From an uncultured Paenibacillus sp. (GTDB lineage Bacteria > Bacillota > Bacilli > Paenibacillales > Paenibacillaceae): a stretch of 64,000 nucleotides of DNA. The notes beneath the pieces are model-generated. The model was not told where the DNA came from and ran no database searches. It was given only the letters and a program-made list of their open reading frames with translations. Made by a program: the position numbers and the translations under genes. The stretch covers positions 24,982 to 88,981 of the forward strand of contig CALAWP010000011.1 in NCBI GenBank assembly GCA_937895345.1, read 5' to 3'. How positions within the stretch are numbered: position 1 is the first letter of the stretch; each line of letters starts with the position of its first letter. Positions 1 through 64,000 of this stretch are shown one piece after another.

Positions 1-568
1 TTTCCTTGATGCCTTCGATGATGAAAATGGACAGCCAGGTAGACAACAGCAGCCCCATAATCGCCAGCAGCGAGCCTGCGATCAGCTCGACGGTCCATTC
101 CGCACCGATATATTGCATAAAACCGCCGAAAGAAAACGAAGCATAGATTAAGACCAAACTCATCAAAAGGGCGCCTATCCGTTCTTTCCGCTCCGGGCCG
201 GAAGCCTGAAACATTTGAATAAAACCGGACCACAAGGCGATAAACAGCAACAAGAAAACGACAAAGCTGATCGTTTCCCAGTTGCTGTCGAGCGCGGGAA
301 TTCTTAAACCGGCGTACAAAACGGACAATGCCAGCATCGCCCGGAAGCCTCCGTACAAGGACCCGATCAGCAACGGCACGACCCTGTAATCCAAGTCGAA
401 CTGGTACAGGCTTAACGAAGTAAGCATGCACAGCACGATGGATATACCGCTTGCGGCTGCGATAAACAGCTCGACGCCTTTCCAGCCGCGTTCTTTGTCG
501 TGCCACAACAGGAAGGCGAATACGGGCAATACGGAAAGGAAAAATTGCAGCAATAATTCCTTGAGCAC
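1..568 (-). CDS. Membrane sensor protein, N-terminal part only (5TM-5TMR_LYT-like; sporulation kinase KinB-like); runs off the window start
   Basis: Not in the ORF track. GTG at 568 with GGGAGG RBS at 579-584. The frame is open to the window edge: MLKELLLQFFLSVLPVFAFLLWHDKERGW...DYRVVPLLIGSLYGG...IIEGIKE. Several TM segments; the D-x-R-x-x-P...LYGG motif is typical of 5TM-LYT sensors. Confidence 0.65.
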   Translation of the reverse strand, partial: MLKELLLQFFLSVLPVFAFLLWHDKERGWKGVELFIAAASGISIVLCMLTSLSLYQFDLDYRVVPLLIGSLYGGFRAMLALSVLYAGLRIPALDSNWETISFVVFLLLFIALWSGFIQMFQASGPERKERIGALLMSLVLIYASFSFGGFMQYIGAEWTVELIAGSLLAIMGLLLSTWLSIFIIEGIKE

Positions 569-607
569 GGATCACAGGCCTCCCTTACTTGCCAGGATAA
601 ACATTCG

Positions 608-1444
608 TTATAACTGTCTGTTCACCCAATCTGATATATAGTCAATCGTTTCTAATCCTTCCGTATCGTTGTGCAGCTCGTGCAAGCCGCCTTCCCATGC
701 GCGCCATTCGCATTTGCCCGACAGTAGGCGGGCCAGCTGCTCGCTTGCATGCCAAGACGTAATCCGGTCCGCCGTGCCGTGCATCAGCAGCAGCGGCACT
801 TCCAACCGATCGGCATGCCGCAACGCCCATTCGCCCGCTGCTTGAAGATCCGTATACGTGCGCAGCGATATGCGCGTATGGCATAAAGGGTCGCCGACCA
901 CCGACCGCGATTCCGGACCGCCAGTCCGGTACAAGTCGGCCGGATCGAGTCCGGTGGACAAGGACAAGGAAGGCCATAAGGGCGCCAGCATTTTGCCCGC
1001 CCGTTCTTTCCACGCCGGAGGCTGGAACGCAAGCCGGAGCCACGGGCTGGTCACGATGAGTCCCCGAATCGGCGGCTTTCGTCTGATGGCGCAATTGAGC
1101 GCAATATTCCCTCCCATGCTGTGGCCGTACAAAAATACGGGCAGCTCCGGATGTCTGGAAGCTGACTCCAGAATAACCGTTTCCGTATCTTTTAGAGCGG
1201 CATCGAGAGAGCGAAGATGTCCTCGCTTTCCTTCCGAGCGTCCGTGTCCATAATGGTCGAAAGCGGTTACCAACAAGTTCGCGCGAGTCATCCGCTCCGC
1301 CGCAAACTCGTACCTTTCGCCATGTTCTCCGATGCCGTGCGCCAATACGACAACGGCTTTCGCCCCGGCACTCTCCGGCCGCCATTCGCGAACAAACAAG
1401 CTGGACTGCGCTTCGCCTTTCGTTTGCCACTCCGTCCTTTGCAT
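608..1444 (-). CDS. Alpha/beta hydrolase, lysophospholipase/monoacylglycerol lipase family
   Basis: HGIGEH, GHGRS, nucleophile GHSMGG, HGTADRIT and C-terminal HELHND motifs; AAGGAG RBS. Confidence 0.9.
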   Translation of the reverse strand: MQRTEWQTKGEAQSSLFVREWRPESAGAKAVVVLAHGIGEHGERYEFAAERMTRANLLVTAFDHYGHGRSEGKRGHLRSLDAALKDTETVILESASRHPELPVFLYGHSMGGNIALNCAIRRKPPIRGLIVTSPWLRLAFQPPAWKERAGKMLAPLWPSLSLSTGLDPADLYRTGGPESRSVVGDPLCHTRISLRTYTDLQAAGEWALRHADRLEVPLLLMHGTADRITSWHASEQLARLLSGKCEWRAWEGGLHELHNDTEGLETIDYISDWVNRQL

Positions 1445-1557
1445 GATAACGCTCCTTCCGGTGGAGAATCCTCATTAAATTCATTATACTGGAAAGCGGA
1501 AAGATTCATATATAGATTTATTAGGTGTTGACAAATTTAGCGAATAGGTGAACAAAC

Positions 1558-2829
1558 ATGAAATATGACGTCATCGTTGCAGGTGCGGGATCGGCCGGAC
1601 TGATGGCCGCTGCGGCAGCCGGCGAGCACGGCGCCAAGGTGCTTCTGCTCGACAAGGGCGACAAATTGGGCCGCAAGCTCGGCATATCGGGCGGCGGAAG
1701 ATGCAATGTGACCAACGCCAAAGAACTGGACGAGCTGATCCAGAACATTCCGGGAAACGGAAAATATTTATACAGCGCATTTGCGACGTTCAGCAATAAA
1801 CATATCGTCGCTTTCTTCGAAGAGCTTGGCATCCAGCTGCAGGAGGAAGACAACGGACGAATGTTTCCCGTCAGCGGCAAAGCCAAGACGGTCGTGGACG
1901 CGCTCGTCGGCAAAGTTCGTTCGCTCGGCGCGGAAATCCGCGTCAATAGTCCGATCGAACGGGTCATTTACCGGGACGGAAGAGCGGCGGGTGTCCGGCT
2001 GCGGACAGGCGAAACGATTGCGAGCAATGCGGTCATTGTGGCCGTCGGCGGCAAATCCGTTCCTCAAACCGGCTCTACCGGCGACGGTTACGCATGGGCC
2101 GAGGAAGCCGGCCATACGATCGTCGAGCTGTTTCCGACGGAAGTGCCGCTGACGTCGAAGGAACCTTTTATCGTGCGGAAGGAATTGCAGGGATTGTCGC
2201 TGCGCGGTGTGGAAATGTCCGTCTGGAACGCCAAAGGGAAACGAATCGTCCGGCATGAGGGCGATATGATCTTTACCCATTTCGGCATGTCGGGACCGAT
2301 TGCCCTTCGCTGCAGCCAGTTTGTCGTCAAGGAAAGAAAAAAGAACGGAGGCGGCGAGGTAGCCGTCCGGATCGATTTGAAGCCGGGAACGTCGGCGGAC
2401 GAGCTGTATGCCCATACGATGGAACTGTGCAAGCAAGAGTCCCGCAAAACGATCAAAAACGTCTTAAAGGGGTTCTTTCCGGAGCGAATGGTGCCTTTGC
2501 TGCTGGAGCGGACGGGGCTGAAGGAGGATATTACCTACGATCATATCCCGAAGCAACAGTGGATGGAGCTTATGCAAATCGCCAAAGCGTTTACGGTGAT
2601 GGTGAACGGCACGCTGTCGATCGAAGAAGCGTTCGTCACCGGCGGCGGAGTCAATCTAAAGGAAATCGATCCGAGGTCGATGCAGTCCAAGCTGATGGAC
2701 GGCCTCTATTTTTGCGGAGAAATTTTGGACATCCATGGGTATACGGGGGGATACAATATTACTGCCGCGTTCTCCACGGGCTATAACGCAGGCAAGCATG
2801 CCGCAGAAACGACGACCGGCGTCCGTTAA
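1558..2829 (+). CDS. ytfP: HI0933/YtfP/BaiN-family flavoprotein (NAD(P)/FAD oxidoreductase)
   Basis: GAGSAG FAD motif, [43 protein letters not shown]. Confidence 0.88.
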
Positions 2830-3410
2830 GCGTCCTGGACCGTTCGATGAGCCTCCGTCACAGCGACTCGAGCTCACTTTAAGAGCCTGCGTTAAGCGTC
2901 CCGGGCCGCTCTATGATGCTACATCAAAGCAGCCCGGACTGCTACAAGATCCCATTATGCGGCCCGAGCCTGCTCTATGATGCTAATTCAGAGCGGCCCG
3001 GGCTGTCTCACGAATCCCGTTATGCAGCCCGAGCTTGCTCTCTGTTGCTACGTCAGTGCGGCACGAACTGCCTCACGATCCCCGTTATGCGGCCCGAGCC
3101 TGCTCTATGATGCTACGTCGTGCGGCCTGAGCTGCCTCACGATCCCCGTTATGCGGCCCGAGCCCGTGGCTAGATGCTACGTCAGTGCGGCACGAACTGC
3201 CTCACGATCCCCGTTATGCGGCCCGAGCCCGTGGCTAGATGCTACGTCAGTGCGGCACGAGCTGCTTCACGATCACCGTTATGCGGCCCGAGCCTGTGGC
3301 TAGATGCTACGTCAGTGCGGCACGAGCTGCTTCACGATCACCGTTATGTGGCCCGAGCCTGCTCTATGATGCTACGTCGTGCGGCCTAAGCTGCCTCACG
3401 ATCCCCGTTG
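2824..3410. repeat. Tandem array of about 9 units of 63-66 bp (mostly 64-65), non-coding
   Basis: Unit starts at 2824, 2890, 2953, 3018, 3083, 3147, 3212, 3277, 3342 (partial at 3406). Consensus CGTTATGCGGCCCGAGCC(TGCTCTAT/CGTGGCTA)GATGCTACGTCAGTGCGGCACGARCTGCCTCACGATCCC. Confidence 0.92.
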
Positions 3411-3470
3411 CAGCCGAACCGCTCACGATCCGAATGCTCGGGCCGGGCTAAGGCCGTGTTCGAGACGAGA

Positions 3471-3875
3471 CTAGATACGAACATCGCCCGAAAAGTAACT
3501 GTAAGATTTGGCGTCAGGATCGAACAAATCCGGGTCGTAGCCGTCCTCGTCCCGGTTGGCCAGTCCGAGTTCCGTCTCCTCCTGGGCGGCGATCCAATCT
3601 TCATTGACAACATGCGCCGGAATATGGATGGAATCCAACTCGTAGGCCGTATTGGTCAATCTCTCTTCCTGAAGCTCGGACTGCTCCATCAGCTTCCCGC
3701 CGTTCGCCTGCGCAATTTCAAGCGCAGAAGCCAGATCGTTTCCGTCTACATGAATATGCACCCGGTTCTCGCCGTGGCCAACGGGATCGTAGCCAAGCTC
3801 CTGCAGCAAATCGTAAGCGATTGCCGCGCTTCTATCGTCCTGAAACTGGAACATGATCGCTGCATGCTGGGACAT
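3471..3875 (-). CDS. Hypothetical acidic protein (134 aa)
   Basis: AAGGAAGA purine tract upstream; natural-looking composition with a strongly acidic C-terminus; no recognised motif. Confidence 0.7.
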   Translation of the reverse strand: MSQHAAIMFQFQDDRSAAIAYDLLQELGYDPVGHGENRVHIHVDGNDLASALEIAQANGGKLMEQSELQEERLTNTAYELDSIHIPAHVVNEDWIAAQEETELGLANRDEDGYDPDLFDPDAKSYSYFSGDVRI

Positions 3876-4056
3876 CTGCGTTCTTCCTTTCTTGGTGCGC
3901 GATGTTCGGCAAGCGCCCGGGCGGACGATCCTTCCCCTCCACGCCCGTTCGCTTGCCGCCTACCGTATAGGATGGCAACTTTGGAGCAAAGTTACTCCAT
4001 TAAGCTTCCATCCTCCGGCCGCCCGCTTTTCCTGGACGCTCGAAGTTCGTTTGGCG

Positions 4057-5052
4057 CGCTCTAAGGTCACGCATGAACTTGCATCGTCCTCCACTGCCGA
4101 TTCTGCTCGCTCTAAGGTCGCGCATGAACTTGCATCGTCCTCCACTGCCGATTCTGCTCGCTCTAAGGTCGTGCACGAACTTACATCGCCCTCCACCAGC
4201 CGTTTGGCACGCTCCAAGGTCGCGCATGAACTTACATCGTCCTCCGCTGCCGATACTGCTCGCTCTAAGGTCGCGCATGAACTTGCATCGTCCTCCACTG
4301 CCGATTCTGCTCGCTCTAAGGTCGCGCATGAACTTGCATCGTCCTCCACTGCCGATTCTGCTCGCTCTAAGGTCGTGCACGAACTTACTTCGCCCTCCGC
4401 CAGCCGTTTGGCCGCTCCAAGGTCGCGCATGAACTTACATCGTCCTCCGCCAGCCGTTTGGCACGCTCCAAGGTCGCGCATGAACTTACATCGTCCTCCG
4501 CTGCCGATTCTGCTCGCTCTAAGGTCGTGCATGAACTTACATCGTCCTCCGCCAGCCGTTTGGCACGCTCTAAGGTCGCGTATAAACTTACTTCGCCCTC
4601 TGCTGCCGATTCTGCTCGCTCTAAGGTCGTGCATGAACTTACTTCGCCCTCTGCTACCGATTCTGCTCGCTCTAAGGTCGTGCATGAACTTACATCGTCC
4701 TCCGCCAGCCGTTTGACACGCTCTAAGGTCGCGCATGAACTTGCATCGTCCTCCACTGCCGACTCTGCTCGCTCTAAGGTCGCGCATGAACTTATATCGC
4801 CCTCCGCCAGCCGTTTGACACGCTCTAAGGTCGTGCATGAACTTACATCGTCCTCCGCTGCCGATTCTGCTCGCTCCAAGGTCGTGCATGAACTTGCATC
4901 GTCCTCCACTGCCGACTCTGCTCGCTCCAAGGTCGCGCACGAACTTACATCGCCCTCTGCTACCGATTCTGCTCGCTCCAAGGTCGTGCATGAACTTATA
5001 TCGACCTCCGCCGCCGATTCTGCTCCCTCTAAGTCGCGCATGAACTTGCAAC
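4057..5052. repeat. 51-bp tandem array, 20 copies (last partial)
   Basis: Unit starts at 4057, 4108, 4159, 4210, 4261, 4312, 4363, 4413, 4464 ... 4974, 5025. Consensus CGCTCYAAGGTCGYGCAYGAACTTRCATCGYCCTCYRCT-GCCGATTCTGCT, with alternative 3' end C-AGCCGTTTGRCA. The unit at 4363 is 50 bp. Confidence 0.97.
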
Positions 5053-5082
5053 GCTCTGCGCTGCCTTTCCGCTCGTTCAACC

Positions 5083-5757
5083 TTACAACCTTGTGCCATA
5101 TAGCAGATCTTGCACCGCATCCCTGGAAATTTCGTAAAAATGCCGGCGCTGCCCAGACGTTTGGTCAGGCAATACCAGCCCTCTCTCTTCCAACTTTTGG
5201 AGCACTCTCATACTGTTTACTCTGCCTGCCTTCAAAAAACTTTTCACTTCCTTCAGCCGAAAAGGGCGGTTTAACCGCAACGCGTGCAACAGCAATTCTC
5301 TTTCATGCAAGGAGAACTCCTCCCCCTCACTCCTCTGTCCAAACTTCCCCAGCAACTCGTAAACCGAAGCCTGGCAAGCTTCTTTTTTCTTATCGAGCTC
5401 GTCCCAACTGAAAGGAATGTAAACATACCGGCGACTGGCGATCGTCCGCACCCTGCTCCTTTCAAAGCTGAAGCGGTCCCGCGTGATGTTTTCCGCATGG
5501 TATGCATAACCCTCGCTCTCGAATGCGAGCCCTAACGGTTCATAAAATGCATCGATAAAAATCGAAAATCCGCCCGTATTGACGATTTCATACTCCAAAA
5601 TGAATCCATGAAAGCTTTTAAATACGGGCCACAGCACCTCGCTGAACATTTTACGTTCGCCGGTCAAATCCTTTTGCAGCATTTCCAGCCTCCGGCCCCT
5701 GGCCGTTTTCTTTTGTTCCAGCAAAAAAGCATTAAACTCCACATCGAAGTTCGGCAT
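5083..5757 (-). CDS. Putative Vsr/DUF559-like PD-(D/E)XK endonuclease domain fused to a C-terminal winged helix
   Basis: GGAGGG RBS then ATG at 5757. The pattern LEYEI..IFIDAF..LAFESEG..YH..ERSR..YIPFSWDEL parallels the Vsr/DUF559 E..D..ExxG..H core. C-terminal FRLKEVKSFL..RVLQKLEERGLV is wHTH-like. GC is about 42-47% in sampled lines, below the flanking genes. Confidence 0.6.
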   Translation of the reverse strand: MPNFDVEFNAFLLEQKKTARGRRLEMLQKDLTGERKMFSEVLWPVFKSFHGFILEYEIVNTGGFSIFIDAFYEPLGLAFESEGYAYHAENITRDRFSFERSRVRTIASRRYVYIPFSWDELDKKKEACQASVYELLGKFGQRSEGEEFSLHERELLLHALRLNRPFRLKEVKSFLKAGRVNSMRVLQKLEERGLVLPDQTSGQRRHFYEISRDAVQDLLYGTRL

Positions 5758-5799
5758 ATCCAGCATCCCTCCAAACTAATGAAATGTGCGAGCTCCGCG

Positions 5800-5845
5800 A
5801 AACAAAAAAGCGCCGACCATCCCTCCACAGAGAGACAATCGGCGC
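5800..5845 (-). terminator. Intrinsic terminator between xylB and the nuclease gene
   Basis: Minus strand GCGCCGA-N22-TCGGCGC followed by TTTTTTGTTT. Confidence 0.7.
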
Positions 5846-5929
5846 ATGCTTTGCGCGTAACTGGCGACTGATAAAAGTATAACTCAACTTGCGTCACAAC
5901 GGAACTGCATATTCTGTGATCCGCGCGGG

Positions 5930-6075
5930 CCTGGAACGGTTCCCTTGACGATATCCGGCCTACCCCCGGAACAGTTCGTTCGCTTCGACGGTTTCCGCCC
6001 CTGGAACGGTTCAATCGCTTCGATCGGCCTGACGATATCCGGTCTATCCCCTGAACGGAGCGATCGCTTCGTTCA
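5930..6075. repeat. Degenerate direct repeats overlapping the xylB 3' end
   Basis: TGACGATATCCGG(C/T)CTA(C/T)CCC at 5946 and 6030. CCYGGAACRGTTC..TCGCTTCG-like motifs at about 5930, 5965, 6000 and 6050. Confidence 0.7.
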
Positions 6076-7540
6076 AACCGCGAGTGGCGGCGTACACTTG
6101 CTGGTAGACGCGGAAGATCGCTTCGTATTGCTTGACGGCTTCCGGATTCGGCTTGTAGCTGTCCGCATGCTTGACGAAGCGCTCGGCGCAGGCTTCGAGG
6201 CTGTCATACCAGCCGCAGCCGTAAGCGGCGAGCATCGCGGCGCCGAGACCCGGTCCTTGCTCGTTCTCCAGCGACACGACTTCGGCGTTGAAAATATCGG
6301 CTTGCATTTGCAGCCAGTCCGGATTTTGCGCGCCGCCTCCGATGGAGACGATCTTGTCGACGGTTTTGCCAGCGCTGCGGAACATATCGACGGACTCGTT
6401 CAAGGAGAACGTGATGCCTTCCATCACCGCCCGGGCAAAATGAACCCGTTTATGCGAGCCGTCGATGCCGATAAAGCTCGCCCGAATCGTAGAATCGGCA
6501 TGAGGCGTACGTTCTCCGACCAGATAAGGCGTAAACAGCAGCCCGTTCGAGCCCGGCGACACTTCACCTACGCCTGCCAACAGCTCGCCGAACGACTCGC
6601 CCGCCGCAAACGTATTTTTGAACCAGCTCAGGCTGTAGCCGGCGGCGAGCGTGACGCCCATCGCATAAAACGCATTTTCCTTGCCATGGTTGAAGAAATG
6701 CACTTTGCCCCGGTAATCCTTCTCGCGGTCCTCTTCATACGACAAAATAACGCCTGAGGTGCCGATGCTGCAAAGCGTCAGCCCTTCCGACAAAATTCCC
6801 GCGCCGATGGCGCCGCAAGCGTTGTCGGCGCCGCCCGCAAACACTTTAACGGAAGCCGCAAGTCCCGTTTTCGCCGCCAGCTCGGGCAGCAGCGTGCCTG
6901 TCAGCCCATGCGACTCGACAAGCGGAGGGCAGAAGCTGTCTGGCAAATCGAACGCGCGCAGCACGTCGCCGCTCCACGTTTTGCCGGCGACATCCAGCAG
7001 CAGCGTGCCGGCCGCATCGGAATAATCCATATGAAGCTGTCCGGTCAGCCGGTAACGCACATAATCCTTCGGCAGCAGGAACAGCTTCGCTTTCGCGAAC
7101 AGCTCCGGCTCATGTTGGCGCACCCACAATATTTTGGGCAGCGTGAAGCCTTCGAGCGCCGGATTGCGCGTGACCGACAGCAGCTTGTCGCCAAGCGTCC
7201 GTTCGATCTCGCGGCATTGTTCCGTCGTGCGCGTATCGTTCCATAGGATCGCGTTGCGCACAGGATTGCCCGCATCGTCCAGCAGCACGAGGCCGTGCAT
7301 TTGGCCGGAAAAACTGATGCCTTCAATTCGAGAAGCGTCGATTCCTTCGGCCGCCGCCGCTTCGGCCAGAGCCTCCAGCGTCGCGTCTACCCAATCGTCC
7401 GGCCTCTGTTCGCTCCAGCCGGAATGCTCGTGAAACAACGGATAGCTGCGGGACGCCTCCGCCGCCACTTTGCCGTCCTTGGCCACAAGCAGCACTTTGA
7501 CCGCGCTTGTTCCCAAGTCAATACCTGCAACATAACTCAT
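6044..7540 (-). CDS. xylB: Xylulokinase
   Basis: FGGY kinase motifs GIDLGTSAVK, SGQMHG, ILWNDTRT, GGADNA, PYLVGERTP; downstream of xylA. Confidence 0.95.
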   Translation of the reverse strand: MSYVAGIDLGTSAVKVLLVAKDGKVAAEASRSYPLFHEHSGWSEQRPDDWVDATLEALAEAAAAEGIDASRIEGISFSGQMHGLVLLDDAGNPVRNAILWNDTRTTEQCREIERTLGDKLLSVTRNPALEGFTLPKILWVRQHEPELFAKAKLFLLPKDYVRYRLTGQLHMDYSDAAGTLLLDVAGKTWSGDVLRAFDLPDSFCPPLVESHGLTGTLLPELAAKTGLAASVKVFAGGADNACGAIGAGILSEGLTLCSIGTSGVILSYEEDREKDYRGKVHFFNHGKENAFYAMGVTLAAGYSLSWFKNTFAAGESFGELLAGVGEVSPGSNGLLFTPYLVGERTPHADSTIRASFIGIDGSHKRVHFARAVMEGITFSLNESVDMFRSAGKTVDKIVSIGGGAQNPDWLQMQADIFNAEVVSLENEQGPGLGAAMLAAYGCGWYDSLEACAERFVKHADSYKPNPEAVKQYEAIFRVYQQVYAATRGLNEAIAPFRG

Positions 7541-7574
7541 CGCTTTGGCCTGCCCCTCTCCTGTTTAGATGCCA

Positions 7575-7726
7575 AGCATGCCGCGATCGCTGCATGTCCG
7601 TGGCATGCTGATCGCGGCATGTTTCTTGCACGCGGAGTTCAGTCCCCGCATAGGTTGCGTGTGTTGCCTTCTTGCACGCGGGAGTTCAGTCCCCGCATAG
7701 GCTGCGCGTGTTGCCTTCTTGCACGC
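7575..7726. repeat. Inverted repeat plus 2.2 copies of a 46-47 bp palindromic direct repeat in the xylA-xylB spacer
   Basis: AAGCATGCCGCGATC...GATCGCGGCATGTTT at about 7575-7624. TTCTTGCACGCG(G)GAGTTCAGTCCCCGCATAGG(T/C)TGCG(T/C)GTGTTGCC starts at 7623, 7669 and 7716 (partial). Confidence 0.85.
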
Positions 7727-7755
7727 CGAGATTGGCATGCGGATCGTCGTACTCG

Positions 7756-9069
7756 TTATACGCTGAAAATAACTTCGCTCAGCTTCAGGCGGATATTTTC
7801 TTGGCGGCCGGATTTGTTGACAATCGGCGGATTCGTCAAAATGTATTGCTCCAGCGATTTCAGCGTCGCTTTGCCGGCCACGATATCGGCGCCGATGCCT
7901 TCTTTGAACGTGGCGTAACGATCTTCCACGATGCTGTCGAGAATTTTTTCTTCGATCAGCTTGGCTGCGGCTTTCAAGCCCCATGCAAAGCTGTCCATGC
8001 CCGCGATGTGCGCCAGCACGAGATCGTCCATCTCGAACGAACCGCGGCGTACTTTGGCGTCGAAGTTGACGCCGCCGCGGCCCAGGCCGCCCGCTTTGAC
8101 AACCTCGTACATCGTCAATGTCGTAGAGTACAGATCCGTTGGGAATTCGTCCGTATCCCAGCCGAGCAGCAAATCGCCCTGGTTCGCGTCGAGCGAGCCC
8201 AGCATGCCGTTGATGGCGGCCGTGCGGATTTCGTGCTCGAACGTATGGCCGGCCAGCGTCGCATGGTTCGCTTCCAGGTTCAGCTTGAAATGATCCTTCA
8301 AGCCGTATTTTTGCAGGAACGAAATCGTCGTCGCCGCATCGAAGTCGTATTGATGCTTCGTCGGCTCTTTTGGCTTAGGCTCGATCAGGAATTGCGCGTC
8401 GAAGCCGATTTCCTTCGCATATTCGATCGCCATATGGTAAAGGCGGGCCAGGTTGTCGAGCTCCAGCGCCATATCGGTGTTGAGCAGCGTTTCGTAGCCT
8501 TCGCGGCCGCCCCAGAATACGTAGTTTTCGGCGCCCAGCTCCTTGCCGACCTCAAGACCTTTTTTCAGTTGAGCCGCGGCGTAAGCGTATACGTTGGCGT
8601 TGACGGCCGTGCCGGCGCCGTGCACGTAACGCGGATTCGAAAACATGTTGACCGTGTTCCAGAGCAGCTTTTTGCCCGTTTGCTTCATGTAGTCTTTCAG
8701 CATCGCAACGATAACGTCCAGGTTTTTGTTCGTTTCCTGCAGCGTTTCGCCTTCAGGAGCAATGTCGACGTCATGGAAGCAGTAGAACGGAATGTTCAGC
8801 TTCTCCATAAATTCAAAGTTCGCTTCTACGCGCGCCTTGGAGCGGTCCAGGCCGTCGTATTTGTCCCAGCTGCGAACCATCGTGCCTACGCCGAACGGAT
8901 CCGTGCCGTTCGCGTTGAACGTATGCCAGTAGGCGACGGCGAAACGAAGATGCTCCTCCATCGTCTTGCCCAATACGACCGCGCTTGGATCGTAATGCTT
9001 GAACGCAAACGGATTATTGGAGCCTTTGCCTTCGAATTGGATCTTGTCGATGCCTTGGAAATAACTCAT
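7756..9069 (-). CDS. xylA: Xylose isomerase (class II)
   Basis: [56 protein letters not shown]. Confidence 0.97.
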
Positions 9070-9102
9070 GTTTTCAATATCCTCCTTTGGATCTTGGATA
9101 AA

Positions 9103-9116
9103 TGGAATGCGCTTAC
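9103..9116 (-). promoter_or_regulatory. cre-like (CcpA) site in the xylA leader
   Basis: Minus strand GTAAGCGCATTCCA, close to the TGWAANCGNTNWCA consensus. Confidence 0.55.
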
Positions 9117-9151
9117 GCGGCTGTTGCTAATGACAGAATACCACGAACGAA

Positions 9152-9178
9152 CTTAGTTTGTCTATTAAACAAACTAAG
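9152..9178. promoter_or_regulatory. XylR operator palindrome
   Basis: CTTAGTTTGT-N7-ACAAACTAAG between divergent xylA and xylR; matches the Bacillus TTAGTTTGT..ACAAACTAA operator. Confidence 0.9.
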
Positions 9179-9231
9179 ATTGTGTTATACTATTTTCAAC
9201 TCATTTGAACGCAGACGGAGGCCATCCGAAT

Positions 9232-10404
9232 TTGAAAACAAAAACGACGGGCGACTTGGCTCTCATCAAAAAAATCAACACCTCTATTGTCCTCGAATGC
9301 GTCATCAAACATGCGCCGCTGTCGCGGGCGGGCATTTCCGAAAAGACGGGCCTGAACAAAGCTACCGTGTCCAGTCTCGTGCAGGACTTGATCGACAGCC
9401 ATCTCGTGCTGGAGATCGGGCCGGGCGAATCGAGCGGCGGCCGCAAGCCGCTAATGCTCCTGTTCAACGAGCAGGCGGGTTATGCGATCGGGATCGACCT
9501 TGGCGTCAACTATTTGAAAGGCGTATTGACAGACTTGGGCGGCAACGTGGTGAAGGACGTCCATCAAGCGATTAAGCGAGGCGCCGCCAGCAGCGACATT
9601 CATCTGGATGCGCTGACGGCATGCATCGAGGAGCTTGCAGCGGGAGCGCCCGACAGCCCGTACGGCGTCGTCGGCATCGGCGTGGGCGTGCCGGGCATCG
9701 TCGACGACGAGGGCACGATTCTGTTTGCGCCCAATATGAAGTGGCGTCAGGTGGAACTGAAAAAGGCGCTGGAGCAGCGCTTCGAGCTGCCGGTTACGAT
9801 CGACAACGAAGCCAATGCGGGCGCGCAGGGCGAGCAAAAATTCGGCGCCGGGCGAGGCATCCGCAACCAGATTTACGTCAGCGCCGGCATCGGGATCGGA
9901 ACGGGCATTATTTTGAACAAGGAGCTGTTCAAAGGAACTTCGGGATTTTCCGGCGAGCTGGGGCACTTGTCCATTCAATTCGACGGCAAGCCGTGCAGCT
10001 GCGGCAACCGGGGCTGCTGGGAGCTGTACGCTTCGGAAAACGCCCTGCTGGAGCAAGCCGCGGAGCTTGGCTACGACAGTTTGGAAGATTTGCTGGAGGC
10101 GGCGGCGAACGGAGAGGAAGCGGTGCGGGAGCTGTTTCGCGGCATCGGCGACTATCTGGGAGTCGGCATCGCCAACATCGTCAACGTATTCAACCCCGAC
10201 GTCGTCATTATCGGCAACCGGATGAGCAAAGCGGCGGAATGGCTGCTCCCCTCCATTCAGGAAACGGTCGACCGGCGGACGCTTTCCTATCATCGCGAAC
10301 GAATGCGAATTCTGTTTGCGGAGCTGCAGGAGCAATCCGCCGTACGCGGAGCTTCCTATTATGCCATCCGGGAATTTTTGGACAAAATCAAAAGCGGACA
10401 CTGA
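9232..10404 (+). CDS. xylR: ROK-family xylose repressor
   Basis: GGAGG then TTG at 9232. N-terminal HTH (SRAGISEKTGLNKATVS), GGRKP, IDNEANAGA, ROK signature GELGHLSI, CSCGNRGCWE. Confidence 0.93.
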   Translation: MKTKTTGDLALIKKINTSIVLECVIKHAPLSRAGISEKTGLNKATVSSLVQDLIDSHLVLEIGPGESSGGRKPLMLLFNEQAGYAIGIDLGVNYLKGVLTDLGGNVVKDVHQAIKRGAASSDIHLDALTACIEELAAGAPDSPYGVVGIGVGVPGIVDDEGTILFAPNMKWRQVELKKALEQRFELPVTIDNEANAGAQGEQKFGAGRGIRNQIYVSAGIGIGTGIILNKELFKGTSGFSGELGHLSIQFDGKPCSCGNRGCWELYASENALLEQAAELGYDSLEDLLEAAANGEEAVRELFRGIGDYLGVGIANIVNVFNPDVVIIGNRMSKAAEWLLPSIQETVDRRTLSYHRERMRILFAELQEQSAVRGASYYAIREFLDKIKSGH

Positions 10405-10420
10405 ACAGGTGTCCGCTTTT
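10390..10420. terminator. Bidirectional terminator between xylR and the giant gene
   Basis: AAAAGCGGACAC-TGAACAG-GTGTCCGCTTTT, overlapping the xylR stop codon. Confidence 0.85.
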
Positions 10421-10425
10421 TTGCT

Positions 10426-13400
10426 TTATTTCACGCGATGAACGCCCGCGATTTGCGATACGGTTCCTTTAATTTCAATCGCAACCTCCGTCGTTTTGAC
10501 CGTCCCGTTATTGTAGTATGCCGTGAAAACAAAGCGGTACGGGCCGTCCTTCAGCTCCTGCTCGAAGCCTTCCTCCCACAGTTCTCCCGTCCACGCCGTG
10601 CCCGCTCCGTCCGCCTTCTTCAACTCCAGCCTCCTCGACCCGAATACCGCCTCCACCCGTTCCGCCTTCGTCGCCGTTTCGGTTGCGGTCGTATTGGAGA
10701 CAAGCATAAACTTCTCCCCCGCCCAGAAGACGTTGTAGCCGCGAGGAGCTTCCGCGTCGCCGCTTTGCTTCAAGTTGTAGTCCATCCGGCGCCGATTCCA
10801 TTGGTCGGTATGATTCACTTCGCCCGACACGGTCAACGGATATACCCGTATCGTCTTCTCCGCCATGACGGGAGCCGCTCGGCCGTCGCTGACGGTCAGC
10901 TTCATCCGCCAGTCGCCCGTCTCCGTCATCCGATGGACGGGAGCCGTCGCCGGATACGGGCGGTTAAAGACGTAGTCGAATACGTGCCGGCTGCCCGAAG
11001 GGGCGGTTAATTCGTACTGGACCGTCAGCGTATCGCCGTCCTGGTCGTCGATCTTGGAGGAAAACGCCACCGTATCTCCCTCATACACCGGCTGCGGCGA
11101 CCAGTCGAAGTCCGCCGTCGGCGGGCGGTTATTGACGATTTCTACCGTTTGGGCGACCGTTTCCGTATTCCCGTTGGGCGTTCTCGCCCTCCATTCGAAC
11201 GTATAGCGGCCGTCCGGCATTGGACCGACCGTAAACGCGGCGGACCAATCCTTCAGACCGTAACCCGTTGTCCGGACCGTTGCGGAAGTCAAATTGACCG
11301 TTCGTTGATATGCCGTTCCCTTGAACATCGTCACCGATACCGCATTGCCGTTTACGGCGGCGTCCGGATATTTGGTCGTGTCCGCCTTCAGCTTATAGCT
11401 GTCCCCGACGACCAGCGAAGTGAGATGCTGAGCCGGCGAATCGACGGCATCGATTCTTCCGCTCAGCCGAATCGGCGTTGCGACTCGAACCGTATACGTA
11501 TGGGCGGCGGTCGATCCCGCGACCGAGCCGTTGCCTCTCACGGTAAACGTATACGTGCCGTCCGGCGTCGTATTCGGAATAACAAACCTTTCATCGGCCC
11601 AGCTGATGTCGTTGCCCGTCTTCACGCCCGTATAATAGGGAACCGTGCGCGAAATGTAGCTGCCCATCGCAAACTGCAATTGGATGGCGTACGGATAACG
11701 CGTCCACAATTCGTAAGCGATCAGACTTTCGCTGGCCGGAACGCCGTTTAGCGAAAAGCCATCGTAAGCCGTCTTCAGGTTCGATTTCATTTGCACCGGC
11801 ACGGCGGATGGAAGCACGTACGTCCTTTGCAGCGGATCGGACCAGACACCTTCGATATCTTGAACGATATATTCCAGCAGGTAGGTGCCCGGCGGGACCG
11901 ATTCCGGAATGCGGGTATACACCTCCCCCGTTCCCCGGTTCGTCAGCTTGATCGACCGGGCCTGAATGCCGCGGTCCGTAGCCGCCCGCGTCACATTATG
12001 GTCCAGGTCGTAGCTCATATCTACCCAAGTGGTCCGATACCGGTTCGAATCCGTCATATAGTCGAAGTCGAGCCATACGTCCGGAATCGGTTTGCGGTGT
12101 ACTAGCACTTCGACTGCCGATTCGTTCGAATAATAGGCATAATGTTCAAAGTTAGGATCTTCGGACGGCCGATCCTTCGTTTTGCGAAACAGCATATATT
12201 TGCCCGGCTTCTGAAACGTGACCGCCGATTGATAAGGCTGCCAGTTGGCGTTCAACTTCTCGGATGCGAGCGTTTGGCCGTTGAATTGGCCGAAACCTTC
12301 CGAATTGTCGTAATAATAAGGGTCGTGAACGATTTGGAGCAGGTCTTCCTGCACCGGATCGTCCTCCCAGTCGAAATAAGCCGTCCTCGTAATCGTCTCT
12401 TCCCCGACCAGAATGAGTCTTCTGGGCGTCTCGGGATTGCTTTCGGAGATATAGGCGATCACCTCGCCTACGATATCTTCAATCGGCTTGTCGTTGGCGA
12501 TAAACTTCTCGTGACCGATTTGCGATTGGAACTCGGAATGGCCGACCAGGATCAGCTTGGCGTCATGTTTGCTCATCACATTTTGCAAATCGGCCAGCTG
12601 CGACGCTTTATTATCGGATACATAAATGACGTATTTGTTCGGGACGGGCCGCATAAACGAAGCGTCGTACGGCTGGCGAACGCTCTTGGAAATCGTGCCG
12701 CTGTAGAAGCCCGTCCAGCTGTCGTATTCGACCATCCGCGGAACCCACTCGTCGCGCGTCCAATATACGGTGCCGGAATACGTCGCTCGATAAGTCCGGG
12801 TGCAGCTCGACCCCGGCCTGCCGAAATCCGGCGGACAGCTGTCGTTGGTGCTTTCTCCTTTGCGGTCCAATGTTCCTCTATATTTACCGTCGTTATACGA
12901 TTTCGAAGATGGACAGACCGTCGTCGAAGTGCTTTTATATTCTCCGTCATCGGTATAATGGGCTTTGACCGTATTGGTGCAGCTGTCGCTGGCCGTCTTT
13001 GAATCGGTTACGGTCACAAATCTGCCCTCGTCCACGGAAAACGGCGCGTTGGAGGCGCTGCTTAACGATAACGTCCCGCTGTAACCGTTGGAGCTGTAAT
13101 AGATGCTCGACGATGGATAGGATGTGCCCGTATGGTTGCTCGTGCTGGCCGATTGCGTGTACGTATACGTCCGCATATCCCATATATCGAGGTTGGCCAG
13201 CATATTCGCCCGGGTAAAAGCGTTCGTGATCGAAACTCGGTTGTTTCGGATGTAATCCGTCGACGCCTGCTTCAAATTCGAATCCAGCATCCAGTAGACG
13301 TCCATATCCGGCATTTCGATCGGGATATCCATATACATCGTGCTGGCCGGAGCAAAATTATCGATAAAAAAGTACGTTTCAATCGTCTTTTCCTTATCGT

Positions 13401-16110
13401 CCTCCGGGACGATAAATTCCATCAGCCGTTCCTCGTCCGTCCCTTCCTTCGCATAGGCTTCGATTTTGTATTGCCCCAGCTTGTCCATCTTCGGGATGGC
13501 CGTGACGTCCCCGTCCGTTTCGTAAACGAGCGTATCGAAGGTGCCGTCGTTGTCGCGGTCGTGATAGACGCGCAGCGACTTTTCCGCTATGTAGTCTCCG
13601 TCCGTGCTGACCACGTCGTAAAAGAGCTTCAGATCGTCCAAGCGGCTGATCTGATTGGCGTAAGCGTGGGCGATGATGGCCGGCGTATGATCGGGCATAA
13701 TTTCATATTCGACCACATAAGGGTCGGAATACCGAGTGATCGATTGGCCGTTGCCGTAAGGAATAACGCGTTTGGCGGCTATGCTGATCTTGTAGCGGCC
13801 GGTCTCTTTATACATAAACATTTTTTCGGACAAGTTCGACTCGCAATACCCTTCCCTGCATTTCAAGCCGGGGTCGGTCGGATCAACGTAGCTGAACGAA
13901 GTAATTTCCAGCGGGGCGTTCTGCTCCACCCACTGATCGTTGCTGGCCGCCGACTGGTCGTAGGCGCGCATCGTCCGGTTCTGCTTGTATAAGCCTTCCA
14001 GCCGGATCGATACTCTCGGCTTGGACTCGTGGATGACGACATGTTGAATTTTGAACGATTCCGTTCCATCCGGCGCGGTAAACGTCGTTTTCACTTGCCG
14101 GAGGCCGATTCGGTCCTCCCCAAAAATAAATTGCCCACTAAAAAAACGCTCCGCATCGATTTCAATCCCATCAATGTAGACACGCTTTGCAAAATCGTTA
14201 TATCGAGCCGGTTCTTCGCAGCTCTTGCTAGGGATATAGCCCGGCGGTGCATCCGTCACGGGGAATGGAACGACATCATACCAGTTCAGCGGCCAATCGG
14301 CTTCCGGCGAAATATATTGGGGAGGCGACGGCAGCATTTCGCACGTTAAAGCGGCGGCGTTCTGAACAACGACTATCGTTTTCGTTGCAGTAGACTTGTT
14401 ATTCGTCGTCACGTCCTTGTCCACGATCGTTTGTTTAATATGGAACGTCTTGACAACTCTTTGGTTCGACGTTTCGCTAAACTTTGATTTCATAAAGTCA
14501 TAGAGATACGCTTCCACGGCCGCTTGATCTAAATAGCCAGGCGTCGGCGCTTTGACTTCGGGAATGGCCGGATCGAACGTGCGCGTCGCCTTGGTGCCGT
14601 CGTCGGCATTCGTAATCTCGAACTCGTAATAATCGGCATCCTTCCCGTACGAGAAATCCTGGTAGCCCACTTGCTTGCTTGCGAACTCGCTTCTCTTCTG
14701 GAATTGGACGCTCGGCGCTACCGCAAAATCGCTTTTCATGCTGGCCTTGTCGCCGTCCAGGGGAATGACAAGATCGCAGTTGGCGGACGCTTGCGATGGT
14801 TTAGAATCTGTATGATTGCCATTATACAAATTGACGCGGGCGGTAGTCTTAAATTCTTTGGTTCCGTCTGAGGTTTCCGTAACTTTCTGCGTGTCGATCC
14901 GCAGTTTGAAAATGCCCGTCGCTTGATTGTCTTTCATGATCACGCCATCGCTTTTCACCTTCGAATCCAACGTAATGAGCTTGTTGGTTTCCTTATCGGT
15001 TACATGCAGCTTCCAAGAGGCGATATCTTTGCGGGTATAATAGCGATTCTCCATGACGATGTTGTCATGATATTTTTCGTCTTCAAGCGTGCCGACCAGC
15101 TTCACTTCTACATCGATATACCGTTCTTTCCCGAGCGGTATCCCGCCCTCTTTAACTGGAGTGACAACGCAGCTTGCGGGAGGCTGTCTTTTCTCCGGTC
15201 CTTCAAGCTTCAATAACGGAAAGGATTGATACCATAAAGAATGAGAAACCCAGCTGTAATGATACATCATGCCGATCCCCGGTTCCCACACCGTAGGGTT
15301 TTGGGGGATGTTCATGTAGTTGCGGAAATCGGTGTTTTCATCATTTCGGGGTAAAACTGAATAGCGATTACTATACTTAACGCCCTGTGATATATTAAAC
15401 TCCATAGATCGATCAATGTTGTCTAGTATATTATCAAAATCCGAAAGAGTAACTACAACATTTTCAGCTTGTCCATAGGCTGGTCCCGGCCCACCCGGTT
15501 TATAAATATAACTGTCCGGCAAGTCTTTCCACGGCTGAAAAACCCAGTGTTTCTTTTCAAGCGGCGTACTGGTGCTGTCGTCTCGAATGAAATGGTCGTT
15601 TGGATACAGCGATCCTGTTTCATCATAACCTAAGAAACGATACTCCCCGCGTGTATTACCGCCTGTTCTAAAGTCATAAGCAGAAAAATGTCCTTCGTTT
15701 GGATACACCTTGGCATTTTCATCTTGCCAGCCGGACTTGAAATCTTGAATATGACCTGGAATGTCGTCCGGTGTACCGTATACGATCAAGTACCTTTGCC
15801 CTCTTGTTTTGACGGCAGCGTTTGTATTGGGATCGCGGCTAATGACCCACGTTTGGCGATAATAAATATCCGAATTAAACTTATATCCCGAACTTTTTCC
15901 GTCCTTTGGCTCGGAACACGGCGGTATATGCGAAGGAATTGGACCGTCTGCTACAGGGTTATACCCGCATTTATTCGCAAAACCGTTAATGGTAGAAGGT
16001 GGTTTTTGACTAGCCGCTTCGACATTGGTTGTCGTAATCCAATCAAATGGAGACAGCAAAAAAATAGCTGTCAGCAGCACGGCTATTCTTTTTTTCCAAA
16101 CTCGCTTCAT
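10426..16110 (-). CDS. Giant secreted multidomain protein (1894 aa; Athe_2463-like N-terminus, Ig/PKD-like repeats, possible interrupted vWA-like region)
   Basis: Signal peptide MKRVWKKRIAVLLTAIFLL..VEA. RGEYRFLGYDETG..PNDHF motif. PKD-like NRPPTADFDWSP..YEGDTV..DDQDGD. No LPxTG, SLH or C-terminal TM seen. GGAG RBS. Confidence 0.8.
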   Translation of the reverse strand: MKRVWKKRIAVLLTAIFLLSPFDWITTTNVEAASQKPPSTINGFANKCGYNPVADGPIPSHIPPCSEPKDGKSSGYKFNSDIYYRQTWVISRDPNTNAAVKTRGQRYLIVYGTPDDIPGHIQDFKSGWQDENAKVYPNEGHFSAYDFRTGGNTRGEYRFLGYDETGSLYPNDHFIRDDSTSTPLEKKHWVFQPWKDLPDSYIYKPGGPGPAYGQAENVVVTLSDFDNILDNIDRSMEFNISQGVKYSNRYSVLPRNDENTDFRNYMNIPQNPTVWEPGIGMMYHYSWVSHSLWYQSFPLLKLEGPEKRQPPASCVVTPVKEGGIPLGKERYIDVEVKLVGTLEDEKYHDNIVMENRYYTRKDIASWKLHVTDKETNKLITLDSKVKSDGVIMKDNQATGIFKLRIDTQKVTETSDGTKEFKTTARVNLYNGNHTDSKPSQASANCDLVIPLDGDKASMKSDFAVAPSVQFQKRSEFASKQVGYQDFSYGKDADYYEFEITNADDGTKATRTFDPAIPEVKAPTPGYLDQAAVEAYLYDFMKSKFSETSNQRVVKTFHIKQTIVDKDVTTNNKSTATKTIVVVQNAAALTCEMLPSPPQYISPEADWPLNWYDVVPFPVTDAPPGYIPSKSCEEPARYNDFAKRVYIDGIEIDAERFFSGQFIFGEDRIGLRQVKTTFTAPDGTESFKIQHVVIHESKPRVSIRLEGLYKQNRTMRAYDQSAASNDQWVEQNAPLEITSFSYVDPTDPGLKCREGYCESNLSEKMFMYKETGRYKISIAAKRVIPYGNGQSITRYSDPYVVEYEIMPDHTPAIIAHAYANQISRLDDLKLFYDVVSTDGDYIAEKSLRVYHDRDNDGTFDTLVYETDGDVTAIPKMDKLGQYKIEAYAKEGTDEERLMEFIVPEDDKEKTIETYFFIDNFAPASTMYMDIPIEMPDMDVYWMLDSNLKQASTDYIRNNRVSITNAFTRANMLANLDIWDMRTYTYTQSASTSNHTGTSYPSSSIYYSSNGYSGTLSLSSASNAPFSVDEGRFVTVTDSKTASDSCTNTVKAHYTDDGEYKSTSTTVCPSSKSYNDGKYRGTLDRKGESTNDSCPPDFGRPGSSCTRTYRATYSGTVYWTRDEWVPRMVEYDSWTGFYSGTISKSVRQPYDASFMRPVPNKYVIYVSDNKASQLADLQNVMSKHDAKLILVGHSEFQSQIGHEKFIANDKPIEDIVGEVIAYISESNPETPRRLILVGEETITRTAYFDWEDDPVQEDLLQIVHDPYYYDNSEGFGQFNGQTLASEKLNANWQPYQSAVTFQKPGKYMLFRKTKDRPSEDPNFEHYAYYSNESAVEVLVHRKPIPDVWLDFDYMTDSNRYRTTWVDMSYDLDHNVTRAATDRGIQARSIKLTNRGTGEVYTRIPESVPPGTYLLEYIVQDIEGVWSDPLQRTYVLPSAVPVQMKSNLKTAYDGFSLNGVPASESLIAYELWTRYPYAIQLQFAMGSYISRTVPYYTGVKTGNDISWADERFVIPNTTPDGTYTFTVRGNGSVAGSTAAHTYTVRVATPIRLSGRIDAVDSPAQHLTSLVVGDSYKLKADTTKYPDAAVNGNAVSVTMFKGTAYQRTVNLTSATVRTTGYGLKDWSAAFTVGPMPDGRYTFEWRARTPNGNTETVAQTVEIVNNRPPTADFDWSPQPVYEGDTVAFSSKIDDQDGDTLTVQYELTAPSGSRHVFDYVFNRPYPATAPVHRMTETGDWRMKLTVSDGRAAPVMAEKTIRVYPLTVSGEVNHTDQWNRRRMDYNLKQSGDAEAPRGYNVFWAGEKFMLVSNTTATETATKAERVEAVFGSRRLELKKADGAGTAWTGELWEEGFEQELKDGPYRFVFTAYYNNGTVKTTEVAIEIKGTVSQIAGVHRVK

Positions 16111-16125
16111 ACGGTTACTCCTCTC

Positions 16126-17400
16126 TTAGTATCTCATAACGAGAAAGTAGTATTGGCCGCTGGTATACATCCTGTAATCTTTCCCGTTGAATTTAAAGTA
16201 TTGGATGTCCTTTCCGGTCGATCCAGCCTTTTTCTCATAAGTTTCCATTAATTTTTTCAATTCAGAGCCTTTGCCGTTACCAGCATAAAGTTCTAAGATA
16301 GCGTCAAAAAATTTTGAGCTATGCTCTAGTTTTTTAGATTGTAAATAGCTTACAAATACTTCGCGAGTGGTTCCATTACTAACTCCTGCCCCAATTTCCG
16401 CCAAAGGTCGCTGGTCGAAGTAACCCATTCGCGTATAGAAAACAAACTTCTCATAATCATCATGAGAGTTAAACACACTTAATGCAGGAACATAAGAAGG
16501 ATCTAAATACCCCGTTGTCACATGTTTATCACCAAGTTCAATCAATTTGTGATAAGTATCGTATTTGAATTTATCGCTTATCAATGTTATGTTACCGTTC
16601 TTCTCAATGTAGTATTGTCCTGTTAAATCAGGCTTAAATGGTTTCCGAAGCGACTTATCGCGAAGCCTCAAAACCATTGTTAATGCTTCGGCTCTCGTAA
16701 CGTAACGCTGCGGATAAAAATATTTATTGGGATAACCATTCATTAATCCAGACATTAATACCATTGCCCTGTTTGTTCCTGCTACTTCTGAAAACGAATT
16801 GAAATCTTTAAGGCCGCTGTTTCTAATAATGAAATCCTCATAAAGCCCATCAATACTTCCCTCATACCGCTTATACCATGTACCTAGTAAATAGCTTGCT
16901 TCTTCCCTTTTAATTTGTTTCTTATAACGGTCATAATTATTTTGGGGAAATAATGAATCATTATCACTGAGAAAAGGAATCGCCTGCAAGAAATCAATGT
17001 AAGGCTTTGCCCAATATCCAGAACTTGCATTTATAAAATTGAATTTTAATTCCTTAACTTTGGACTCAATTCGCATCGTATAGAGTGGCTGGAACATATA
17101 CAGCTCGTCCAACCACTCAGGATCAAACTCCGTCTTCCCGTTTGTCGTCTTCGAGAATACCTTCAGCATCATGACAATAAACTCGTCGGCTTTGACGACT
17201 GCGTCCGGCTTGAATGTGCCGTCTGGGTATCCATCCACCAGACCGCGCTTGTAAGCCTCCAAAATCGTATCTTTGGCCCAGTGCTTTTCTATATCCGGAA
17301 AGGGCAACGGTTCGGCCGCAGCCGTTCGATCCGCCCCAATCGTTCCTGTCAGCCCGACTATGAGGGCCAGCACAACCATTCCGTTTATCCATCGTTTCAT
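16126..17400 (-). CDS. S-layer homology (SLH) domain protein, 424 aa
   Basis: Signal peptide; FPDIEKHWA..GLVDGYPDGTFKPD; LMNGYPNKYFYPQRYVTRAEA; GAGGAG RBS. Confidence 0.88.
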   Translation of the reverse strand: MKRWINGMVVLALIVGLTGTIGADRTAAAEPLPFPDIEKHWAKDTILEAYKRGLVDGYPDGTFKPDAVVKADEFIVMMLKVFSKTTNGKTEFDPEWLDELYMFQPLYTMRIESKVKELKFNFINASSGYWAKPYIDFLQAIPFLSDNDSLFPQNNYDRYKKQIKREEASYLLGTWYKRYEGSIDGLYEDFIIRNSGLKDFNSFSEVAGTNRAMVLMSGLMNGYPNKYFYPQRYVTRAEALTMVLRLRDKSLRKPFKPDLTGQYYIEKNGNITLISDKFKYDTYHKLIELGDKHVTTGYLDPSYVPALSVFNSHDDYEKFVFYTRMGYFDQRPLAEIGAGVSNGTTREVFVSYLQSKKLEHSSKFFDAILELYAGNGKGSELKKLMETYEKKAGSTGKDIQYFKFNGKDYRMYTSGQYYFLVMRY

Positions 17401-17419
17401 ATCCGTATTCCTCCTCGGA

Positions 17420-18391
17420 TCAGTTTTTTATCATCGCCGTAAGCCGGGACAAAACCTTCACCGCTTCGGCTCTCGTAACGGCTGTTTCGGGTTTGAAGGT
17501 GCCGTCCGGATAACCTCCGAATATCGAATTGTCGCTGACCAAATTGATCGCCGCCCGATATTTTCCTTCCAGCCCGGCCGTGTCTGCATAATTGCTTTCC
17601 TTAGGCTGATCATCCGACACCAGCCGCAGCAGTTCAGCCGCTAACAAAGCGACATCCTTGCGCTTGAAAGATTTACCCCAATCCGCTTGATTCCAATGCG
17701 AAGCAATCCCCAAATCGTTGGCAGCCGCTAAATAAGGAGCCGACCAGCTCTGCCCGGCGGGCGAAGCAAAGTCATATTCCTTCCAGCTCAACTCGCGCCC
17801 AAGGTTGTCGTCGAGCATTTTCCAACGGAAGGCGTTCGTCCATTGGCGCTTCCCGTTCGGCAGTTCTTCCGTAAGCGCCATGGCAAGCATCTTTATAAGC
17901 GCTTCGCCGGTAACGGGATCGCCGGGGCCGAACTTGCCGTTGCCGTATCCGCTTACGATTCCTTGTTTCGCCATATCCGTAATGGCGTCCTTCGCCCAAT
18001 GATTCGCTATATCGGCGAATGGCGGAATATCGACGAGCAAATTGAAGTAGGCGGGCTTCGAAGCTTTGATCTCGAAGGCATAGACGCCCTTCGGCGCCGG
18101 CTTCACGACAAAATATTGCCGAAAGCACGTGCCGCTCGGACAAGCCTGCTTCTGGCTTCGCCCGGCTTTCGCCTGGCTGCCGCCGGGAAGCGTCATGACG
18201 GTTTGAAATGGCTCGCCGTACCCTTCGATCGCAAATTCGACATAATCCGCGTTTTCCTTCAGCTCGTAACTCTTCAGAACGACCGCTTGATCCCCGGCCT
18301 CCTTCGCTTCTCCGGCCGCAGCCAACGCCATATGGGCCAGCAATAAAAGTGAAACAATTCCAATTATGCCATTACGTTTATGTTGTATCAT
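17420..18391 (-). CDS. SLH domain protein, 323 aa, with a small N-terminal beta domain
   Basis: Signal peptide; FADIANHWAK..GIVSGYGNGKFGPGD; GGYPDGTFKPETAVTRAEA; AAGGAG RBS. Confidence 0.88.
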   Translation of the reverse strand: MIQHKRNGIIGIVSLLLLAHMALAAAGEAKEAGDQAVVLKSYELKENADYVEFAIEGYGEPFQTVMTLPGGSQAKAGRSQKQACPSGTCFRQYFVVKPAPKGVYAFEIKASKPAYFNLLVDIPPFADIANHWAKDAITDMAKQGIVSGYGNGKFGPGDPVTGEALIKMLAMALTEELPNGKRQWTNAFRWKMLDDNLGRELSWKEYDFASPAGQSWSAPYLAAANDLGIASHWNQADWGKSFKRKDVALLAAELLRLVSDDQPKESNYADTAGLEGKYRAAINLVSDNSIFGGYPDGTFKPETAVTRAEAVKVLSRLTAMIKN

Positions 18392-18453
18392 GATTTACAC
18401 TCCTTGCCAATCATTTTTCTGATCAACGATAACCCGCAAAACAAACGAAAAAA

Positions 18454-18494
18454 AGCACGCTTCTCCCTGTCTGTACAGAGAGCAAGCGTGCTTC
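18454..18494 (-). terminator. Terminator downstream of the MFS gene
   Basis: AAGCACGCTT..AAGCGTGCTT stem with an A-tract on the left (U-tract on the minus strand). Confidence 0.75.
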
Positions 18495-18590
18495 GCTTTG
18501 CCTGATAACGTTATTCCATTTTTACATACATCGTTGGTTTAAATGATACCTTGGAGCGCGTAAATTGTCAACATTTGTAACCCGACATTT

Positions 18591-19826
18591 TTAATGCCGA
18601 TCCTCGCGCCGATCCTTCGGCAGCATGATCGCGAGCAATCCGAGAAGCGGCAGCACGCTGACCATAACCATGACGTACGCCATCCCTTGCACATCCGCGA
18701 TCTTGCCCAGCACGACGGAGCCGAGCGCTCCCATGCCGAAGGCAAGACCCGTAATGAGGCCCGATGCCGTGCCGACCTTGCCCGGCATCAGCTCCTGGGC
18801 GTAGACGACGCTGACGGAGAAGCCGGACTGCAAAATGAAGCCCATGACGGCAATGACCGGATAGACCCAAGCCTGCGGCAGATGAGGCAGCAGCAGCGCG
18901 AACGGAGCGGCGCCGAGGATGGAAATGAGCATCATTTTTTTCCGTCCGATCCGGTCGGCCGCGATGCCGCCCAGAAACGTGCCGGCAACGCCGGCCGCCA
19001 TAAACAGAAACAGCGGCACTTGAGCGGCGGATATCGAAATGCCGTACGTTTCTTTAGCGTAAAATTGATAGAAGTTGCCGATAGCCGCCGCATACCAGGA
19101 ACGCGCAAAGACGACGATCAACAGGATGGACAGCGCAAAAGCGACGATGCGGCCGGCATAAGGCGCCGGGGCGCGGCCAGCGGCAGACGGGGTCTTCTTC
19201 CGAACCTTGCCGCCTTCCTCCGCCAGGCGGGACGCGTACCACGGCACGACCTTGAACAAAATGGCGATCGCCAGCGCCGCAAGCAGCATCCCCCAGGCCG
19301 CTCCCCGCTGTCCGAGCGGAATAAAAATGAAAATGGTCATAAGCGGCGCCAGCGCTTGACCGAAGTTGCCGCCGACCTGATAGATCGACTGCGCAAACGC
19401 GCGGCGGTTGCCGGCGGCCAGATGAACGACGCGCGACCCCTCCGGATGGAACACCGCCGAGCCGAGGCCGACGAAAACGACGGACAGCAGCAGCAGCGCG
19501 AAATTCGGGGCGAACGCGAGCCCCGCCATGCCGGCCATGCTGCACAGCATGCCGACCGGCAGCATCCATGGCGTCGGCCTTCTGTCCGACCAGAGGCCGA
19601 CGACGGGCTGCATGACCGATGAGGTCATATTGAGCGTAAAAGCGATCCAGCCTACTTGCGTGTAGGACAATTTCAACGTTTCCTCAAAAACCGGAAACAA
19701 AGCCGACACGACGGCTTGCATGGAATCGTTCAGCAGGTGAACCGAGCTGATGGCCATAAGGATCGTATAGACGGTAGCCGAGCGAAGCGCTCCGCTCCGT
19801 TGGCCTGCAATGGCATTGCTTGACAT
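18591..19826 (-). CDS. MFS transporter (Fsr/fosmidomycin-resistance-like)
   Basis: About 12 TM; HLLNDSMQ, GLWSDRR, GSAVFHPEG, GGIAADRIGRK. Confidence 0.85.
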   Translation of the reverse strand: MSSNAIAGQRSGALRSATVYTILMAISSVHLLNDSMQAVVSALFPVFEETLKLSYTQVGWIAFTLNMTSSVMQPVVGLWSDRRPTPWMLPVGMLCSMAGMAGLAFAPNFALLLLSVVFVGLGSAVFHPEGSRVVHLAAGNRRAFAQSIYQVGGNFGQALAPLMTIFIFIPLGQRGAAWGMLLAALAIAILFKVVPWYASRLAEEGGKVRKKTPSAAGRAPAPYAGRIVAFALSILLIVVFARSWYAAAIGNFYQFYAKETYGISISAAQVPLFLFMAAGVAGTFLGGIAADRIGRKKMMLISILGAAPFALLLPHLPQAWVYPVIAVMGFILQSGFSVSVVYAQELMPGKVGTASGLITGLAFGMGALGSVVLGKIADVQGMAYVMVMVSVLPLLGLLAIMLPKDRREDRH

Positions 19827-19888
19827 GATGTAAGATCAACCTGCCTTTCAACACTCCCGGTTATAATAAAAGTAGGCCAAGCGGCGCT

Positions 19889-20992
19889 TCATCGACGGAA
19901 ACGGATGCAAACCGGCGACGGAAGCTCCAGCCTGCCGCCCGTCGGAGCCAACGCGCCGGTGTCCGCGTCCCTGCGGAAGACGACGATAGAACCGCTCCGC
20001 TGGTTGGCCGCCAGCAAATACCGTCCGTCCGGCGTAATGCCGAAGTTGCGCGGAAGCTCGCCGCCGCAGCCGATATGCTGCACGGGCTCCAGCTCTCCGG
20101 TGCGGCCGTCGACCGCAAATACCGCAATGCTGTTATGGCCGCGGTTGGACGTATACAAGTAACGGCCGTCAGGAGACAGATGCAAATCCGCGGCATCGTT
20201 GTAGCCGTCGTAATCGGCGGGCACGGTGGAATAAGTGTTCCCGGCCCGAAGCGTTCCGTTCTCCCGGTCGACCGCAAGCCGCGTGACCGTGGAGTCCAGC
20301 TCGTTCGTGACATACGCCGCCGGCAATTCGGGATGAAAGACGATATGCCGCGGCCCAGCTCCGGGATGAAGCTTGCAAATCTGATGCTGCTCCAGCTTGC
20401 CGGAAGCGGCGTCGACACGGTATGCGACGACGGCGTCCATGCCCAGATCGGCCGCGTAGACGAACGGCGTGCCCGGCAGCGGCTCTATGCAATGGGCGTG
20501 CGGGGCTTCTTGCCGGCCGGCGACGGGGCCCGGTGCGGCTGCATGCTGACGGAAGGCGGCAGCTTCTCCAAACTCTCCCTCCGAATCAAGCGCAAATAAT
20601 GCGACGGAGCCTCCGGAATAATTGGCGGCGAACAGCGCATGGCCTGCCGCGTCGACGCTGACGTAGCACGGGTGCGCTCCGCCGGTGGAAGCTTGACTCG
20701 TCGCCTTTCCAAGCCGCCCCGTTTGGGCGTCGATGTCAAGCGCGACGACCGTTCCGCCCGGAACTCCGTTCTCCTCGGCAATTTCCTTTACCGCATAAAG
20801 CTTGCGGCCGTTCGGGTGCAGGGCGAGAAACGACGCCTGCTCCACCCCGGACAGCTGCTGTTCGATCCGCAGTTGTCCGGTCTCCCCGTCCATGGAACAT
20901 ACATGAATAGTGTCCTCGCCTTTCTCGCCGTAAGACCCTACGTACAACCAAACCTCGTTCCCTTCTGCGGAACCGATCCGTTCATTCGCCAT
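19889..20992 (-). CDS. pgl: 6-phosphogluconolactonase (lactonase beta-propeller)
   Basis: YVGSY, HPCYV, ANYSGGS, PHAH, GAGPRH, SNRGHNSIA, PRNFGITPDG. Confidence 0.88.
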   Translation of the reverse strand: MANERIGSAEGNEVWLYVGSYGEKGEDTIHVCSMDGETGQLRIEQQLSGVEQASFLALHPNGRKLYAVKEIAEENGVPGGTVVALDIDAQTGRLGKATSQASTGGAHPCYVSVDAAGHALFAANYSGGSVALFALDSEGEFGEAAAFRQHAAAPGPVAGRQEAPHAHCIEPLPGTPFVYAADLGMDAVVAYRVDAASGKLEQHQICKLHPGAGPRHIVFHPELPAAYVTNELDSTVTRLAVDRENGTLRAGNTYSTVPADYDGYNDAADLHLSPDGRYLYTSNRGHNSIAVFAVDGRTGELEPVQHIGCGGELPRNFGITPDGRYLLAANQRSGSIVVFRRDADTGALAPTGGRLELPSPVCIRFRR

Positions 20993-21177
20993 ACCGGCAC
21001 CTTCTTCCCTGTTTTTCTATCCGGCAACCGGGCCTTTGCGCACCGCCGCGGCCAGGCCGGACTCTTATCCGAACCATCTGTAACCAAGCGCATAATTTGA
21101 AAATAGCACATGCCTATCCGCCGCACAATCTCTTTTTTTGGCGGACCTCTTCACAGAGCCGGCAATATGTGTTACAA

Positions 21178-21191
21178 TGTAAGCGCTATCA
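21178..21191 (+). promoter_or_regulatory. cre site immediately after an extended -10 (TGnTACAAT, 21170-21178)
   Basis: TGTAAGCGCTATCA is a full match to TGWAANCGNTNWCA. Confidence 0.75.
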
Positions 21192-21228
21192 AATCACGAG
21201 CAATCATTTCTTAAAGGGGGAAAAGGAA

Positions 21229-21591
21229 ATGGTGATTGTGGCGTTAAACGAACGGACGTTTTGCGAGGACTTTGACCTGGATGCCGAAATCTGTTATTTC
21301 AAGATCGGCGTTCAAGGAATGGTCAGCTTCCACGGCAAAAACTACAACAGAAAAATAAAATTGTCCGACCAAGAAATTAAAGACCTGACGAACAAGCCGA
21401 ATTATTATCCGCTCAACTCCAGCTGTTATATCAACCTCGACAAGATCAAATCGATCTCCGAGGGGGTCGTGACGTTCGGGTCGGGGCCTTCGGATACGAA
21501 GCAGCTTCCGGTCAACCGGCGCAAGCAATACGTCATCGAGCAGCTGTTCCTGCAGCGCAGCAAAAGCAAAGATTTGAAGCTGACGAAATAA
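21229..21591 (+). CDS. Stand-alone LytTR-family DNA-binding protein (120 aa)
   Basis: AAAGGGGGAAAAGG RBS then ATG at 21229. YYPLNSSCYINLDKIKSI and LPVNRRK resemble the LytTR (H)RSYIVNL..I..VSR pattern. Confidence 0.65.
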   Translation: MVIVALNERTFCEDFDLDAEICYFKIGVQGMVSFHGKNYNRKIKLSDQEIKDLTNKPNYYPLNSSCYINLDKIKSISEGVVTFGSGPSDTKQLPVNRRKQYVIEQLFLQRSKSKDLKLTK

Positions 21592-21597
21592 GCTGTT

Positions 21598-21640
21598 AAC
21601 AACCGCCTTCATTCATCGACCATGAATGAAGGCGGTTGTT
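21598..21640. terminator. Perfect 19-bp inverted-repeat terminator
   Basis: AACAACCGCCTTCATTCAT-CGACC-ATGAATGAAGGCGGTTGTT. Confidence 0.85.
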
Positions 21641-21707
21641 TGTAACGGCCGGCCCTGTTATTCTAGGGAGAGGTAATCATGCTCATAAGAAGCAGGAGGT
21701 ATAAGCA

Positions 21708-22718
21708 ATGACAGTGCAAGGACAAGCCTTTGAACGGGCTTATCAAGACGAACGCGCGGTCTGGCTGCAATGGGGCAGCTATGAAGCGGCGGCGCTCCCG
21801 GATGCGGGCGCCAATCTGATCGCATTTCGCGATACGGCTCGCGGCTATGCGATACTGAGAGAACCGGCCGAGGGACAAATGGATCATTTCCGGGCCAATC
21901 CCGGCATTTACGGCATTCCTGTTCTGTTCCCGCCGAACCGTTACGAAGACGGTACGTTTACTTGGAACGGCAAAACCTATACGTTTCCGGTAAATGAAGA
22001 ACGGACGGGAAATCATTTGCACGGCTTTTTCCATACCGCGCAATGGCAAGTCGACGATTACGGCGTTACCAAGACGGAAAGCTACGTCGTCCTGAGCATC
22101 TCGATCGGCGAAGGACATCCGATTCACCAGTATCTCCCGCACAACTTTACGATCCGCCTGCGCTATTCGCTGAGCGGCGCCGGCTTGCTGCAGCATGTGT
22201 CGGTACATAATACGGGAAGCGACGCGATGCCATGCCTGATCGCCTTCCATACCGCCATCAACGCGCCGTTCGCCGCCGGCAGCAAGGCGGAGGAATACCG
22301 GTTCACCTTGACGGCGGGCAAGAGGTGGGAGCTGAACGACAGAATGCTGCCGACAGGCAAGCATCAGCCGCTCGCGCCGGAGGAAGAACTGATGCGGACG
22401 ACCGGCGTATCTCCGTTCTGGACGTCGCTCGACAATCATTACACAAGCGAAACGCGCAACGGCCGCAACATGATGGAGCTGACGGATACGCGCGAAGGCG
22501 TAACGCTCGTCTACGATGCAGGCACGGCCTACAAGCAGTGGATGGTATGGAACAACGGCGCGACGCCGGGATTCTTCTGTCCGGAGCCGCAGCTGAACCT
22601 CGTCAATGCGCCTAACGTAAATCTTCCCGCGGAGGATATCGGCCTCGTCGGGCTGGAGCCGGGAGCAATCTGGGAATCGACCAGCCGTTTGTACATCCGC
22701 GCCGCCAATCCCAACTGA
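21708..22718 (+). CDS. Aldose 1-epimerase family protein (YoxA/GalM-like)
   Basis: GIPVLFPPNR, HLHGF, FHTA, LDNHY, FFCPEPQ; GGAGG RBS. Confidence 0.85.
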   Translation: MTVQGQAFERAYQDERAVWLQWGSYEAAALPDAGANLIAFRDTARGYAILREPAEGQMDHFRANPGIYGIPVLFPPNRYEDGTFTWNGKTYTFPVNEERTGNHLHGFFHTAQWQVDDYGVTKTESYVVLSISIGEGHPIHQYLPHNFTIRLRYSLSGAGLLQHVSVHNTGSDAMPCLIAFHTAINAPFAAGSKAEEYRFTLTAGKRWELNDRMLPTGKHQPLAPEEELMRTTGVSPFWTSLDNHYTSETRNGRNMMELTDTREGVTLVYDAGTAYKQWMVWNNGATPGFFCPEPQLNLVNAPNVNLPAEDIGLVGLEPGAIWESTSRLYIRAANPN

Positions 22719-22737
22719 CGGGAACATGACGCCAAAC

Positions 22738-22828
22738 TATAAAAGTTGAACTAGAGAATCACACGAAACAAACGGAATGAGGAAATCGAACATTCAGGCA
22801 TCCCTCTGCGAGAGCGAACGGAAGTCGA
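22738..22828 (+). mobile_element. Internally deleted, right-end-truncated copy of the MITE-like element at 33633-33831
   Basis: TATAAAAGTTGAACTAGAGAATCACACGAAA..CGGAATGAGGAAATCGAAC and GCATCCCTCTGCGAGAGCGAACGGAAGTCGA (30/31 identical) match the reverse complement of the 33.7 kb element. Confidence 0.75.
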
Positions 22829-22843
22829 TATTTTTTAATGATC

Positions 22844-22884
22844 GCCCCCTGCCCGGCCTATCGCCGCCGTCAGGGGGCTTTTTC
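22844..22884 (+). terminator. Terminator after the aldose epimerase gene and MITE fragment
   Basis: GCCCCCTG..CAGGGGGC followed by TTTTT. Confidence 0.7.
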
Positions 22885-23011
22885 GCTGGCTTTCCGGCAG
22901 GCTTCCGTATCCGGTCCGCCGGATTTGGCAATATTTTCGCCTAAACATAAAGCGCTTTCACTATTAAAATGGAGATGATGACCATTCTGTACATCGAAAG
23001 GAAGAGAGGCA

Positions 23012-23851
23012 ATGAAACGCAGCCTGAAACGACTCATCGGCATCTCCGCCTTAACCGCTCTAATGGCCGCAACACCCGCCGCAGCCTATGCGGCAACTTA
23101 TACCGTGCAGCCGAACGACACCTTATGGAAAATCGGCGTAAAGCACGGCGTGACGACCGATCAACTCAAACAAATGAACGGCCTGAGCTCCGATATGCTC
23201 TTGGTCGGCCAGAAGCTGCAAGTGCCGGATCCTGCCCACTATTCGACTGCCTTCGTGCAGTCCGGCGATACGATGTGGAAAATCGCGGCCCGTTACGGCA
23301 TACCGCTGGCCAAACTGATTGCCGCCAATCCGCAAATTCCGAATCCGAACGTCATTTGGACCGGGCAGGAGCTTCGCATCCCGACGAAACCGAGTACATA
23401 TTTGAACGGTGCGTTCCCGCTTGGCCAAGGCACGTACCAGCCATATTCGAACAATTATGCGGAAGCGCGCGATTGGTCGCCGAACGGCGCCGCCGCCCGT
23501 TCCCATGAAGGCGTCGATCTGTTCGCCGCCGAAGGAACGCCCGTCTACAGCGTTCTGGACGGCACCGTTGTCAAAGCCGGCTGGAACGAATACGGCGGCT
23601 GGCGCATCACCGTCCGGGTCGATGACAACACCGAATTTTATTACGCGCACTTGTCCCGATTCGCCGCAGGCATTAAGGAAGGGACAACTGTCGCCGCCGG
23701 CAAGCTGATCGGCTATGTCGGCAGCACCGGCTACGGGCCGGAAGGCACAAGCGGCAAATTTACGTCTCATCTTCATTTCGGCATTTATAAGCGCACGCCG
23801 ACCTATCGCGCCGTCGATCCCTTTCTCTTCTTAAAATGGTGGGAGCTGTAG
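23012..23851 (+). CDS. Secreted LysM(x2)-M23 peptidase
   Basis: Signal peptide; two LysM motifs (YTVQPNDTLWKIG; VQSGDTMWKIA..IAANPQI, SafA-like); M23 HEGVDLF, YYAHL, HLHFG. Confidence 0.9.
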   Translation: MKRSLKRLIGISALTALMAATPAAAYAATYTVQPNDTLWKIGVKHGVTTDQLKQMNGLSSDMLLVGQKLQVPDPAHYSTAFVQSGDTMWKIAARYGIPLAKLIAANPQIPNPNVIWTGQELRIPTKPSTYLNGAFPLGQGTYQPYSNNYAEARDWSPNGAAARSHEGVDLFAAEGTPVYSVLDGTVVKAGWNEYGGWRITVRVDDNTEFYYAHLSRFAAGIKEGTTVAAGKLIGYVGSTGYGPEGTSGKFTSHLHFGIYKRTPTYRAVDPFLFLKWWEL

Positions 23852-23874
23852 GAGGCAGGTTAACTGCCAATGTA

Positions 23875-23908
23875 AAAAAACGAGCCGGCTGCCAGCAGCC
23901 GGCTCGTC
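23875..23908. terminator. Terminator between the convergent M23 and ABC genes
   Basis: AAAAAAACGAGCCGGCTGC-CA-GCAGCCGGCTCGT. Confidence 0.8.
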
Positions 23909-23920
23909 GCACTCCAGGAC

Positions 23921-25726
23921 TTACAGCTGGAGCTGCTTCAAATTGTAAAATTCCCCTTTGCGGGCCATCAGCTCGTCGAACGTGCCGACTTCCGCAATTC
24001 GTCCTTGCTTCATGACGACGATGCGGTCGGCGTCCCGGATCGTCGACAGCCGGTGCGCGACGATAAACGTCGTTCTTCCCTTGATCAGCTCCCGCATCGC
24101 CTTCTGCACATGAAACTCCGATTCGTTGTCCAGCGCCGACGTCGCCTCGTCCAAAATAATAATTTTCGGATCGCGGATCAGCGCCCTCGCAATGGCGATC
24201 CGCTGCCGCTGGCCTCCCGAAAGCTTGCCTCCGTGTTCGCCGACATTCGTATCCAGCCCGTTCGGCAGCTGATCGATGAAGTCGGACAAATTGGCCATCT
24301 CGACAACCTTCGCGAGCCGCTCCTCGGTAATGTCCTTCAGTCCGTACGTAATATTGTCGCGGATCGTGCCCGAAAACAAAATATTCGTCTGCGGCACGAC
24401 CGCCAGCCGCTTCCGGTACGAACGCAAGTTCAGCTCCCTCATATCGTGCCCGTCCATCAGCACGCGGCCGGCGGTCGGATGCAGGAAGCCGATGACCATA
24501 TTAAGCACCGTCGATTTGCCTGCGCCCGACGCTCCGACAAAGGCGATGCATTCGCCCGCCTTCACGTCCAGCGTCACATGCTCCAGCACATGATGCTCCG
24601 AGCCCGGATAAGCATATTCGACGTCCTGGAACGAAAATTCGCCCCGAATGTCCGCCAGCTTCATTTTCCCGTTATGATCCTCCACATCCGTCGAGACGAG
24701 CACCTCGCGAATGGAATGAACCGATTCGAACCCTTTGGCGATTTGCGGATAAATGTTGATCAGCCCGGTGACGGAAGTCAATATCATGCCGAAAAAGCCC
24801 TGGTACATGACGACGTCGCCGACCGGAATGCGGCCCATATAAGCCAGATAAGCCGTGAACAGAAGGCACAGCACTTGAAACACCTGAAAGGACACCCAGT
24901 TGGACGCCCCGAAATAAGCTTCCACAATATCGAGCCGGCGTCCCTTCCCCTGAATGCTGCGCAGCGTCGAATCGATCCTAGCGATCTCTACCTTTTCCAG
25001 GCCGTGCGCCTTCGTCACCGGAATCATGTCGACCATTTCCGATACGCGGGACGACATCTGCTCGATCTCCTTCCGAAACTCCTTGTTCGTGCTGCGAATG
25101 CGGCGCCTGAACAACGAGACGAGAAGCACCGACATCGGCACGGTCAGCACAAAGAACAAAGAGACTAACCAGCTGCTGTTCAGCGTAATCGCAAAGGCGA
25201 TGACGATATTCAGAATCGCCGGCACAAACGCGATCATAATTTGCTTGGACATCATTTCGATCGCTTCCACGTCGCGCAGCACCTTCGACTGCAGCGTACC
25301 CGACGGCAGCTCGCGGTGCGAATTGATCGACAGCTGCTGCAGCTTGCGCACAAGGGCGCTTCGCAGCCCGGCCTCCACGTGCCGGATCGCCCGGCTCAAA
25401 AAGCTGACGTAAGCCGTATGGGTCGGAATGTTCTGCAAGATGACGACTAGCACGACCGCGAAGTTGATCCAGAGCGCGCTGACCGGGTGCCGGTCCGGAT
25501 TCGTCGCAATGTTGATCACATTGGCGGTAACGATCGGCAGCACGTACACCGGCAAGCTTTTGACAAGCAGAAACAAGATCGAAACGGCCAAGTTGACGAA
25601 ATTGCCGCGATAGACCGACAACAAAAAACGGAGCGGTCCGGCCTCCTTGTCGACGGCGGCACGCTCGAACGTATTTCCCAGTTCCATGGCCTTGTTGGCG
25701 GATATGTTGGCTGAGCTTTCGGCCAT
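23921..25726 (-). CDS. ABC exporter, fused TMD-NBD (601 aa)
   Basis: 6-TM N-terminus; Walker A GASGAGKST, LSGGQRQR, ILDEATSALD, VAHRL. Confidence 0.92.
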   Translation of the reverse strand: MAESSANISANKAMELGNTFERAAVDKEAGPLRFLLSVYRGNFVNLAVSILFLLVKSLPVYVLPIVTANVINIATNPDRHPVSALWINFAVVLVVILQNIPTHTAYVSFLSRAIRHVEAGLRSALVRKLQQLSINSHRELPSGTLQSKVLRDVEAIEMMSKQIMIAFVPAILNIVIAFAITLNSSWLVSLFFVLTVPMSVLLVSLFRRRIRSTNKEFRKEIEQMSSRVSEMVDMIPVTKAHGLEKVEIARIDSTLRSIQGKGRRLDIVEAYFGASNWVSFQVFQVLCLLFTAYLAYMGRIPVGDVVMYQGFFGMILTSVTGLINIYPQIAKGFESVHSIREVLVSTDVEDHNGKMKLADIRGEFSFQDVEYAYPGSEHHVLEHVTLDVKAGECIAFVGASGAGKSTVLNMVIGFLHPTAGRVLMDGHDMRELNLRSYRKRLAVVPQTNILFSGTIRDNITYGLKDITEERLAKVVEMANLSDFIDQLPNGLDTNVGEHGGKLSGGQRQRIAIARALIRDPKIIILDEATSALDNESEFHVQKAMRELIKGRTTFIVAHRLSTIRDADRIVVMKQGRIAEVGTFDELMARKGEFYNLKQLQL

Positions 25727-25845
25727 CTGACACCTTCCTTTTTACCGTATGGGCAGCTTCTATTCTCCGCCATATCTTAAGCCTAAACCGCCCGAATTGT
25801 AAACCGGCTTTCTTGTTCAGTTCCTATCCGATTTAGCCATTCCGC

Positions 25846-26607
25846 CTAATCGTCCCTGCCCGAGCCCAGCTTGCCCGCACGGTATTCCTTCGGCGTCACG
25901 CCGACTTCCTTCTTGAACAGCTTGTTAAAATAAACCGGATCGGAGTAGCCGACCAACTGGGCAATCTCATAGTTTTTCAGGCTCGGATGATCGCTCATAA
26001 ATTGCCGGGCCTTGTGCAGCCGGATGCCGATCAAATAATCGGTCATCGTCTCCCCCGTCTCCTGCTTGAACAGCCGGCTCAAATAATTGGCGCTCATGCC
26101 GGCCGATTCCGAAATCCGTTCCATGTCGAACGGCTTGTCGTACTCCCGCTCCAGCATTGCCTTGATCTGCTCGACGACGGGATGGCCTGACTCCTCCGCA
26201 AGACCAGGCCCCCCGTCCTCGCCTTCTGCTCCGCCGCGGCTTAACTTCAGCTTGTGCAGCACCTCTTGCAGCGCGCTCTTGTCGACCGGCTTCAGCAAAT
26301 AATCCAGCACGACGCCGCTCCGCAGCGCGGAACGGGCATATTCAAATTCGCCGAAGCCGCTCAGCACGACGGTCGGAATCGACCTGCCGCGCAGATGCTC
26401 CACAAGCCGCAAGCCGTCCATGACCGGCATCTTGATATCGGTAATGACCGCATCCAGCTCGCCGTCGCCCAGCTTGGCTATATGCGCCCACGCGTCCATC
26501 CCGTTGCCGTAAGAGCCGACGATTTCCACGCCGAGATTCATTTGCTTCAATATTTTTTCAAGGCCGCGCCGGATCAGTTCCTCGTCGTCCACAATCATAA
26601 TGTTCAT
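25846..26607 (-). CDS. YesN-type response regulator (REC + AraC)
   Basis: GGAGG RBS, start MNIMIVDDEELIR; ITDIKMP; YLLKP; YLSRLFK; YSDPVYFNKLFKKEVGVTPKEYR. Confidence 0.92.
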   Translation of the reverse strand: MNIMIVDDEELIRRGLEKILKQMNLGVEIVGSYGNGMDAWAHIAKLGDGELDAVITDIKMPVMDGLRLVEHLRGRSIPTVVLSGFGEFEYARSALRSGVVLDYLLKPVDKSALQEVLHKLKLSRGGAEGEDGGPGLAEESGHPVVEQIKAMLEREYDKPFDMERISESAGMSANYLSRLFKQETGETMTDYLIGIRLHKARQFMSDHPSLKNYEIAQLVGYSDPVYFNKLFKKEVGVTPKEYRAGKLGSGRDD

Positions 26608-26667
26608 GTTGCCGTTCCCTCCTGGCTTCCGTTCTAGTGTGCGCCATATCCGGGAAAGCCGCAACGT

Positions 26668-27498
26668 TTATTTTACCGCCCCGCTTGTCACCCCGGCAAA
26701 AATATACTTCTGCAGAAACAGATACAATATCGCCGTCGGAATCATAATGATCAGGATGGCGGACGAAATCATCTGCCAGTCGCCGCTGTTGACGCTGAAG
26801 AACCGCATGAGCGACGTCGAGACGACGACGTGCTCCGGTCTCGGCAAATACAAATACGGCACGAACATGTCGTTGTAGATGCTGATCGTTTTCAGGATGA
26901 CGATCGTAGCCGTCGCCGGACCGAGCAGCGGAAAGATGATCGACCGGAAAATACGAAACAGGGACGCGCCTTCGATCATCGCGCTTTCGTCCAGCTCGTA
27001 AGGGATGTTGCGGATGAACTGCAAGTAGATGTAGATTTGCAAAATGTCCGCCCCGACATACAGCAGCACGGGCCCCATTAAATGGTTGGTCAGCTCCAGC
27101 GCCTGTATCGTCTTGTAGTTGACGACCTGGGTCGTTATTTGCGGGATAATCGTCGCGAACAGAAACAGTCCGACCAGCACGCCCTTCAGCTTGAATTGAA
27201 ACCGGCCGACCGCGTAGCAGAACGCCGAGCCGATCAGAATGTTCAGTACGAGAGTGGTGCCGATAATAATGATCGTGTTGCCGAACGCGGTCGGCATATT
27301 CGCTTTGTTGAACGCTTGAACGAAGTTATCGAAATGAAGGAAGCTGTCCGGAAGGGAGATGGCCGCCTTTGCAAAAAACTCCTCCGATGTCTTGAACGCG
27401 TTAACGACGATAATATATGGAGGGAACAGGACGGCGAGAACGCCGGCAAGCAGGCTCGCATATTTCAGAAGGCTCCAGCCCCGATTCGTTGGTTGCAT
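26668..27498 (-). CDS. Carbohydrate ABC transporter permease
   Basis: EAA loop IPYELDESAMIEGAS; KYIFAGVTSGAVK C-terminus. Confidence 0.92.
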   Translation of the reverse strand: MQPTNRGWSLLKYASLLAGVLAVLFPPYIIVVNAFKTSEEFFAKAAISLPDSFLHFDNFVQAFNKANMPTAFGNTIIIIGTTLVLNILIGSAFCYAVGRFQFKLKGVLVGLFLFATIIPQITTQVVNYKTIQALELTNHLMGPVLLYVGADILQIYIYLQFIRNIPYELDESAMIEGASLFRIFRSIIFPLLGPATATIVILKTISIYNDMFVPYLYLPRPEHVVVSTSLMRFFSVNSGDWQMISSAILIIMIPTAILYLFLQKYIFAGVTSGAVK

Positions 27499-27503
27499 CC
27501 GCT

Positions 27504-28394
27504 TCAGCTCTCCTTTCGGTTCAGCAAATACCGTTGAATGGACAAGACGACTATAACAAAGATCAACAAGACGACGCTCATCGCGGAAGCAAGCCCGTAA
27601 TTGTTGAACTGGAAGGCGGTCTCGATTATTTTCATCACGAACGTTTCGCTCGCCCCGGCCGGTCCGCCTTTCGTCAGCACGAACGGAAGATCGAATACTT
27701 CCAGCGCGCCGGTGACGGTCAGGAACAGATTGAGCTCGATAATTTTGTAAATATTCGGCAGAGTAATATAAATAAACTTATGCCAGCCGTTGGCGCCGTC
27801 GATGGAAGCCGCTTCGTACAAATCGTTCGGGATCGATTGGAGCGCCGCAAGATAAATAACCATGTTAAAGCCCATAAACCGCCAAAAGCCGACGGAAGCC
27901 AGCGTATAATTGACGATCGACGACGTGCCGAGCCAGCTCGTTTCCGCCAGCTTGCCGAAGCCGAGCTGACCGAGAACGTAGTTCAAGGATCCGTTCGTCG
28001 TGTCGTATACGTATCCGAACAAATAAGCGACCGCGACGCCGTTCAAAATATAAGGCAAAAACAGCAGCAGCCGGAACAGATTGCGCCCCTTCAGCTTGCC
28101 GTTCAGAATGACGGCAAAATAAAGGGCGACGATGTTTTGCACGATGCCCACGACGAAATACGCGACATTGTTGCGGAAGACGCCGAAAATATCCGGATTC
28201 GAAAACACTTCCTTATAATTGGCCCAGCCGATATAAGTTTGATTCGCGCTGATGCCGTTCCAATCCGTAAAGCTGAGCCGCACCAGCTCCATCGCCGGGT
28301 AGTAGGCAAATGTCATGAGCAGCAGCAGCGGAACGGTAACGAAAGCGAACAAGATCAGCCTTCGTTGAGTTTGAAGCTTCATGTTGCCCAGCAT
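27504..28394 (-). CDS. Carbohydrate ABC transporter permease
   Basis: GAGGAG RBS before ATG at 28394; SLRFTDWNG-type segment (LSFTDWNG); LYEAASIDGAN; GGPAGAS. Confidence 0.92.
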   Translation of the reverse strand: MLGNMKLQTQRRLILFAFVTVPLLLLMTFAYYPAMELVRLSFTDWNGISANQTYIGWANYKEVFSNPDIFGVFRNNVAYFVVGIVQNIVALYFAVILNGKLKGRNLFRLLLFLPYILNGVAVAYLFGYVYDTTNGSLNYVLGQLGFGKLAETSWLGTSSIVNYTLASVGFWRFMGFNMVIYLAALQSIPNDLYEAASIDGANGWHKFIYITLPNIYKIIELNLFLTVTGALEVFDLPFVLTKGGPAGASETFVMKIIETAFQFNNYGLASAMSVVLLIFVIVVLSIQRYLLNRKES

Positions 28395-28473
28395 AACGGC
28401 ACTCTCCTCTCTCATCTCCATCCGGTACGACGGAAGACGCCGCCTGCCGGCAGCGCCGTCCGTCATCATTCGA

Positions 28474-29784
28474 TTACAGTCCCAAATCCTTTTTCGCTTT
28501 CGCCCACTTCTCGTTTACTTTGTCCAGCACCTTCTGCGGATCGGACGAGAGGACGAATTCCTGCACGACTCCGGCCTGATCGATCTGCGCTTTGTTCTGG
28601 ATTTGCGTAGCCGCGTCGACGGGAGGCGCCGGCTCGAAGTAGGCCGGGTCGTAGCTGTTGAACTCGGCCAGCTGGGCCAGCTTCGGCTCCTTGCTCTTCA
28701 AGGTCGGGATGAATCCCGCGAAGTCGTCAAAGCCGGATTCCTCGATCATCCATTGCACAAACGCTTTGGCTGCGGCCGTGTTGCCTTCCTTGTTGACGGC
28801 GTAGAACCAGTCCGGGTTGAGCGGAGCTTTCGCTTGGCCGGAATTGTCGACCGGGAACGGGAAGAAACCGATGTCTTCGGATGCCGCGCCGTTCTCGATA
28901 ACCTGGTTGATGACCCAGTTGCCGAGCAAATACATGGCGAATTTGCCGGATGCGACGTCTTTTTTGGATTGCTCCCAGTTGGTGGAGTTGACATCCTTCT
29001 CCAGGTATCCTTTTTGGTACAGCTCGCGCAAAATGCTCCACGATTGGCCGTATGCGTTGTCCATCGTGTAAGGCGCGTCCGTTTCCGCCCGTTTGTTCTG
29101 ATGGTCCGAAGCTTGAGACGCCAGTGTCGGCACGTCGAATACCCAGGCGTCAAGCGGCCATTTGTCCTTGAAGTTGGAAGCGAGCGGAACGATGCCGGCG
29201 TCCTTCAGCTTCTGAGCCGCCGCAAGAAACTCGTCGTACGTCTTGGGAATGTCCGTAATTCCCGCCTGCTCGAACGCCTTTTTGTTGTATACGATGCCGA
29301 CCGTCGATCCGCCGGACGACACGCCGTACATTTTGCCTTCGTGAGCTTTCAAATCCTTGAAATAGATGTCGTCGCTGAACTCGATATCGTCCAAAGGAGC
29401 GAAATAGTCCGGAAGCTCGTTGTTCGGAATCGTCGGAACGAGCACAACGTCCGGGAACGAGCCGGAAGCCATGCGCACCTTCAACGTGGCGTCGTAGTCC
29501 GTAATCGCCTCGAACTTCAGGTCGACGCCCGGGTACTTCTCTTCGAAGCGCTTCTTGTAGTCGACGTACTCCTTGTCGATCATATCCGTCCGATTCGTCA
29601 GGAAGACGACTTCGCCACTAATGTCGGCTCCTTTCGCGCCGCCTCCGTCGTTCGTTGCCGTTCCCGCGCCGCCATCCCCGTTGCCTTTGCTGCCGGTCCC
29701 GCTTCCGCTGCCGCCGCCCGAACAAGCCGCCAGCATCGTTAGCATAATCACTGCATACAACACTAACAAAAATGATTTTTTCAC
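28474..29784 (-). CDS. Sugar-binding lipoprotein (ABC SBP), probably for mannooligosaccharides
   Basis: Lipobox LAAC followed by a Gly/Ser linker; IVYNKKAFEQAG; MYLLGNW; operon context. Confidence 0.9.
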   Translation of the reverse strand: MKKSFLLVLYAVIMLTMLAACSGGGSGSGTGSKGNGDGGAGTATNDGGGAKGADISGEVVFLTNRTDMIDKEYVDYKKRFEEKYPGVDLKFEAITDYDATLKVRMASGSFPDVVLVPTIPNNELPDYFAPLDDIEFSDDIYFKDLKAHEGKMYGVSSGGSTVGIVYNKKAFEQAGITDIPKTYDEFLAAAQKLKDAGIVPLASNFKDKWPLDAWVFDVPTLASQASDHQNKRAETDAPYTMDNAYGQSWSILRELYQKGYLEKDVNSTNWEQSKKDVASGKFAMYLLGNWVINQVIENGAASEDIGFFPFPVDNSGQAKAPLNPDWFYAVNKEGNTAAAKAFVQWMIEESGFDDFAGFIPTLKSKEPKLAQLAEFNSYDPAYFEPAPPVDAATQIQNKAQIDQAGVVQEFVLSSDPQKVLDKVNEKWAKAKKDLGL

Positions 29785-29811
29785 GTTTCATTCCCCCAAT
29801 TTTTTAATGTT

Positions 29812-29825
29812 TGTTTCCGCTTTCA
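29812..29825 (-). promoter_or_regulatory. cre-like site upstream of the SBP gene
   Basis: Minus strand TGAAAGCGGAAACA. Confidence 0.65.
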
Positions 29826-30095
29826 ATGTGAGTGTACTTCATAACCGCATCAATCAAAATGGTTTGTGCTGTTATTTCTGGTCTTGTAATGACATTCGTT
29901 GAAATCGTTATCATTACTGTTTTTTCAATGATTTTGTCGAATGAGCTTCCACTCTCGCTTCCTCAGCCGGCTCATTTTTCCGTTTTTTCGTTTTTGCCCG
30001 TTCCTATTGCAATGGGTCATAAATTGTTGTTTACTTGTTATATATCGTTAGTTATTTTTATCATAACAAATTTACGCGAATGGAAAGGAGCAGCG

Positions 30096-31049
30096 ATGCA
30101 AATGTCTTCATCCTACATTGCCGGCATGACATGGGGCTGGACCGGCGTTCGCGGCACCTGGGCCGACGAGCGGGCTTCCCGCTCCATGGAGCTGATGGCG
30201 CAGCGGCTTGGCGTCAACTGGACGGCCATCGCCTTCGGAGCGCTGCAGGATCATCCGCAGGCTACGGAAATCAAATACGGAGAAGCGCCCACCGTGACCG
30301 ACGAGGAGGTGCGCTCCGCCATCGCCAACGCCAAGCGGCTCGGGCTGAAGGTCGTATTGAAGCCCGTCGTCAACTGCGCCAACGGCACTTGGCGGGCGCA
30401 CATCAACTTTTTTGATATCGACGTGCCGTGCGAGCCCAAGTGGTCCGACTGGTTCGCTTCTTACACGGACTTTATCGTGCATTACGCGCGCATCGCCGAG
30501 GAGACGGGCTGCGAGATGCTCTGCATCGGCTGCGAGATGGTGCAGACGGACCGCCGCGAGCGCGAATGGCGGCAGCTGATTGCCGAGGTGCGCAACGTTT
30601 ATTCCGGGCCGATCACCTATAACTGCGACAAATATCAGGAAGGCAACGTCGGCTGGTGGGACGCCGTCGACATTATTTCCTCCAGCGGCTATTATCCGAT
30701 CGGCGATTGGGAGCGGCAGCTGGACCGGATCGAGCAAGTGGTGGCGCGCCGCGGCAAGCCGTTTTTCTTTATGGAAGCCGGATGTCCGAGCCGCGAAGGC
30801 TCTCCCGCCATTCCGAACGACTGGGGCTTGCAGGGCTTGCCGAGCGAGGAAGCGCAGCGGCAATATTACGAAGCGATGTTCGCCGCTTGCGACAAGCGGG
30901 ATTGGGTCGGCGGCTTCATGCTGTGGGATTGGCCGGCCCGGCTGTACGACGAAACGTCCGCTTCGGCCAACGACGATTACTGCATGTTCGGCAAGCAAGC
31001 CGAGAAGACGGTCGGCAGCTACTACCGGAGCAAGCTGGCCGAGTCATAG
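30096..31049 (+). CDS. GH113 beta-mannanase/mannooligosaccharide hydrolase (no signal peptide)
   Basis: AAAGGAG RBS then ATG at 30096; KVVLKPVVN, WRAHI, IGCEM and FFMEAG catalytic motifs; precedes CE and GH130. Confidence 0.82.
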   Translation: MQMSSSYIAGMTWGWTGVRGTWADERASRSMELMAQRLGVNWTAIAFGALQDHPQATEIKYGEAPTVTDEEVRSAIANAKRLGLKVVLKPVVNCANGTWRAHINFFDIDVPCEPKWSDWFASYTDFIVHYARIAEETGCEMLCIGCEMVQTDRREREWRQLIAEVRNVYSGPITYNCDKYQEGNVGWWDAVDIISSSGYYPIGDWERQLDRIEQVVARRGKPFFFMEAGCPSREGSPAIPNDWGLQGLPSEEAQRQYYEAMFAACDKRDWVGGFMLWDWPARLYDETSASANDDYCMFGKQAEKTVGSYYRSKLAES

Positions 31050-32317
31050 TGGCAGCACCGATCGAAACCATACTTTACGAAAGCGAGGCGCAGTCATTGG
31101 ATACGATCTTTCCCGGCATTGCCGCTTCCGACTGGACCGAACGGCTGGAGCGGGAGCTGAAGCAAAACATTTTGTCGTTTTGGATGAAGCATGCGATAGA
31201 CGAGACGAACGGCGGCTTTTACGGCTATATCAGCCGCGATTTGCGCATCGACCCGAACGCCGACAAAAGCCTGGTGCTCAACACCCGCATTTTGTGGACG
31301 TTTGCGACGGCTTACCGCGTCTACGGAGACGAGTCGTACAAGCGGGTGGCCGATCGGGCCTATCGCTATCTGAACGAACGCTTTGCCGACCGCGAGCACG
31401 GAGGACTGTATTGGTCGGTCGATGCCGCCGGACGTCCGGCCTCGGACAAAAAACAAATTTACGGCCAAGCCTTCGCCATTTACGCCTATTCCGAATATGC
31501 GAGGGCGACGGGCGACAAGCAGGCTTTGACTCTGGCGATCGAACTGTTCCATACGCTGGAGCGCTACGGTTACGACAAGGAGCATCGCGGCTATTGGGAA
31601 GCGTTGAGCCGCGGCTGGGGGCCGACGGAGGACAACAGCCTGAGCGAGAAGGACTTGAACGCCGCCAAGTCGATGAATACCCATCTCCACGTGCTGGAAG
31701 CGTACACGAACCTGTACCGCGTCTGGCCGTCCGAGCCGCTCTCCGGCAAGCTCAAGGAGCTGATCGAGGTGACGGTTCGCCATATCGTTGACGGCGACAC
31801 CGCACGTTTCGTGCTGTTTTTCGATCCGGACTGGACGCCCTTGTCCGATCACATCTCTTACGGCCACGATATCGAAGGCAGCTGGCTGCTCGCGGAAGCG
31901 GCCGAGGTGCTGGGCGACGAGGAGCTGCTGGACCGCGTAAACCGCGTCGCGGTTCGGATGGCGGAAGCCGCGCTCCGCGACGGCGCAGACGAAGACGGCG
32001 GCTTGTTTAACGAAGGCGGCCCGTCCGGGCTGATCGACACGAACAAGGATTGGTGGCCGCAGGCGGAGGCGGTCGTCGGCTTCTACAACGCGTACCAGCT
32101 GACGGGCGAGGCGCGTTACCGGGAGGCTGCCGCGAAAGCTTGGCAATTCATCGAAAACTTTATCGTCGACAAGGAGCATGGAGAGTGGCATTGGAGCGTG
32201 CTCCGCGACGGTACGCCAAGCGAGAATGAGCAAAAGGTCAGCGCCTGGAAATGTCCGTACCATAACGGCCGCGCCTGCTTCGAAATGGTGGAGCGGCTGA
32301 AGTCGGAGCTTTCATAG
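31049..32317 (+). CDS. Cellobiose 2-epimerase (AGE family; mannobiose epimerase)
   Basis: GTG overlaps the GH113 stop; [52 protein letters not shown]. Confidence 0.9.
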
Positions 32318-32345
32318 ATTTCATTCAATTCGGGAGGAATCTTAT

Positions 32346-33527
32346 ATGAGCATATTCGAACAACGAAAGGAACGGCTGACGGAGCGGCATCAATCGCTCC
32401 TTGCCCGCATCAACGAACCCGTCGAGCCAGGCAACGGCGTATTTGCCCGCTACCGGCATCCGGTATTGACCGCGGAGCATGCCCCGCTGCACTGGCGGTA
32501 CGATTTCGATCCGCGGACGAATCCGTATTTTATGGAGCGTCTGGGCATCAACTGCGTCTTCAACCCGGGGGCCATTCATTTGAACGGCAAGTTTTACCTT
32601 GTGGCCCGCGTGGAAGGGCACGACCGCAAATCGTTTTTTGCGGTAGCCGAAAGCGATACCGGCGTCGACGGCTTCCGTTTCTGGGACCGGCCGATCGTCA
32701 TGCCGGAAACGGATGATCCGGACGTCAACGTCTACGACATGCGGCTCGTGCAGCATGAGGACGGCTGGATTTACGGCCTGTTCTGCACCGAGCGCAAAGA
32801 CCCGGATGCGCCGAGGGGCGATCTGTCCAGCGCCGTCGCCCAATGCGGCATCGCCCGCACCAAAGATTTGAAGCAGTGGGAACGGCTCGCCGACTTGAAG
32901 ACGAAGTCGAATCAGCAGCGCAACGTCGTCCTTCATCCGGAATTTATCGACGGCAAATACGCCTTCTATACGCGCCCGCAGGACGGCTTTATCGACACCG
33001 GCTCCGGCGGCGGCATCGGCTGGGGGTTATCCGACAGCATCGAGCAAGCCGTCATCGACGAGGAAATCATTATCGACGAGCGTCATTATCATACGATTAA
33101 AGAAGTGAAGAACGGCCAAGGACCTGCCCCGATCAAGACGGACAAAGGCTGGCTCCATATCGCCCACGGCGTCCGCAATACCGCCGCCGGCCTCCGCTAC
33201 GTGCTGTATGCGTTTTTGTCGGACTTGAAGGAGCCTCACAAGGTGACGCATCGTCCCGGCGGCCATCTTCTTGCTCCGGAGGGCGAGGAACGCGTCGGCG
33301 ACGTATCGAACGTCGTATTTTGCAACGGCGCCGTCGCGCTCGACAACGGCAAAGTGTACATCTATTACGCTTCTTCGGATACGCGATGCCACGTCGCCGT
33401 CTCGACCGTCGACCAGCTGCTCGACTACGTCATGAACACGCCGGAGGATCCGCTCCGCTCTTACGCCTGCGTCCAGCAGCGCCTCGAGCTCATCGAACGC
33501 AACCTGAAGCTGATGGGCCGTTCGTAA
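32346..33527 (+). CDS. 4-O-beta-D-mannosyl-D-glucose phosphorylase (GH130)
   Basis: [52 protein letters not shown]. Confidence 0.92.
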
Positions 33528-33632
33528 TGAACGACGGGGAGACCCTTAGTCATTGACGATGACTTTGGGACTCCCCCGTTTATTTTGCAGGTACACATCG
33601 GATTCATCCGCTCGTCTCATTGGATTCATCTG

Positions 33633-33831
33633 TATAAGTTGAACTAATGATTACCACAACTTATGGCCAAGCTGCATGAGGAATCGACTTCCGATCGCTC
33701 TCGCAGAGGGATGCTTGGATTTCCATAAACCTTACAACGGTAACCATCCCCCTGCAAAGGCGAACACTGCCGTTTTCTCCCGTTCGATTTCCTCATTCCG
33801 CTTTTCGTGTGATTCTCTAGTTTAACTTATA
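33633..33831. mobile_element. 199-bp MITE-like element with 14-bp terminal inverted repeats and TA ends
   Basis: Left TATAAGTTGAACTA (33633); right TAGTTTAACTTATA (33818-33831), 13/14 complementary. Internal IR TGAGGAATCGA (33677) / TCGATTTCCTCA (33784). No ORF. A second partial copy lies at 22738. Confidence 0.75.
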
Positions 33832-33851
33832 TATATTTCATTTATTTCTCC

Positions 33852-34073
33852 TCAAAAATATTTCCCTGAAAAATAAAGCAGTACTAAAAGGATGACGATC
33901 AACGAAGAAATGAGGTGGACCGTTACAGGCTTATCTATCCATGCCGTATTTTCGTTGTACGTAAAATGAATCGCATAGTAAACATTAAAAATAATGATCG
34001 ATAGGATAGCCATTAGAAACAATAAATGCAAGATGAAGATCACGTTCAACCCTGCCCTCTGAAAAATGATCAA
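33852..34073 (-). CDS. Possible small AT-rich membrane protein (2 TM)
   Basis: Hydrophobic ORF in an AT-rich patch; start uncertain (TTG at 34073 or a later GTG). Confidence 0.4.
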   Translation of the reverse strand: MIIFQRAGLNVIFILHLLFLMAILSIIIFNVYYAIHFTYNENTAWIDKPVTVHLISSLIVILLVLLYFSGKYF

Positions 34074-34172
34074 GAGAATCGATTAGCCATTTCTCTTCCC
34101 TTTTGGTGACGAAAAATCCCAGCGGCATGTTGCGTTTGTCGTGTTGGGGCTGAAAAAAAATACGGCGCGGGA

Positions 34173-35261
34173 TTATCCCCGCGCCGCGGCCGTGCTGCCG
34201 CGCAGCAGCAGCTCGCACGCCAGCAATATTTTTTCCTTCGGCTCGTCCTTCCGCTCCGTCCGCTCCAGCAGCCGGTCGACGGCCCGCCGCCCGAGCGCCT
34301 CCTTCGGCACATGCACCGTCGTCAGCGCGGGCTTGACGCCCGAGGCGTCCGCGATGTTGTCGAAGCCCGACACCGAAATGTCGCCCGGCACGTCCAGGCC
34401 GAGCGCCTGCAGCGCCTTCACCGCTCCGATCGCGATCGCGTCGTTGGCGCATACAAGCGCCGTCGGCAGCGACTTCTGCTTCCGCTTCTTGTCGGCCCAT
34501 TGCCCGATCGCTTCCTCGAATTGGGCGGGCTCCAGCCCCTGCACCGGCAGCAGCAGCTCGTCCAAAGCCGACGCTCCGCCGCCGCCGCCCGGCCGGCGCG
34601 CCCCTTCCAGCTCCTCCACCGCGCTTCGGAAGCCGAGATAGCGATCGTGAAAGCTGCGGGAATAGTTCGTATCGCCGACAAACACCAGCTTGCGATGGCC
34701 GAGCCCGATCAAATATTGGACGAGTCGGTACATGCTTTCGTAATTGTTCGCAAACAGCGTATCGCTAGGAATGAGCGCATCCTCATGGTCCACCAGCACG
34801 ATCGGCAAGCCGATCCGATGGGTTTCAAGCAGCAGGGGAGCCGTAATTTCGCCCACGCCGATCAGCCCGAGCAGCCCGTTCGGATTCAAAATATGAACGA
34901 AACGATCCACGCTTTGCTCCGAGACGATCAGTATGCCCAGCCCCTTTTCCTCCAGCCGCGCCGATATACCGTCCACGATTCGGCCCCAATAAACCGAATC
35001 CTTCGTCTGGAACCGGATATTCGGCATCAGCACGAGCGCCGACTGGCGCCGGTCGGCCGGCACCTTCGGCAGCTGCTCCAGCTTGATCGACTTCATATAC
35101 GCATTTTTTTGGGCAAAATAGCCGAGCTGGGACGCCGCCTGCAGCACGCGCTCCCGCGTCGCCTCGCTCACCCCGTCCTTGCCCGACAGCGCCTTGGAGA
35201 CGACAAATTTGGATACGCCAAGCCGATCGGCGATTTGCTGCATCGTAATTTTGTTGGCCAT
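34173..35261 (-). CDS. LacI-family transcriptional regulator
   Basis: ITMQQIADRLGVSKFVVSKAL HTH; LGHRKL; VCANDAIA; DISVSGFDN; LTTV. Confidence 0.92.
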   Translation of the reverse strand: MANKITMQQIADRLGVSKFVVSKALSGKDGVSEATRERVLQAASQLGYFAQKNAYMKSIKLEQLPKVPADRRQSALVLMPNIRFQTKDSVYWGRIVDGISARLEEKGLGILIVSEQSVDRFVHILNPNGLLGLIGVGEITAPLLLETHRIGLPIVLVDHEDALIPSDTLFANNYESMYRLVQYLIGLGHRKLVFVGDTNYSRSFHDRYLGFRSAVEELEGARRPGGGGGASALDELLLPVQGLEPAQFEEAIGQWADKKRKQKSLPTALVCANDAIAIGAVKALQALGLDVPGDISVSGFDNIADASGVKPALTTVHVPKEALGRRAVDRLLERTERKDEPKEKILLACELLLRGSTAAARG

Positions 35262-35272
35262 CCGGCGTTCAC

Positions 35273-36562
35273 CTAGCTTTCCGTAATGTCGCGGGCTTCC
35301 GCCCATCGTTTGTTGTACGTTTCGAACACTTCCGCCAGGTCGGGCGCCGTTATCCATTCCAAAATATAATCGCCCGACCAGAGCGCGATTTGCGCCGTGT
35401 TCGATATTTCAAGCAGCTTGTCGCTTGGCACCTTCTTCTCGACCATGACCGGGTTGAACGACAGAAACTGCTTGAAATGAGGCAGCGCAGGCTCCTTGCG
35501 TTCGTCGACCGGCAAAAATCCGGAGTCGTCCACATAACCCGATTGCCGGACGAAAAATTCGACCCATTCGGCCGCCAGCTCCTTGTTGCCGCTGAACCGG
35601 CTGACGCCGACGAACCAGTCCGGGCTGAGCGGCGCGTAACGCTTGCTTTCGTTATCGTAAGGAAACGGGAAAAATCCGATGTCTTCCGGATCGGCCCCGG
35701 CCGCGACGATCTGGTTAATGACCCAGTTGCCCATCAAATACATGCCGGCCTCGCCGCCGGCCAGCTCGCGCTTGGACGCTTCCCAATTATTTTGGATCAG
35801 GTCTTCCTCCACGTAGTCCTTCTCGATCAGCGTGCGGACGATGGAGATGGCCTGCCCCCAAGTGTTGTCGATCTGCCAAGGCTCGTCCGTTTCGACCATC
35901 CGGTTCAAGTAGTCCGGATCGCCGGTCATGAAGCTGACCAAGTCCTCTCCCCATATCATAAGCGGCCACTGCGCGCCCGAATTGAGGTAGACCGGAGTAA
36001 TGCCGGCCGCTTTCAGCTTCGCGCACGCTTCGTAGAACTGCTCCAGCGTCGTCGGAACGGAAGAGACGCCGGCCTTCCGGAACGCCTTCTTGTTGTAGAC
36101 GATGCCTGTCGTCGAAGCTCCGGTGGCAATGCCGTATTTGACGCCGTTATGAGCTTTGAAATCGTCGAAGCGCATATGCTCGAACAGGCTCTCGTCCAAC
36201 GGCTCGAAATAATCCGGCAGCCGGTCGTTTTTTATATTGTTCGGGATAAGCAGCACGTCGCCCAAATTTCGCGTCGACAAGCGCAGCATAATATCGTTGG
36301 CGTAGCTCGGCAGCGCTTCAAACTCAACCTCCGCGCCGGGATGCAGCTCGGCAAACCGTTCGGCGTATTGGCGGAATACGCCGTTTTCGACCAGATCGAC
36401 CCGGTTCGTCAACACTTTCAGCACCATATCGCCGCCATCGGCGACTCCGGCGCTCGGCTTCGGTTCCTTCGCCGGCGGCGGATCGCGATCCGCGCAGCCG
36501 GCCGCCGTCAGCAGCGCGAGCGCCAGCAGCGCCGCGGCCGCTCGTCCCCATGCTCTCCTCAT
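35273..36562 (-). CDS. Second sugar-binding lipoprotein, paralog of 28474-29784
   Basis: ATG overlaps the HK stop (ATGA); lipobox AAGC; MYLMGNWVINQ..EDIGFFPFP..APLSPDWF is nearly identical to SBP1. Confidence 0.9.
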   Translation of the reverse strand: MRRAWGRAAAALLALALLTAAGCADRDPPPAKEPKPSAGVADGGDMVLKVLTNRVDLVENGVFRQYAERFAELHPGAEVEFEALPSYANDIMLRLSTRNLGDVLLIPNNIKNDRLPDYFEPLDESLFEHMRFDDFKAHNGVKYGIATGASTTGIVYNKKAFRKAGVSSVPTTLEQFYEACAKLKAAGITPVYLNSGAQWPLMIWGEDLVSFMTGDPDYLNRMVETDEPWQIDNTWGQAISIVRTLIEKDYVEEDLIQNNWEASKRELAGGEAGMYLMGNWVINQIVAAGADPEDIGFFPFPYDNESKRYAPLSPDWFVGVSRFSGNKELAAEWVEFFVRQSGYVDDSGFLPVDERKEPALPHFKQFLSFNPVMVEKKVPSDKLLEISNTAQIALWSGDYILEWITAPDLAEVFETYNKRWAEARDITES

Positions 36563-38415
36563 CGTCCTCCGTCTCCTTTCCATTCCGGCAGCAGCAGCTC
36601 GATTTCCGTCCCGGAGCCCTGCTCGCTGCTCGCCTTCAGTCCGTACGCGCTGCCGTAATGCAGCTTGATCCGTTCGTTTACGTTGCGCAAGCCGATGCCT
36701 CCGACCCGGCTCGGCCGCTCCGCCGCCGGAAGAACGCCCGACAACGACTGGTTCAGCTTGTCCAGCGTCTCGGCGTCCATCCCGGTGCCGTCATCCCGGA
36801 TCCGGACCGCCACCGTGCCGCCGATCCTCTCCGCGCCGATGCAAATATGCATCGCCGGCTTCGTTTCGTCCATGCCGTGATAAATGGCGTTTTCGACGAT
36901 CGGCTGCAGGATCAGCTTCGTGACGGGCAGCCGCATAAGCCGGCCCGCTTCGGATCCGGGAATATCGACCTCCAGGCGGAAGCGGTCCGGATATCTGTAG
37001 TTCAGCAGCTCTACATAGTTTTTGACGTGGTCGATTTCGTCCCGCAGCGTCACTTGCTCGTGCGGGTCGCTGATTCCGTACCGGAGCAGCTTGCCCAATA
37101 TGGCGATCATGTCCGCCGCGTCCGCGTCGTCGTTCAGCTCCGCCGTCATGCGGATCGACTCCAGCGTATTGTACATGAAATGCGGATTGATCTGGTTCTG
37201 CAGCGCCTGCAGCTCGGCTTCCTGCTTCTTCGCTTCGATCTCGTAAATATCGCGGATCAACTGGTCAATGCGCACGATCATCCGGTTGAAATGCGTTCCT
37301 AACTGTCCGACTTCGTCCCGGTTTTTGACCTGGAACTGAACGCTGAAATCGCCCTCCTGCACCGACTTCATCAGCTTCATCATGCGACGCAGCGGATTGG
37401 CGAGCGCATAAGACATAATGACCGATATAATCATCGCCACCAGCAGCGCCACAAGCGTGGCGACAAACGTCACGTTGCGAGTAACCCGGGCGTCGCGCGT
37501 AAGCTCATCCACGGGAATGCCGGTCATAACTTTCCAGCCCGTATTGGGGGAAGTTGTATAAATATACAGCTTGCCGACGCCTTCCGTTTCCAGATAAAAG
37601 CTGCCTTTGACACCGGCGGCCCGGACGACCGCTTCGTCCCCGTCGATATTGGTCGCGATCCGCTCAGGCTTGTGGCTGTCGTACATGACGTTGCCTTCGC
37701 CGTCGATCAGAATCGAGGACCCTTTCGTGACGTTGTCCAGCTCCCGCACGCCCTCCTCGATGACGTCGATGCCTGCGTCGACGGCGATCAGGCCGACCGG
37801 ATTCAGCGACTTGTCGATAATTTTGCGCACGACCGTAAACGCGTATTTTTCGCTTTGCAGGCTGCTCGTATATTTTTGCGTCCCGAGCAAACGCGCTTCC
37901 CCGCTCGAGTCCGCCACGCTTTCCGTCCATTCGAGATAGCTCATCTTCAAATTCTGGCGGACGCTGCCGCCGGAACTGGCATAATAGCCGTTCCCGTACC
38001 GATCGAAGATGTAAACCGAATGGGCCCCCTTCTTGATCGTATTGATAAACGCGATATTGTCCTCGATTCCCCGCTGAATGGACAGGAGCAGGTCAAAGTT
38101 TTCCCTTTCGTCGGCGCCGATTTTCATACGCTGCTCGTAATAGCGGTTCGAACGAATCAGATTCGCTTTAATTTCGTCCTGATAAGACGGTACCGAAGAA
38201 AGGCGGACCATGTCGTCGATATATTCGTCGATGCGGTTCATCATATTTTCCTGCATCGTCTCGGAATAGGCCTTCGTCTGCTCTTCGACGGAGCTGGAAT
38301 AATTCGTATACGTGATATATCCGACAAATGAAAGCGGCAGTGCGATAAGAAGAACAAAAGCAAGAAACAGCTTGCGGCTCATGCGCATGCTGCCCAGATA
38401 CGTACCCAAGCGCAC
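36559..38415 (-). CDS. YesM-type sensor histidine kinase (dCache-HAMP-His_kinase)
   Basis: Two TM; HAMP DEVGQLGTHFN; LQNQINPHFMYNTLE; LQPIVENAIYHG; DDGTG; GIGLRNV. Confidence 0.93.
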   Translation of the reverse strand: MRLGTYLGSMRMSRKLFLAFVLLIALPLSFVGYITYTNYSSSVEEQTKAYSETMQENMMNRIDEYIDDMVRLSSVPSYQDEIKANLIRSNRYYEQRMKIGADERENFDLLLSIQRGIEDNIAFINTIKKGAHSVYIFDRYGNGYYASSGGSVRQNLKMSYLEWTESVADSSGEARLLGTQKYTSSLQSEKYAFTVVRKIIDKSLNPVGLIAVDAGIDVIEEGVRELDNVTKGSSILIDGEGNVMYDSHKPERIATNIDGDEAVVRAAGVKGSFYLETEGVGKLYIYTTSPNTGWKVMTGIPVDELTRDARVTRNVTFVATLVALLVAMIISVIMSYALANPLRRMMKLMKSVQEGDFSVQFQVKNRDEVGQLGTHFNRMIVRIDQLIRDIYEIEAKKQEAELQALQNQINPHFMYNTLESIRMTAELNDDADAADMIAILGKLLRYGISDPHEQVTLRDEIDHVKNYVELLNYRYPDRFRLEVDIPGSEAGRLMRLPVTKLILQPIVENAIYHGMDETKPAMHICIGAERIGGTVAVRIRDDGTGMDAETLDKLNQSLSGVLPAAERPSRVGGIGLRNVNERIKLHYGSAYGLKASSEQGSGTEIELLLPEWKGDGGR

Positions 38416-38505
38416 CGCTCCCTCGGCATTTGTTACTTTTTATTATTCGTTATGCTAACAAAAATTTCAACCCGCAAGATCGAGAACCCGGAACCGTTAC
38501 GACAA

Positions 38506-38570
38506 AAAGGCTTAATTGCGCGGCAGCCGCTCTCTTAAAAAAGATGATGCGGCAGCGCAATTAAGCCTTT
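38506..38570. terminator. Long hairpin downstream of the ABC exporter operon
   Basis: AAAGGCTTAATTGCG...CGCAATTAAGCCTTT (15-bp perfect arms). Confidence 0.7.
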
Positions 38571-38594
38571 CAACGGTACTAACAAATGCGCGGA

Positions 38595-39476
38595 CTACGG
38601 CTTTTCCTCTTCCGTTTCCGGCGGCAGCAATATAATTTTGCCTTCGTCCAGCTCCACCCGCAGCTTGTTGCTGTTGCCTACGCCGATGGAATCGAGGTAT
38701 GATGCCGGCACCTGCAGCCTGCCGGCCTTGTCGAGAATGGCGTATTCGACGTGTTTGCTTTCCTCCTGCTCCAGCTCGGCCAGCTCTTCCCGATAGGAGC
38801 GTTCGCGAAGCATTTCCGACGAAATCTTGCCGTCGCGAATCGCCGCCACCCGGTCCACCTTCTTGGCCAGCTCCGGATCATGCGTTACGATGACGATCGT
38901 AATGCCGATCGAGCGATTAAGCTCCCGGAACAAATCCAATATCTGATTCGACATCTTGCTGTCGACCGAGCCGGTCGGCTCGTCGGCCAGCAGCAGCCGC
39001 GGATGGTTGGCCAGCGCGATCGCGATGGCGACGCGCTGCTGCTCCCCGCCCGACAGCTCATACAGCTTGTTGTGCTGCCGGTGGCTCAGCCCGACCGCGT
39101 CGAGCAGCTCCTTCGCCCGCCACCGCTTGCGTCGGCCCGTCAGCAGAATGGGCAGCTCCACGTTTTCCAGCGCCGTCAAATAAGGAACGAGATTTCGCGC
39201 GTTGTTTTGCCAGACGAAGCCGACCGATTCCCGCTTGTAGCGAACCAGGTCCCGCTCCTTGAATTTGAGCATATCCTTGCCGTCGACGATCAGCTTGCCC
39301 GCCGTCGGACGGTCCAATCCGCCCAGCATATTGAGCAAGGTCGACTTGCCGCTGCCGCTGTTGCCGATAATCGCCATCAGCTCTCCCGCCTCGACCTGAA
39401 GATCCAGCCCTTGCAGGGCGAATACTTCCAGATCGGCGGTCTTGTATATTTTGACCAATCCTTCGCAATGGATCAT
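38595..39476 (-). CDS. ABC ATPase (LolD/MacB-like) with a C-terminal AbrB-like extension
   Basis: GNSGSGKST, LSGGEQQR, LLADEPTG; C-terminal ILDKAGRLQVP..LDEGKIIL. Confidence 0.9.
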   Translation of the reverse strand: MIHCEGLVKIYKTADLEVFALQGLDLQVEAGELMAIIGNSGSGKSTLLNMLGGLDRPTAGKLIVDGKDMLKFKERDLVRYKRESVGFVWQNNARNLVPYLTALENVELPILLTGRRKRWRAKELLDAVGLSHRQHNKLYELSGGEQQRVAIAIALANHPRLLLADEPTGSVDSKMSNQILDLFRELNRSIGITIVIVTHDPELAKKVDRVAAIRDGKISSEMLRERSYREELAELEQEESKHVEYAILDKAGRLQVPASYLDSIGVGNSNKLRVELDEGKIILLPPETEEEKP

Positions 39477-39479
39477 CCT

Positions 39480-42362
39480 TTAGTCCTCCCCCAGCTTGAG
39501 CGCCTGATGTACCCGGAGACGGGACAGCATATAAGCCAGTATGCACAAGCCGACCGCCAGCATAATGCCGACCAGCAAATAGATGCGCAAGAAATCCAGC
39601 GACTCGAACTTGACGAAAAACGGCGGAACGAGGCTGCTTGGATTAAACGCGATTTGCAGGCTCGGCACATAAAGCCGGCTTGCCGCGTTGCCGATCAGCA
39701 CGCCCAGCAGCACGCCTACTCCCGAGGTAAGCGCCTGCTCCGACACGAGCATGGCGATCAAATTTTTGAGCGAAAGCCCGATCGCCCGCAATATGCCGTT
39801 CTGCAGCGCCCGGCCCCGCAGCGTCAAAATCCAGTACAGCAAAAATCCGGCGAAGCTGACCAGAATGGACAAGACGAAGCCTAACGTCAACACGCCGTTC
39901 AACGCAAGGATAAACGGATCGTTTTTGGCCCGGATCAGTTCGTCCCGCGTATTGACGATGCGATGGATATTCAAGCTCGCTTCCTCGATACCTTCGTACA
40001 GCTCCCCGACCGCAGCGCCTTCCTCCAGCTTCAGCCAGACGTCGTAAGGCTCGATCGCGAGCTGCACCTGAATTTTCGGCAGATGGCCCACGATCAGCAT
40101 CGGCGCGTTGTCGGCCTTCGCGTTTGCGACGGTGCCTGTCGGCGGATTCGGATTGAACGTCGGGAAGTAGTCGATGATGCCGAAGACGGTGAACGGCTGC
40201 TGCGGCACATCCTCCCAGCCGATCCATATGACGTCGCCCGCTTTCACGTCACGCTGATCCGCCAGCGTGCGCGAGATGAGCACCGCGTTCGAGTCGGCCG
40301 CCATCAAATTCAAATATTCGTTCAGCGAATAATCGAGCAAGCCGTCGCGGAACCAGGTCGTCATGCCGAACTCGTCGCTGTCGATGCCGATCAGCGTCGC
40401 CTGGCCGGACTTTTGATTCACGTAAAACCCGACGTTCGATTTCGTGAAGACGCGGGCCGCATGCTCGACGCCCGGAAGCTCCTTGTAAGGATCGAACGGC
40501 GGCTCCAAATAATTGACGCGGGAAGGTCTGCCCTCCTGCTGCGAGCCTCCTCCAGGCGGCCCGGATCCGCCCGGACCGCTCGGCGGAGGCGCATCGTTGA
40601 CCCAGTTGGCGCTGGCGATGACATCCGCTCCGTTCGCGTATCGAATCCGGTCCTCGATGTTGTCGTTGATCGTGCGCGCCGCCGAAGCGCTGAACACGCC
40701 GGTCGCGATGGTCATGACGAGGAAGATCATCAGAAACTGGTATTGGCTGCTCGAACGGCTGACCTGAATCAGCGTGGCGTACAAGGACGGCGACCACCAT
40801 TTGCGGCCGATAAAATAAACGAGTCTCAGCACCCACGGATACAGCCGCAGAAGGAGCAGCCCGGCTCCCATAATAAAGAGCGCGGGAACGACGAATTGCA
40901 GCGGATCGATATGCAAATCTTCCGTGTTCAACCCGAGCGCCTGCAAATCGTCCATTCGTTTGTTGAACGTATACAGGCCGTAAAAAGCCAGCGCCAGCGT
41001 AATGACGTCCAGAAACATTTTGTGCCAGAGCGGCGTCTTCCCCATCCGGGCCATCTGCTGCTTATGATTGACGATCGACACCCTCGTCGCCATAATGATC
41101 GGGATAATGACGATGACCAGGCACGCGCCCGCGGCCATCGCCGCATATTGGTACGATTCGACCGTAATGCGGACCGGCAGCCTGACGCGCTGCACAAACT
41201 CGAGAAACCCGTTGGATGCGCCGAGAACCTCGGTCAGCATCGCTCCGAGCAGCGGGCCGACCGCAAATGCCGCGCCGCACAGCAACGCCCCTTCCACCAT
41301 ATAGGAAGCGATAATTTGCCAGCGGGCGGCACCCCGGCTCCGAATGACGGCAATTTCGTTCGCTTGTCTTCCGGCAATCAGGTTCGAAACCATGAACATA
41401 TAGAAGCCGAGCATAAGAAGCACCGGAGCGTTAAGCGCCCAAATCAACGTGCTCAGGCGCTGGGCCCGCTCGCCGTAGGTCGAAATCGTATTTAAAGCCG
41501 TTGCCTCGAACGAAAGCTGGAACTGCGGAGCCTGCCGCAAGGCCGCCTTTTGAATGGCGTCGTGATTGTTCAAGTATTCGTCCACATGACGCATTTCGAT
41601 GACGTTATATTCCAGCACCGTATGCCAGCTGACATACGCCGGGTCCAGGCGGGATTCCTCAAACAGCTGCTGCCTCGCCAGCTCGTACGGAATAATGAAC
41701 CCGGACCGCAAATCGGCCAGGCTGGCGTTGCGGAAGAAAGGATCGTCGTCCTCCTTCTTCTCGAACGTGCCGACCGGCTTCAGCTTGATCGTCTCGGTCA
41801 CGCTGTTGTCCTCGACGGTATACACTTTGCCGAGCACGGCCTTCACGTAGCCAAGCGCCTGCGGCGTCACCAGCACTTCATAGACGCCGTCGACCGGCTG
41901 AGCGGCCGGCATGCGCCCGTCCAGCAGCGTGATATGGTCCTCCAGTCCGGCTATGCCCTTAATCGATACGGATTTGAGCGTATTCGCGGGCTGATCCGGC
42001 TGGTCCTCCGGCCGGATCTTCATCATTCTGGAGCCTACCTCCGTCACCAGCTCGCGCACCGGCAACTGGAAGCCCGGAGCGCCTTGCTCGCGCATGAACG
42101 CTTCAAGCCGGTTAAACTTCTCGTTGCGCTGCTCCGGCGTTTCCTTCATAAACGAAAGACGGACGGCATACGCTCCCGGATATACGTTTTTGTCCAGCTG
42201 CAGCTGCTCCAAATCCTTCTTGATCATGCGCGACATGACCGCCTCCGAATAGATCGGAATGCTGCTGACCAGCGCGACGGATATGGCAATGCCGGCAAAT
42301 AAGCTGGCGACCAGCCATTTGTTCTGCACCATCTTGCGCAATATCATAATAAATAAGGCCAT
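39480..42362 (-). CDS. Large FtsX/MacB-like ABC permease (960 aa, two FtsX domains)
   Basis: EIAVIRSRGA and ILRAIGLS FtsX motifs; two large extracellular loops. Confidence 0.88.
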   Translation of the reverse strand: MALFIMILRKMVQNKWLVASLFAGIAISVALVSSIPIYSEAVMSRMIKKDLEQLQLDKNVYPGAYAVRLSFMKETPEQRNEKFNRLEAFMREQGAPGFQLPVRELVTEVGSRMMKIRPEDQPDQPANTLKSVSIKGIAGLEDHITLLDGRMPAAQPVDGVYEVLVTPQALGYVKAVLGKVYTVEDNSVTETIKLKPVGTFEKKEDDDPFFRNASLADLRSGFIIPYELARQQLFEESRLDPAYVSWHTVLEYNVIEMRHVDEYLNNHDAIQKAALRQAPQFQLSFEATALNTISTYGERAQRLSTLIWALNAPVLLMLGFYMFMVSNLIAGRQANEIAVIRSRGAARWQIIASYMVEGALLCGAAFAVGPLLGAMLTEVLGASNGFLEFVQRVRLPVRITVESYQYAAMAAGACLVIVIIPIIMATRVSIVNHKQQMARMGKTPLWHKMFLDVITLALAFYGLYTFNKRMDDLQALGLNTEDLHIDPLQFVVPALFIMGAGLLLLRLYPWVLRLVYFIGRKWWSPSLYATLIQVSRSSSQYQFLMIFLVMTIATGVFSASAARTINDNIEDRIRYANGADVIASANWVNDAPPPSGPGGSGPPGGGSQQEGRPSRVNYLEPPFDPYKELPGVEHAARVFTKSNVGFYVNQKSGQATLIGIDSDEFGMTTWFRDGLLDYSLNEYLNLMAADSNAVLISRTLADQRDVKAGDVIWIGWEDVPQQPFTVFGIIDYFPTFNPNPPTGTVANAKADNAPMLIVGHLPKIQVQLAIEPYDVWLKLEEGAAVGELYEGIEEASLNIHRIVNTRDELIRAKNDPFILALNGVLTLGFVLSILVSFAGFLLYWILTLRGRALQNGILRAIGLSLKNLIAMLVSEQALTSGVGVLLGVLIGNAASRLYVPSLQIAFNPSSLVPPFFVKFESLDFLRIYLLVGIMLAVGLCILAYMLSRLRVHQALKLGED

Positions 42363-42424
42363 TAACCATTAACCTCCCGGGCATTGCTTCGCCGCCAAGC
42401 GGCGCAATCGCTTTCAACTATCCA

Positions 42425-43477
42425 TTAAGGCATCACGACCAGGTCGCCTTCGTTCAGACCGTTCACGATTTCGACTTGCGTCGTGCCGGTAAGACCCGGC
42501 TCCACGTCGACCTCGCGCACCTTGTCGCCATCCTCCAGCACGCGGACGAACGTTCTTCCCAGATACGAACGCAAGCCGCTGCGGGGAATGATCAGCACGT
42601 CCTTGCGCTCCTCCAGCAGCAGGCGGACATCGATGCGGGTACCAAGCTCCGCTTCCTCCGGCAGCTGATCCGATTCTACGAAAATAAAGCGGGAATACCG
42701 TTCGCGCAGCCTTTCGTCGACCGTTTCGGGCGCGCTCGACGGCGTCTGGGTCACCTTGCCTTCGAACTCCTTGTCGCCCATCTTGAGCAGCGCCTTGAAG
42801 CCGATGCCTACATTAAACAAGTCGGGAGAGCTTTCTACCTGGAACGCGATGCGCAGCTTGGCCGGATCCGAGATCATGACCAGCGTCTGATAAGACTCCA
42901 CCACGTCGCCTTCCTTCAAGTCCGCGACGAACGTCACTTGGCCGTCGATGCCCGCCACGAGCCTCCGGCTCAGGAAAGCTTCCTCCAGCCGATCGTATTT
43001 GATTTGCTCGATATCGTATTGCAGCTGGGCGATCCGAAGAGCATCCTCGTCTCCCGACAGCTTCGCCGTCCGGAGCGCCGTTCTGGACCGCAGCAAGTTG
43101 ATTTCCAGCTGCTTCAGCTCGATATCCATGTTGCCTACGTCAAGCTGCACAAGGACGTCGCCCTTCTTCACCGTATCGCCGGCCTTCACCAGCACTTCCT
43201 CGATGCGCCCCCCCGCCGCTTCAAAAAAAACGGCTTCGGACGAATACGACTCTACCGCTCCATTGCCTCTAATCTCCTTGGAAATATCTCCTCTCACCGT
43301 TTCTACGGTGCTGTACTCCTGCTGCGGAGGCTTGACGAGCGGCGGCTTCAGCCCTTCTTCTTCTGCGGGCAGGAGCGAGCAGCCGGTCAGCGCCAGCATG
43401 CAAACCATGGCCATCCAAAAGCTGTTCCTAAGGCTACGACGGGTTGACAATGTGTCCATCCTCCAATTCATATACAT
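42425..43477 (-). CDS. Membrane-fusion/periplasmic adaptor-like lipoprotein (HlyD/MacA family)
   Basis: Lipobox LTGC; VKAGDTVKKGDVLVQLD; coiled coil; VEIVNGLNEGDLVV. Confidence 0.88.
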   Translation of the reverse strand: MYMNWRMDTLSTRRSLRNSFWMAMVCMLALTGCSLLPAEEEGLKPPLVKPPQQEYSTVETVRGDISKEIRGNGAVESYSSEAVFFEAAGGRIEEVLVKAGDTVKKGDVLVQLDVGNMDIELKQLEINLLRSRTALRTAKLSGDEDALRIAQLQYDIEQIKYDRLEEAFLSRRLVAGIDGQVTFVADLKEGDVVESYQTLVMISDPAKLRIAFQVESSPDLFNVGIGFKALLKMGDKEFEGKVTQTPSSAPETVDERLRERYSRFIFVESDQLPEEAELGTRIDVRLLLEERKDVLIIPRSGLRSYLGRTFVRVLEDGDKVREVDVEPGLTGTTQVEIVNGLNEGDLVVMP

Positions 43478-44126
43478 AATCGACGATTTCCATAATGGCA
43501 GGATCGTGCGTCGTCATGACGATGGTCATGCCGGTCGATTCCACGAGCTGGCGAAACACTTTCATAATTTGCAAGCCGGTGCGGCTGTCGAGCTCCGCCG
43601 TCGGCTCGTCAGCCAGCAGCAGCCGCGGCTTATGGGCGATCGCCCTCGCAATGGCGGTACGCTGCTGCTCTCCGCCCGACAATTCGAACGGCCTGTGATG
43701 CATGCGCGAGGTCAGTCCGACCTGCTCCAGCGCCAATAGAGCCGCCTCCTTCCGCTCTCTGGCGGGAATGCCGGCGACCCTCAGCACGAACTCGATATTT
43801 TCGTAGGCTGACATAAGCGGGATGAGCGCAAAAGATTGAAAGACGAGTCCCATCCGCTTGCGCCGGATTTCGTCGCGCTCCTTGTTCGAGATGGCGGTCA
43901 GGTCGACGCCTTCGAACATGACTTGGCCTTCGCTTGGCCGGTCGAGCGCGCTAAGCAAGTTGATCAGCGTCGTCTTCCCCGATCCGGACCTGCCCTTAAA
44001 AGCGACAAGCCTGCCGGCGGAAATCGACAAATTGACGCCCTTCAAAACGTTGACCGCATTCGATCCTCGGCCGAACGTTCGTTTTAAAGCGCTTGCAACA
44101 ATAATATCTTCCGTTGCTTCCAGCAA
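43434..44126 (-). CDS. ABC ATPase (LolD/MacB-like)
   Basis: GRSGSGKTT, LSGGEQQR, LLADEPT. Confidence 0.92.
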   Translation of the reverse strand: MLEATEDIIVASALKRTFGRGSNAVNVLKGVNLSISAGRLVAFKGRSGSGKTTLINLLSALDRPSEGQVMFEGVDLTAISNKERDEIRRKRMGLVFQSFALIPLMSAYENIEFVLRVAGIPARERKEAALLALEQVGLTSRMHHRPFELSGGEQQRTAIARAIAHKPRLLLADEPTAELDSRTGLQIMKVFRQLVESTGMTIVMTTHDPAIMEIVDYVYELEDGHIVNPS

Positions 44127-44240
44127 AATGAACGCCCCTCCATTTGGTATCTTCTTTTTACCATACTAGCATTGCCGTGGAAAACGAGCAACGGTAGAGA
44201 CGGTAAATTTTCGAACAAATAAATGGAAGGGGCTGCCGGA

Positions 44241-45173
44241 TTACAGTTCGATTCTTAGCAGAAAGATGACAGCCGTTACGGTCAGCACGCTGACGAGCGT
44301 CGAAACGAACACCGATTGGGAGGCAAACTCCTTCTCGTTGTCGAATTCCACCGCCAGCAGCACGCTGCTGAGCGAGGTCGGCACGGCCGACGATACGATC
44401 AAGGCGGCGGAGGTCAGCTTGTCCAATCCCATCAGCGAGACGATGAGCCAGGCCAGCAGCGGGCCGGCGACCAGCCTCAGCACCGCGGAAAGGGTGACGT
44501 CGGCAAGCAGGGACCGATTGATCCGCCATTCCATATTGCCCAATTGCACCCCCAGCGTCAGCAGCGCCGTGCCGATAAAGGCGTCCGACAAATAGCCGAT
44601 CGGAGTCGCCGCAAAGGACGGAACAGGCACCTCCAAGCCGCGCAGCAGAAACGCGAGCGGAATGACATAGATGACGGGCATGGAGACGATCGTTTTCCAT
44701 ACCTGCCTCATATCGGCCTTATGCGCGTTGACGCTGTAGATGCCGTAGGTGTTCGGCACGAGCGACTGCACCATCATGACGATAATTTGAACGGCCATCG
44801 TCACCGGGTTGCCCGCAAAGACGAGCTGGTTCAACGGGACAGCGTAGTTGGCGCTGTTGTAGAACAGAACGCTGTTGCGCATCGCGCTCTTCATGCCGGG
44901 CGAATACTTTCGAAGCCGAATCACCGGTTCGACGATCGCAAATTGCGCCGCCATAAACAGCAGCAGAAACAGGAGCACCCAGCCAATCATGCCGGCGGAA
45001 ATGTCGGTTTCATAGATTAAGGTAAACATAATGGCAGGCGAAAACAAATAGAAGTTCAGCTTGGAAAGCGTCTTGATGTCGAGAGCAAACGCCTTCTGCA
45101 TCACAATGCCCAGCGCGATCAGAATGCCCATGGGTAATACGTTAGTAACCAGGATGTGAAAAAAGATGCCCAT
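44241..45173 (-). CDS. AEC (auxin efflux carrier) family transporter
   Basis: About 10 TM; NSANYAVPL, LLTLGVQL, RLVAGP, AVPT. Confidence 0.85.
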   Translation of the reverse strand: MGIFFHILVTNVLPMGILIALGIVMQKAFALDIKTLSKLNFYLFSPAIMFTLIYETDISAGMIGWVLLFLLLFMAAQFAIVEPVIRLRKYSPGMKSAMRNSVLFYNSANYAVPLNQLVFAGNPVTMAVQIIVMMVQSLVPNTYGIYSVNAHKADMRQVWKTIVSMPVIYVIPLAFLLRGLEVPVPSFAATPIGYLSDAFIGTALLTLGVQLGNMEWRINRSLLADVTLSAVLRLVAGPLLAWLIVSLMGLDKLTSAALIVSSAVPTSLSSVLLAVEFDNEKEFASQSVFVSTLVSVLTVTAVIFLLRIEL

Positions 45174-45207
45174 AGTCGAAATCTTCCTCTTTCTCTCATT
45201 TTAAACT

Positions 45208-46134
45208 TTAAAACAGTCTCATCAGAATCATGCCGGCCAGGGCGACGACAATGCCGGCCAGCTCGGTAGGCTTGAACTTTTCCTTGACGACGAATCGGGT
45301 ATAAAACAAAATGATGAGCACGTTCAGCGCGACAACGGCCGAAACGAGCCCCGCTTTGCCCAGCTCGAAAGCGGTGACGATCAGCATCATGCCGACGGCG
45401 TTTGTCGTGCCGATCGCCATGCCGACCGCGAAGGTGCGTCCCGGGCTCCATGGCCCGGCCGGCCTGCGCTTCAGCGGCTCTCCCGCGGGAGCTTCCGAGG
45501 CCGCCGACGTTTCGCTGACGGACAGGCCGGCGGCGGTCGCGCGCTCCTTGCGCAAGTCGGACAGCCACCATAACCCGAAGCAGATCGTTCCGGTCACGAA
45601 CATGCATACCATCGTCGGAAAAAGCGGCGCCTCCATAATCGTCGACCATTTGCCCGACAGGTCGTTCGCCGCAAACAGAAGCATAGCCAGCAGCCCCCAA
45701 TGCGCCCCTTGCAAATTGCGCAGCGACAGGTCGCTGGAATAACGGACCAGCAGCACGCCGGCTATAATGACCGCAAACGCGGCCAGCTGCATGCCGGTCA
45801 CTTGCTCGTTCCATAACAAATAGGCGGCCAGCACGACGACGACCGAAGGAAGCGCCGTCAGCACCGCTACGAGGGATGCTTTGCCTACCGCAAATCCTTT
45901 GAACATGCTTGCATTGGCGCTGAACGAGAACAGTCCCATCTGAACGCCGATCAAGCAGGCGGCCGTCCATTCGGACTGCGCCGCAACGGCGCAGACCAGA
46001 TTCAGAACCGCCCCCATCGCAAACGTTCCGCACAGCAGCAAATTCCGGTTAACCGGCTTTTGGCTCATCCAATGGTAGAACACACCCCGCAAACCAAATC
46101 CGACGGCCGCCAACACCGCATACATGAGCCACAT
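45208..46134 (-). CDS. DMT/EamA family transporter
   Basis: About 10 TM in two repeated halves (GKASLVAVL / GKAGLVSAV). Confidence 0.8.
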   Translation of the reverse strand: MWLMYAVLAAVGFGLRGVFYHWMSQKPVNRNLLLCGTFAMGAVLNLVCAVAAQSEWTAACLIGVQMGLFSFSANASMFKGFAVGKASLVAVLTALPSVVVVLAAYLLWNEQVTGMQLAAFAVIIAGVLLVRYSSDLSLRNLQGAHWGLLAMLLFAANDLSGKWSTIMEAPLFPTMVCMFVTGTICFGLWWLSDLRKERATAAGLSVSETSAASEAPAGEPLKRRPAGPWSPGRTFAVGMAIGTTNAVGMMLIVTAFELGKAGLVSAVVALNVLIILFYTRFVVKEKFKPTELAGIVVALAGMILMRLF

Positions 46135-46295
46135 CGCTGTCCATACCCCTCTTCAAAGTCCGCTCGTTTTCAACACTCCCCATCATAGCATTAAAACCCG
46201 CGTTTGGGGGCATCATTTTTCACCGAATCCAACTGGCAACAGGGCAACGGGGCGGCAATCATGGCCTTGCAGCGGCGTCAGCGCGTACCCGAATA

Positions 46296-47135
46296 TTAAT
46301 TGCGCCCGTGCAGCCGCCGGTAGGCTGCCGGCGACTGGCCTTCCGAACGGCGGAACAGCCGGATGAAATAGCTGGTTTGCGCAAATCCGCAGCTTCCGGC
46401 AATCTCCTTGACGCTCATCTCCGAGGAGACGAGCAGCTGCCTGCCCAGCGTAATGCGGCATTCCGTCAAAAACCGGTTCGGCGTCTTCCCCATCGCGCCC
46501 CGGAACATTCGGACAAAGTGATACGGGCTGTACCCGGCCAGCTCCGCCATCCGCTCCAGGCTCCAATCCTCGCCGCAGCGGCTGCGAATGACGTCCGCCG
46601 CGTGCCGCAGCGCGCTTCTTTTTTCCAAAGCCGGCGCATGCTCCAGCCTGACGGCATGGGCGGACAGCAAGGCTAGTATTTCGTACAGCAGGGCGGACAG
46701 CCGCGGCTCGCTGCCCGTCTCGAACGGCTCCGCCAACCGGTACATTTCGCCCGTCAGCCGCTCTAGGGCTTCCCGGTCCCCGAACGTAAAGAACCATCCT
46801 CCGTATTCGTCCGCCTCGCGCAGCATCGGAAGCGGCATAGCCGTCCGGAAATGAATCCATCGGACATCCCACGGATCGCCCGGGCTGGTGCCGTATTGCT
46901 GGAACGCTTGGCGAGGATATATAAAGCCGTCGCCGCCGCGCAGCTCGATCCGCTCGCCGGCCGCATTGTCCGCATACCCGCTGCCGCCGAACACCAGATG
47001 CAGGTTGTATTCCTCCAACGCGCCGTATTCGCGCCTTTCAGCATGATGCGGAAGCCCGGCGTATCTGCCGAACATGTCCGGATAACAAACGTAGCCCCCG
47101 TACGAAGGCTTGGGCGCTACATAGTGCAGTCTCAT
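46296..47135 (-). CDS. AraC-family regulator, divergent from GH42
   Basis: Cupin-like N-terminus (PWDVRWIHF); YSPYHFVRMF; GFAQTSYFIRLFRR. Confidence 0.92.
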   Translation of the reverse strand: MRLHYVAPKPSYGGYVCYPDMFGRYAGLPHHAERREYGALEEYNLHLVFGGSGYADNAAGERIELRGGDGFIYPRQAFQQYGTSPGDPWDVRWIHFRTAMPLPMLREADEYGGWFFTFGDREALERLTGEMYRLAEPFETGSEPRLSALLYEILALLSAHAVRLEHAPALEKRSALRHAADVIRSRCGEDWSLERMAELAGYSPYHFVRMFRGAMGKTPNRFLTECRITLGRQLLVSSEMSVKEIAGSCGFAQTSYFIRLFRRSEGQSPAAYRRLHGRN

Positions 47136-47283
47136 CGCCGACTCCTTCCGCTGCCCGGCAAGAGCAGCAATATTGTATTACCAATCGCATGATTCTATTA
47201 TATACATGAACAAAAAGCCCAAATACAATAAAAATAATGTTAAGCAAGAGCAAGATTATATCATAATCCAAAGGAGCGGATCG

Positions 47284-49350
47284 ATGATGTCGGCTTTTCC
47301 GGCACTGAACCAACTGACACTGGGCGTTTGCTACTATCCCGAGCATTGGCCCGAAACGATGTGGGAGGACGATTACAAGCGGATGCGCGGGCTCGGCATA
47401 TCGGTCATACGCGTCGCGGAATTCGCTTGGGCGATCTTCGAACCCGAGGAAGGCGTCTTTTCCTTCGAGCTGTTCGACCGGGCGCTCGATCTGGCCCATC
47501 GGCACGGATTGAAGGTTATTATGGGCACGCCGACGGCTACGCCGCCCGCCTGGCTGACGCACAAATATCCCGAAGTGCTGAACGCGACGCACGACGGCGT
47601 GACGATCCGGCACGGCCTGCGGCGTCATTACAACTACAGCAGCCCGAAATACCGCGAGCTCAGCGCGATAATTGTCCGGAAGATGGCCGAGCATTTCAAG
47701 GATCATCCCGCGGTCGTCGGCTGGCAGATCGACAACGAGTTCAACTGCGAGATCGGAGAATTTTATTCCGAAGCCGACCATATCGCCTTCCGCGAATGGC
47801 TGCAGCGGAAATACGGCTCGCTGCAAGCGCTGAACGAGGCTTGGGGCACCGTATTCTGGAGCCAGACCTATACCGACTGGGAGCAGGTCCATCTGTCGCG
47901 CCCGACGCCGGCCGGCAAGCAGCCCAATCCGCATCTGGCGCTCGACGAAAAAAGATTCGTGTCCGACAGCGTCATTTCATACGCCAAGCTTCAAGCGGAT
48001 ATTCTCCGCGAGCTGGCGCCCCGTCATTGGGTGACGACAAACGGCCTGTTCGGCCATCTCGACAACCATCGTATGACGGACGAGCTGCTCGACTTTTTCA
48101 GTTACGATTCCTACCCGCAATTTTCGACTATCCATTTCGATCCGAACGAGGAGAACCCGCTGGCGGACCGCGGCTGGAGCCAGTCTCTCGGCGTCGTGCG
48201 CTCGATTTCGCCGCAATTTTGCGTCATGGAGCAGCAAAGCGGGCCGGGCGGCTGGGTGAACCGGATGGATATGCCATCTCCAAAGCCGGGCCAGATGCGG
48301 CTGTGGACGTACCAGTCCATCGCGCACGGCGCCAACATGGTGCTTTATTTCCGGTGGAGAACGGCGACCTTCGGCCATGAAATGTACTGGCACGGCCTGA
48401 ACGATTACCATAACCGCGACAATCGGCGCCTCCGGGAGGCGGGAACGGTCGGCCGGGAGCTGGCCGCGATCGGCGAGCGGGTCGTATCGACCCGATATTC
48501 CGCCGAGGTCGCCATTGTTCGCGACTACGACAACGAATGGGACGGCGAATACGACGTATGGCACGGTCCGTTCGCCTGGCAAAGCGGCAAAGCCTGGTTC
48601 AAGGCGCTGACGCGCCGCCATATTCCAAGCGATATCTTATATATGCGCGACACGACGACGCTGGAGCAGCTCAAACGGTACAAGCTGCTCGTCTACCCGC
48701 ATCCCGCCATCATGACGGACGCGACGGCGGCGTTGCTGGAGCGCTACGTCCAGGAAGGCGGCACGATCGTCTTCGGCTGCAGAACGGGCTATAAGGACGA
48801 GCGGGGGCAATGCTACATGAGGCCGTTTCCGGGAGCGGCCGCCAAGCTGGCTGGCATAACGGTCGAAGAATTTACGATGATCAAAGGCACCCGCAAGCCG
48901 ACGAGCATGACGTGGCGCGAGGAAGGCCCGGTGCCGCAAGCCGTAACGTCCGCGGACGGCTTTAACGATATTTTGCTGCCTGAATCGTCCGGCGCCGAGG
49001 TTGTCGCCGCGTACAACGACGACTACTATGCAGGCAAGCCTGCGGTGACGCGCCTTGCGTTCGGCAAAGGATCGGCCTGGTATTACGGCGCGGTGTTCAA
49101 CGAAGCGGCGGCAGCGCAAATCATCGCGCGCGCCGGCATCGTTTCGCCCGCGGCCGGCTGGCTGAAGCTTCCGGCCGAAGTGGAGCTGGCCGTCCGCAAG
49201 GATGACGGCGGCGAGCTGTATTTCTTGCTCAATTACGGCGAGGAGCCGGCCCGCATTGAAGTGTCCGTCCCAAGGACCGATTTGCTCACCGGCCGTCCAA
49301 TCGGCGGCCAAGCCGAGCTGGAGCCTTTTGGCGTCATGATTTTGGCATAA
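47284..49350 (+). CDS. GH42 beta-galactosidase
   Basis: AAAGGAG RBS then ATG at 47284; YYPEHW, AEFAW, GTPTATPP, WQIDNEF, VMEQQSG, YFRWR. Confidence 0.93.
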   Translation: MMSAFPALNQLTLGVCYYPEHWPETMWEDDYKRMRGLGISVIRVAEFAWAIFEPEEGVFSFELFDRALDLAHRHGLKVIMGTPTATPPAWLTHKYPEVLNATHDGVTIRHGLRRHYNYSSPKYRELSAIIVRKMAEHFKDHPAVVGWQIDNEFNCEIGEFYSEADHIAFREWLQRKYGSLQALNEAWGTVFWSQTYTDWEQVHLSRPTPAGKQPNPHLALDEKRFVSDSVISYAKLQADILRELAPRHWVTTNGLFGHLDNHRMTDELLDFFSYDSYPQFSTIHFDPNEENPLADRGWSQSLGVVRSISPQFCVMEQQSGPGGWVNRMDMPSPKPGQMRLWTYQSIAHGANMVLYFRWRTATFGHEMYWHGLNDYHNRDNRRLREAGTVGRELAAIGERVVSTRYSAEVAIVRDYDNEWDGEYDVWHGPFAWQSGKAWFKALTRRHIPSDILYMRDTTTLEQLKRYKLLVYPHPAIMTDATAALLERYVQEGGTIVFGCRTGYKDERGQCYMRPFPGAAAKLAGITVEEFTMIKGTRKPTSMTWREEGPVPQAVTSADGFNDILLPESSGAEVVAAYNDDYYAGKPAVTRLAFGKGSAWYYGAVFNEAAAAQIIARAGIVSPAAGWLKLPAEVELAVRKDDGGELYFLLNYGEEPARIEVSVPRTDLLTGRPIGGQAELEPFGVMILA

Positions 49351-49353
49351 TCC

Positions 49354-49403
49354 GCGCGGCGGAACAGCACCACCAAGGTGCGTGTTCCGCCGCGTTTTTT
49401 TTC
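49354..49403 (+). terminator. Terminator after GH42
   Basis: GCGGCGGAACA..TGTTCCGCCGC followed by a T run. Confidence 0.8.
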
Positions 49404-49637
49404 TGATCCACCTCCGTCTATTTCCCGCTTCCTACAACCCTTCTGCAAACCTGCAGCAACAATGACCCTTTTTCCAATTTGTCCGCCCCCGTCCACACAC
49501 CGCGGTTAGGCGTCTCCGTCTCTGGACCGATAAAATATCCGGCTTCAAGCCGTAGTGATCGGACGGCATTTCGGTACAATGGAATGAGTAACGGCGTTGA
49601 CACGCCAAATCCATTCTTGCAAGGAGTGTTGACCAAG

Positions 49638-50567
49638 ATGCCCGTATTGGAGGTTAACCGGCTGCAAAAGGCGTTCGGACCGGTCCGAGCGGTGGAGGAT
49701 ATCAGTTTCTCCGTCGAGGCGGGAGAAGTATTTACGATCATTGGGCCGAACGGAGCCGGCAAGACGACTACGCTTGAAATGATCGAAGGCCTGGTGCCGC
49801 CCGATTCCGGCGACATTCGGTTCGGAACGCTCGATTGGACAAGACACGGCGACCGGATCAAGACGGAAATCGGCATCCAGCCGCAAGCGAGCGCCATGTT
49901 CGACCTGCTCACCGTCGAAGAAAATTTGAAGCTGTTCGCATCCTTTTATCCGAAGTCCCGCCCCGCCGAAGAGGTGCTGGAGATGATCAATCTGACGGAC
50001 CAGCGCGGCCGCCACGTGAAGAAGCTGTCCGGGGGGCAGCAGCAGCGGCTGGCGATCGGGCTGGCGATGATCAACGATCCGAGCATTATTTTTCTCGACG
50101 AGCCGACGACCGGCCTCGACCCGCAAGCCCGCCGCAATATTTGGGACATCGTGCTCAAGCTGAAGGAAATGGGCAAGACGACGATCTTGACGACGCATTA
50201 CATGGAAGAAGCGGAAAAGCTGAGCGACCGGGTATGCATCGTGGACCAGGGCAAAATCGTGACCATGGACACCCCCGCGGCATTGATCGACCGGCTGACG
50301 AAGGAGCGCGAGGTGCGCCTGTCGTTTCTCGACGGCGAGCAAGCCGCCATCGAAACGGAGCGGGCGGCTCAGGCCGGCAGCTCGGTTGCCCGTACGGAGC
50401 GGGACGGAACTTCACTGCGGTTGTGGTCGACCAAGCCGGAGGAAACGCTTTATGAATTGTTCGGCTTTACGAAAGACCGGGGATATCGCGTCGAGCAAAT
50501 CTCGATTCGCGAAATGAGCCTGGAGGACGTCTTCATCGCCTTCACCGGCAAGGAATGGAGGGATTAA
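49638..50567 (+). CDS. ABC-2 type exporter ATPase
   Basis: AAGGAG RBS; GPNGAGKTT, LSGGQQQR, FLDEPTTGLD, TTHYMEEA. Confidence 0.93.
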   Translation: MPVLEVNRLQKAFGPVRAVEDISFSVEAGEVFTIIGPNGAGKTTTLEMIEGLVPPDSGDIRFGTLDWTRHGDRIKTEIGIQPQASAMFDLLTVEENLKLFASFYPKSRPAEEVLEMINLTDQRGRHVKKLSGGQQQRLAIGLAMINDPSIIFLDEPTTGLDPQARRNIWDIVLKLKEMGKTTILTTHYMEEAEKLSDRVCIVDQGKIVTMDTPAALIDRLTKEREVRLSFLDGEQAAIETERAAQAGSSVARTERDGTSLRLWSTKPEETLYELFGFTKDRGYRVEQISIREMSLEDVFIAFTGKEWRD

Positions 50568-50568
50568 T

Positions 50569-51714
50569 ATGAACGGAGTGAAGCAGCTTCGCATGATGTT
50601 CGATGCGCAGCTCAAAATGATGTTCCGCGACAAGCAAACGTGGTTTTGGAGCTTATGCTTTCCGATTATTCTGATGGTTATATTCATGATCATATTCGGC
50701 GGGAACGGTTCGGGCAGCTTCTCCGCGACCGTAGCCGTTTCCCAGCAAGCGGCGGGCGCGGACCAAGCTGGCGGAACAGAGCCGGCTTCCGGCATGCTGC
50801 TCGAAGGAATCAAGCAAATTCCCGTATTCGAGTTTAAGGATGACAATCCGGTCAGCCTGGAGCAGGGACGGGAATGGGTCGAAAAGAAAGACATCGACGC
50901 GCTCATCGTGCTGCCGGCCTCCGGGGACGCCGGCCAAATCGAGCTGATCGTCAATCGGCAGAACGAACAAAGCGCCGGAACGCAAGCGATCTCCGGCATT
51001 CTGGAACGATTCGTTCAGCATGCCAATCTGGCGGCCGCCGGCGCCGAGCCCGCATTTGCCATGAACATGACCTCCGTCACCACGGCGGCGGACGATATCC
51101 GGTACGAGGACTTTCTGCTGACGGGCATGATCGGCCTGTCCATCGCCCAAGGCGGCTTGTTCGGCATGGCCGATCTGGTCGACATGCGCCGCCGCGGCCT
51201 GCTCAAGCGGATGCGGATGACGCCGGCCAAGATGGGACTGTTCGGCTTGTCGGGCATGCTCGTTCGCCTCATGCTCGGCGTAATCCAGGTCGTAGTACTG
51301 GCGCTCATCGGCGTGTACGGCTTCGGCGCCAACCTCCATTTCAATTGGGCCAGCCTGGCCGTCGCTTTCCTCGCAGGAGCGCTTGTCTTTAACGCGATGG
51401 GCTACCTGTTCTCGTCTTTCAGCCGGACGATGGAAGCTTATATGGGCGTCGCCAACATTTTCAGCATGCTGATGATGTTCCTGAGCGGCATCTTCTTCCC
51501 GGTCGAATCGCTTCCCGAGTGGCTGCAGCCGGTGCCGAAAATTCTTCCGCTTACCTACTTTGTGGAAGGCATGCGCGACGGTATGATTTATGCGGAAGGA
51601 CTCTTTAACGCTTCGTTCTGGACCGGCATGGGCATCATGGCCGTCTGGGGCGCCGTCAGCTTCCTGCTGGCCGCCCAGCTGTACAAAAACAAATCGATCG
51701 CGGCCACCCGGTAA
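50569..51714 (+). CDS. ABC-2 type exporter permease
   Basis: N-terminal TM, extracellular loop, 5 C-terminal TM; FLSGIFFP, LPLTY. Confidence 0.9.
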   Translation: MNGVKQLRMMFDAQLKMMFRDKQTWFWSLCFPIILMVIFMIIFGGNGSGSFSATVAVSQQAAGADQAGGTEPASGMLLEGIKQIPVFEFKDDNPVSLEQGREWVEKKDIDALIVLPASGDAGQIELIVNRQNEQSAGTQAISGILERFVQHANLAAAGAEPAFAMNMTSVTTAADDIRYEDFLLTGMIGLSIAQGGLFGMADLVDMRRRGLLKRMRMTPAKMGLFGLSGMLVRLMLGVIQVVVLALIGVYGFGANLHFNWASLAVAFLAGALVFNAMGYLFSSFSRTMEAYMGVANIFSMLMMFLSGIFFPVESLPEWLQPVPKILPLTYFVEGMRDGMIYAEGLFNASFWTGMGIMAVWGAVSFLLAAQLYKNKSIAATR

Positions 51715-51744
51715 CCGACTGCCGCGGACTCGAATGGCGCAGTA

Positions 51745-51776
51745 ACCGCCCCTATCCGTCCGGATGAGGGGCGGTC
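51745..51776 (+). terminator. Hairpin after the ABC-2 operon
   Basis: ACCGCCCCT..AGGGGCGGT. Confidence 0.65.
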
Positions 51777-51844
51777 GCTGGTTTTCCGCAATGACCGCGG
51801 TACTATGATGGAATACGCGCCGCGCGCCTTTTTTTTCGCTTGCC

Positions 51845-52327
51845 TTCACTATCCCCTCGCTTCAGGAAATCTCAGCCTTGATGGACAAAGCGAAGTGTGC
51901 TGATTCTATGAGGATGACGACGAAAAAGGTACTCTCGGTTTTCACTGTCATCACTATCCCCTCTCTTCAGGAGCTGCTAATGACCTTCCCAACTTGCCGG
52001 CTACACTTACCTCACGCCGCTTAACTACCGTACGAAGTTGCCTCCCCGCTTGCTTGCTAGCCATATTTGCCTCACGCCGCCCCAACTGCCGCATTCGGGT
52101 GTCTCCCACTTGCCAGCCGTACTTGCCGTACGCAACCCAACTGCCGCATTTGTGTGCCAGCTTCTACTTACTAGCCATTCTTGCCATACGCCGTCCCAAC
52201 TGCCGCATTTTGGGCTTTGCCTATTCGATACCTTCTCAACTTCCATTCGCCACCTTCTCAACTTCCATAGCCGAAATTTCGAGTATGCCATTATACCTGC
52301 CGCTACCTGAGTTGATGGGATAGTGAA
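51845..52327. repeat. Region bounded by a 21-22 bp motif (two direct copies, one inverted) containing degenerate 55-61 bp tandem repeats
   Basis: TCACTATCCCCTC(G/T)CTTCAGG at 51846 and 51951; inverted CCTGAGTTGATGGGATAGTGAA at 52306. CCCAACTGCCGCATT at 52081, 52136 and 52195. CCTTCTCAACTTCCAT at 52231 and 52253. Confidence 0.75.
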
Positions 52328-52390
52328 TACAAGTCTATAAAACCTGTCCATAAAGCCGTTTCCAGACGGTCGACCGCCGCTGTCTTGCAG

Positions 52391-52467
52391 CGAGACACCA
52401 GCGAGACATCTACGAGACATCTACGAGACACCAGCGAGACATCTACGAGATACTAACGAAATACCAA
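52391..52467. repeat. 11-bp minisatellite, 7 units
   Basis: CGAGACACCAG, CGAGACATCTA x2, CGAGACACCAG, CGAGACATCTA, CGAGATACTAA, CGAAATACCAA. Confidence 0.9.
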
Positions 52468-52694
52468 ACGCAGGGGCTGCCAGATCTATTACCTTTTCAT
52501 CTGTCGTATCTGCCGCGCTATAGAGCTTTCCTCGTTGTTCCCGTTGCCCGATTCACACTTCACTTGCAGCCTGTCTCACCGAGTCTTCCGTCAGTTCCCC
52601 CCCGCTGCCTGAGCCGAAGGGATAATGATTGCAAATAAAAAATGAGGCGGTTCCCCGCCCCGTAACATGCCCCGTTAAATAATTTAGCCTCATC

Positions 52695-53639
52695 TTATGC
52701 CGGACCGCCGCACATTTCCGAATGCCGCAGCCGGGACGTTTCCACTTGGATCGTCGTATGCTGAATTTGGAACTTTTGCTCGATGCGATCGACGGCTTGC
52801 TGCAAGATCGACTGACTGTCGGCTCCGTCGTCGATAAGCATGTGGCAGGACAATGAATCCCGTCCGGATGTGATCGTCCATATATGCAAATCATGCACAT
52901 CCCTCACCCCTTCAATGGCCAGCAGCTCTCGCTTCAATTCCGCCGCATCGACCGTAACGGGCGCGCCTTCCATCAAAATATGAACGGTGGACCTGATGAT
53001 GCCCCACGCGCTCTTCAAAATGAGAAGCGAAACGACTACGCTGATTACCGGATCGGCAACATACCAGCCGAACAGCATCATCAGCAGTCCCGCAACGATG
53101 GCGCCGACCGATCCGAGCGCATCGCCCAGCACGTGCAGGTACGCGCTTCGGACATTTACATTGCCCTTAATGTCGCTTTGGCGCATAAGCGCCCACGCGC
53201 TGGCAAGGTTGGCCAGCAAGCCGACGCAGGCGATCGCCATCATTGCGCCGCTCGCCACAGACGGCGGATCCATAAACCGCTGGACGGCTTCGGCGACAAT
53301 AAACGCCGCGATCACGAACAGGCTGATGCCGTTCAGCAATGCCGCCAATATTTCGAACCGGTAGTAGCCGTACGTTTTGTTCGGGGATGGCGGCCTGGAG
53401 GCAACCCACATCGCGGCAAGGCTAAGCGCCAGCGCGCCGGCGTCGCTGAGCATATGTCCCGAATCGGACAGCAGAGCCAATGAATTGGTGAGAAGTCCGC
53501 CGAAAAATTCCAGCAACATAATGCCCGATGTGATGACGAGCGCAATCAGCAATCCTTTGCGGTTGCCGCCGCGGTGCGAATGATCATGTCCGTGTTCATG
53601 GTGATGATGGCCGTGATGCGAATGGTTGTGGAGACTCAT
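52695..53639 (-). CDS. czcD: Cation diffusion facilitator (Zn/Co/Cd efflux)
   Basis: GGAGGG RBS; His-rich N-terminus; LALLSDSGHMLSD, YGYYRFE, HVLGD, HDLHIW. Confidence 0.92.
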   Translation of the reverse strand: MSLHNHSHHGHHHHEHGHDHSHRGGNRKGLLIALVITSGIMLLEFFGGLLTNSLALLSDSGHMLSDAGALALSLAAMWVASRPPSPNKTYGYYRFEILAALLNGISLFVIAAFIVAEAVQRFMDPPSVASGAMMAIACVGLLANLASAWALMRQSDIKGNVNVRSAYLHVLGDALGSVGAIVAGLLMMLFGWYVADPVISVVVSLLILKSAWGIIRSTVHILMEGAPVTVDAAELKRELLAIEGVRDVHDLHIWTITSGRDSLSCHMLIDDGADSQSILQQAVDRIEQKFQIQHTTIQVETSRLRHSEMCGGPA

Positions 53640-53702
53640 ATGAATTCCCTCCGTCTGTCTCGTGCCCATCTGGTACGGCGGTGGCACGTCACTTTTATCA
53701 AC

Positions 53703-53722
53703 ATATGAATACATGTTCATAT
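53703..53722. promoter_or_regulatory. SmtB/CzrA-type operator upstream of czcD
   Basis: ATATGAA-TACATG-TTCATAT palindrome. Confidence 0.8.
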
Positions 53723-53977
53723 ATATTATATGATTGGCTGGTTTATTTTGCAAGCTCCGTCAAGCGAAAAAACTGCCGGAATGGCCTGAACAATCAGGCT
53801 TTCCGACAGCTGTAAACGAAACCGCACTTCCACTATCCGCTAACCTCGCACTAATCCTCGTCGCCTTAACCAGCCGTTCCCGCTCCGGCGTTGCTTCTCG
53901 CTAGTCCGCAACGAAGACGCGATGACTTGGTACTCGCAGCCTGACCGAGGCAGCCCGCAGCCTGGCCGAGGCAGCCC

Positions 53978-54352
53978 TTAGCTGTGCTTCAAATGCTGCA
54001 GCGTCAGCACAAACAGCTGCTCCACGTGATCGTCGTCGAGGGAGTAATAAACGGTTTTTCCTTCCTTCCGACGCTTGACGATGCGCATATTGCGAAGCAG
54101 CCGAAGCTGATGCGATACGGCCGACTGTCCCATTCCAAGCACGACGGTCAAATCGTGTACGCAGAGCTCGGATTGCAGCAAAGCATGGATGATCCGGACG
54201 CGGGTCGGATCGCCGAGCGCCTTGAACAAATCCGCCAGTTGTACCGACGTGGCCTCGTCCACCAGCTTCGCTTTCACCTTGTCCACATCCGCTTCCGTTC
54301 CGGAGCAGGCTTCGTCGCATGCCGGCGCCGCAGCCAATTCATAGTCCATCAT
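53978..54352 (-). CDS. ArsR/SmtB metal-responsive repressor (CzrA/SmtB-like)
   Basis: FKALGDPTR, ELCVHDL, SAVSHQLR; alpha5 metal site DDHV..QHLKH. Confidence 0.92.
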   Translation of the reverse strand: MMDYELAAAPACDEACSGTEADVDKVKAKLVDEATSVQLADLFKALGDPTRVRIIHALLQSELCVHDLTVVLGMGQSAVSHQLRLLRNMRIVKRRKEGKTVYYSLDDDHVEQLFVLTLQHLKHS

Positions 54353-54491
54353 TATCCCACCAACTTTTAGCCGATTGAATGCCTAAACTCAATTAAAGCT
54401 CATTATAGCATATGCGCCATTCAAATCCATGCCCGATTCCACTATAATGGAAGAACATGACGGAATGGGCTAAACGCAAGGAGGTCGTACG

Positions 54492-54653
54492 ATGTTCACG
54501 CTGAAGGAAAAGATTTATCTGCTTAAGCTGCTGAAAGGCAAACAACGAAGCTTCTTTTTTCGCCTTGGCAAAAAAGATCCGGTGCACGAGCGTCTCGTCG
54601 AAAAGCTGGAGCAGATGGTGCGCAACGAGCAGGTAAACAAGGAACATTTGTAG
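54492..54653 (+). CDS. Small basic protein (53 aa), not in the ORF track
   Basis: AAGGAGG RBS just upstream; MFTLKEKIYLLKLLKGKQRSFFFRLGKKDPVHERLVEKLEQMVRNEQVNKEHL*. Confidence 0.7.
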   Translation: MFTLKEKIYLLKLLKGKQRSFFFRLGKKDPVHERLVEKLEQMVRNEQVNKEHL

Positions 54654-54693
54654 GCTTGTGACCCCAATCAACAAGTCAGTCAGGAGATGTGCA

Positions 54694-55338
54694 ATGACAG
54701 GAAGAACGCATTTGGCCATCGGGGCGGCAATCGGCGCCGCTGCGGCCCTTTATTATTCTCCAGGCTTGGAGGACGCCGCCGTCTACATCGGAGTCGCCGC
54801 TTTTTCGGCGCTGAGCGCCGATCTGGACGGGCCGAGCATGCTCAGCTCCAAGCTGACGAAGTTAAGCAAGCGAATTCGCGAGCTGGCTCTCGGTTTCGGC
54901 ATTTTGTATCTCATCATGGTCGTCATCCTTTACGCGGCCGGGCAGCCGGTCAATCCCGTCATTGCGGGAGGCGGCATTGCCGCCCTGCTGCTTGGGCTTG
55001 TCATGAAGCAAGGATTTATGCGCAACGCGCTAGTCAGTCTGGCGGGCCTGTATATCGTTTATTGCGGCTTGGCCGGAGACAGATTGTGGATGCTGGGGCT
55101 TGGGCTGTTTGTCGTCATCGCCCCGTGGCTCAAGCATCGCGGCCTTACGCATACAATATGGGTCGTGCCGCTCTGGTGGTGGCTGGGCTCCGGCTTGGAA
55201 CGGGAGCTGGACATGGAGGGCATCGCCGCAGCAGCGGCACTTGGTTACTTATCCCATCTCGCAGCCGACACTTTGACGCCAAGCGGAGTGAGGTGGCTGT
55301 ATCCGCTTGTCAAAAAGCCATTAAAGCTCAAGTTGTAA
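54694..55338 (+). CDS. YdjM-like membrane metal-dependent hydrolase
   Basis: MTGRTH, ADLD, HRGLTHT, GYLSHLAADTLTPSG..LYP. Confidence 0.88.
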   Translation: MTGRTHLAIGAAIGAAAALYYSPGLEDAAVYIGVAAFSALSADLDGPSMLSSKLTKLSKRIRELALGFGILYLIMVVILYAAGQPVNPVIAGGGIAALLLGLVMKQGFMRNALVSLAGLYIVYCGLAGDRLWMLGLGLFVVIAPWLKHRGLTHTIWVVPLWWWLGSGLERELDMEGIAAAAALGYLSHLAADTLTPSGVRWLYPLVKKPLKLKL

Positions 55339-55360
55339 GTGAACAGGAGGCGCTAACCTA

Positions 55361-55702
55361 TTGGTATTTAACTTTGTAAGCCTGGCGGTCAATGTTATTT
55401 TTTTCGCGATTTTGTTCATAGGACTTTTGCAATGCAGAAAACATGCATTCCGAGCCGGATTTTATTTTTTTCTTATCCTGATTGTGCATAAGATTTCCTC
55501 TTACTTTTACTTGCCGTATTTGCATAAATATATGGATTCGCTTGTTGAAAGCAACACCCCGCCTCCGATGGGAATGACTTATGGAGAATTCGTGAGTTGG
55601 TTTTCATTCATTCCCGCGATCATTGACCTCTTGGCTTTTGGAATTTTGGTGACGGGAATATATAAACTATGGAGATCCAAGGCTGCCGATGCACAAAAAT
55701 GA
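55361..55702 (+). CDS. Hypothetical AT-rich membrane protein (113 aa, about 3 TM)
   Basis: AGGAGG RBS before TTG; hydrophobic segments; visibly lower GC than its neighbours. Confidence 0.65.
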   Translation: MVFNFVSLAVNVIFFAILFIGLLQCRKHAFRAGFYFFLILIVHKISSYFYLPYLHKYMDSLVESNTPPPMGMTYGEFVSWFSFIPAIIDLLAFGILVTGIYKLWRSKAADAQK

Positions 55703-55747
55703 CCTCTATTAGAGGTCATTTTTGTGTATATAAGCAGAAGCGGCGGA

Positions 55748-57265
55748 TCAAGGCTGTATTTTCTCCAGAAACAAAACGCGGCTGCCTTCGGCAATGACGA
55801 TTTCGTTCGGCGACAGCGGCAAAATTTGCGCCGAAGATATGATGAAATTGTCGATCAGAACGGTAAACAGCGGGTTTCCGTCCCGGTCGAGCGCATGAAC
55901 CGAGCCGCTGGTCGTCGAAATATATACGTTATCCTGCTCATCTCTCACAAAATTGCCGTCGTAATTGTATTCAAAAAACGAAAATCCTTTGGCCCGCTCC
56001 TTATAGTTCAGTCTGTAGGTCCACAGCAGCTCTCCGTCGTCCGAATACCGGAACAGGGATTGCGCGCCGTCGGTCCGGTAAAGCGGGTAGGCGTCCCGGA
56101 CGGGCGCTTCGCCGACAGGGATCAAAGAGCCGTTCTCGACCCGGTACGAGCCTCCGCCGGAAAGAAGCAAGCCGCTCTCTTCGACTTCAGGGATGCCGAT
56201 GTCGTGTTCGACCGTCGCAAGGACTTGTCCGTTCAAATCGGTCAAGACCAGGGCGCCGTCAAAAAACAAATAGATTTGGTCCCGACCGTCAATGTCGACC
56301 TCCAAAATATCGCCGGCCTTCAGCTTCGTATCGCCGAATGCCCATTCCTTGACGACCCATAACCGGCGACCGTCCTGAGCGTAGGATGCGAGTCCTTCCG
56401 TCGTCAGAACGACCAGGTTGCCGTGCCGGTCTGTCGTCGCGGTAATCCGCTTCAAGATGGCCGCCAGCGGGTCGCTGTCCCAGTTTTCCTTGACCGGAAT
56501 GTCCTGCCACACCTTCGTCTCGCCATCCTCCTTCACACGCACCTGATAGGAAGAACCTTGTTCCGCCGTTATTTTGACGGCTTCGATCGACTGGTAGCCT
56601 TTCCCGTAACCGGACTTATGCTTCAGAATGCTGCCCTCCTTGTCCATGACGAGCAATTCATCTCCGAAACCATGAACGATAACCGTCCCATCCGGACCGG
56701 CGCTAACGTCGAACATCTGGTACGGGCTCTCGTCCTCATACGACCACTTCAGCCGGTAATCTCCATTGTGGAGCAAATAGACGGCTTTTCCTTCATCGTT
56801 GGCGACAGGCAGCAGTTCCTTCGCCGGCAAGGCCGCATGACTTCCGATCGTTTGAATCCGGACCGTCTTGTTCGCCGAATCCCACTCCACTTCCGCTCCA
56901 AGCGACTCGCTTACGAAACGGATCGGCACGTAAGCGCTTCCTTCAATCAGCACAGGCGGCTGCGCAAGCGTAAGCTTCTCATTGTTTTTCCAGGCCGTAG
57001 TCGAACCGAGCTGAAGCCGGACGGTCGTATCTCCCTTTGTGCCGCTTATCGATTTATCCGACTTCTCGTATTTCACTTCCGCTCCCAGCGCCGTAAATAT
57101 CGCCCGAAACGGAACGAGGATGCTCCCGTTCCTCTTCACCGGCATACGCTCGAACGTCTCCGCCTTGCTGTTGATGACGATGCCGTAGTCCGATTGGGCA
57201 AACGCGGGCTGGCCCGCGAGACAGAACAACACAAGCAATGACGCCAATATTCGATAGGATTTCAT
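55748..57265 (-). CDS. Secreted copper amine oxidase N-terminal (stalk) domain protein with PQQ-like beta-propeller repeats
   Basis: Signal peptide; LVPFRAIFTALGAEV, YVPIRFVSESLGAEVEWD; repeated 'W.Y' and 'YISTTSGSVHALDRDG..F' blades. Confidence 0.82.
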   Translation of the reverse strand: MKSYRILASLLVLFCLAGQPAFAQSDYGIVINSKAETFERMPVKRNGSILVPFRAIFTALGAEVKYEKSDKSISGTKGDTTVRLQLGSTTAWKNNEKLTLAQPPVLIEGSAYVPIRFVSESLGAEVEWDSANKTVRIQTIGSHAALPAKELLPVANDEGKAVYLLHNGDYRLKWSYEDESPYQMFDVSAGPDGTVIVHGFGDELLVMDKEGSILKHKSGYGKGYQSIEAVKITAEQGSSYQVRVKEDGETKVWQDIPVKENWDSDPLAAILKRITATTDRHGNLVVLTTEGLASYAQDGRRLWVVKEWAFGDTKLKAGDILEVDIDGRDQIYLFFDGALVLTDLNGQVLATVEHDIGIPEVEESGLLLSGGGSYRVENGSLIPVGEAPVRDAYPLYRTDGAQSLFRYSDDGELLWTYRLNYKERAKGFSFFEYNYDGNFVRDEQDNVYISTTSGSVHALDRDGNPLFTVLIDNFIISSAQILPLSPNEIVIAEGSRVLFLEKIQP

Positions 57266-57291
57266 GCCGGCAAACCTCCTCTATTGAAATA

Positions 57292-57325
57292 AAGGGCTGC
57301 CCGAGGATATACTCGAGCAGCCCTT
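57292..57325. terminator. Terminator after ppaC
   Basis: AAGGGCTGC..GCAGCCCTT. Confidence 0.7.
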
Positions 57326-57334
57326 GTTCCGTTC

Positions 57335-58267
57335 TTACATGTTGCTCAGCGTCTCCGTCAGCACCGGAACGATTTGCGATTTGCGGGAAACGACGCCTTT
57401 GAGCAGCGCCTTGTTGTCGCTCAGCGTCACGTTGTACGCCTTCTCTACGGCTTCGGCTTTGCTGCCGAGCGCCAGCGCGATGGAATCGTTGTTCAGAATG
57501 TCCGTCACGACAAGCACGAACAGGTCCAGTCCTTTGGCGGCGATAATGCCGTTCAAGGCCGCTTCCAGCTCCGCCTGGCGGTTCAGCACGTCGTTCGTGT
57601 CCACCGCGTTTACTTGCGCGATTTCAACCTTGTAGCTGCCCATTGCGAATTCCTTCGCATCCAGGGAAATGAGCTGCTCGATCGTTTTGTCGCTAAGGTC
57701 GGCTCCCGCCTTGAGCATGTCCAGGCCGTAAGCTTCCGCGTCTACGCCGGCGATAGCGGCCAGCTCGCGCGCCGCCGCGACGTCCTGCTCGGTGCAGGTC
57801 GGCGATTTGAACAGCAAGGAATCGGAAATAATGGCCGACAGCATCAGTCCCGCAATTTCCTTGCGGATGGCGACGCCGTTTTCCTTATACAGCTTGTTGA
57901 GAATCGTTGCCGTGCAGCCGACCGGCTCGGCGCGGAAGTAAAGAGGACCCGCCGTCTCGAAGTTGGCGATGCGGTGGTGATCGATAACTTCCGCTACGCG
58001 CACTTTGTCGATATCGTTGGCGCTTTGCTGGCGCTCGTTATGGTCGACCAGAATGACTTCCTTCGCTTCGTCCGCCACATTTTCGACCAGACGGGGAGCT
58101 TCGATGCCGAAATAGTTGAGCGCATATTGCGTTTCGCCGTTCACTTCGCCGAGACGAACCGCCTCCACGTCTGCGCCCAGCTTGCTCTTCAGCTCCGCAT
58201 ATGCGATCGCCGATGTAATTGTGTCCGTGTCCGGGTTTTTGTGCCCGAAAATAAGCGTTTTTGCCAT
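57335..58267 (-). CDS. ppaC: Manganese-dependent inorganic pyrophosphatase
   Basis: [40 protein letters not shown]. Confidence 0.96.
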
Positions 58268-58452
58268 TGTCCCTATACTCCTTAACGAATAGATTTGCCG
58301 CACCCGGCATTCGATGCCTGGGCTTGGCTCGCTGTAATGCATTATACACTATAACTGATTATAACGTTAACACCCTATAATTCCTATACCTTTACACTGA
58401 ATTAAATGCAAAAAAACGGCGCTCCGCCCGGGGAACGCCGCTTGCCGGCTGC

Positions 58453-59343
58453 CTACGCCCTAAACCGCTTCAGGAAATCGACCGCAAGCCGGATATCGGC
58501 TTCCGGATTTGCGCCGACCTCCCGTTCGATCGTCAAATACCCGTTGTAGCCGATTTGCTGCAAGGCCGACAAATAACCGTTCCAATCGACGCTTCCTTCT
58601 CCGAGCGGAACCTCGCGGAAGGCGGAGCCGGTTTCCGCCATTTCGGCGATCTTCTCGTGATCGAGCTCCGTTTCGTACCCGTATTCGCCGTATACGTCGC
58701 GCGGATCGACGGGCCCCAGCTTGATGCCGTCCTTCGCATGCGTGTGCACGATGTAATCCTTCAGCTCGTAAACGCCCTGAACCGGATCGTCTCCCGTCAC
58801 CATAACCATGTTGGCCGGATCGAAATTGACCGACACGCCCTTCGAGCCGAGCCCGTCCAAAAAGCCCTTTAAACGCGCGGCCGTTTCCGGTCCCGTCTCG
58901 ATGGCGAAATAGGCGTTCATGCTGCTGGCGTAATCACTGAGCTCTTCGCATGCCTTATGCATCGTTTCGTAAATCCGGCCGTTTCGATCTTCCGGCACGA
59001 TGCCGATGTGGGTCGTTACAATGTTCGTTCCGAGCTCCATGCCCAGTTCCATAATTCGTTTCGATTTCTCGATTTTCCAGCGATTTTGGGCAGGGTCCTG
59101 AAATCCGTGTCCGCCCAGATCGCCGACCAGCGCCGAAATTTCCAGGCCGAGCGACTCGATATAGCTCTTCAGCTCCCGCCGATCGGCCGGCGACAGCCGG
59201 TCGGGGTCCATTTCCCCTTTGACCGCATAGATTTGCACGCCGTCCGCGCCCGATTGCTTCGCTTTAAGCAAGCCCTCCTTCACGCCGACCTGAAAGCTGT
59301 CGACGATTACTCCGATTTTGTTCGTTATGACCGGTGTGCCCAT
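58453..59343 (-). CDS. Sugar phosphate isomerase/epimerase (AP endonuclease 2 TIM barrel)
   Basis: AIETG, NFDPAN, HTHAKD, GYLTIERE. Confidence 0.88.
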   Translation of the reverse strand: MGTPVITNKIGVIVDSFQVGVKEGLLKAKQSGADGVQIYAVKGEMDPDRLSPADRRELKSYIESLGLEISALVGDLGGHGFQDPAQNRWKIEKSKRIMELGMELGTNIVTTHIGIVPEDRNGRIYETMHKACEELSDYASSMNAYFAIETGPETAARLKGFLDGLGSKGVSVNFDPANMVMVTGDDPVQGVYELKDYIVHTHAKDGIKLGPVDPRDVYGEYGYETELDHEKIAEMAETGSAFREVPLGEGSVDWNGYLSALQQIGYNGYLTIEREVGANPEADIRLAVDFLKRFRA

Positions 59344-59373
59344 CCTTACTCCTCCCCGTATCGTTAATCGGTT

Positions 59374-60231
59374 CTATAACTCCGCCCACAGCCGCTTCAC
59401 GTATTCGAATCCTTGCCGCGTGCCGAATCGGCAATCCTCCAGCCCTTCGAATTCGATGGAAATATAACCGTCGTATCCGCTGCGCTTGACGATGCCCAGC
59501 ACCTTCGGCATATCGATGTCGCCTTGTCCGACGATGGCTCCCCGCAGCCAATTGCCGTGCGATGTCTCGAACCATCCTTCGCCGGGGCGGAGGCCGGCGG
59601 AACGCAGGTAGAAGTCCTTCACATGCACCATCGAAGCGAGACCGATATTGTCCGCGACGGCCGATGCCGGATCCTCGTCGACGCACAGAAAGTTGCCGAC
59701 GTCGAGCGTCGTGCGGAAATTGCTTCTGCCCGCCCCTTCCACGACCGCCTTCACCCGGTCGCTGTGCTGCACGAAAAATCCGTGGTTTTCGATGCTCGTG
59801 ACGATGCCGTAACGATCGGCGTAATCGGCGATCCGGCGGCAAGCTTCCGTCAATCGGGGCAGCTCCGCCAGAAACCGGCCAATGGACAAATCGTCGGACG
59901 AGGCGATATCGTGCCGCATCCGTTTCATGCCCAGCGCGGCGCATACGTCAACTTCGCGCATGACGCGGGCCAGCTCCCGCTCCCAGTCATCGTGCGACAA
60001 TCCGGCAAAATTGGCCCCGATCGCATAATTGGACAGCTCGAGCCCAGCCTCCTCCGCTTTGCGGACAATTTCCTCCGTCAAGGCCGGATTGTCGGCCAGC
60101 GAGTAGCCGATCGGCACAATTTCCGCATGCTCAGCGCCGATGTCCGCGATGAAGTCCAGGATGTCGGGAATCGTCATCTCGCCGGAGGCGAAAGCCTTAT
60201 GCAAGCTGTATGTGCTTACGCCCAGCTTCAT
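59374..60231 (-). CDS. Sugar phosphate isomerase/epimerase (AP endonuclease 2 TIM barrel)
   Basis: SIENHG, TLDVGNF, HVKD, GYISIEFE. Confidence 0.88.
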   Translation of the reverse strand: MKLGVSTYSLHKAFASGEMTIPDILDFIADIGAEHAEIVPIGYSLADNPALTEEIVRKAEEAGLELSNYAIGANFAGLSHDDWERELARVMREVDVCAALGMKRMRHDIASSDDLSIGRFLAELPRLTEACRRIADYADRYGIVTSIENHGFFVQHSDRVKAVVEGAGRSNFRTTLDVGNFLCVDEDPASAVADNIGLASMVHVKDFYLRSAGLRPGEGWFETSHGNWLRGAIVGQGDIDMPKVLGIVKRSGYDGYISIEFEGLEDCRFGTRQGFEYVKRLWAEL

Positions 60232-61286
60232 AACCTGACCTCTTCGCCCTTGGCGGCGGATTCGTAAACGGCGCTTAACATCTTCATCATTTCGACGCCG
60301 TCTTCGACCGGGCTGAGCGGCTGCTTGCCGTCCAGCACGCAGTCGATAAAATGGCCGATCTCGTTCCGGAACGCGCCGTTGAAATCGAATCCGGGATGGT
60401 CCGTCTGCGGCGTTATGTTCACGATCGTATCGTTTTTCTCGGTAACGATAATTGCCTCGGGATCGATTTCCATGCCGCCCTTGTCGCCGAACAGCTTGAC
60501 GGATGTCTCGTCTTTCTTGGCATGCAGCGTGTAACTGACGTCCACGGCCAGCGACGCCCCGTTCTCGAAGCGGATCAGCGCGTTCACCATATCCTCCACC
60601 GTATTCAGACTCGCGTCGTAATCCGCGGCCTTATAAAACGACAAATGTTTGACGTTCGCCCGGTTGCCCAGCTTGTTGTAGGCGTTGGCGCTAACCGATA
60701 CCGGCTTCGGCCGCCCCATCATATACCAGCACAGATCGATCACGTGTACGCCGATATCGATCAGCGGGCCGCCGCCGGAGCGCTCGATATCCGCGAACCA
60801 GCCGCCGGGATTGCCCAGCCTGCGCAGCATGCTTGCTTTCGCGTAATAGATGTCGCCGAATTCGCCGGCATCCGCCAGCGACTTCAGCAGCCGCGCGTTG
60901 GCGTCGTACCGGCGCACGAAGCCGACCTGCAGCAGCTTGCCCGACTCGCGCACCGCGCGCTGCACGTTCAGCGCTTCCTCGACCGTGCGGCTGAGCGGCT
61001 TCTCGACGAGCACATGCTTGCCAGCCTTCAGCGCGGCGATGCTGATCTCGGCATGCGTATTGTTCCAGGTGCAAACGCTGACGGCGTCGACCGCCGGGTC
61101 CGCCAGCAGCTCGCGGTAATCCGTATAAATGCGGGAAGCGCCGTATTGGTCCGCGGCCTTCCGCGCCCGCTCCTCGTTCAGGTCGCATACCGCGTATACG
61201 TCCGCCTGCGGGTTGCTTGCATAAGAATCCAGATGTAAGGAAGAAATGGAGCCTGTGCCGATCACGCCGATTCGTACCGTTCTCAA
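60228..61286 (-). CDS. Gfo/Idh/MocA family oxidoreductase
   Basis: AAGGAGAGG RBS then TTG at 61286; IGTGSI, HVLVEKP, GFVRR, GGGPLIDIGVH. Confidence 0.92.
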   Translation of the reverse strand: MRTVRIGVIGTGSISSLHLDSYASNPQADVYAVCDLNEERARKAADQYGASRIYTDYRELLADPAVDAVSVCTWNNTHAEISIAALKAGKHVLVEKPLSRTVEEALNVQRAVRESGKLLQVGFVRRYDANARLLKSLADAGEFGDIYYAKASMLRRLGNPGGWFADIERSGGGPLIDIGVHVIDLCWYMMGRPKPVSVSANAYNKLGNRANVKHLSFYKAADYDASLNTVEDMVNALIRFENGASLAVDVSYTLHAKKDETSVKLFGDKGGMEIDPEAIIVTEKNDTIVNITPQTDHPGFDFNGAFRNEIGHFIDCVLDGKQPLSPVEDGVEMMKMLSAVYESAAKGEEVRL

Positions 61287-61459
61287 TTGCAGCCTCTCCT
61301 TCGCGCACAAATAATGAATTCGTCTCCCAGCCGGCCGTTCTGCGCAAGTTGCGCTTACGCCGCCTTCACTTCCGTATTATAATGGGTTCATACCGGAACG
61401 CCATGCAAAGCCGTGCGGTTTGTTTGTACAATTGTGCGGCGACAAAGGAGCGCGAGTCT

Positions 61460-62329
61460 ATGCTGGACAAACAAGAGGCGCTGCGGGAACCGATGGACAT
61501 GCCTGACCCGCATTTTCCGATCAAGGTGCATCAAGTCCGTTGCGGCTTAACGGGCAAAGTGCTGTTTCCGCATCATTGGCACGAGCATATTGAGTTCATC
61601 TATATCGTCTCCGGCGAAGCAGCCGTCGAATGCGGCCCCGCACCGATCCACGCCCGGCCCGGCGACCTGATCGTCGCCAACAGCAACGAGCTGCATTACG
61701 GCGCCTGCCTGTCTCCGGATTTGTTTTACTATGCGCTCATTCTCGATCCTTCCTTGCTGCACAGCCATTCGCCGGACGCTGCGGAGACGAAGTTTATCGG
61801 ACCGATCCGGCAGAACCGGCTGCTGTTCCGCAATTTGATCCGGAACGACAAGGCGACGGCCGATTGCCTGCAAGCGATTGTCCGCGAGCTGAACGCGCGG
61901 GAGTTCGGCTACGAGCTGGCCGTCAAGTCCGAGCTGTACCGGATGCTCGCCTTGCTGCTGCGGGGCCATGTCGCTACCGTGCTGTCCCGCGACGAATACG
62001 CCGAACGGCTCAAAAACGTGCAGAGGTTCGAGCCGGTATTCGCTTATATCGACGCGCATTACCGGGACGGGCTGACCGTCGACCAGCTGGCTTCCATCGC
62101 CGGGCTGAGCCGCTACCATTTCAGCCGGCTGTTCAAGGATATTTGCGGCCGCACGATTACGGAGCATATTACTTCCGTCCGGCTGGACAAGGCCGACCAT
62201 CTTCTGCGCACGACGCCGATGACCGTAACCGAAATTGCGTCGGCCTGCGGCTTCAACGATATTTATTATTTCAGCCGCACGTTCAAAAAATATAAGCAAG
62301 TCCCGCCCTCCGCCGTCCGAAACGGCTGA
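61460..62329 (+). CDS. AraC-family regulator with a cupin domain
   Basis: HHWHEHIE, NSNELH, LSRYHFSRLFK, GFNDIYYFSRTFKK. Confidence 0.92.
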   Translation: MLDKQEALREPMDMPDPHFPIKVHQVRCGLTGKVLFPHHWHEHIEFIYIVSGEAAVECGPAPIHARPGDLIVANSNELHYGACLSPDLFYYALILDPSLLHSHSPDAAETKFIGPIRQNRLLFRNLIRNDKATADCLQAIVRELNAREFGYELAVKSELYRMLALLLRGHVATVLSRDEYAERLKNVQRFEPVFAYIDAHYRDGLTVDQLASIAGLSRYHFSRLFKDICGRTITEHITSVRLDKADHLLRTTPMTVTEIASACGFNDIYYFSRTFKKYKQVPPSAVRNG

Positions 62330-62378
62330 CAAGCGGGACTTGCCCGTGCGCTGACGCCGATGCAAGGCGGCAGCGAGT

Positions 62379-63448
62379 TCAACGATTATCTCTTTGCAAC
62401 GTGACGGACACTTTGAACAAATCCCCGTCAATCTCCAAGTCGAGCCGGCCATCGTGCAAATCGACGATCGATTTGGCTATCGCAAGGCCAAGGCCTGAGC
62501 CGTCCGTATGACGGGAAGAATCTCCCCGCTTGAAACGCTCGAACAATTCGTCGATATTTTCGCTTTGCTCGCGATCGGATGCCTCCTGAATAAGTAAAAG
62601 CAGCCTCCGATGGCGGCCGCCGTAACGGCGGCATATACAAGCAAGGCCGTTTGCTTCAGTCGATAATCGTTGTAGCTCTGAAGGACGGGTCCGTTAACCG
62701 GCGCCGACTTCGCCACGCCGATGTGTCCTTCCAGCTCTCTCCCTTCATATCCGAGCAGGCTGCTGTATTGATGAAGGAAATAGGAGGGCGGACCGCTGAC
62801 GGACAACGACCGGTAGTGCTGTATGTGCATCATGTCCTCGCCCTTCAATGCCGTGTCCGATTCGCCTGAACCCGGCGCATTGGCGTAGTATTCACCCGTC
62901 CGGACATCGCGCAAGCGATATTTAAACGTCTCTTTGTACGTCGCAAATTCAGCCCGAATATGCTCCAAATCCCGGTAATAGTCGTCGATTTGCTTTGCCT
63001 TCTCCTCCGCCACCTTCGTTCTCGCATATTCGTCGCTCTTGAACAGGTTGGTCACGTCCTCGATCATCCGATCCCGTTCCGCCATATAAATGTTCGCGAT
63101 CTCTTTATTGTCGGAACTAAGCGCAGCCTCGATCCGGCTTTCGTATTGGCTTTTAATATTCGATACTTGCTCCAGCAAATCTCCGTTCCGGTAGCGGTAG
63201 GCATCGATTTCCTCGGGAGTGACCGGCACATGCTTCTTAACCTCTTCCTTGGGCATAGCGTTCCATTCAAACATGTTCAAATAATGGATAAAGTGCCCCA
63301 GCTGATTCTGGAAATCGTTCGTTTGAAAATAATCCTTTTTGAAATAAGAGGTTCCCATCAAAAAAAACGTCAGGATGCCGTTGATGCCGCAGGTGAGCAA
63401 AAGAGCCCATACGACGAGCAGCCATCTACTTTTCCATCTTGTAGCCAA
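62379..63448 (-). pseudogene. Sensor histidine kinase disrupted by a large internal deletion and frameshift
   Basis: The N-terminal TM-extracellular-TM part is read from TTG at 63448, overlapping the RR stop. From about 62561 a different frame encodes ENIDELFERFKRGDSSRHTDGSGLGLAIAKSIVDLHDG..VSVTLQRDNR* (stop at 62379). H, N and G1 boxes are absent. Confidence 0.88.
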
Positions 63449-64000
63449 TCCCCCATACCACCTTCAAATGTTTTGGATTTTTCGGATCGATTTCGATTTT
63501 TTCACGGATTTTCCGAATATGTACGGCCACCGTATTTTCCGCGTTGAACCCCGGTTCCTTCCATACTCTCTCGTAAATTTCGCTGATCGAAAAAACGCGG
63601 CCCGCATGGAGCATCAACAACTCCACGATTTTATATTCAAGGGGCGTCAGCTTCACGGGTTCGCCGTTAACCGCAACCTCTTTGGCGGACGGGTCCAGCG
63701 TCAATCCGTTCAAATTGACGACCTTCTGCAAGCCGTCGTAGCGGCCCAGCGTGACATACCGGCGAAGCTGCGACTTGATCCGCGCGATAAGCTCAAGCGG
63801 ATTAAACGGCTTCGTGACATAATCGTCGGCTCCCGATTGAAGCCCCCACACTTTATCCGTATCTTCGCTTTTTGCGCTCAGCATAATGATGGGAATGTTT
63901 TTTTTCTCTCTAATTTTGAAGGTGGTCGTTATCCCGTCCTGCCTCGGCATCATAATATCCAATATAATAAGGTGAATGTCCTGCCCGTTAAGCGCTTCGA
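63426..64000 (-). CDS. OmpR-family response regulator; the 5' end lies beyond the window
   Basis: IILDIMMP, GADDYVTKPFNP, wHTH NTVAVHIRKIREKIE..VWGIGYK. Confidence 0.95.
   Translation of the reverse strand, partial: EALNGQDIHLIILDIMMPRQDGITTTFKIREKKNIPIIMLSAKSEDTDKVWGLQSGADDYVTKPFNPLELIARIKSQLRRYVTLGRYDGLQKVVNLNGLTLDPSAKEVAVNGEPVKLTPLEYKIVELLMLHAGRVFSISEIYERVWKEPGFNAENTVAVHIRKIREKIEIDPKNPKHLKVVWGIGYKMEK

Follow-up and report, generated by a model that had tools for sequence, protein, structure and literature searches.

The window analysed is a stretch of 64,000 nucleotides from an uncultured Paenibacillus sp. (assembly GCA_937895345.1, contig CALAWP010000011.1, positions 24,982 to 88,981, forward strand). 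It contains, next to xylB, a small gene for a predicted nuclease carrying a winged helix, directly adjoined by an array of tandem repeats and followed by a gene for a 134-aa protein. The features of the locus are collected in Table 1.

Table 1. Features at the nuclease gene and repeat locus (positions in the window)
Feature	Position	Strand	Description
Gene for protein P0001	5083..5766	-	Intact 227-aa ORF, probably 224 aa from ATG 5757; Paenibacillales-restricted family of about 220-aa proteins, all annotated as hypothetical
N-terminal part (residues 1-144)	5335..5766	-	Three helices followed by a predicted Vsr/DUF559-like alpha/beta nuclease core
C-terminal domain (about residues 150-224)	5095..5319	-	Predicted winged helix-turn-helix
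Linker	5052..5082	-	About 30 nt between the stop codon and the first full core; holds a degenerate half-core (TTGTAAGGTTGAAC) overlapping the stop codon; no terminator predicted
Tandem array	4034..5051	-	20 units of 51 bp; 26-bp pseudo-palindromic core (n)TG(T/C)AAGTTC-N6-GACCTT(A/G)GAG plus a 25-nt purine-rich spacer of module A or B
xylB terminator	5810..5845	-	Strong intrinsic terminator (16-bp stem plus T-run), 44 nt upstream of the gene
Neighbouring repeat	2890-3409		65 bp x 8
Neighbouring repeat	about 5927-6060
Neighbouring repeat	7623-7730		47 bp x 2.3

The observation made in a preliminary description of this DNA, a putative nuclease gene immediately next to a 20-copy, 51-bp array, was confirmed. 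TRF reports the array at 4057-5047, with 19.5 copies and 84% matches. When it was split by its core on the minus (gene-sense) strand, 18 units proved to be 51 bp long and two 50 bp, with two spacer modules, A (13 units) and B (6 units). The ATG at 5757 is the likely start of the gene, because GGAGG lies 10 nt upstream and the 92%-identical homologue is 224 aa long. The GC content of the gene is 48.6%, compared to 55 to 60% for its neighbours; it is thus lower, as had been stated, but not 42 to 47% overall. The terminator scan indicates that the gene is a unit separate from xylB, or is reached by read-through. The three other repeats that had been pointed out nearby do exist, but they are unique to this locus and unrelated to the 51-bp family, so that the proposal that they reflect a local nick-and-slip activity was not upheld. 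An Rfam search of positions 2500-8000 found no family.

We then examined the protein. More than 200 homologues were found, and the family forms 402 clusters at 50% identity among 1.84 billion representatives. A PDB sequence-profile search gave only weak winged helix matches, and Foldseek with the whole model saw only the winged helix, with MarR-family regulators at probability 1.0. In Pfam, HTH_27 was reached at E = 0.005 for P0001, and TrmB and MarR_2 in other members, all below cut-off. The N-terminal domain was therefore modelled alone. This AF2 model (pLDDT 90.3) gave as best Foldseek hits 3r3p (I-Bth0305I) and 3hrl (NGO0050, DUF559-type), both at probability 0.99 with TMt 0.61-0.67, followed by AbaSI, RAP proteins, R2 RLE and 1vsr; the E-values, however, are marginal (about 0.02). 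Pfam DUF559 (PF04480) gave no hit for P0001, only 2 of 34 family members reaching E of about 0.01, and NCBIfam gave nothing. The D72...E83-x-E85-G86...H90 pattern noted earlier is real: D72, E83 and H90 are invariant in A1/A2, together with E/D85, R96, R98, E102, R105 and R107, and position 85 is E or D in nearly all of 33-34 sequences. These residues were assigned to catalytic positions from conservation and motif analogy rather than by superposition of structures, and endonuclease activity is only inferred.

If gene and array belong together, homologous genes should also adjoin arrays. A search for related loci with the single protein returned nothing, and an alignment was needed to retrieve them. 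Among 80 homologous loci, 57 had an array with a period of about 51/52 bp (or a multiple) starting within 450 bp downstream of the stop codon (median gap 19 bp), and 12 more had one 136-422 bp upstream. Only about 11 such arrays lie in the other roughly 900 kb of flanks, a background of about 1 array per 100 kb, so that homologues are more than 100-fold enriched for an adjacent array. Many contigs break inside the array just after the gene. About 10% of loci show no array, and distant subfamilies have arrays of other periods or none (as in genome G013). Each unit is a 25-27-bp palindrome with TGTAA...TTACA ends plus a purine-rich spacer of about 25 nt. The stop codon was not consistently embedded in the first hairpin across loci. 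No other flanking gene is shared by more than 8 of 62 loci, which leaves no sign of a third component. The gene has a GC content about 5 points below that of its flanks in 55 of 62 loci.

What the preliminary description had not seen is that the array is one of about 33 in the genome. We counted 359 cores in 33 arrays of 2 to 28 units, and only 2 of the 35 clusters of cores were singletons. Arrays of this main family cover about 18 kb of the 4.8-Mb genome, and many lie at contig ends in this draft. Two relatives show the same pattern with cores of their own. In one (G004), 10 of 10 sampled dispersed arrays carry AAGTCGA..TCGACTT, like the gene-adjacent array. In the other (G020), 10 of 10 carry AAGCCGAG..CTCGGCTT, while a second dispersed family, TAAGTCGGT..ACCGACTTA, matches the second paralogue. 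In the genome studied here, the paralogues on C75 and C5 likewise each have their own repeat family.

The reverse situation was also investigated. A covariance model of two hairpins 51 nt apart, with at most 116 candidates per genome, had hits in none of 8 gene-negative genomes, compared to 20 of 33 gene-positive ones. This model is insensitive, as it missed a genome that does have arrays (G017), and it was therefore used only as one-sided evidence, backed by TRF on sampled DNA. TRF found no array of period about 51n in 677 kb of the gene-negative relative G022, where 8.9 were expected at the density of the present genome, and none in 400 kb of a second gene-negative relative, G033. The P. soyae orthologue, in which the catalytic motif is degenerate, has no array. 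Arrays also appear at new sites: the one downstream of argH is absent at the orthologous site in the relatives that keep both flanking genes. The gene and array, however, are syntenic between xylB and the 134-aa gene in at least four other species. They are therefore vertically inherited and not recently inserted, and the earlier suggestion of one inserted module was not upheld.

The arrays are polar. The purine-rich strand lies on the leading strand in 49 of 49 loci, in 24 of 27 arrays of the present genome, and in 9 of 9 loci assigned by replichore in P. tarimensis. The array usually has the same orientation as the gene, but flips relative to it when the gene is head-on to replication, so that orientation follows the replichore and not the gene. 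This polarity could instead reflect selection on composition or on transcription. Units in many species form strong hairpins, in which G-U pairs are rare. This was not the case, however, in the present genome, where the core does not fold as a stable single-stranded DNA hairpin (z = +0.6 and +1.5); a hairpin-based, RAYT-like mechanism is therefore not supported here.

Taken together, the interpretation given in the preliminary description is partly supported. Its central idea, a Vsr/DUF559-like nuclease-winged helix gene functionally tied to the adjoining array, withstood the conditions set beforehand for rejecting it: homologues are enriched for adjacent arrays, the predicted fold matches Vsr/DUF559-type nucleases with invariant acidic and His residues, and the gene-negative relatives sampled lack such arrays. 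A defence role was not upheld, since PADLOC and PHROGs gave nothing meaningful (only a weak Csa3-type winged helix hit at E = 0.017 in PADLOC) and the spacers are homogenised rather than unique. Its further proposals, that the winged helix binds the array or that the nuclease drives its expansion, remain inferences.

We consider it more likely than not that the protein is the dedicated trans-acting partner of a genome-wide family of 51-52-bp tandem arrays. The analysis itself establishes the linkage of gene and array in most of about 80 loci, the palindromic core whose inner sequence is specific to genome and paralogue, the scattering of arrays with the core of the gene-adjacent one at tens of intergenic sites, their appearance at new sites within a lineage, the failure to find them in the two gene-free relatives sampled, the lack of an array at the orthologue with a degenerate motif, and their polarity. 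The rest is inferred, without biochemical evidence: the winged helix, probably as a dimer, would recognise the core, phased every 51-52 bp or about five helical turns; the nuclease domain would nick or cut at or near the conserved TGTAA/TTACA ends; repair and replication of these lesions would amplify, homogenise and occasionally re-seed arrays; and the gene-adjacent array would act as the resident master copy. In logic this would be a REP/RAYT (REPIN-RAYT)-like, vertically inherited 'replicator', a non-HUH analogue built from a non-homologous enzyme and from tandem arrays instead of REP doublets. It must be kept in mind that co-divergence of protein and core is also expected from simple linkage.

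Other explanations appear less likely. The arrays could be phased binding platforms, on one DNA face every five turns, for a domesticated DNA-binding protein that organises or marks the chromosome, for example in replication-fork, segregation or insulation roles; the nuclease-like domain would then be inactive or used only for binding, and arrays would spread by ordinary slippage and recombination. Strict phasing, polarity of the kind seen for Ter, KOPS and SRS-type sites, long-term inheritance at fixed loci, and a pseudo-palindrome that does not fold as a hairpin, which fits duplex recognition by a dimer, are in favour of this view. We nevertheless regard it as unlikely, because the acidic and His residues are invariant across paralogues sharing 40-50% identity, the cores diverge fast between species and arrays turn over at new sites, which is unusual for essential architectural sites, many relatives lack both gene and arrays, so that the function is dispensable, and the low GC content looks more like a selfish or poorly adapted gene. 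The absence of any functional link, the 3' flank of the gene being simply a hotspot where these repeats arise or insert, or gene and array hitch-hiking as a neutral pair, would be compatible with arrays far outnumbering genes (33 to 1 for the main family here) and with co-divergence through linkage. It is disfavoured, and very unlikely, as linkage is kept across many independent genomic contexts and paralogue lineages without other shared neighbours, unlinked arrays carry the core of the gene-adjacent array in three genomes, paralogue by paralogue, and arrays are absent from the gene-free genomes as far as sampled and are lost together with the degenerate orthologue.

A system acting at the RNA level, in which the array would be co-transcribed with the gene and processed into RNAs of about 51 nt (hairpin plus purine-rich tail) that guide or regulate something, as in CRISPR or TIGR systems, the protein binding or processing them, is equally improbable. 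The absence of a predicted terminator between gene and array, their usually shared orientation and the strong hairpins in many species could suggest it. However, the near-identical spacers offer no guide diversity, orientation follows the replichore, several dispersed arrays lie beyond the terminator of the upstream gene, G-U pairs are rare in the stems, Rfam gave no match, and the protein folds resemble DNA nucleases and DNA-binding winged helix domains. Finally, a 17-aa repeat ORF coupled to the nuclease gene was considered, given that 51 bp makes 17 codons, that long open frames cross the array and that each unit contains GGAGG-N4-ATG-TAA. It was rejected: two 50-bp units break the frame, homologous arrays have periods of 50, 52 and 53 bp, conservation follows a palindrome and not a reading frame, and several frames are open only because the unit lacks stop codons.

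The mechanisms by which dispersed bacterial repeat families arise, stay uniform and spread are known only for REP/RAYT and for IS-derived MITEs, and most minisatellite-like families, such as MIRU, have no known enzyme. Here a specific putative protein partner is identified for a large repeat family. Literature searches on 51-bp repeats, RAYT or REPIN in Paenibacillus, on repeat arrays in Paenibacillaceae, and on DUF559 with tandem repeats found no description of it. The pairing of one paralogue with one core offers natural specificity swaps for the study of protein-DNA recognition, and the strict polarity relative to replication suggests that the replication fork is involved. If the nuclease is site-specific, the family would be a source of new DNA recognition modules, programmable by evolution, and would explain VNTR-type markers and mis-assemblies in Paenibacillus and Cohnella genomes. 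In its strongest form, which we put forward only tentatively and at somewhat less than even chances, this may be a previously unrecognised class of vertically inherited intragenomic 'replicator' in Paenibacillales, in which the protein specifically recognises, cuts and thereby amplifies, homogenises and re-seeds replication-polar arrays; it would then be a convergent, non-HUH counterpart of REPIN-RAYT and the first known trans-acting enzyme for a bacterial minisatellite family.

Among known systems, the closest in logic are REP/REPIN elements with their RAYT (TnpA-REP, IS200/IS605-like HUH Y1) genes (PMC3116915, PMC3337134, bioRxiv 10.1101/2021.07.10.451892). As there, one or a few vertically inherited genes for a nuclease (here a predicted one) lie directly beside their cognate palindromic repeats, tens to hundreds of unlinked intergenic copies carry the same genome-specific palindrome, each paralogue is paired with its own repeat family, the repeats are absent where the gene is absent, the palindrome has a conserved short motif at its base and a variable stem, and copies sit preferentially at gene 3' ends and between convergent genes. 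In contrast, the enzyme is predicted to be of Vsr/DUF559-type PD-(D/E)xK fold with a winged helix, no Pfam hit to an HUH tyrosine transposase being found; the repeats are long head-to-tail arrays of strict 51-52-bp period instead of singlets or inverted doublets, without a GTAG/CGTC tag; the array lies on one side of the gene only; the core is not a stable hairpin in this genome; and the taxon is Paenibacillales (Firmicutes).

With the Vsr / DUF559 / I-Bth0305I 'EDxHD' homing endonuclease branch of the PD-(D/E)xK superfamily (1vsr, 3hrl, 3r3p), the protein shares the predicted fold of residues about 50-125, the D...E-x-(E/D)-G-x3-H motif and a following Arg-rich helix (T-R-D-R-F-x-F-E-R). It differs by an extra N-terminal three-helix segment and the C-terminal winged helix, and its gene is not in an intron, intein or phage context; no member of that branch is reported to be tied to repeat arrays. 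CRISPR-Cas and TIGR-Tas arrays also place regularly spaced palindromic repeats next to a nuclease gene, but here the spacers are homogenised copies rather than unique acquired sequences, dozens of arrays per genome have no adjacent gene, no Cas or Tas (Nop) domains are present, and orientation follows replication. Lastly, the MIRU-type interspersed minisatellites of mycobacteria and the BIME clusters of enterobacteria are likewise tandem units of about 50 bp dispersed in intergenic regions with locus-specific copy number. No partner protein is known for MIRUs, however, and their units are read as small ORFs coupled to the flanking genes, whereas the present arrays have periods of 50-53 bp and a palindromic core; BIMEs, for their part, alternate the orientation of REPs.

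The observation set out in the preliminary description, a gene directly adjoining a tandem array of 51-bp units, was confirmed. TRF reported the array with 19.5 copies and 84% matches. Read on the minus strand, which is the sense strand of the adjoining gene, and split at its core, the array was resolved into 20 units, two of which are 50 bp long. Each unit contains a 26-bp pseudo-palindromic core, (n)TG(T/C)AAGTTC-N6-GACCTT(A/G)GAG, and a 25-nt purine-rich spacer belonging to one of two modules: A, CGAGCAGAATCGGCAGYGGAGGACG (13 units), or B, CGTGYCAAACGGCTGGYGGAGGRCG (6 units). The gene is intact at 227 aa, but an internal ATG is the likelier start, because GGAGG lies 10 nt upstream of it and the 92%-identical homologue has 224 aa. 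A strong terminator of xylB is predicted before the gene, whereas no terminator is predicted between the gene and the array. The GC content of the gene is 48.6%, compared to 55 to 60% for its neighbours, and the same deficit of about 5 points is a family trait, seen in 55 of 62 loci. The coordinates of these and other features are collected in the table.

Coordinates of the gene, the arrays and other repeats (window, the stretch under study; C followed by a number, contigs of the same genome)
Feature	Sequence	Position	Strand
51-bp array as delimited by TRF	window	4057-5047	
51-bp array as split by its core (20 units)	window	5051 down to about 4034	-
Nuclease-like/wHTH gene, 227-aa frame	window	5083-5766	-
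Likelier start codon (ATG)	window	5757	-
xylB terminator	window	5845-5810	-
134-aa protein gene	window	3471-3875	-
65-bp x 8 tandem array	window	2890-3409	
Direct repeat of about 70 bp x 2	window	5927-6060	
47-bp x 2.3 repeat	window	7623-7730	
Array of 17 units downstream of argH	C59	64993-65835	
Distant paralogue	C75	37693-38340	
Distant paralogue	C5	72544-73191	
Second dispersed tandem family	C17	125-492	
Second dispersed tandem family	C48	46188-46455	
Second dispersed tandem family	C47	18819-19033	
Second dispersed tandem family	C79	81909-82167	

Searches with the protein returned only a sub-threshold winged-helix hit in Pfam (HTH_27, E = 0.005), and NCBIfam, PADLOC and PHROGs gave nothing useful. 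The family is small and taxonomically restricted: more than 200 close homologues were found, all about 220 aa long and annotated 'hypothetical', in Paenibacillus, Cohnella and related MAGs, and 402 clusters at 50% identity were found among 1.84 billion representatives. One member (locus L056, CABHOJ010000043.1) lies on a 4.3-kb contig binned as 'uncultured Methylotenera sp.' (Pseudomonadota), but it groups tightly with Paenibacillus daejeonensis, and the contig is probably mis-binned.

An AF2 model of the whole protein (pLDDT 85.6) matched only MarR-type wHTH proteins. The N-terminal 144 residues were therefore modelled alone (pLDDT 90.3). The best matches of this second model were the catalytic domain of the homing endonuclease I-Bth0305I (3r3p) and the DUF559-type protein NGO0050 (3hrl), both at probability 0.99 and E about 0.02, followed by AbaSI, RAP-domain proteins, the R2 endonuclease and Vsr itself. 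Residues D72, E83 and H90, which were assigned as putative catalytic residues by motif, are invariant in A1/A2; position 85 is E or D, and an Arg-rich helix (R96, R98, E102, R105, R107) is also invariant. The reading of the protein as a Vsr/DUF559-like nuclease plus wHTH, proposed in the preliminary description, is therefore supported at the level of fold and motif, although the Pfam DUF559 family itself is not reached (2 of 34 members at E about 0.01).

The array is one of many. The genome in which it lies (4.79 Mb in 104 contigs, 56.5% GC) holds 359 cores of this type in 33 arrays of 2 to 28 units. Spacing is almost invariably 51 bp, only two cores are singletons, and several arrays lie at contig ends. 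The units are homologous over their whole length, but the spacers are array-specific; this is concerted evolution within arrays, and higher-order periods of 102, 153 and 204 bp are frequent. Arrays are intergenic, lying typically just past the 3' end or terminator of a gene, and often between convergent genes. A second dispersed tandem family in this genome has a 52-bp period and is built around the palindrome TGAACGAT-N-ATCGTTCA; no partner gene was identified for it in this assembly, which is only 92.5% complete.

The three other repeats close to the gene are a different matter. The 65-bp array, with 34- and 194-bp sub- and super-periods, lies between the HI0933-like gene and the 134-aa gene; it is unique to this locus in the genome and absent from the syntenic loci of other species, which have only about 177 bp there. 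The repeat of about 70 bp overlaps the 3' end of xylB, the 47-bp repeat lies between xylB and xylA, and both are locus-unique. Four unrelated tandem repeats within 5 kb is more than the genome average of about 1 per 22 kb.

We next asked whether the link between gene and array is conserved. A profile-based scan of one genome per species returned 80 loci. In 57 of them an array of period 51/52, or a multiple, starts within 450 bp of the stop codon, with a median gap of 19 bp, and in 12 more the array lies 136 to 422 bp upstream, most of these belonging to one protein clade. Several of the remaining loci end a few dozen bases after the gene, as expected if the assembly broke in an array; the 2204-bp contig of the closest relative also ends 52 bp after the stop, inside the first core. 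Elsewhere in these loci, about 900 kb in all, only about 11 such arrays were found, so that the enrichment is well over 100-fold. No other flanking gene is shared by more than 8 of 62 loci. Distant subfamily members in one further genome (G010) have arrays of 39 to 51 bp beside 3 of 5 genes, whereas five control chunks had one coding-type repeat. Several homologues (loci L013, L043, L039 and L058) carry in-frame stops or frame breaks and are apparent pseudogenes, yet still have an array beside them, which may help to date how long arrays persist after inactivation of the gene.

Across species, each unit is a 25 to 27-bp palindrome with relatively conserved outer ends (consensus nTGTAA...TTACAG), a variable inner stem of 6 to 8 bp and an A-rich loop of 3 to 7 nt, followed by a purine-rich spacer of about 25 nt that often contains GGAG. 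All ten stem pairs show double (compensatory) changes among 33 arrays, but this set was chosen for palindromy and the percentage of paired positions is therefore biased. As ssDNA, units from two of the loci, L027 and L070, fold strongly (z = -7 to -8), while the core of the present genome, with 8 of 10 complementary positions, does not fold (z = +0.6 and +1.5). A stable hairpin is therefore not obligatory, and recognition of a duplex pseudo-palindrome is at least as plausible.

The core of the gene-adjacent array was then compared with those of dispersed arrays. In the present genome the core is AAGTTC...GACCTT, and all 33 arrays share it. In Paenibacillus sp. HB172176 (G004) it is AAGTCGA...TCGACTT, carried by 10 of 10 dispersed arrays sampled. 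In sp. 1011MAR3C5 (G020), which has two paralogues, the array beside paralogue 1 has the core AAGCCGAG...CTCGGCTT, carried by 10 of 10 dispersed arrays sampled, and that beside paralogue 2 has TAAGTCGGT...ACCGACTTA, which corresponds to a second dispersed family. The two distant paralogues of the present genome, on C75 and C5 (24 to 27% identity), each adjoin their own, smaller and more complex dispersed repeat family: the C75 family has units of about 50 bp in both orientations, and the C5 family is a TAACGAA-type family with about 8 loci, the contig ending 136 bp after the gene. On the protein tree, close relatives share cores and more distant ones differ.

Among 41 genomes of the order, 33 carry 1 to 11 copies of the gene. 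A covariance model of two hairpins 51 nt apart hit 20 of the 33 gene-positive genomes and 0 of the 8 gene-negative ones, but the model is insensitive, since it missed one genome (G017) whose loci do have arrays, and it serves as one-sided evidence only. TRF was therefore also run on sampled DNA of two gene-negative genomes. No array of period about 51n was found in 677 kb of G022, of the same genus, where 8.9 would be expected from the 63 found in the 4.79 Mb of the present genome, and none in 400 kb of G033.

The gene at this locus is syntenic. The order ROK-xylA-xylB-gene-array-134-aa gene-HI0933-like-hydrolase recurs in three other species and partly in two more, with protein identities of only 39 to 52% for the gene, compared to 84 to 87% for XylA, and each species has its own core. 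The 134-aa protein, which lies directly after the array, is a conserved, acidic protein of unknown function with only weak family hits, syntenic with the gene in five species (53 to 61% identity). The P. soyae orthologue of the gene has lost the catalytic motif (FESEDYFAYVE) and has no array, only 85 bp to the next gene. Conversely, the 17-unit array downstream of argH in the present genome, which has no gene beside it, is absent from the orthologous intergenic site wherever relatives keep both flanking genes; arrays are therefore gained at new sites. In two relatives a family paralogue (loci L207, G011:C45, and L210, G001:C39) occupies this same intergenic site, so that either the site is used recurrently, or a gene was lost here and left its array behind. 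The gene-adjacent array is old in position, yet it matches the dispersed arrays of its own genome and not the orthologous arrays of other species. From this we infer that the family is homogenised or continually re-seeded within each genome.

Arrays are also polar. In the present genome the orientation of the core agrees with the strand of positive GC skew in 24 of 27 arrays with adequate flanks, and in three more with short flanks. In the 80 loci, the purine-rich strand of the array is on the GC-skew-positive strand in 49 of 49 scorable cases, and where the gene itself is head-on (loci L018, L049, and also L006 and L014) the array is flipped relative to the gene. In the complete chromosome of P. 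tarimensis, with dnaA at 19-1329, all five array loci in the first half are on the plus strand and all four in the second half are on the minus strand. Orientation therefore follows replication, or something tightly tied to it, rather than the partner gene. The purine-rich strand is the parental lagging-strand template.

We found no description in the literature of this family, or of any DUF559/Vsr-like protein tied to repeat arrays, and Rfam has no model for it. The conserved linkage, the shared cores of dispersed arrays, the gain of arrays at a new site and the polarity are results of the analysis, whereas binding of the core by the wHTH, and amplification, homogenisation and re-seeding driven by the nuclease, are inferences, which we regard as roughly as likely as not. 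The interpretation given in the preliminary description is partly supported. The main rival, which we consider unlikely, is a domesticated DNA-binding protein that reads phased, polar binding platforms. A reading in which the array provides RNA guides, a coincidental link between gene and array, and a coding repeat are each disfavoured by specific results.

Overall, the data fit a REP/RAYT-like partnership built from different parts: a vertically inherited gene for a predicted nuclease-wHTH protein sits next to what would be a master array, cognate arrays are dispersed in trans, and, as far as the two gene-negative genomes sampled and the one-sided covariance-model screen indicate, the array family stands or falls with the gene.

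Follow-up and report, generated by a model that had tools for sequence, protein, structure and literature searches.

The locus analyzed here raises the question of how a giant secreted protein that lacks a wall anchor is related to two SLH proteins encoded in the same operon. The operon lies in a window of 64,000 nucleotides from an uncultured Paenibacillus sp. The initial annotation of the window reported three co-directional genes with gaps of 15–19 bp, and the ORFs on the minus strand confirmed this (19 nt between genes 1 and 2, 15 nt between genes 2 and 3). Both gaps contain a Shine-Dalgarno site (GAGGAGG and AGAGGAG). Signal peptides had also been reported for all three proteins, and each was found to have one N-terminal hydrophobic segment with a positive n-region and an A-x-A-type site; these were read from the sequence and are hence signal-peptide-like. 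The gene organization and domain content are as follows.

17420..18391, minus strand: gene 1, a 323-aa secreted SLH protein (predicted signal peptide, ~95-aa N-domain, C-terminal SLH region)
16126..17400, minus strand: gene 2, the 424-aa anchor/adaptor candidate (predicted signal peptide, SLH at residues ~29–249, C-domain at ~255–424)
10426..16110, minus strand: gene 3, a secreted protein of 1894 aa that carries the Athe_2463 domain and lacks a wall anchor
10390..10420, both strands: a bidirectional intrinsic terminator that closes the operon and is shared with the convergent xylR-like ROK gene

SLH anchors had been assigned to two of the three proteins, and Pfam detected SLH (PF00395) in the 323-aa protein (E = 8e-24, 83.8 bits) and in the 424-aa protein (E = 3e-21, 75.5 bits; cut-off 20.8 bits for both). 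The giant protein had been described as lacking SLH, LPxTG, and a C-terminal TM, and Pfam, motif, and hydrophobicity scans found none of them: there was no Pfam match to SLH in the giant at E ≤ 0.1, and all three proteins lack an [LN]Px[TSA][GNSA] motif and a hydrophobic window beyond the N-terminus. The genome contains ~100 SLH repeats, mostly in large proteins (>800 aa) that carry SLH in cis. It also appears to encode a CsaB-like pyruvyltransferase, which matches TIGR03609 at model positions 1–164 (196 bits) and 172–298 (74 bits). The two pieces sit on two contig ends and each by itself scores below the cut-off of 213 bits, and thus the gene was probably split by assembly. Therefore, SLH anchoring is probably in use in this organism, and the giant is the exception that would need an anchor in trans.

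Three regions of the giant are referred to below.

15217..15798, minus strand: Athe_2463 domain (NF047340), giant residues 105–298, the proposed docking module
12436..13308, minus strand: central alpha/beta domain, residues ~935–1225 (DSSP of the AlphaFold model; invariant alignment columns)
10945..11184, minus strand: PKD-like domain, residues ~1643–1722 (weak profile match to solved PKD domains)

The match to NF047340 scored 128.3 bits (E = 4.4e-37, cut-off 36 bits), and a six-frame search of the genome with the same model found a single copy (134.7 bits). The initial annotation knew of no characterized function for this architecture. That statement stands, but the giant is a member of a family that is already named (Athe_2463 domain-containing proteins, NF047340) though uncharacterized. 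At 50% identity the family falls into about 390 clusters. In 150 of the 150 family representatives listed, the domain comes right behind the signal peptide, begins before residue ~200, and is itself followed by variable cargo.

Two AlphaFold2 models cover the giant (mean pLDDT 87.4 and 86.8). They predict about a dozen beta-sandwich domains and a single alpha/beta domain from which a long beta-hairpin arm extends, and the N-terminal domain extends over residues ~35–310. The central alpha/beta domain is broken by a Cys-rich insertion with very long beta-hairpins and [YF][SR]GT[LVI] repeats. Residues ~1643–1722 gave weak profile matches to solved PKD domains (E 0.016–0.06) and are followed by a ~160-aa C-terminal beta-sandwich that is ~50% identical to those of other Paenibacillus giants. 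Pfam detected no PKD domain (PF00801/PF18911) in the giant and gave Y_Y_Y/DUF4625 below threshold only, while precomputed annotation places PF00801/PF18911 on several homologs. The beta-sandwich/PKD-like segments noted initially are thus supported by both models and by the weak PKD matches, and the predicted fold class of the giant is a string of beta-sandwiches. When the giant and an 18-member family profile were searched against all PDB chains, nothing but weak PKD matches was found. When both AlphaFold halves were compared with PDB by Foldseek, and the N-terminal half also with BFVD, the only matches were generic multi-Ig/FN3 strings (TM 0.1–0.2). Among these generic matches were SbsB and a Haloferax S-layer protein, a resemblance of fold class only. 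Matches to C3/ECAM (TM 0.1–0.16) were generic as well, and none of the 12 cysteines of the giant is followed by xEQ. A bacterial alpha-2-macroglobulin/thioester reading was rejected since the CxEQ motif is absent. No enzyme domain was found in the giant by Pfam, NCBIfam, PDB sequence search, or Foldseek.

A gene for a small secreted protein was found directly upstream of the Athe_2463-domain gene (343–2600 aa) in all 54 loci examined, which comprise 43 distinct Paenibacillaceae genes, 6 of a ~930-aa class, and 5 from outside that sample. If homologs of the giant usually occurred without SLH neighbors, a dedicated link would be hard to maintain. The idea survived this check, as 41 of the 43 distinct Paenibacillaceae genes are directly preceded by an SLH gene in the same orientation, with gaps that range from −23 to +109 nt (mostly <25 nt, with frequent overlaps). 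One exception (L004) is an ORF-calling failure in which the SLH N-terminus was still detected by tblastn, and the partner in the other (L088) has Cu_amine_oxidN1 in place of SLH. A Cu_amine_oxidN1 partner was also found in 6/6 loci of the distant ~930-aa class, and the five members outside the sample all have a partner directly upstream (2 SLH, 3 Cu_amine_oxidN1; gaps −4 to +17 nt). Partners consist of SLH or Cu_amine_oxidN1 and a C-domain of ~130–180 aa. To our knowledge, Cu_amine_oxidN1 is not an experimentally established wall-binding module. Since the cargo varies from 343 to 2600 aa and the contexts differ, the common denominator is the partner and the N-terminal domain. This strict adjacency suggests an undescribed "anchor plus docking domain" mode of attaching large proteins to Gram-positive walls. 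It could also mean that the genes are coupled functionally in another way, for example with the partner as a chaperone or assembly factor, or with both products as surface proteins that act independently under common regulation.

The three proteins might be independent and merely co-transcribed, with ordinary S-layer-associated SLH proteins and a giant that is released to the medium. This genome encodes a great many SLH proteins, and Athe_2463 of Caldicellulosiruptor bescii was found among the extracellular proteins of that species, which fits release as well as tethering. However, we consider independence unlikely, because the partner adjoins in 54/54 loci that cover subfamilies less than 30% identical and unrelated genomic contexts, with translational coupling. 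Moreover, the C-domain of the type-B SLH partner is homologous to that of the Cu_amine_oxidN1 partner (hhalign 99.4%, E 1e-21; HMM E 1.5e-20), and thus one docking-type domain occurs on two different N-terminal modules. An anchor module that is swapped while the C-domain is retained is not what independent proteins would predict.

The same adjacency and coupling also fit a dedicated partner that helps the Athe_2463 domain to be exported, folded, or assembled, in the manner of a chaperone or usher, rather than tethering it; the wall module would then only keep this factor at the secretion site. Giant beta-rich proteins often require extracytoplasmic folding help. The partner C-domains are small (~130–180 aa), however, and have no similarity to known foldases, and anchoring is the simplest explanation for the interchange of SLH, Cu_amine_oxidN1, and, in C. 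bescii, a lipoprotein. A role as such a factor thus seems improbable as the main function, and the two roles are compatible.

The C-domain of the 424-aa protein (~170 aa) had no family match, and as a query it returned only ~420-aa SLH partners. It belongs to type A, which hhalign did not link to types B and D or to the Cu-type of the ~930-aa class. Since these C-domain subfamilies have no detectable homology, a single universal docking fold is not demonstrated for the partner in the window. A helix-helix-beta-hairpin pattern that seemed by eye to be common to the partner C-domains is unsupported. A search with a 449-aa family member from Cohnella returned only itself and no Caldicellulosiruptor proteins. 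Both SLH proteins had been proposed as dedicated adaptors. For the 424-aa protein this is well supported by comparative genomics, namely the adjacency of the partner. The proposal holds less well for the 323-aa protein, as full-length gene 1 orthologs were found only upstream of the ~1800–1900-aa Paenibacillus giants. The 323-aa protein might be a third component confined to this lineage and serve as a second tether or in an accessory role.

Comparison with a near-identical contig (L090) revealed a divergent block in the operon.

15250..17350, no strand assigned: AT-rich divergent block comprising gene 2 and the N-terminal ~290 residues of the giant

Nucleotide identity to L090 is 68–89% in the block, with a GC content of 30–45%, and rises to 93–100% in gene 1, the flanking DNA, and the remainder of the giant. 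The protein identity profiles agree with the nucleotide profile, and the edges of the block are gene and domain borders. The partner gene and the N-domain of the cargo diverge together, and this co-divergence also argues against independent proteins. The block is contiguous DNA, and therefore one recombination event could yield it with no need for selection on an interface.

The chromosomal slot, in the order lactonase-MFS, cassette, and xylR-xylAB, is variable; in L010 and L012 it contains unrelated SLH-plus-giant cassettes. The variable slot, the low GC, and the hyper-divergent anchor/N-domain block point to diversifying pressure on this surface structure from phage, competitors, or hosts. 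Two elements precede gene 1.

18543..18571, minus strand: sigma-A-type promoter-like site (TTGACA-17 nt-TATCAT), located after the MFS gene stop and ahead of the hairpin
18451..18496, minus strand: conserved hairpin with a trailing U-run (GCGAAGCACGC...GCGTGCTTTTTTT), ~60 nt ahead of gene 1

The promoter-like site agrees with the consensus at 11/12 positions. Across 22 aligned loci its −35 TTGACA never varies, and the −10 has a GTAAnAT-like sequence. The hairpin is present in one copy in this genome and was found in 76 of 401 Paenibacillaceae genomes, almost always once (control matches, 0). Its inner stem is kept in all 62 distinct versions, and 6 of its 16 consensus pairs show compensatory changes. 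The leader did not match Rfam. The hairpin and U-run are intrinsic-terminator-like or small-RNA-element-like, and the promoter and terminator-hairpin leader may gate transcription of the cassette.

The location of the cassette next to xylR-xylA-xylB could mean that the giant is primarily directed at xylan or hemicellulose, by binding or enzymatically, as a member of the xylose regulon. C. bescii Athe_2463 and its neighbor Athe_2464, secreted proteins with no assigned function, are both about 16-fold more abundant on xylan or xylose (PMC5865380), in agreement with this reading. The only XylR operator in the window, however, is at the xylA/xylR intergenic region (9153–9177) and none precedes the cassette. 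Control of the cassette by XylR was thus rejected, and unlike in C. bescii the induction has no regulatory counterpart here. In addition, no CBM or glycoside-hydrolase domain was detected by Pfam, NCBIfam, or fold search, the same slot carries the unrelated cassettes of L010 and L012, and family members elsewhere are beside CRISPR-cas or relaxase genes. A primary function in xylan use is therefore quite unlikely. A polysaccharide is a possible ligand if the cargo is an adhesin.

We favor the reading that the cassette encodes a cognate anchor and its cargo, which together make up a module for surface display that is non-covalent and independent of sortase, to which we assign a probability of roughly 0.6; binding of the two is inferred from gene and domain data. 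The 424-aa protein would be exported and its SLH region would bind pyruvylated secondary cell-wall polymer, while its ~170-aa C-domain would capture the N-terminal Athe_2463 domain of the giant. The cargo would be a long string with roughly a dozen beta-sandwich domains, of which some are probably Ca2+-stabilized. With this string and its hairpin arm, the cargo would project from the wall, and it is probably an adhesin or a canopy-like surface protein; the sortase-independent fiber suggested initially would be a further hypothesis.

Trans-anchoring of this kind is known from the cellulosome of Clostridium (Acetivibrio) thermocellum, in which the SLH scaffoldins SdbA, OlpB, and Orf2p (type II cohesin) hold CipA via a type II dockerin. 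Similar to the cellulosome, the proposed module would use a dedicated docking pair to hold a large anchorless secreted protein in trans on small or medium-sized proteins with an SLH triplet for the wall polymer, without a sortase. Since no cohesin or dockerin family of Pfam was found in the three proteins at E ≤ 0.1, the cassette would be analogous to the cellulosome anchor yet built from unrelated domains. It also differs in that the putative docking module is N-terminal instead of C-terminal, each partner gene adjoins its cargo gene in every case and is coupled to it in translation, SLH and Cu_amine_oxidN1 replace each other as anchor module, and the cargo has no recognizable enzymes or cohesins.

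Two-component S-layers also place a large exposed subunit rich in beta-sandwiches on a smaller anchor through a non-covalent interface, as proposed here. In Sulfolobus, SlaA is a large Ig-like-rich canopy and SlaB is the anchor; in SlpA of Clostridioides difficile, HMW binds the wall and LMW is exposed. Their components are co-transcribed or made as one precursor, and the cassette is a co-directional operon. For the cassette a lattice would be conjectural, and its anchor chemistry differs from that of these systems. Moreover, S-layer genes are core and highly expressed, whereas the cassette is accessory and was found above the family cut-off in 59 of 401 Paenibacillaceae genomes. SpaA and SlhA of Paenibacillus alvei, the BSLs of Bacillus anthracis, and SbsB of Geobacillus are SLH surface proteins anchored in cis. 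They share the principle of SLH-to-SCWP anchoring but have SLH and the functional part on one polypeptide, while here these are split over separate genes.

A further comparison is with C. bescii, where Athe_2463 shares the N-domain family (NF047340) and is in one operon with an envelope-attached neighbor. Both Athe_2463 and Athe_2464 were detected extracellularly and their abundances co-vary (PMC5865380). The neighbor is a 627-aa predicted lipoprotein there (supplement of PMC5865380) and an SLH protein here.

More tentatively, the Athe_2463 N-domain and the partner C-domain might form an unrecognized cognate docking family, an analog of cohesin-dockerin with several specificity subtypes. Firmicutes would use it to hang variable cargo on the envelope, be it a ~340-aa protein encoded by a mobile element or a rod of 2600 aa, via an SLH, Cu_amine_oxidN1, or lipid anchor according to the host, and the Paenibacillus pair would be in a recombination hot-spot under a dedicated unclassified leader RNA, with a rapidly diversifying interface. 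If the pairing is real, it would be a second, structurally unrelated trans-anchoring route for large proteins of Gram-positive walls, so far exemplified by SLH-cohesin/dockerin. It would also give a role to the uncharacterized Athe_2463 family and to the C-domains of many small proteins annotated as "SLH domain" or "copper amine oxidase N-terminal domain", and it might be a source of small, orthogonal docking pairs with which proteins could be displayed on the surface of Bacillota.

The three-gene unit and its flanking signals are laid out as follows:

18571-18543, minus strand: near-consensus promoter (TTGACAGA-N14-TGAAGTAACAT-like, 11/12 matches), between the MFS stop codon and gene 1
18451-18496, minus strand: hairpin with U-run (GCGAAGCACGC...GCGTGC), downstream of the promoter
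18391-17420, minus strand: ORF of P0001, 323 aa
17400-16126, minus strand: ORF of P0002, 424 aa
16110-10426, minus strand: ORF of P0003 (the giant), 1894 aa
10390-10420: bidirectional terminator, end of the three-gene unit

The gaps between P0001 and P0002 and between P0002 and P0003 are 19 and 15 nt, each with a strong Shine-Dalgarno sequence. By Pfam, P0001 and P0002 contain SLH repeats (E=8e-24 and E=3e-21, respectively), whereas P0003 has none. Each protein has one hydrophobic segment, at the N-terminus, and none of the three has an LPXTG-like motif or a C-terminal hydrophobic segment. The initial annotation had described two SLH proteins and a giant without SLH, LPXTG or C-terminal TM, encoded co-directionally with these short gaps, and it is therefore borne out by the ORFs, Pfam, hydrophobicity and the motif scan. 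At 14-18 kb in the window the GC content is 0.45-0.48, against 0.55-0.59 in the flanks.

Residues 105-298 of the giant match NCBIfam NF047340, 'Athe_2463 domain' (128 bits, cut-off 36). There are ~70 near-full-length relatives, chiefly from Paenibacillus and Cohnella, and most are named merely 'Athe_2463 domain-containing protein'. In Caldicellulosiruptor bescii, Athe_2463 and Athe_2464, the latter a predicted lipoprotein of 627 aa, are secreted, uncharacterised proteins with higher abundance on xylan or xylose (PMC5865380).

No solved structure was related by sequence to P0003 or its family profile beyond weak matches to PKD domains at residues ~1643-1722. The giant was modelled with alignment-based AlphaFold2 as residues 30-925 (pLDDT 87.4) and 915-1894 (pLDDT 86.8). 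In these models the N-terminal domain (residues ~35-310) is mixed but predominantly beta. After it come five beta-sandwich domains, then an alpha/beta domain (residues ~935-1225) and a further six to seven beta-sandwich domains, including the PKD-like one. The alpha/beta domain is split by a Cys-rich insertion that forms unusually long beta-hairpins with [YF][SR]GT[LVI] repeats. Foldseek against PDB and BFVD returned generic Ig-like domain strings alone, with TM-scores of 0.1-0.2 (protocadherins, contactins, complement/alpha-2-macroglobulin MG domains, SbsB, Haloferax S-layer protein, GhpA, mastigoneme and PrgB), and no catalytic fold. The CxEQ thioester motif is absent from the sequence. Invariant DxDxDG-like motifs (e.g. 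D837/D839/D851 and D1364-D1370) suggest Ca2+-stabilised modules.

The initial annotation had also raised the question of whether homologs of the giant usually lack SLH neighbours. They do not: in 88 collected loci, annotated with a crude ORF caller, a purpose-built SLH HMM and phmmer, an SLH gene lies directly upstream on the same strand in 41 of 43 distinct Athe_2463-domain genes. The gap is -23 to +109 nt, mostly <25 nt, and overlaps are frequent. Giants of subtype A1 (~1800-1900 aa, Paenibacillus) are preceded by two SLH genes, one P0001-like and one P0002-like. One SLH gene precedes those of subtypes A2 (1700-1775 aa, Cohnella; SLH protein ~413 aa) and B (2070-2250 aa; ~330-350 aa) and the 432-918-aa proteins of subtype D (~350 aa). 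One exception, in a MAG (L004), is an ORF-calling failure, and tblastn still detected an SLH N-terminus there; in the other (L088) the partner bears Cu_amine_oxidN1 in place of SLH. A distant ~930-aa class, which scores near or under the family cut-off, has a Cu_amine_oxidN1 partner of 271-340 aa in 6/6 loci.

A profile of the N-terminal domain matched 390 clusters (E<=1e-3) among 1.84 billion representatives. The domain starts within the first ~200 residues in all 150 representatives listed of these clusters, and lengths range from 126 to 2600 aa. Five matches were looked up (Vulcanibacillus and four metagenomic contigs), and a partner gene immediately precedes each of them (gaps -4 to +17 nt; two SLH, three Cu_amine_oxidN1). 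The adjacency is kept in 54/54 loci in total. That the three proteins are independent and merely co-transcribed is less well supported than a cognate pairing.

Several of these loci have other neighbours. Small partner/Athe_2463-domain pairs in L092 (SLH partner with a 709-aa protein), L093 (Cu_amine_oxidN1 partner with a 343-aa protein) and L095 (Cu_amine_oxidN1 partner with a 632-aa protein) adjoin relaxase (Replic_Relax), FtsK/SpoIIIE, NikA-like, HTH and toxin-antitoxin genes. These pairs appear to be carried by integrative or conjugative elements, and their products may act at the surface in mating or exclusion. In Vulcanibacillus modesticaldus (L091), a Cu_amine_oxidN1 partner and a 1682-aa CARDB/Athe_2463-domain protein are flanked by a Fic/VbhA pair on one side and a CRISPR-cas locus on the other, and a gene for a 266-aa PKD protein overlaps the 3' end of the giant gene.

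Type-B SLH partners and Cu_amine_oxidN1 partners have clearly homologous C-domains (99.4% by hhalign, E 1e-21), and an HMM matched the Vulcanibacillus protein at E 1.5e-20; two different N-terminal modules therefore carry one C-domain family. A1 and A2 partner C-domains are related across their full length (E 2e-4). By hhalign, no relation was detected between the type-A C-domain and those of type B, type D or the Cu-type partners in the ~930-aa class. Thus, on alignment, there are several partner subfamilies, paralleling those of the Athe_2463 domain.

A Logan contig (L090) carries the same locus. Nucleotide identity to the window is 93-100% in the lactonase, MFS, gene 1, the giant above residue ~300, xylR, xylA and xylB; over ~17350-15250 it is 68-89%, with a GC content of 30-45%. 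The low-identity stretch coincides exactly with gene 2 and the codons for giant residues 1 to ~290. The pattern is suggestive of the proposed interacting modules evolving or being exchanged as one unit, but it is not proof, because one recombination event could produce it.

P0001 is, by these comparisons, specific to the A1 subtype. Cohnella (A2) giants lack residues ~400-525 (window ~14535-14910), and their loci also lack the P0001-like gene. Any connection of P0001 with this segment is speculative, as the correlation covers just two clades.

The slot order is lactonase-MFS, cassette, xylR(ROK)-xylA-xylB. The MFS-xylR interval (window ~10400-18600) is variable: in related Paenibacillus species (loci L001-L015 and L072-L076) it is occupied by cassettes of type A1, type B or another SLH-plus-giant kind, which have in common just the leader and the giant's ~240-aa C-terminal PKD-plus-beta-sandwich end (~50% identity). 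The leader (promoter plus hairpin, consensus GCGAAGCACGC...GYGTGCTTTTT) occurs once in its own genome and in 76 of 401 Paenibacillaceae genomes, nearly always once (reversed control, 0 matches). The outer stem is invariant and the inner stem covaries; pairing is kept in 62/62 distinct versions, with compensatory changes in 6 of 16 consensus pairs. It had no Rfam match. Since it stands 5' of A1, B and other SLH-plus-giant cassettes, the element is a candidate for a still unclassified small RNA or attenuator. At 9153-9177, between the divergent xylA and xylR-like ROK genes, is a perfect XylR operator, a 25-bp palindrome (TTAGTTTGTCTATTAAACAAACTAA); no other was found in the window, and none 5' of the cassette. 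The apparent link to xylose is therefore one of position only, and a xylan-directed function of the giant is less well supported.

The genome that carries the window encodes about 100 SLH repeats, the majority within large proteins with SLH in cis. Its CsaB-like gene (SCWP pyruvyltransferase) is in two pieces at contig ends (G000:C38:7930-8451 and C59:12-410), which probably reflects a break in the assembly and not a pseudogene.

The model best supported by these comparisons pairs an anchor with its cognate cargo: P0002 would attach to the wall via SLH, and its C-domain would hold the giant through the Athe_2463 domain. A partner acting as a chaperone or assembly factor is less well supported than such an anchor. 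CipA is held by SLH-cohesin scaffoldins; the P0002-giant pair would be analogous in wall anchoring in trans, although the domains are unrelated. The architecture and variability of the cargo and its lack of enzyme folds speak for a surface protein, either an adhesin or canopy-like.
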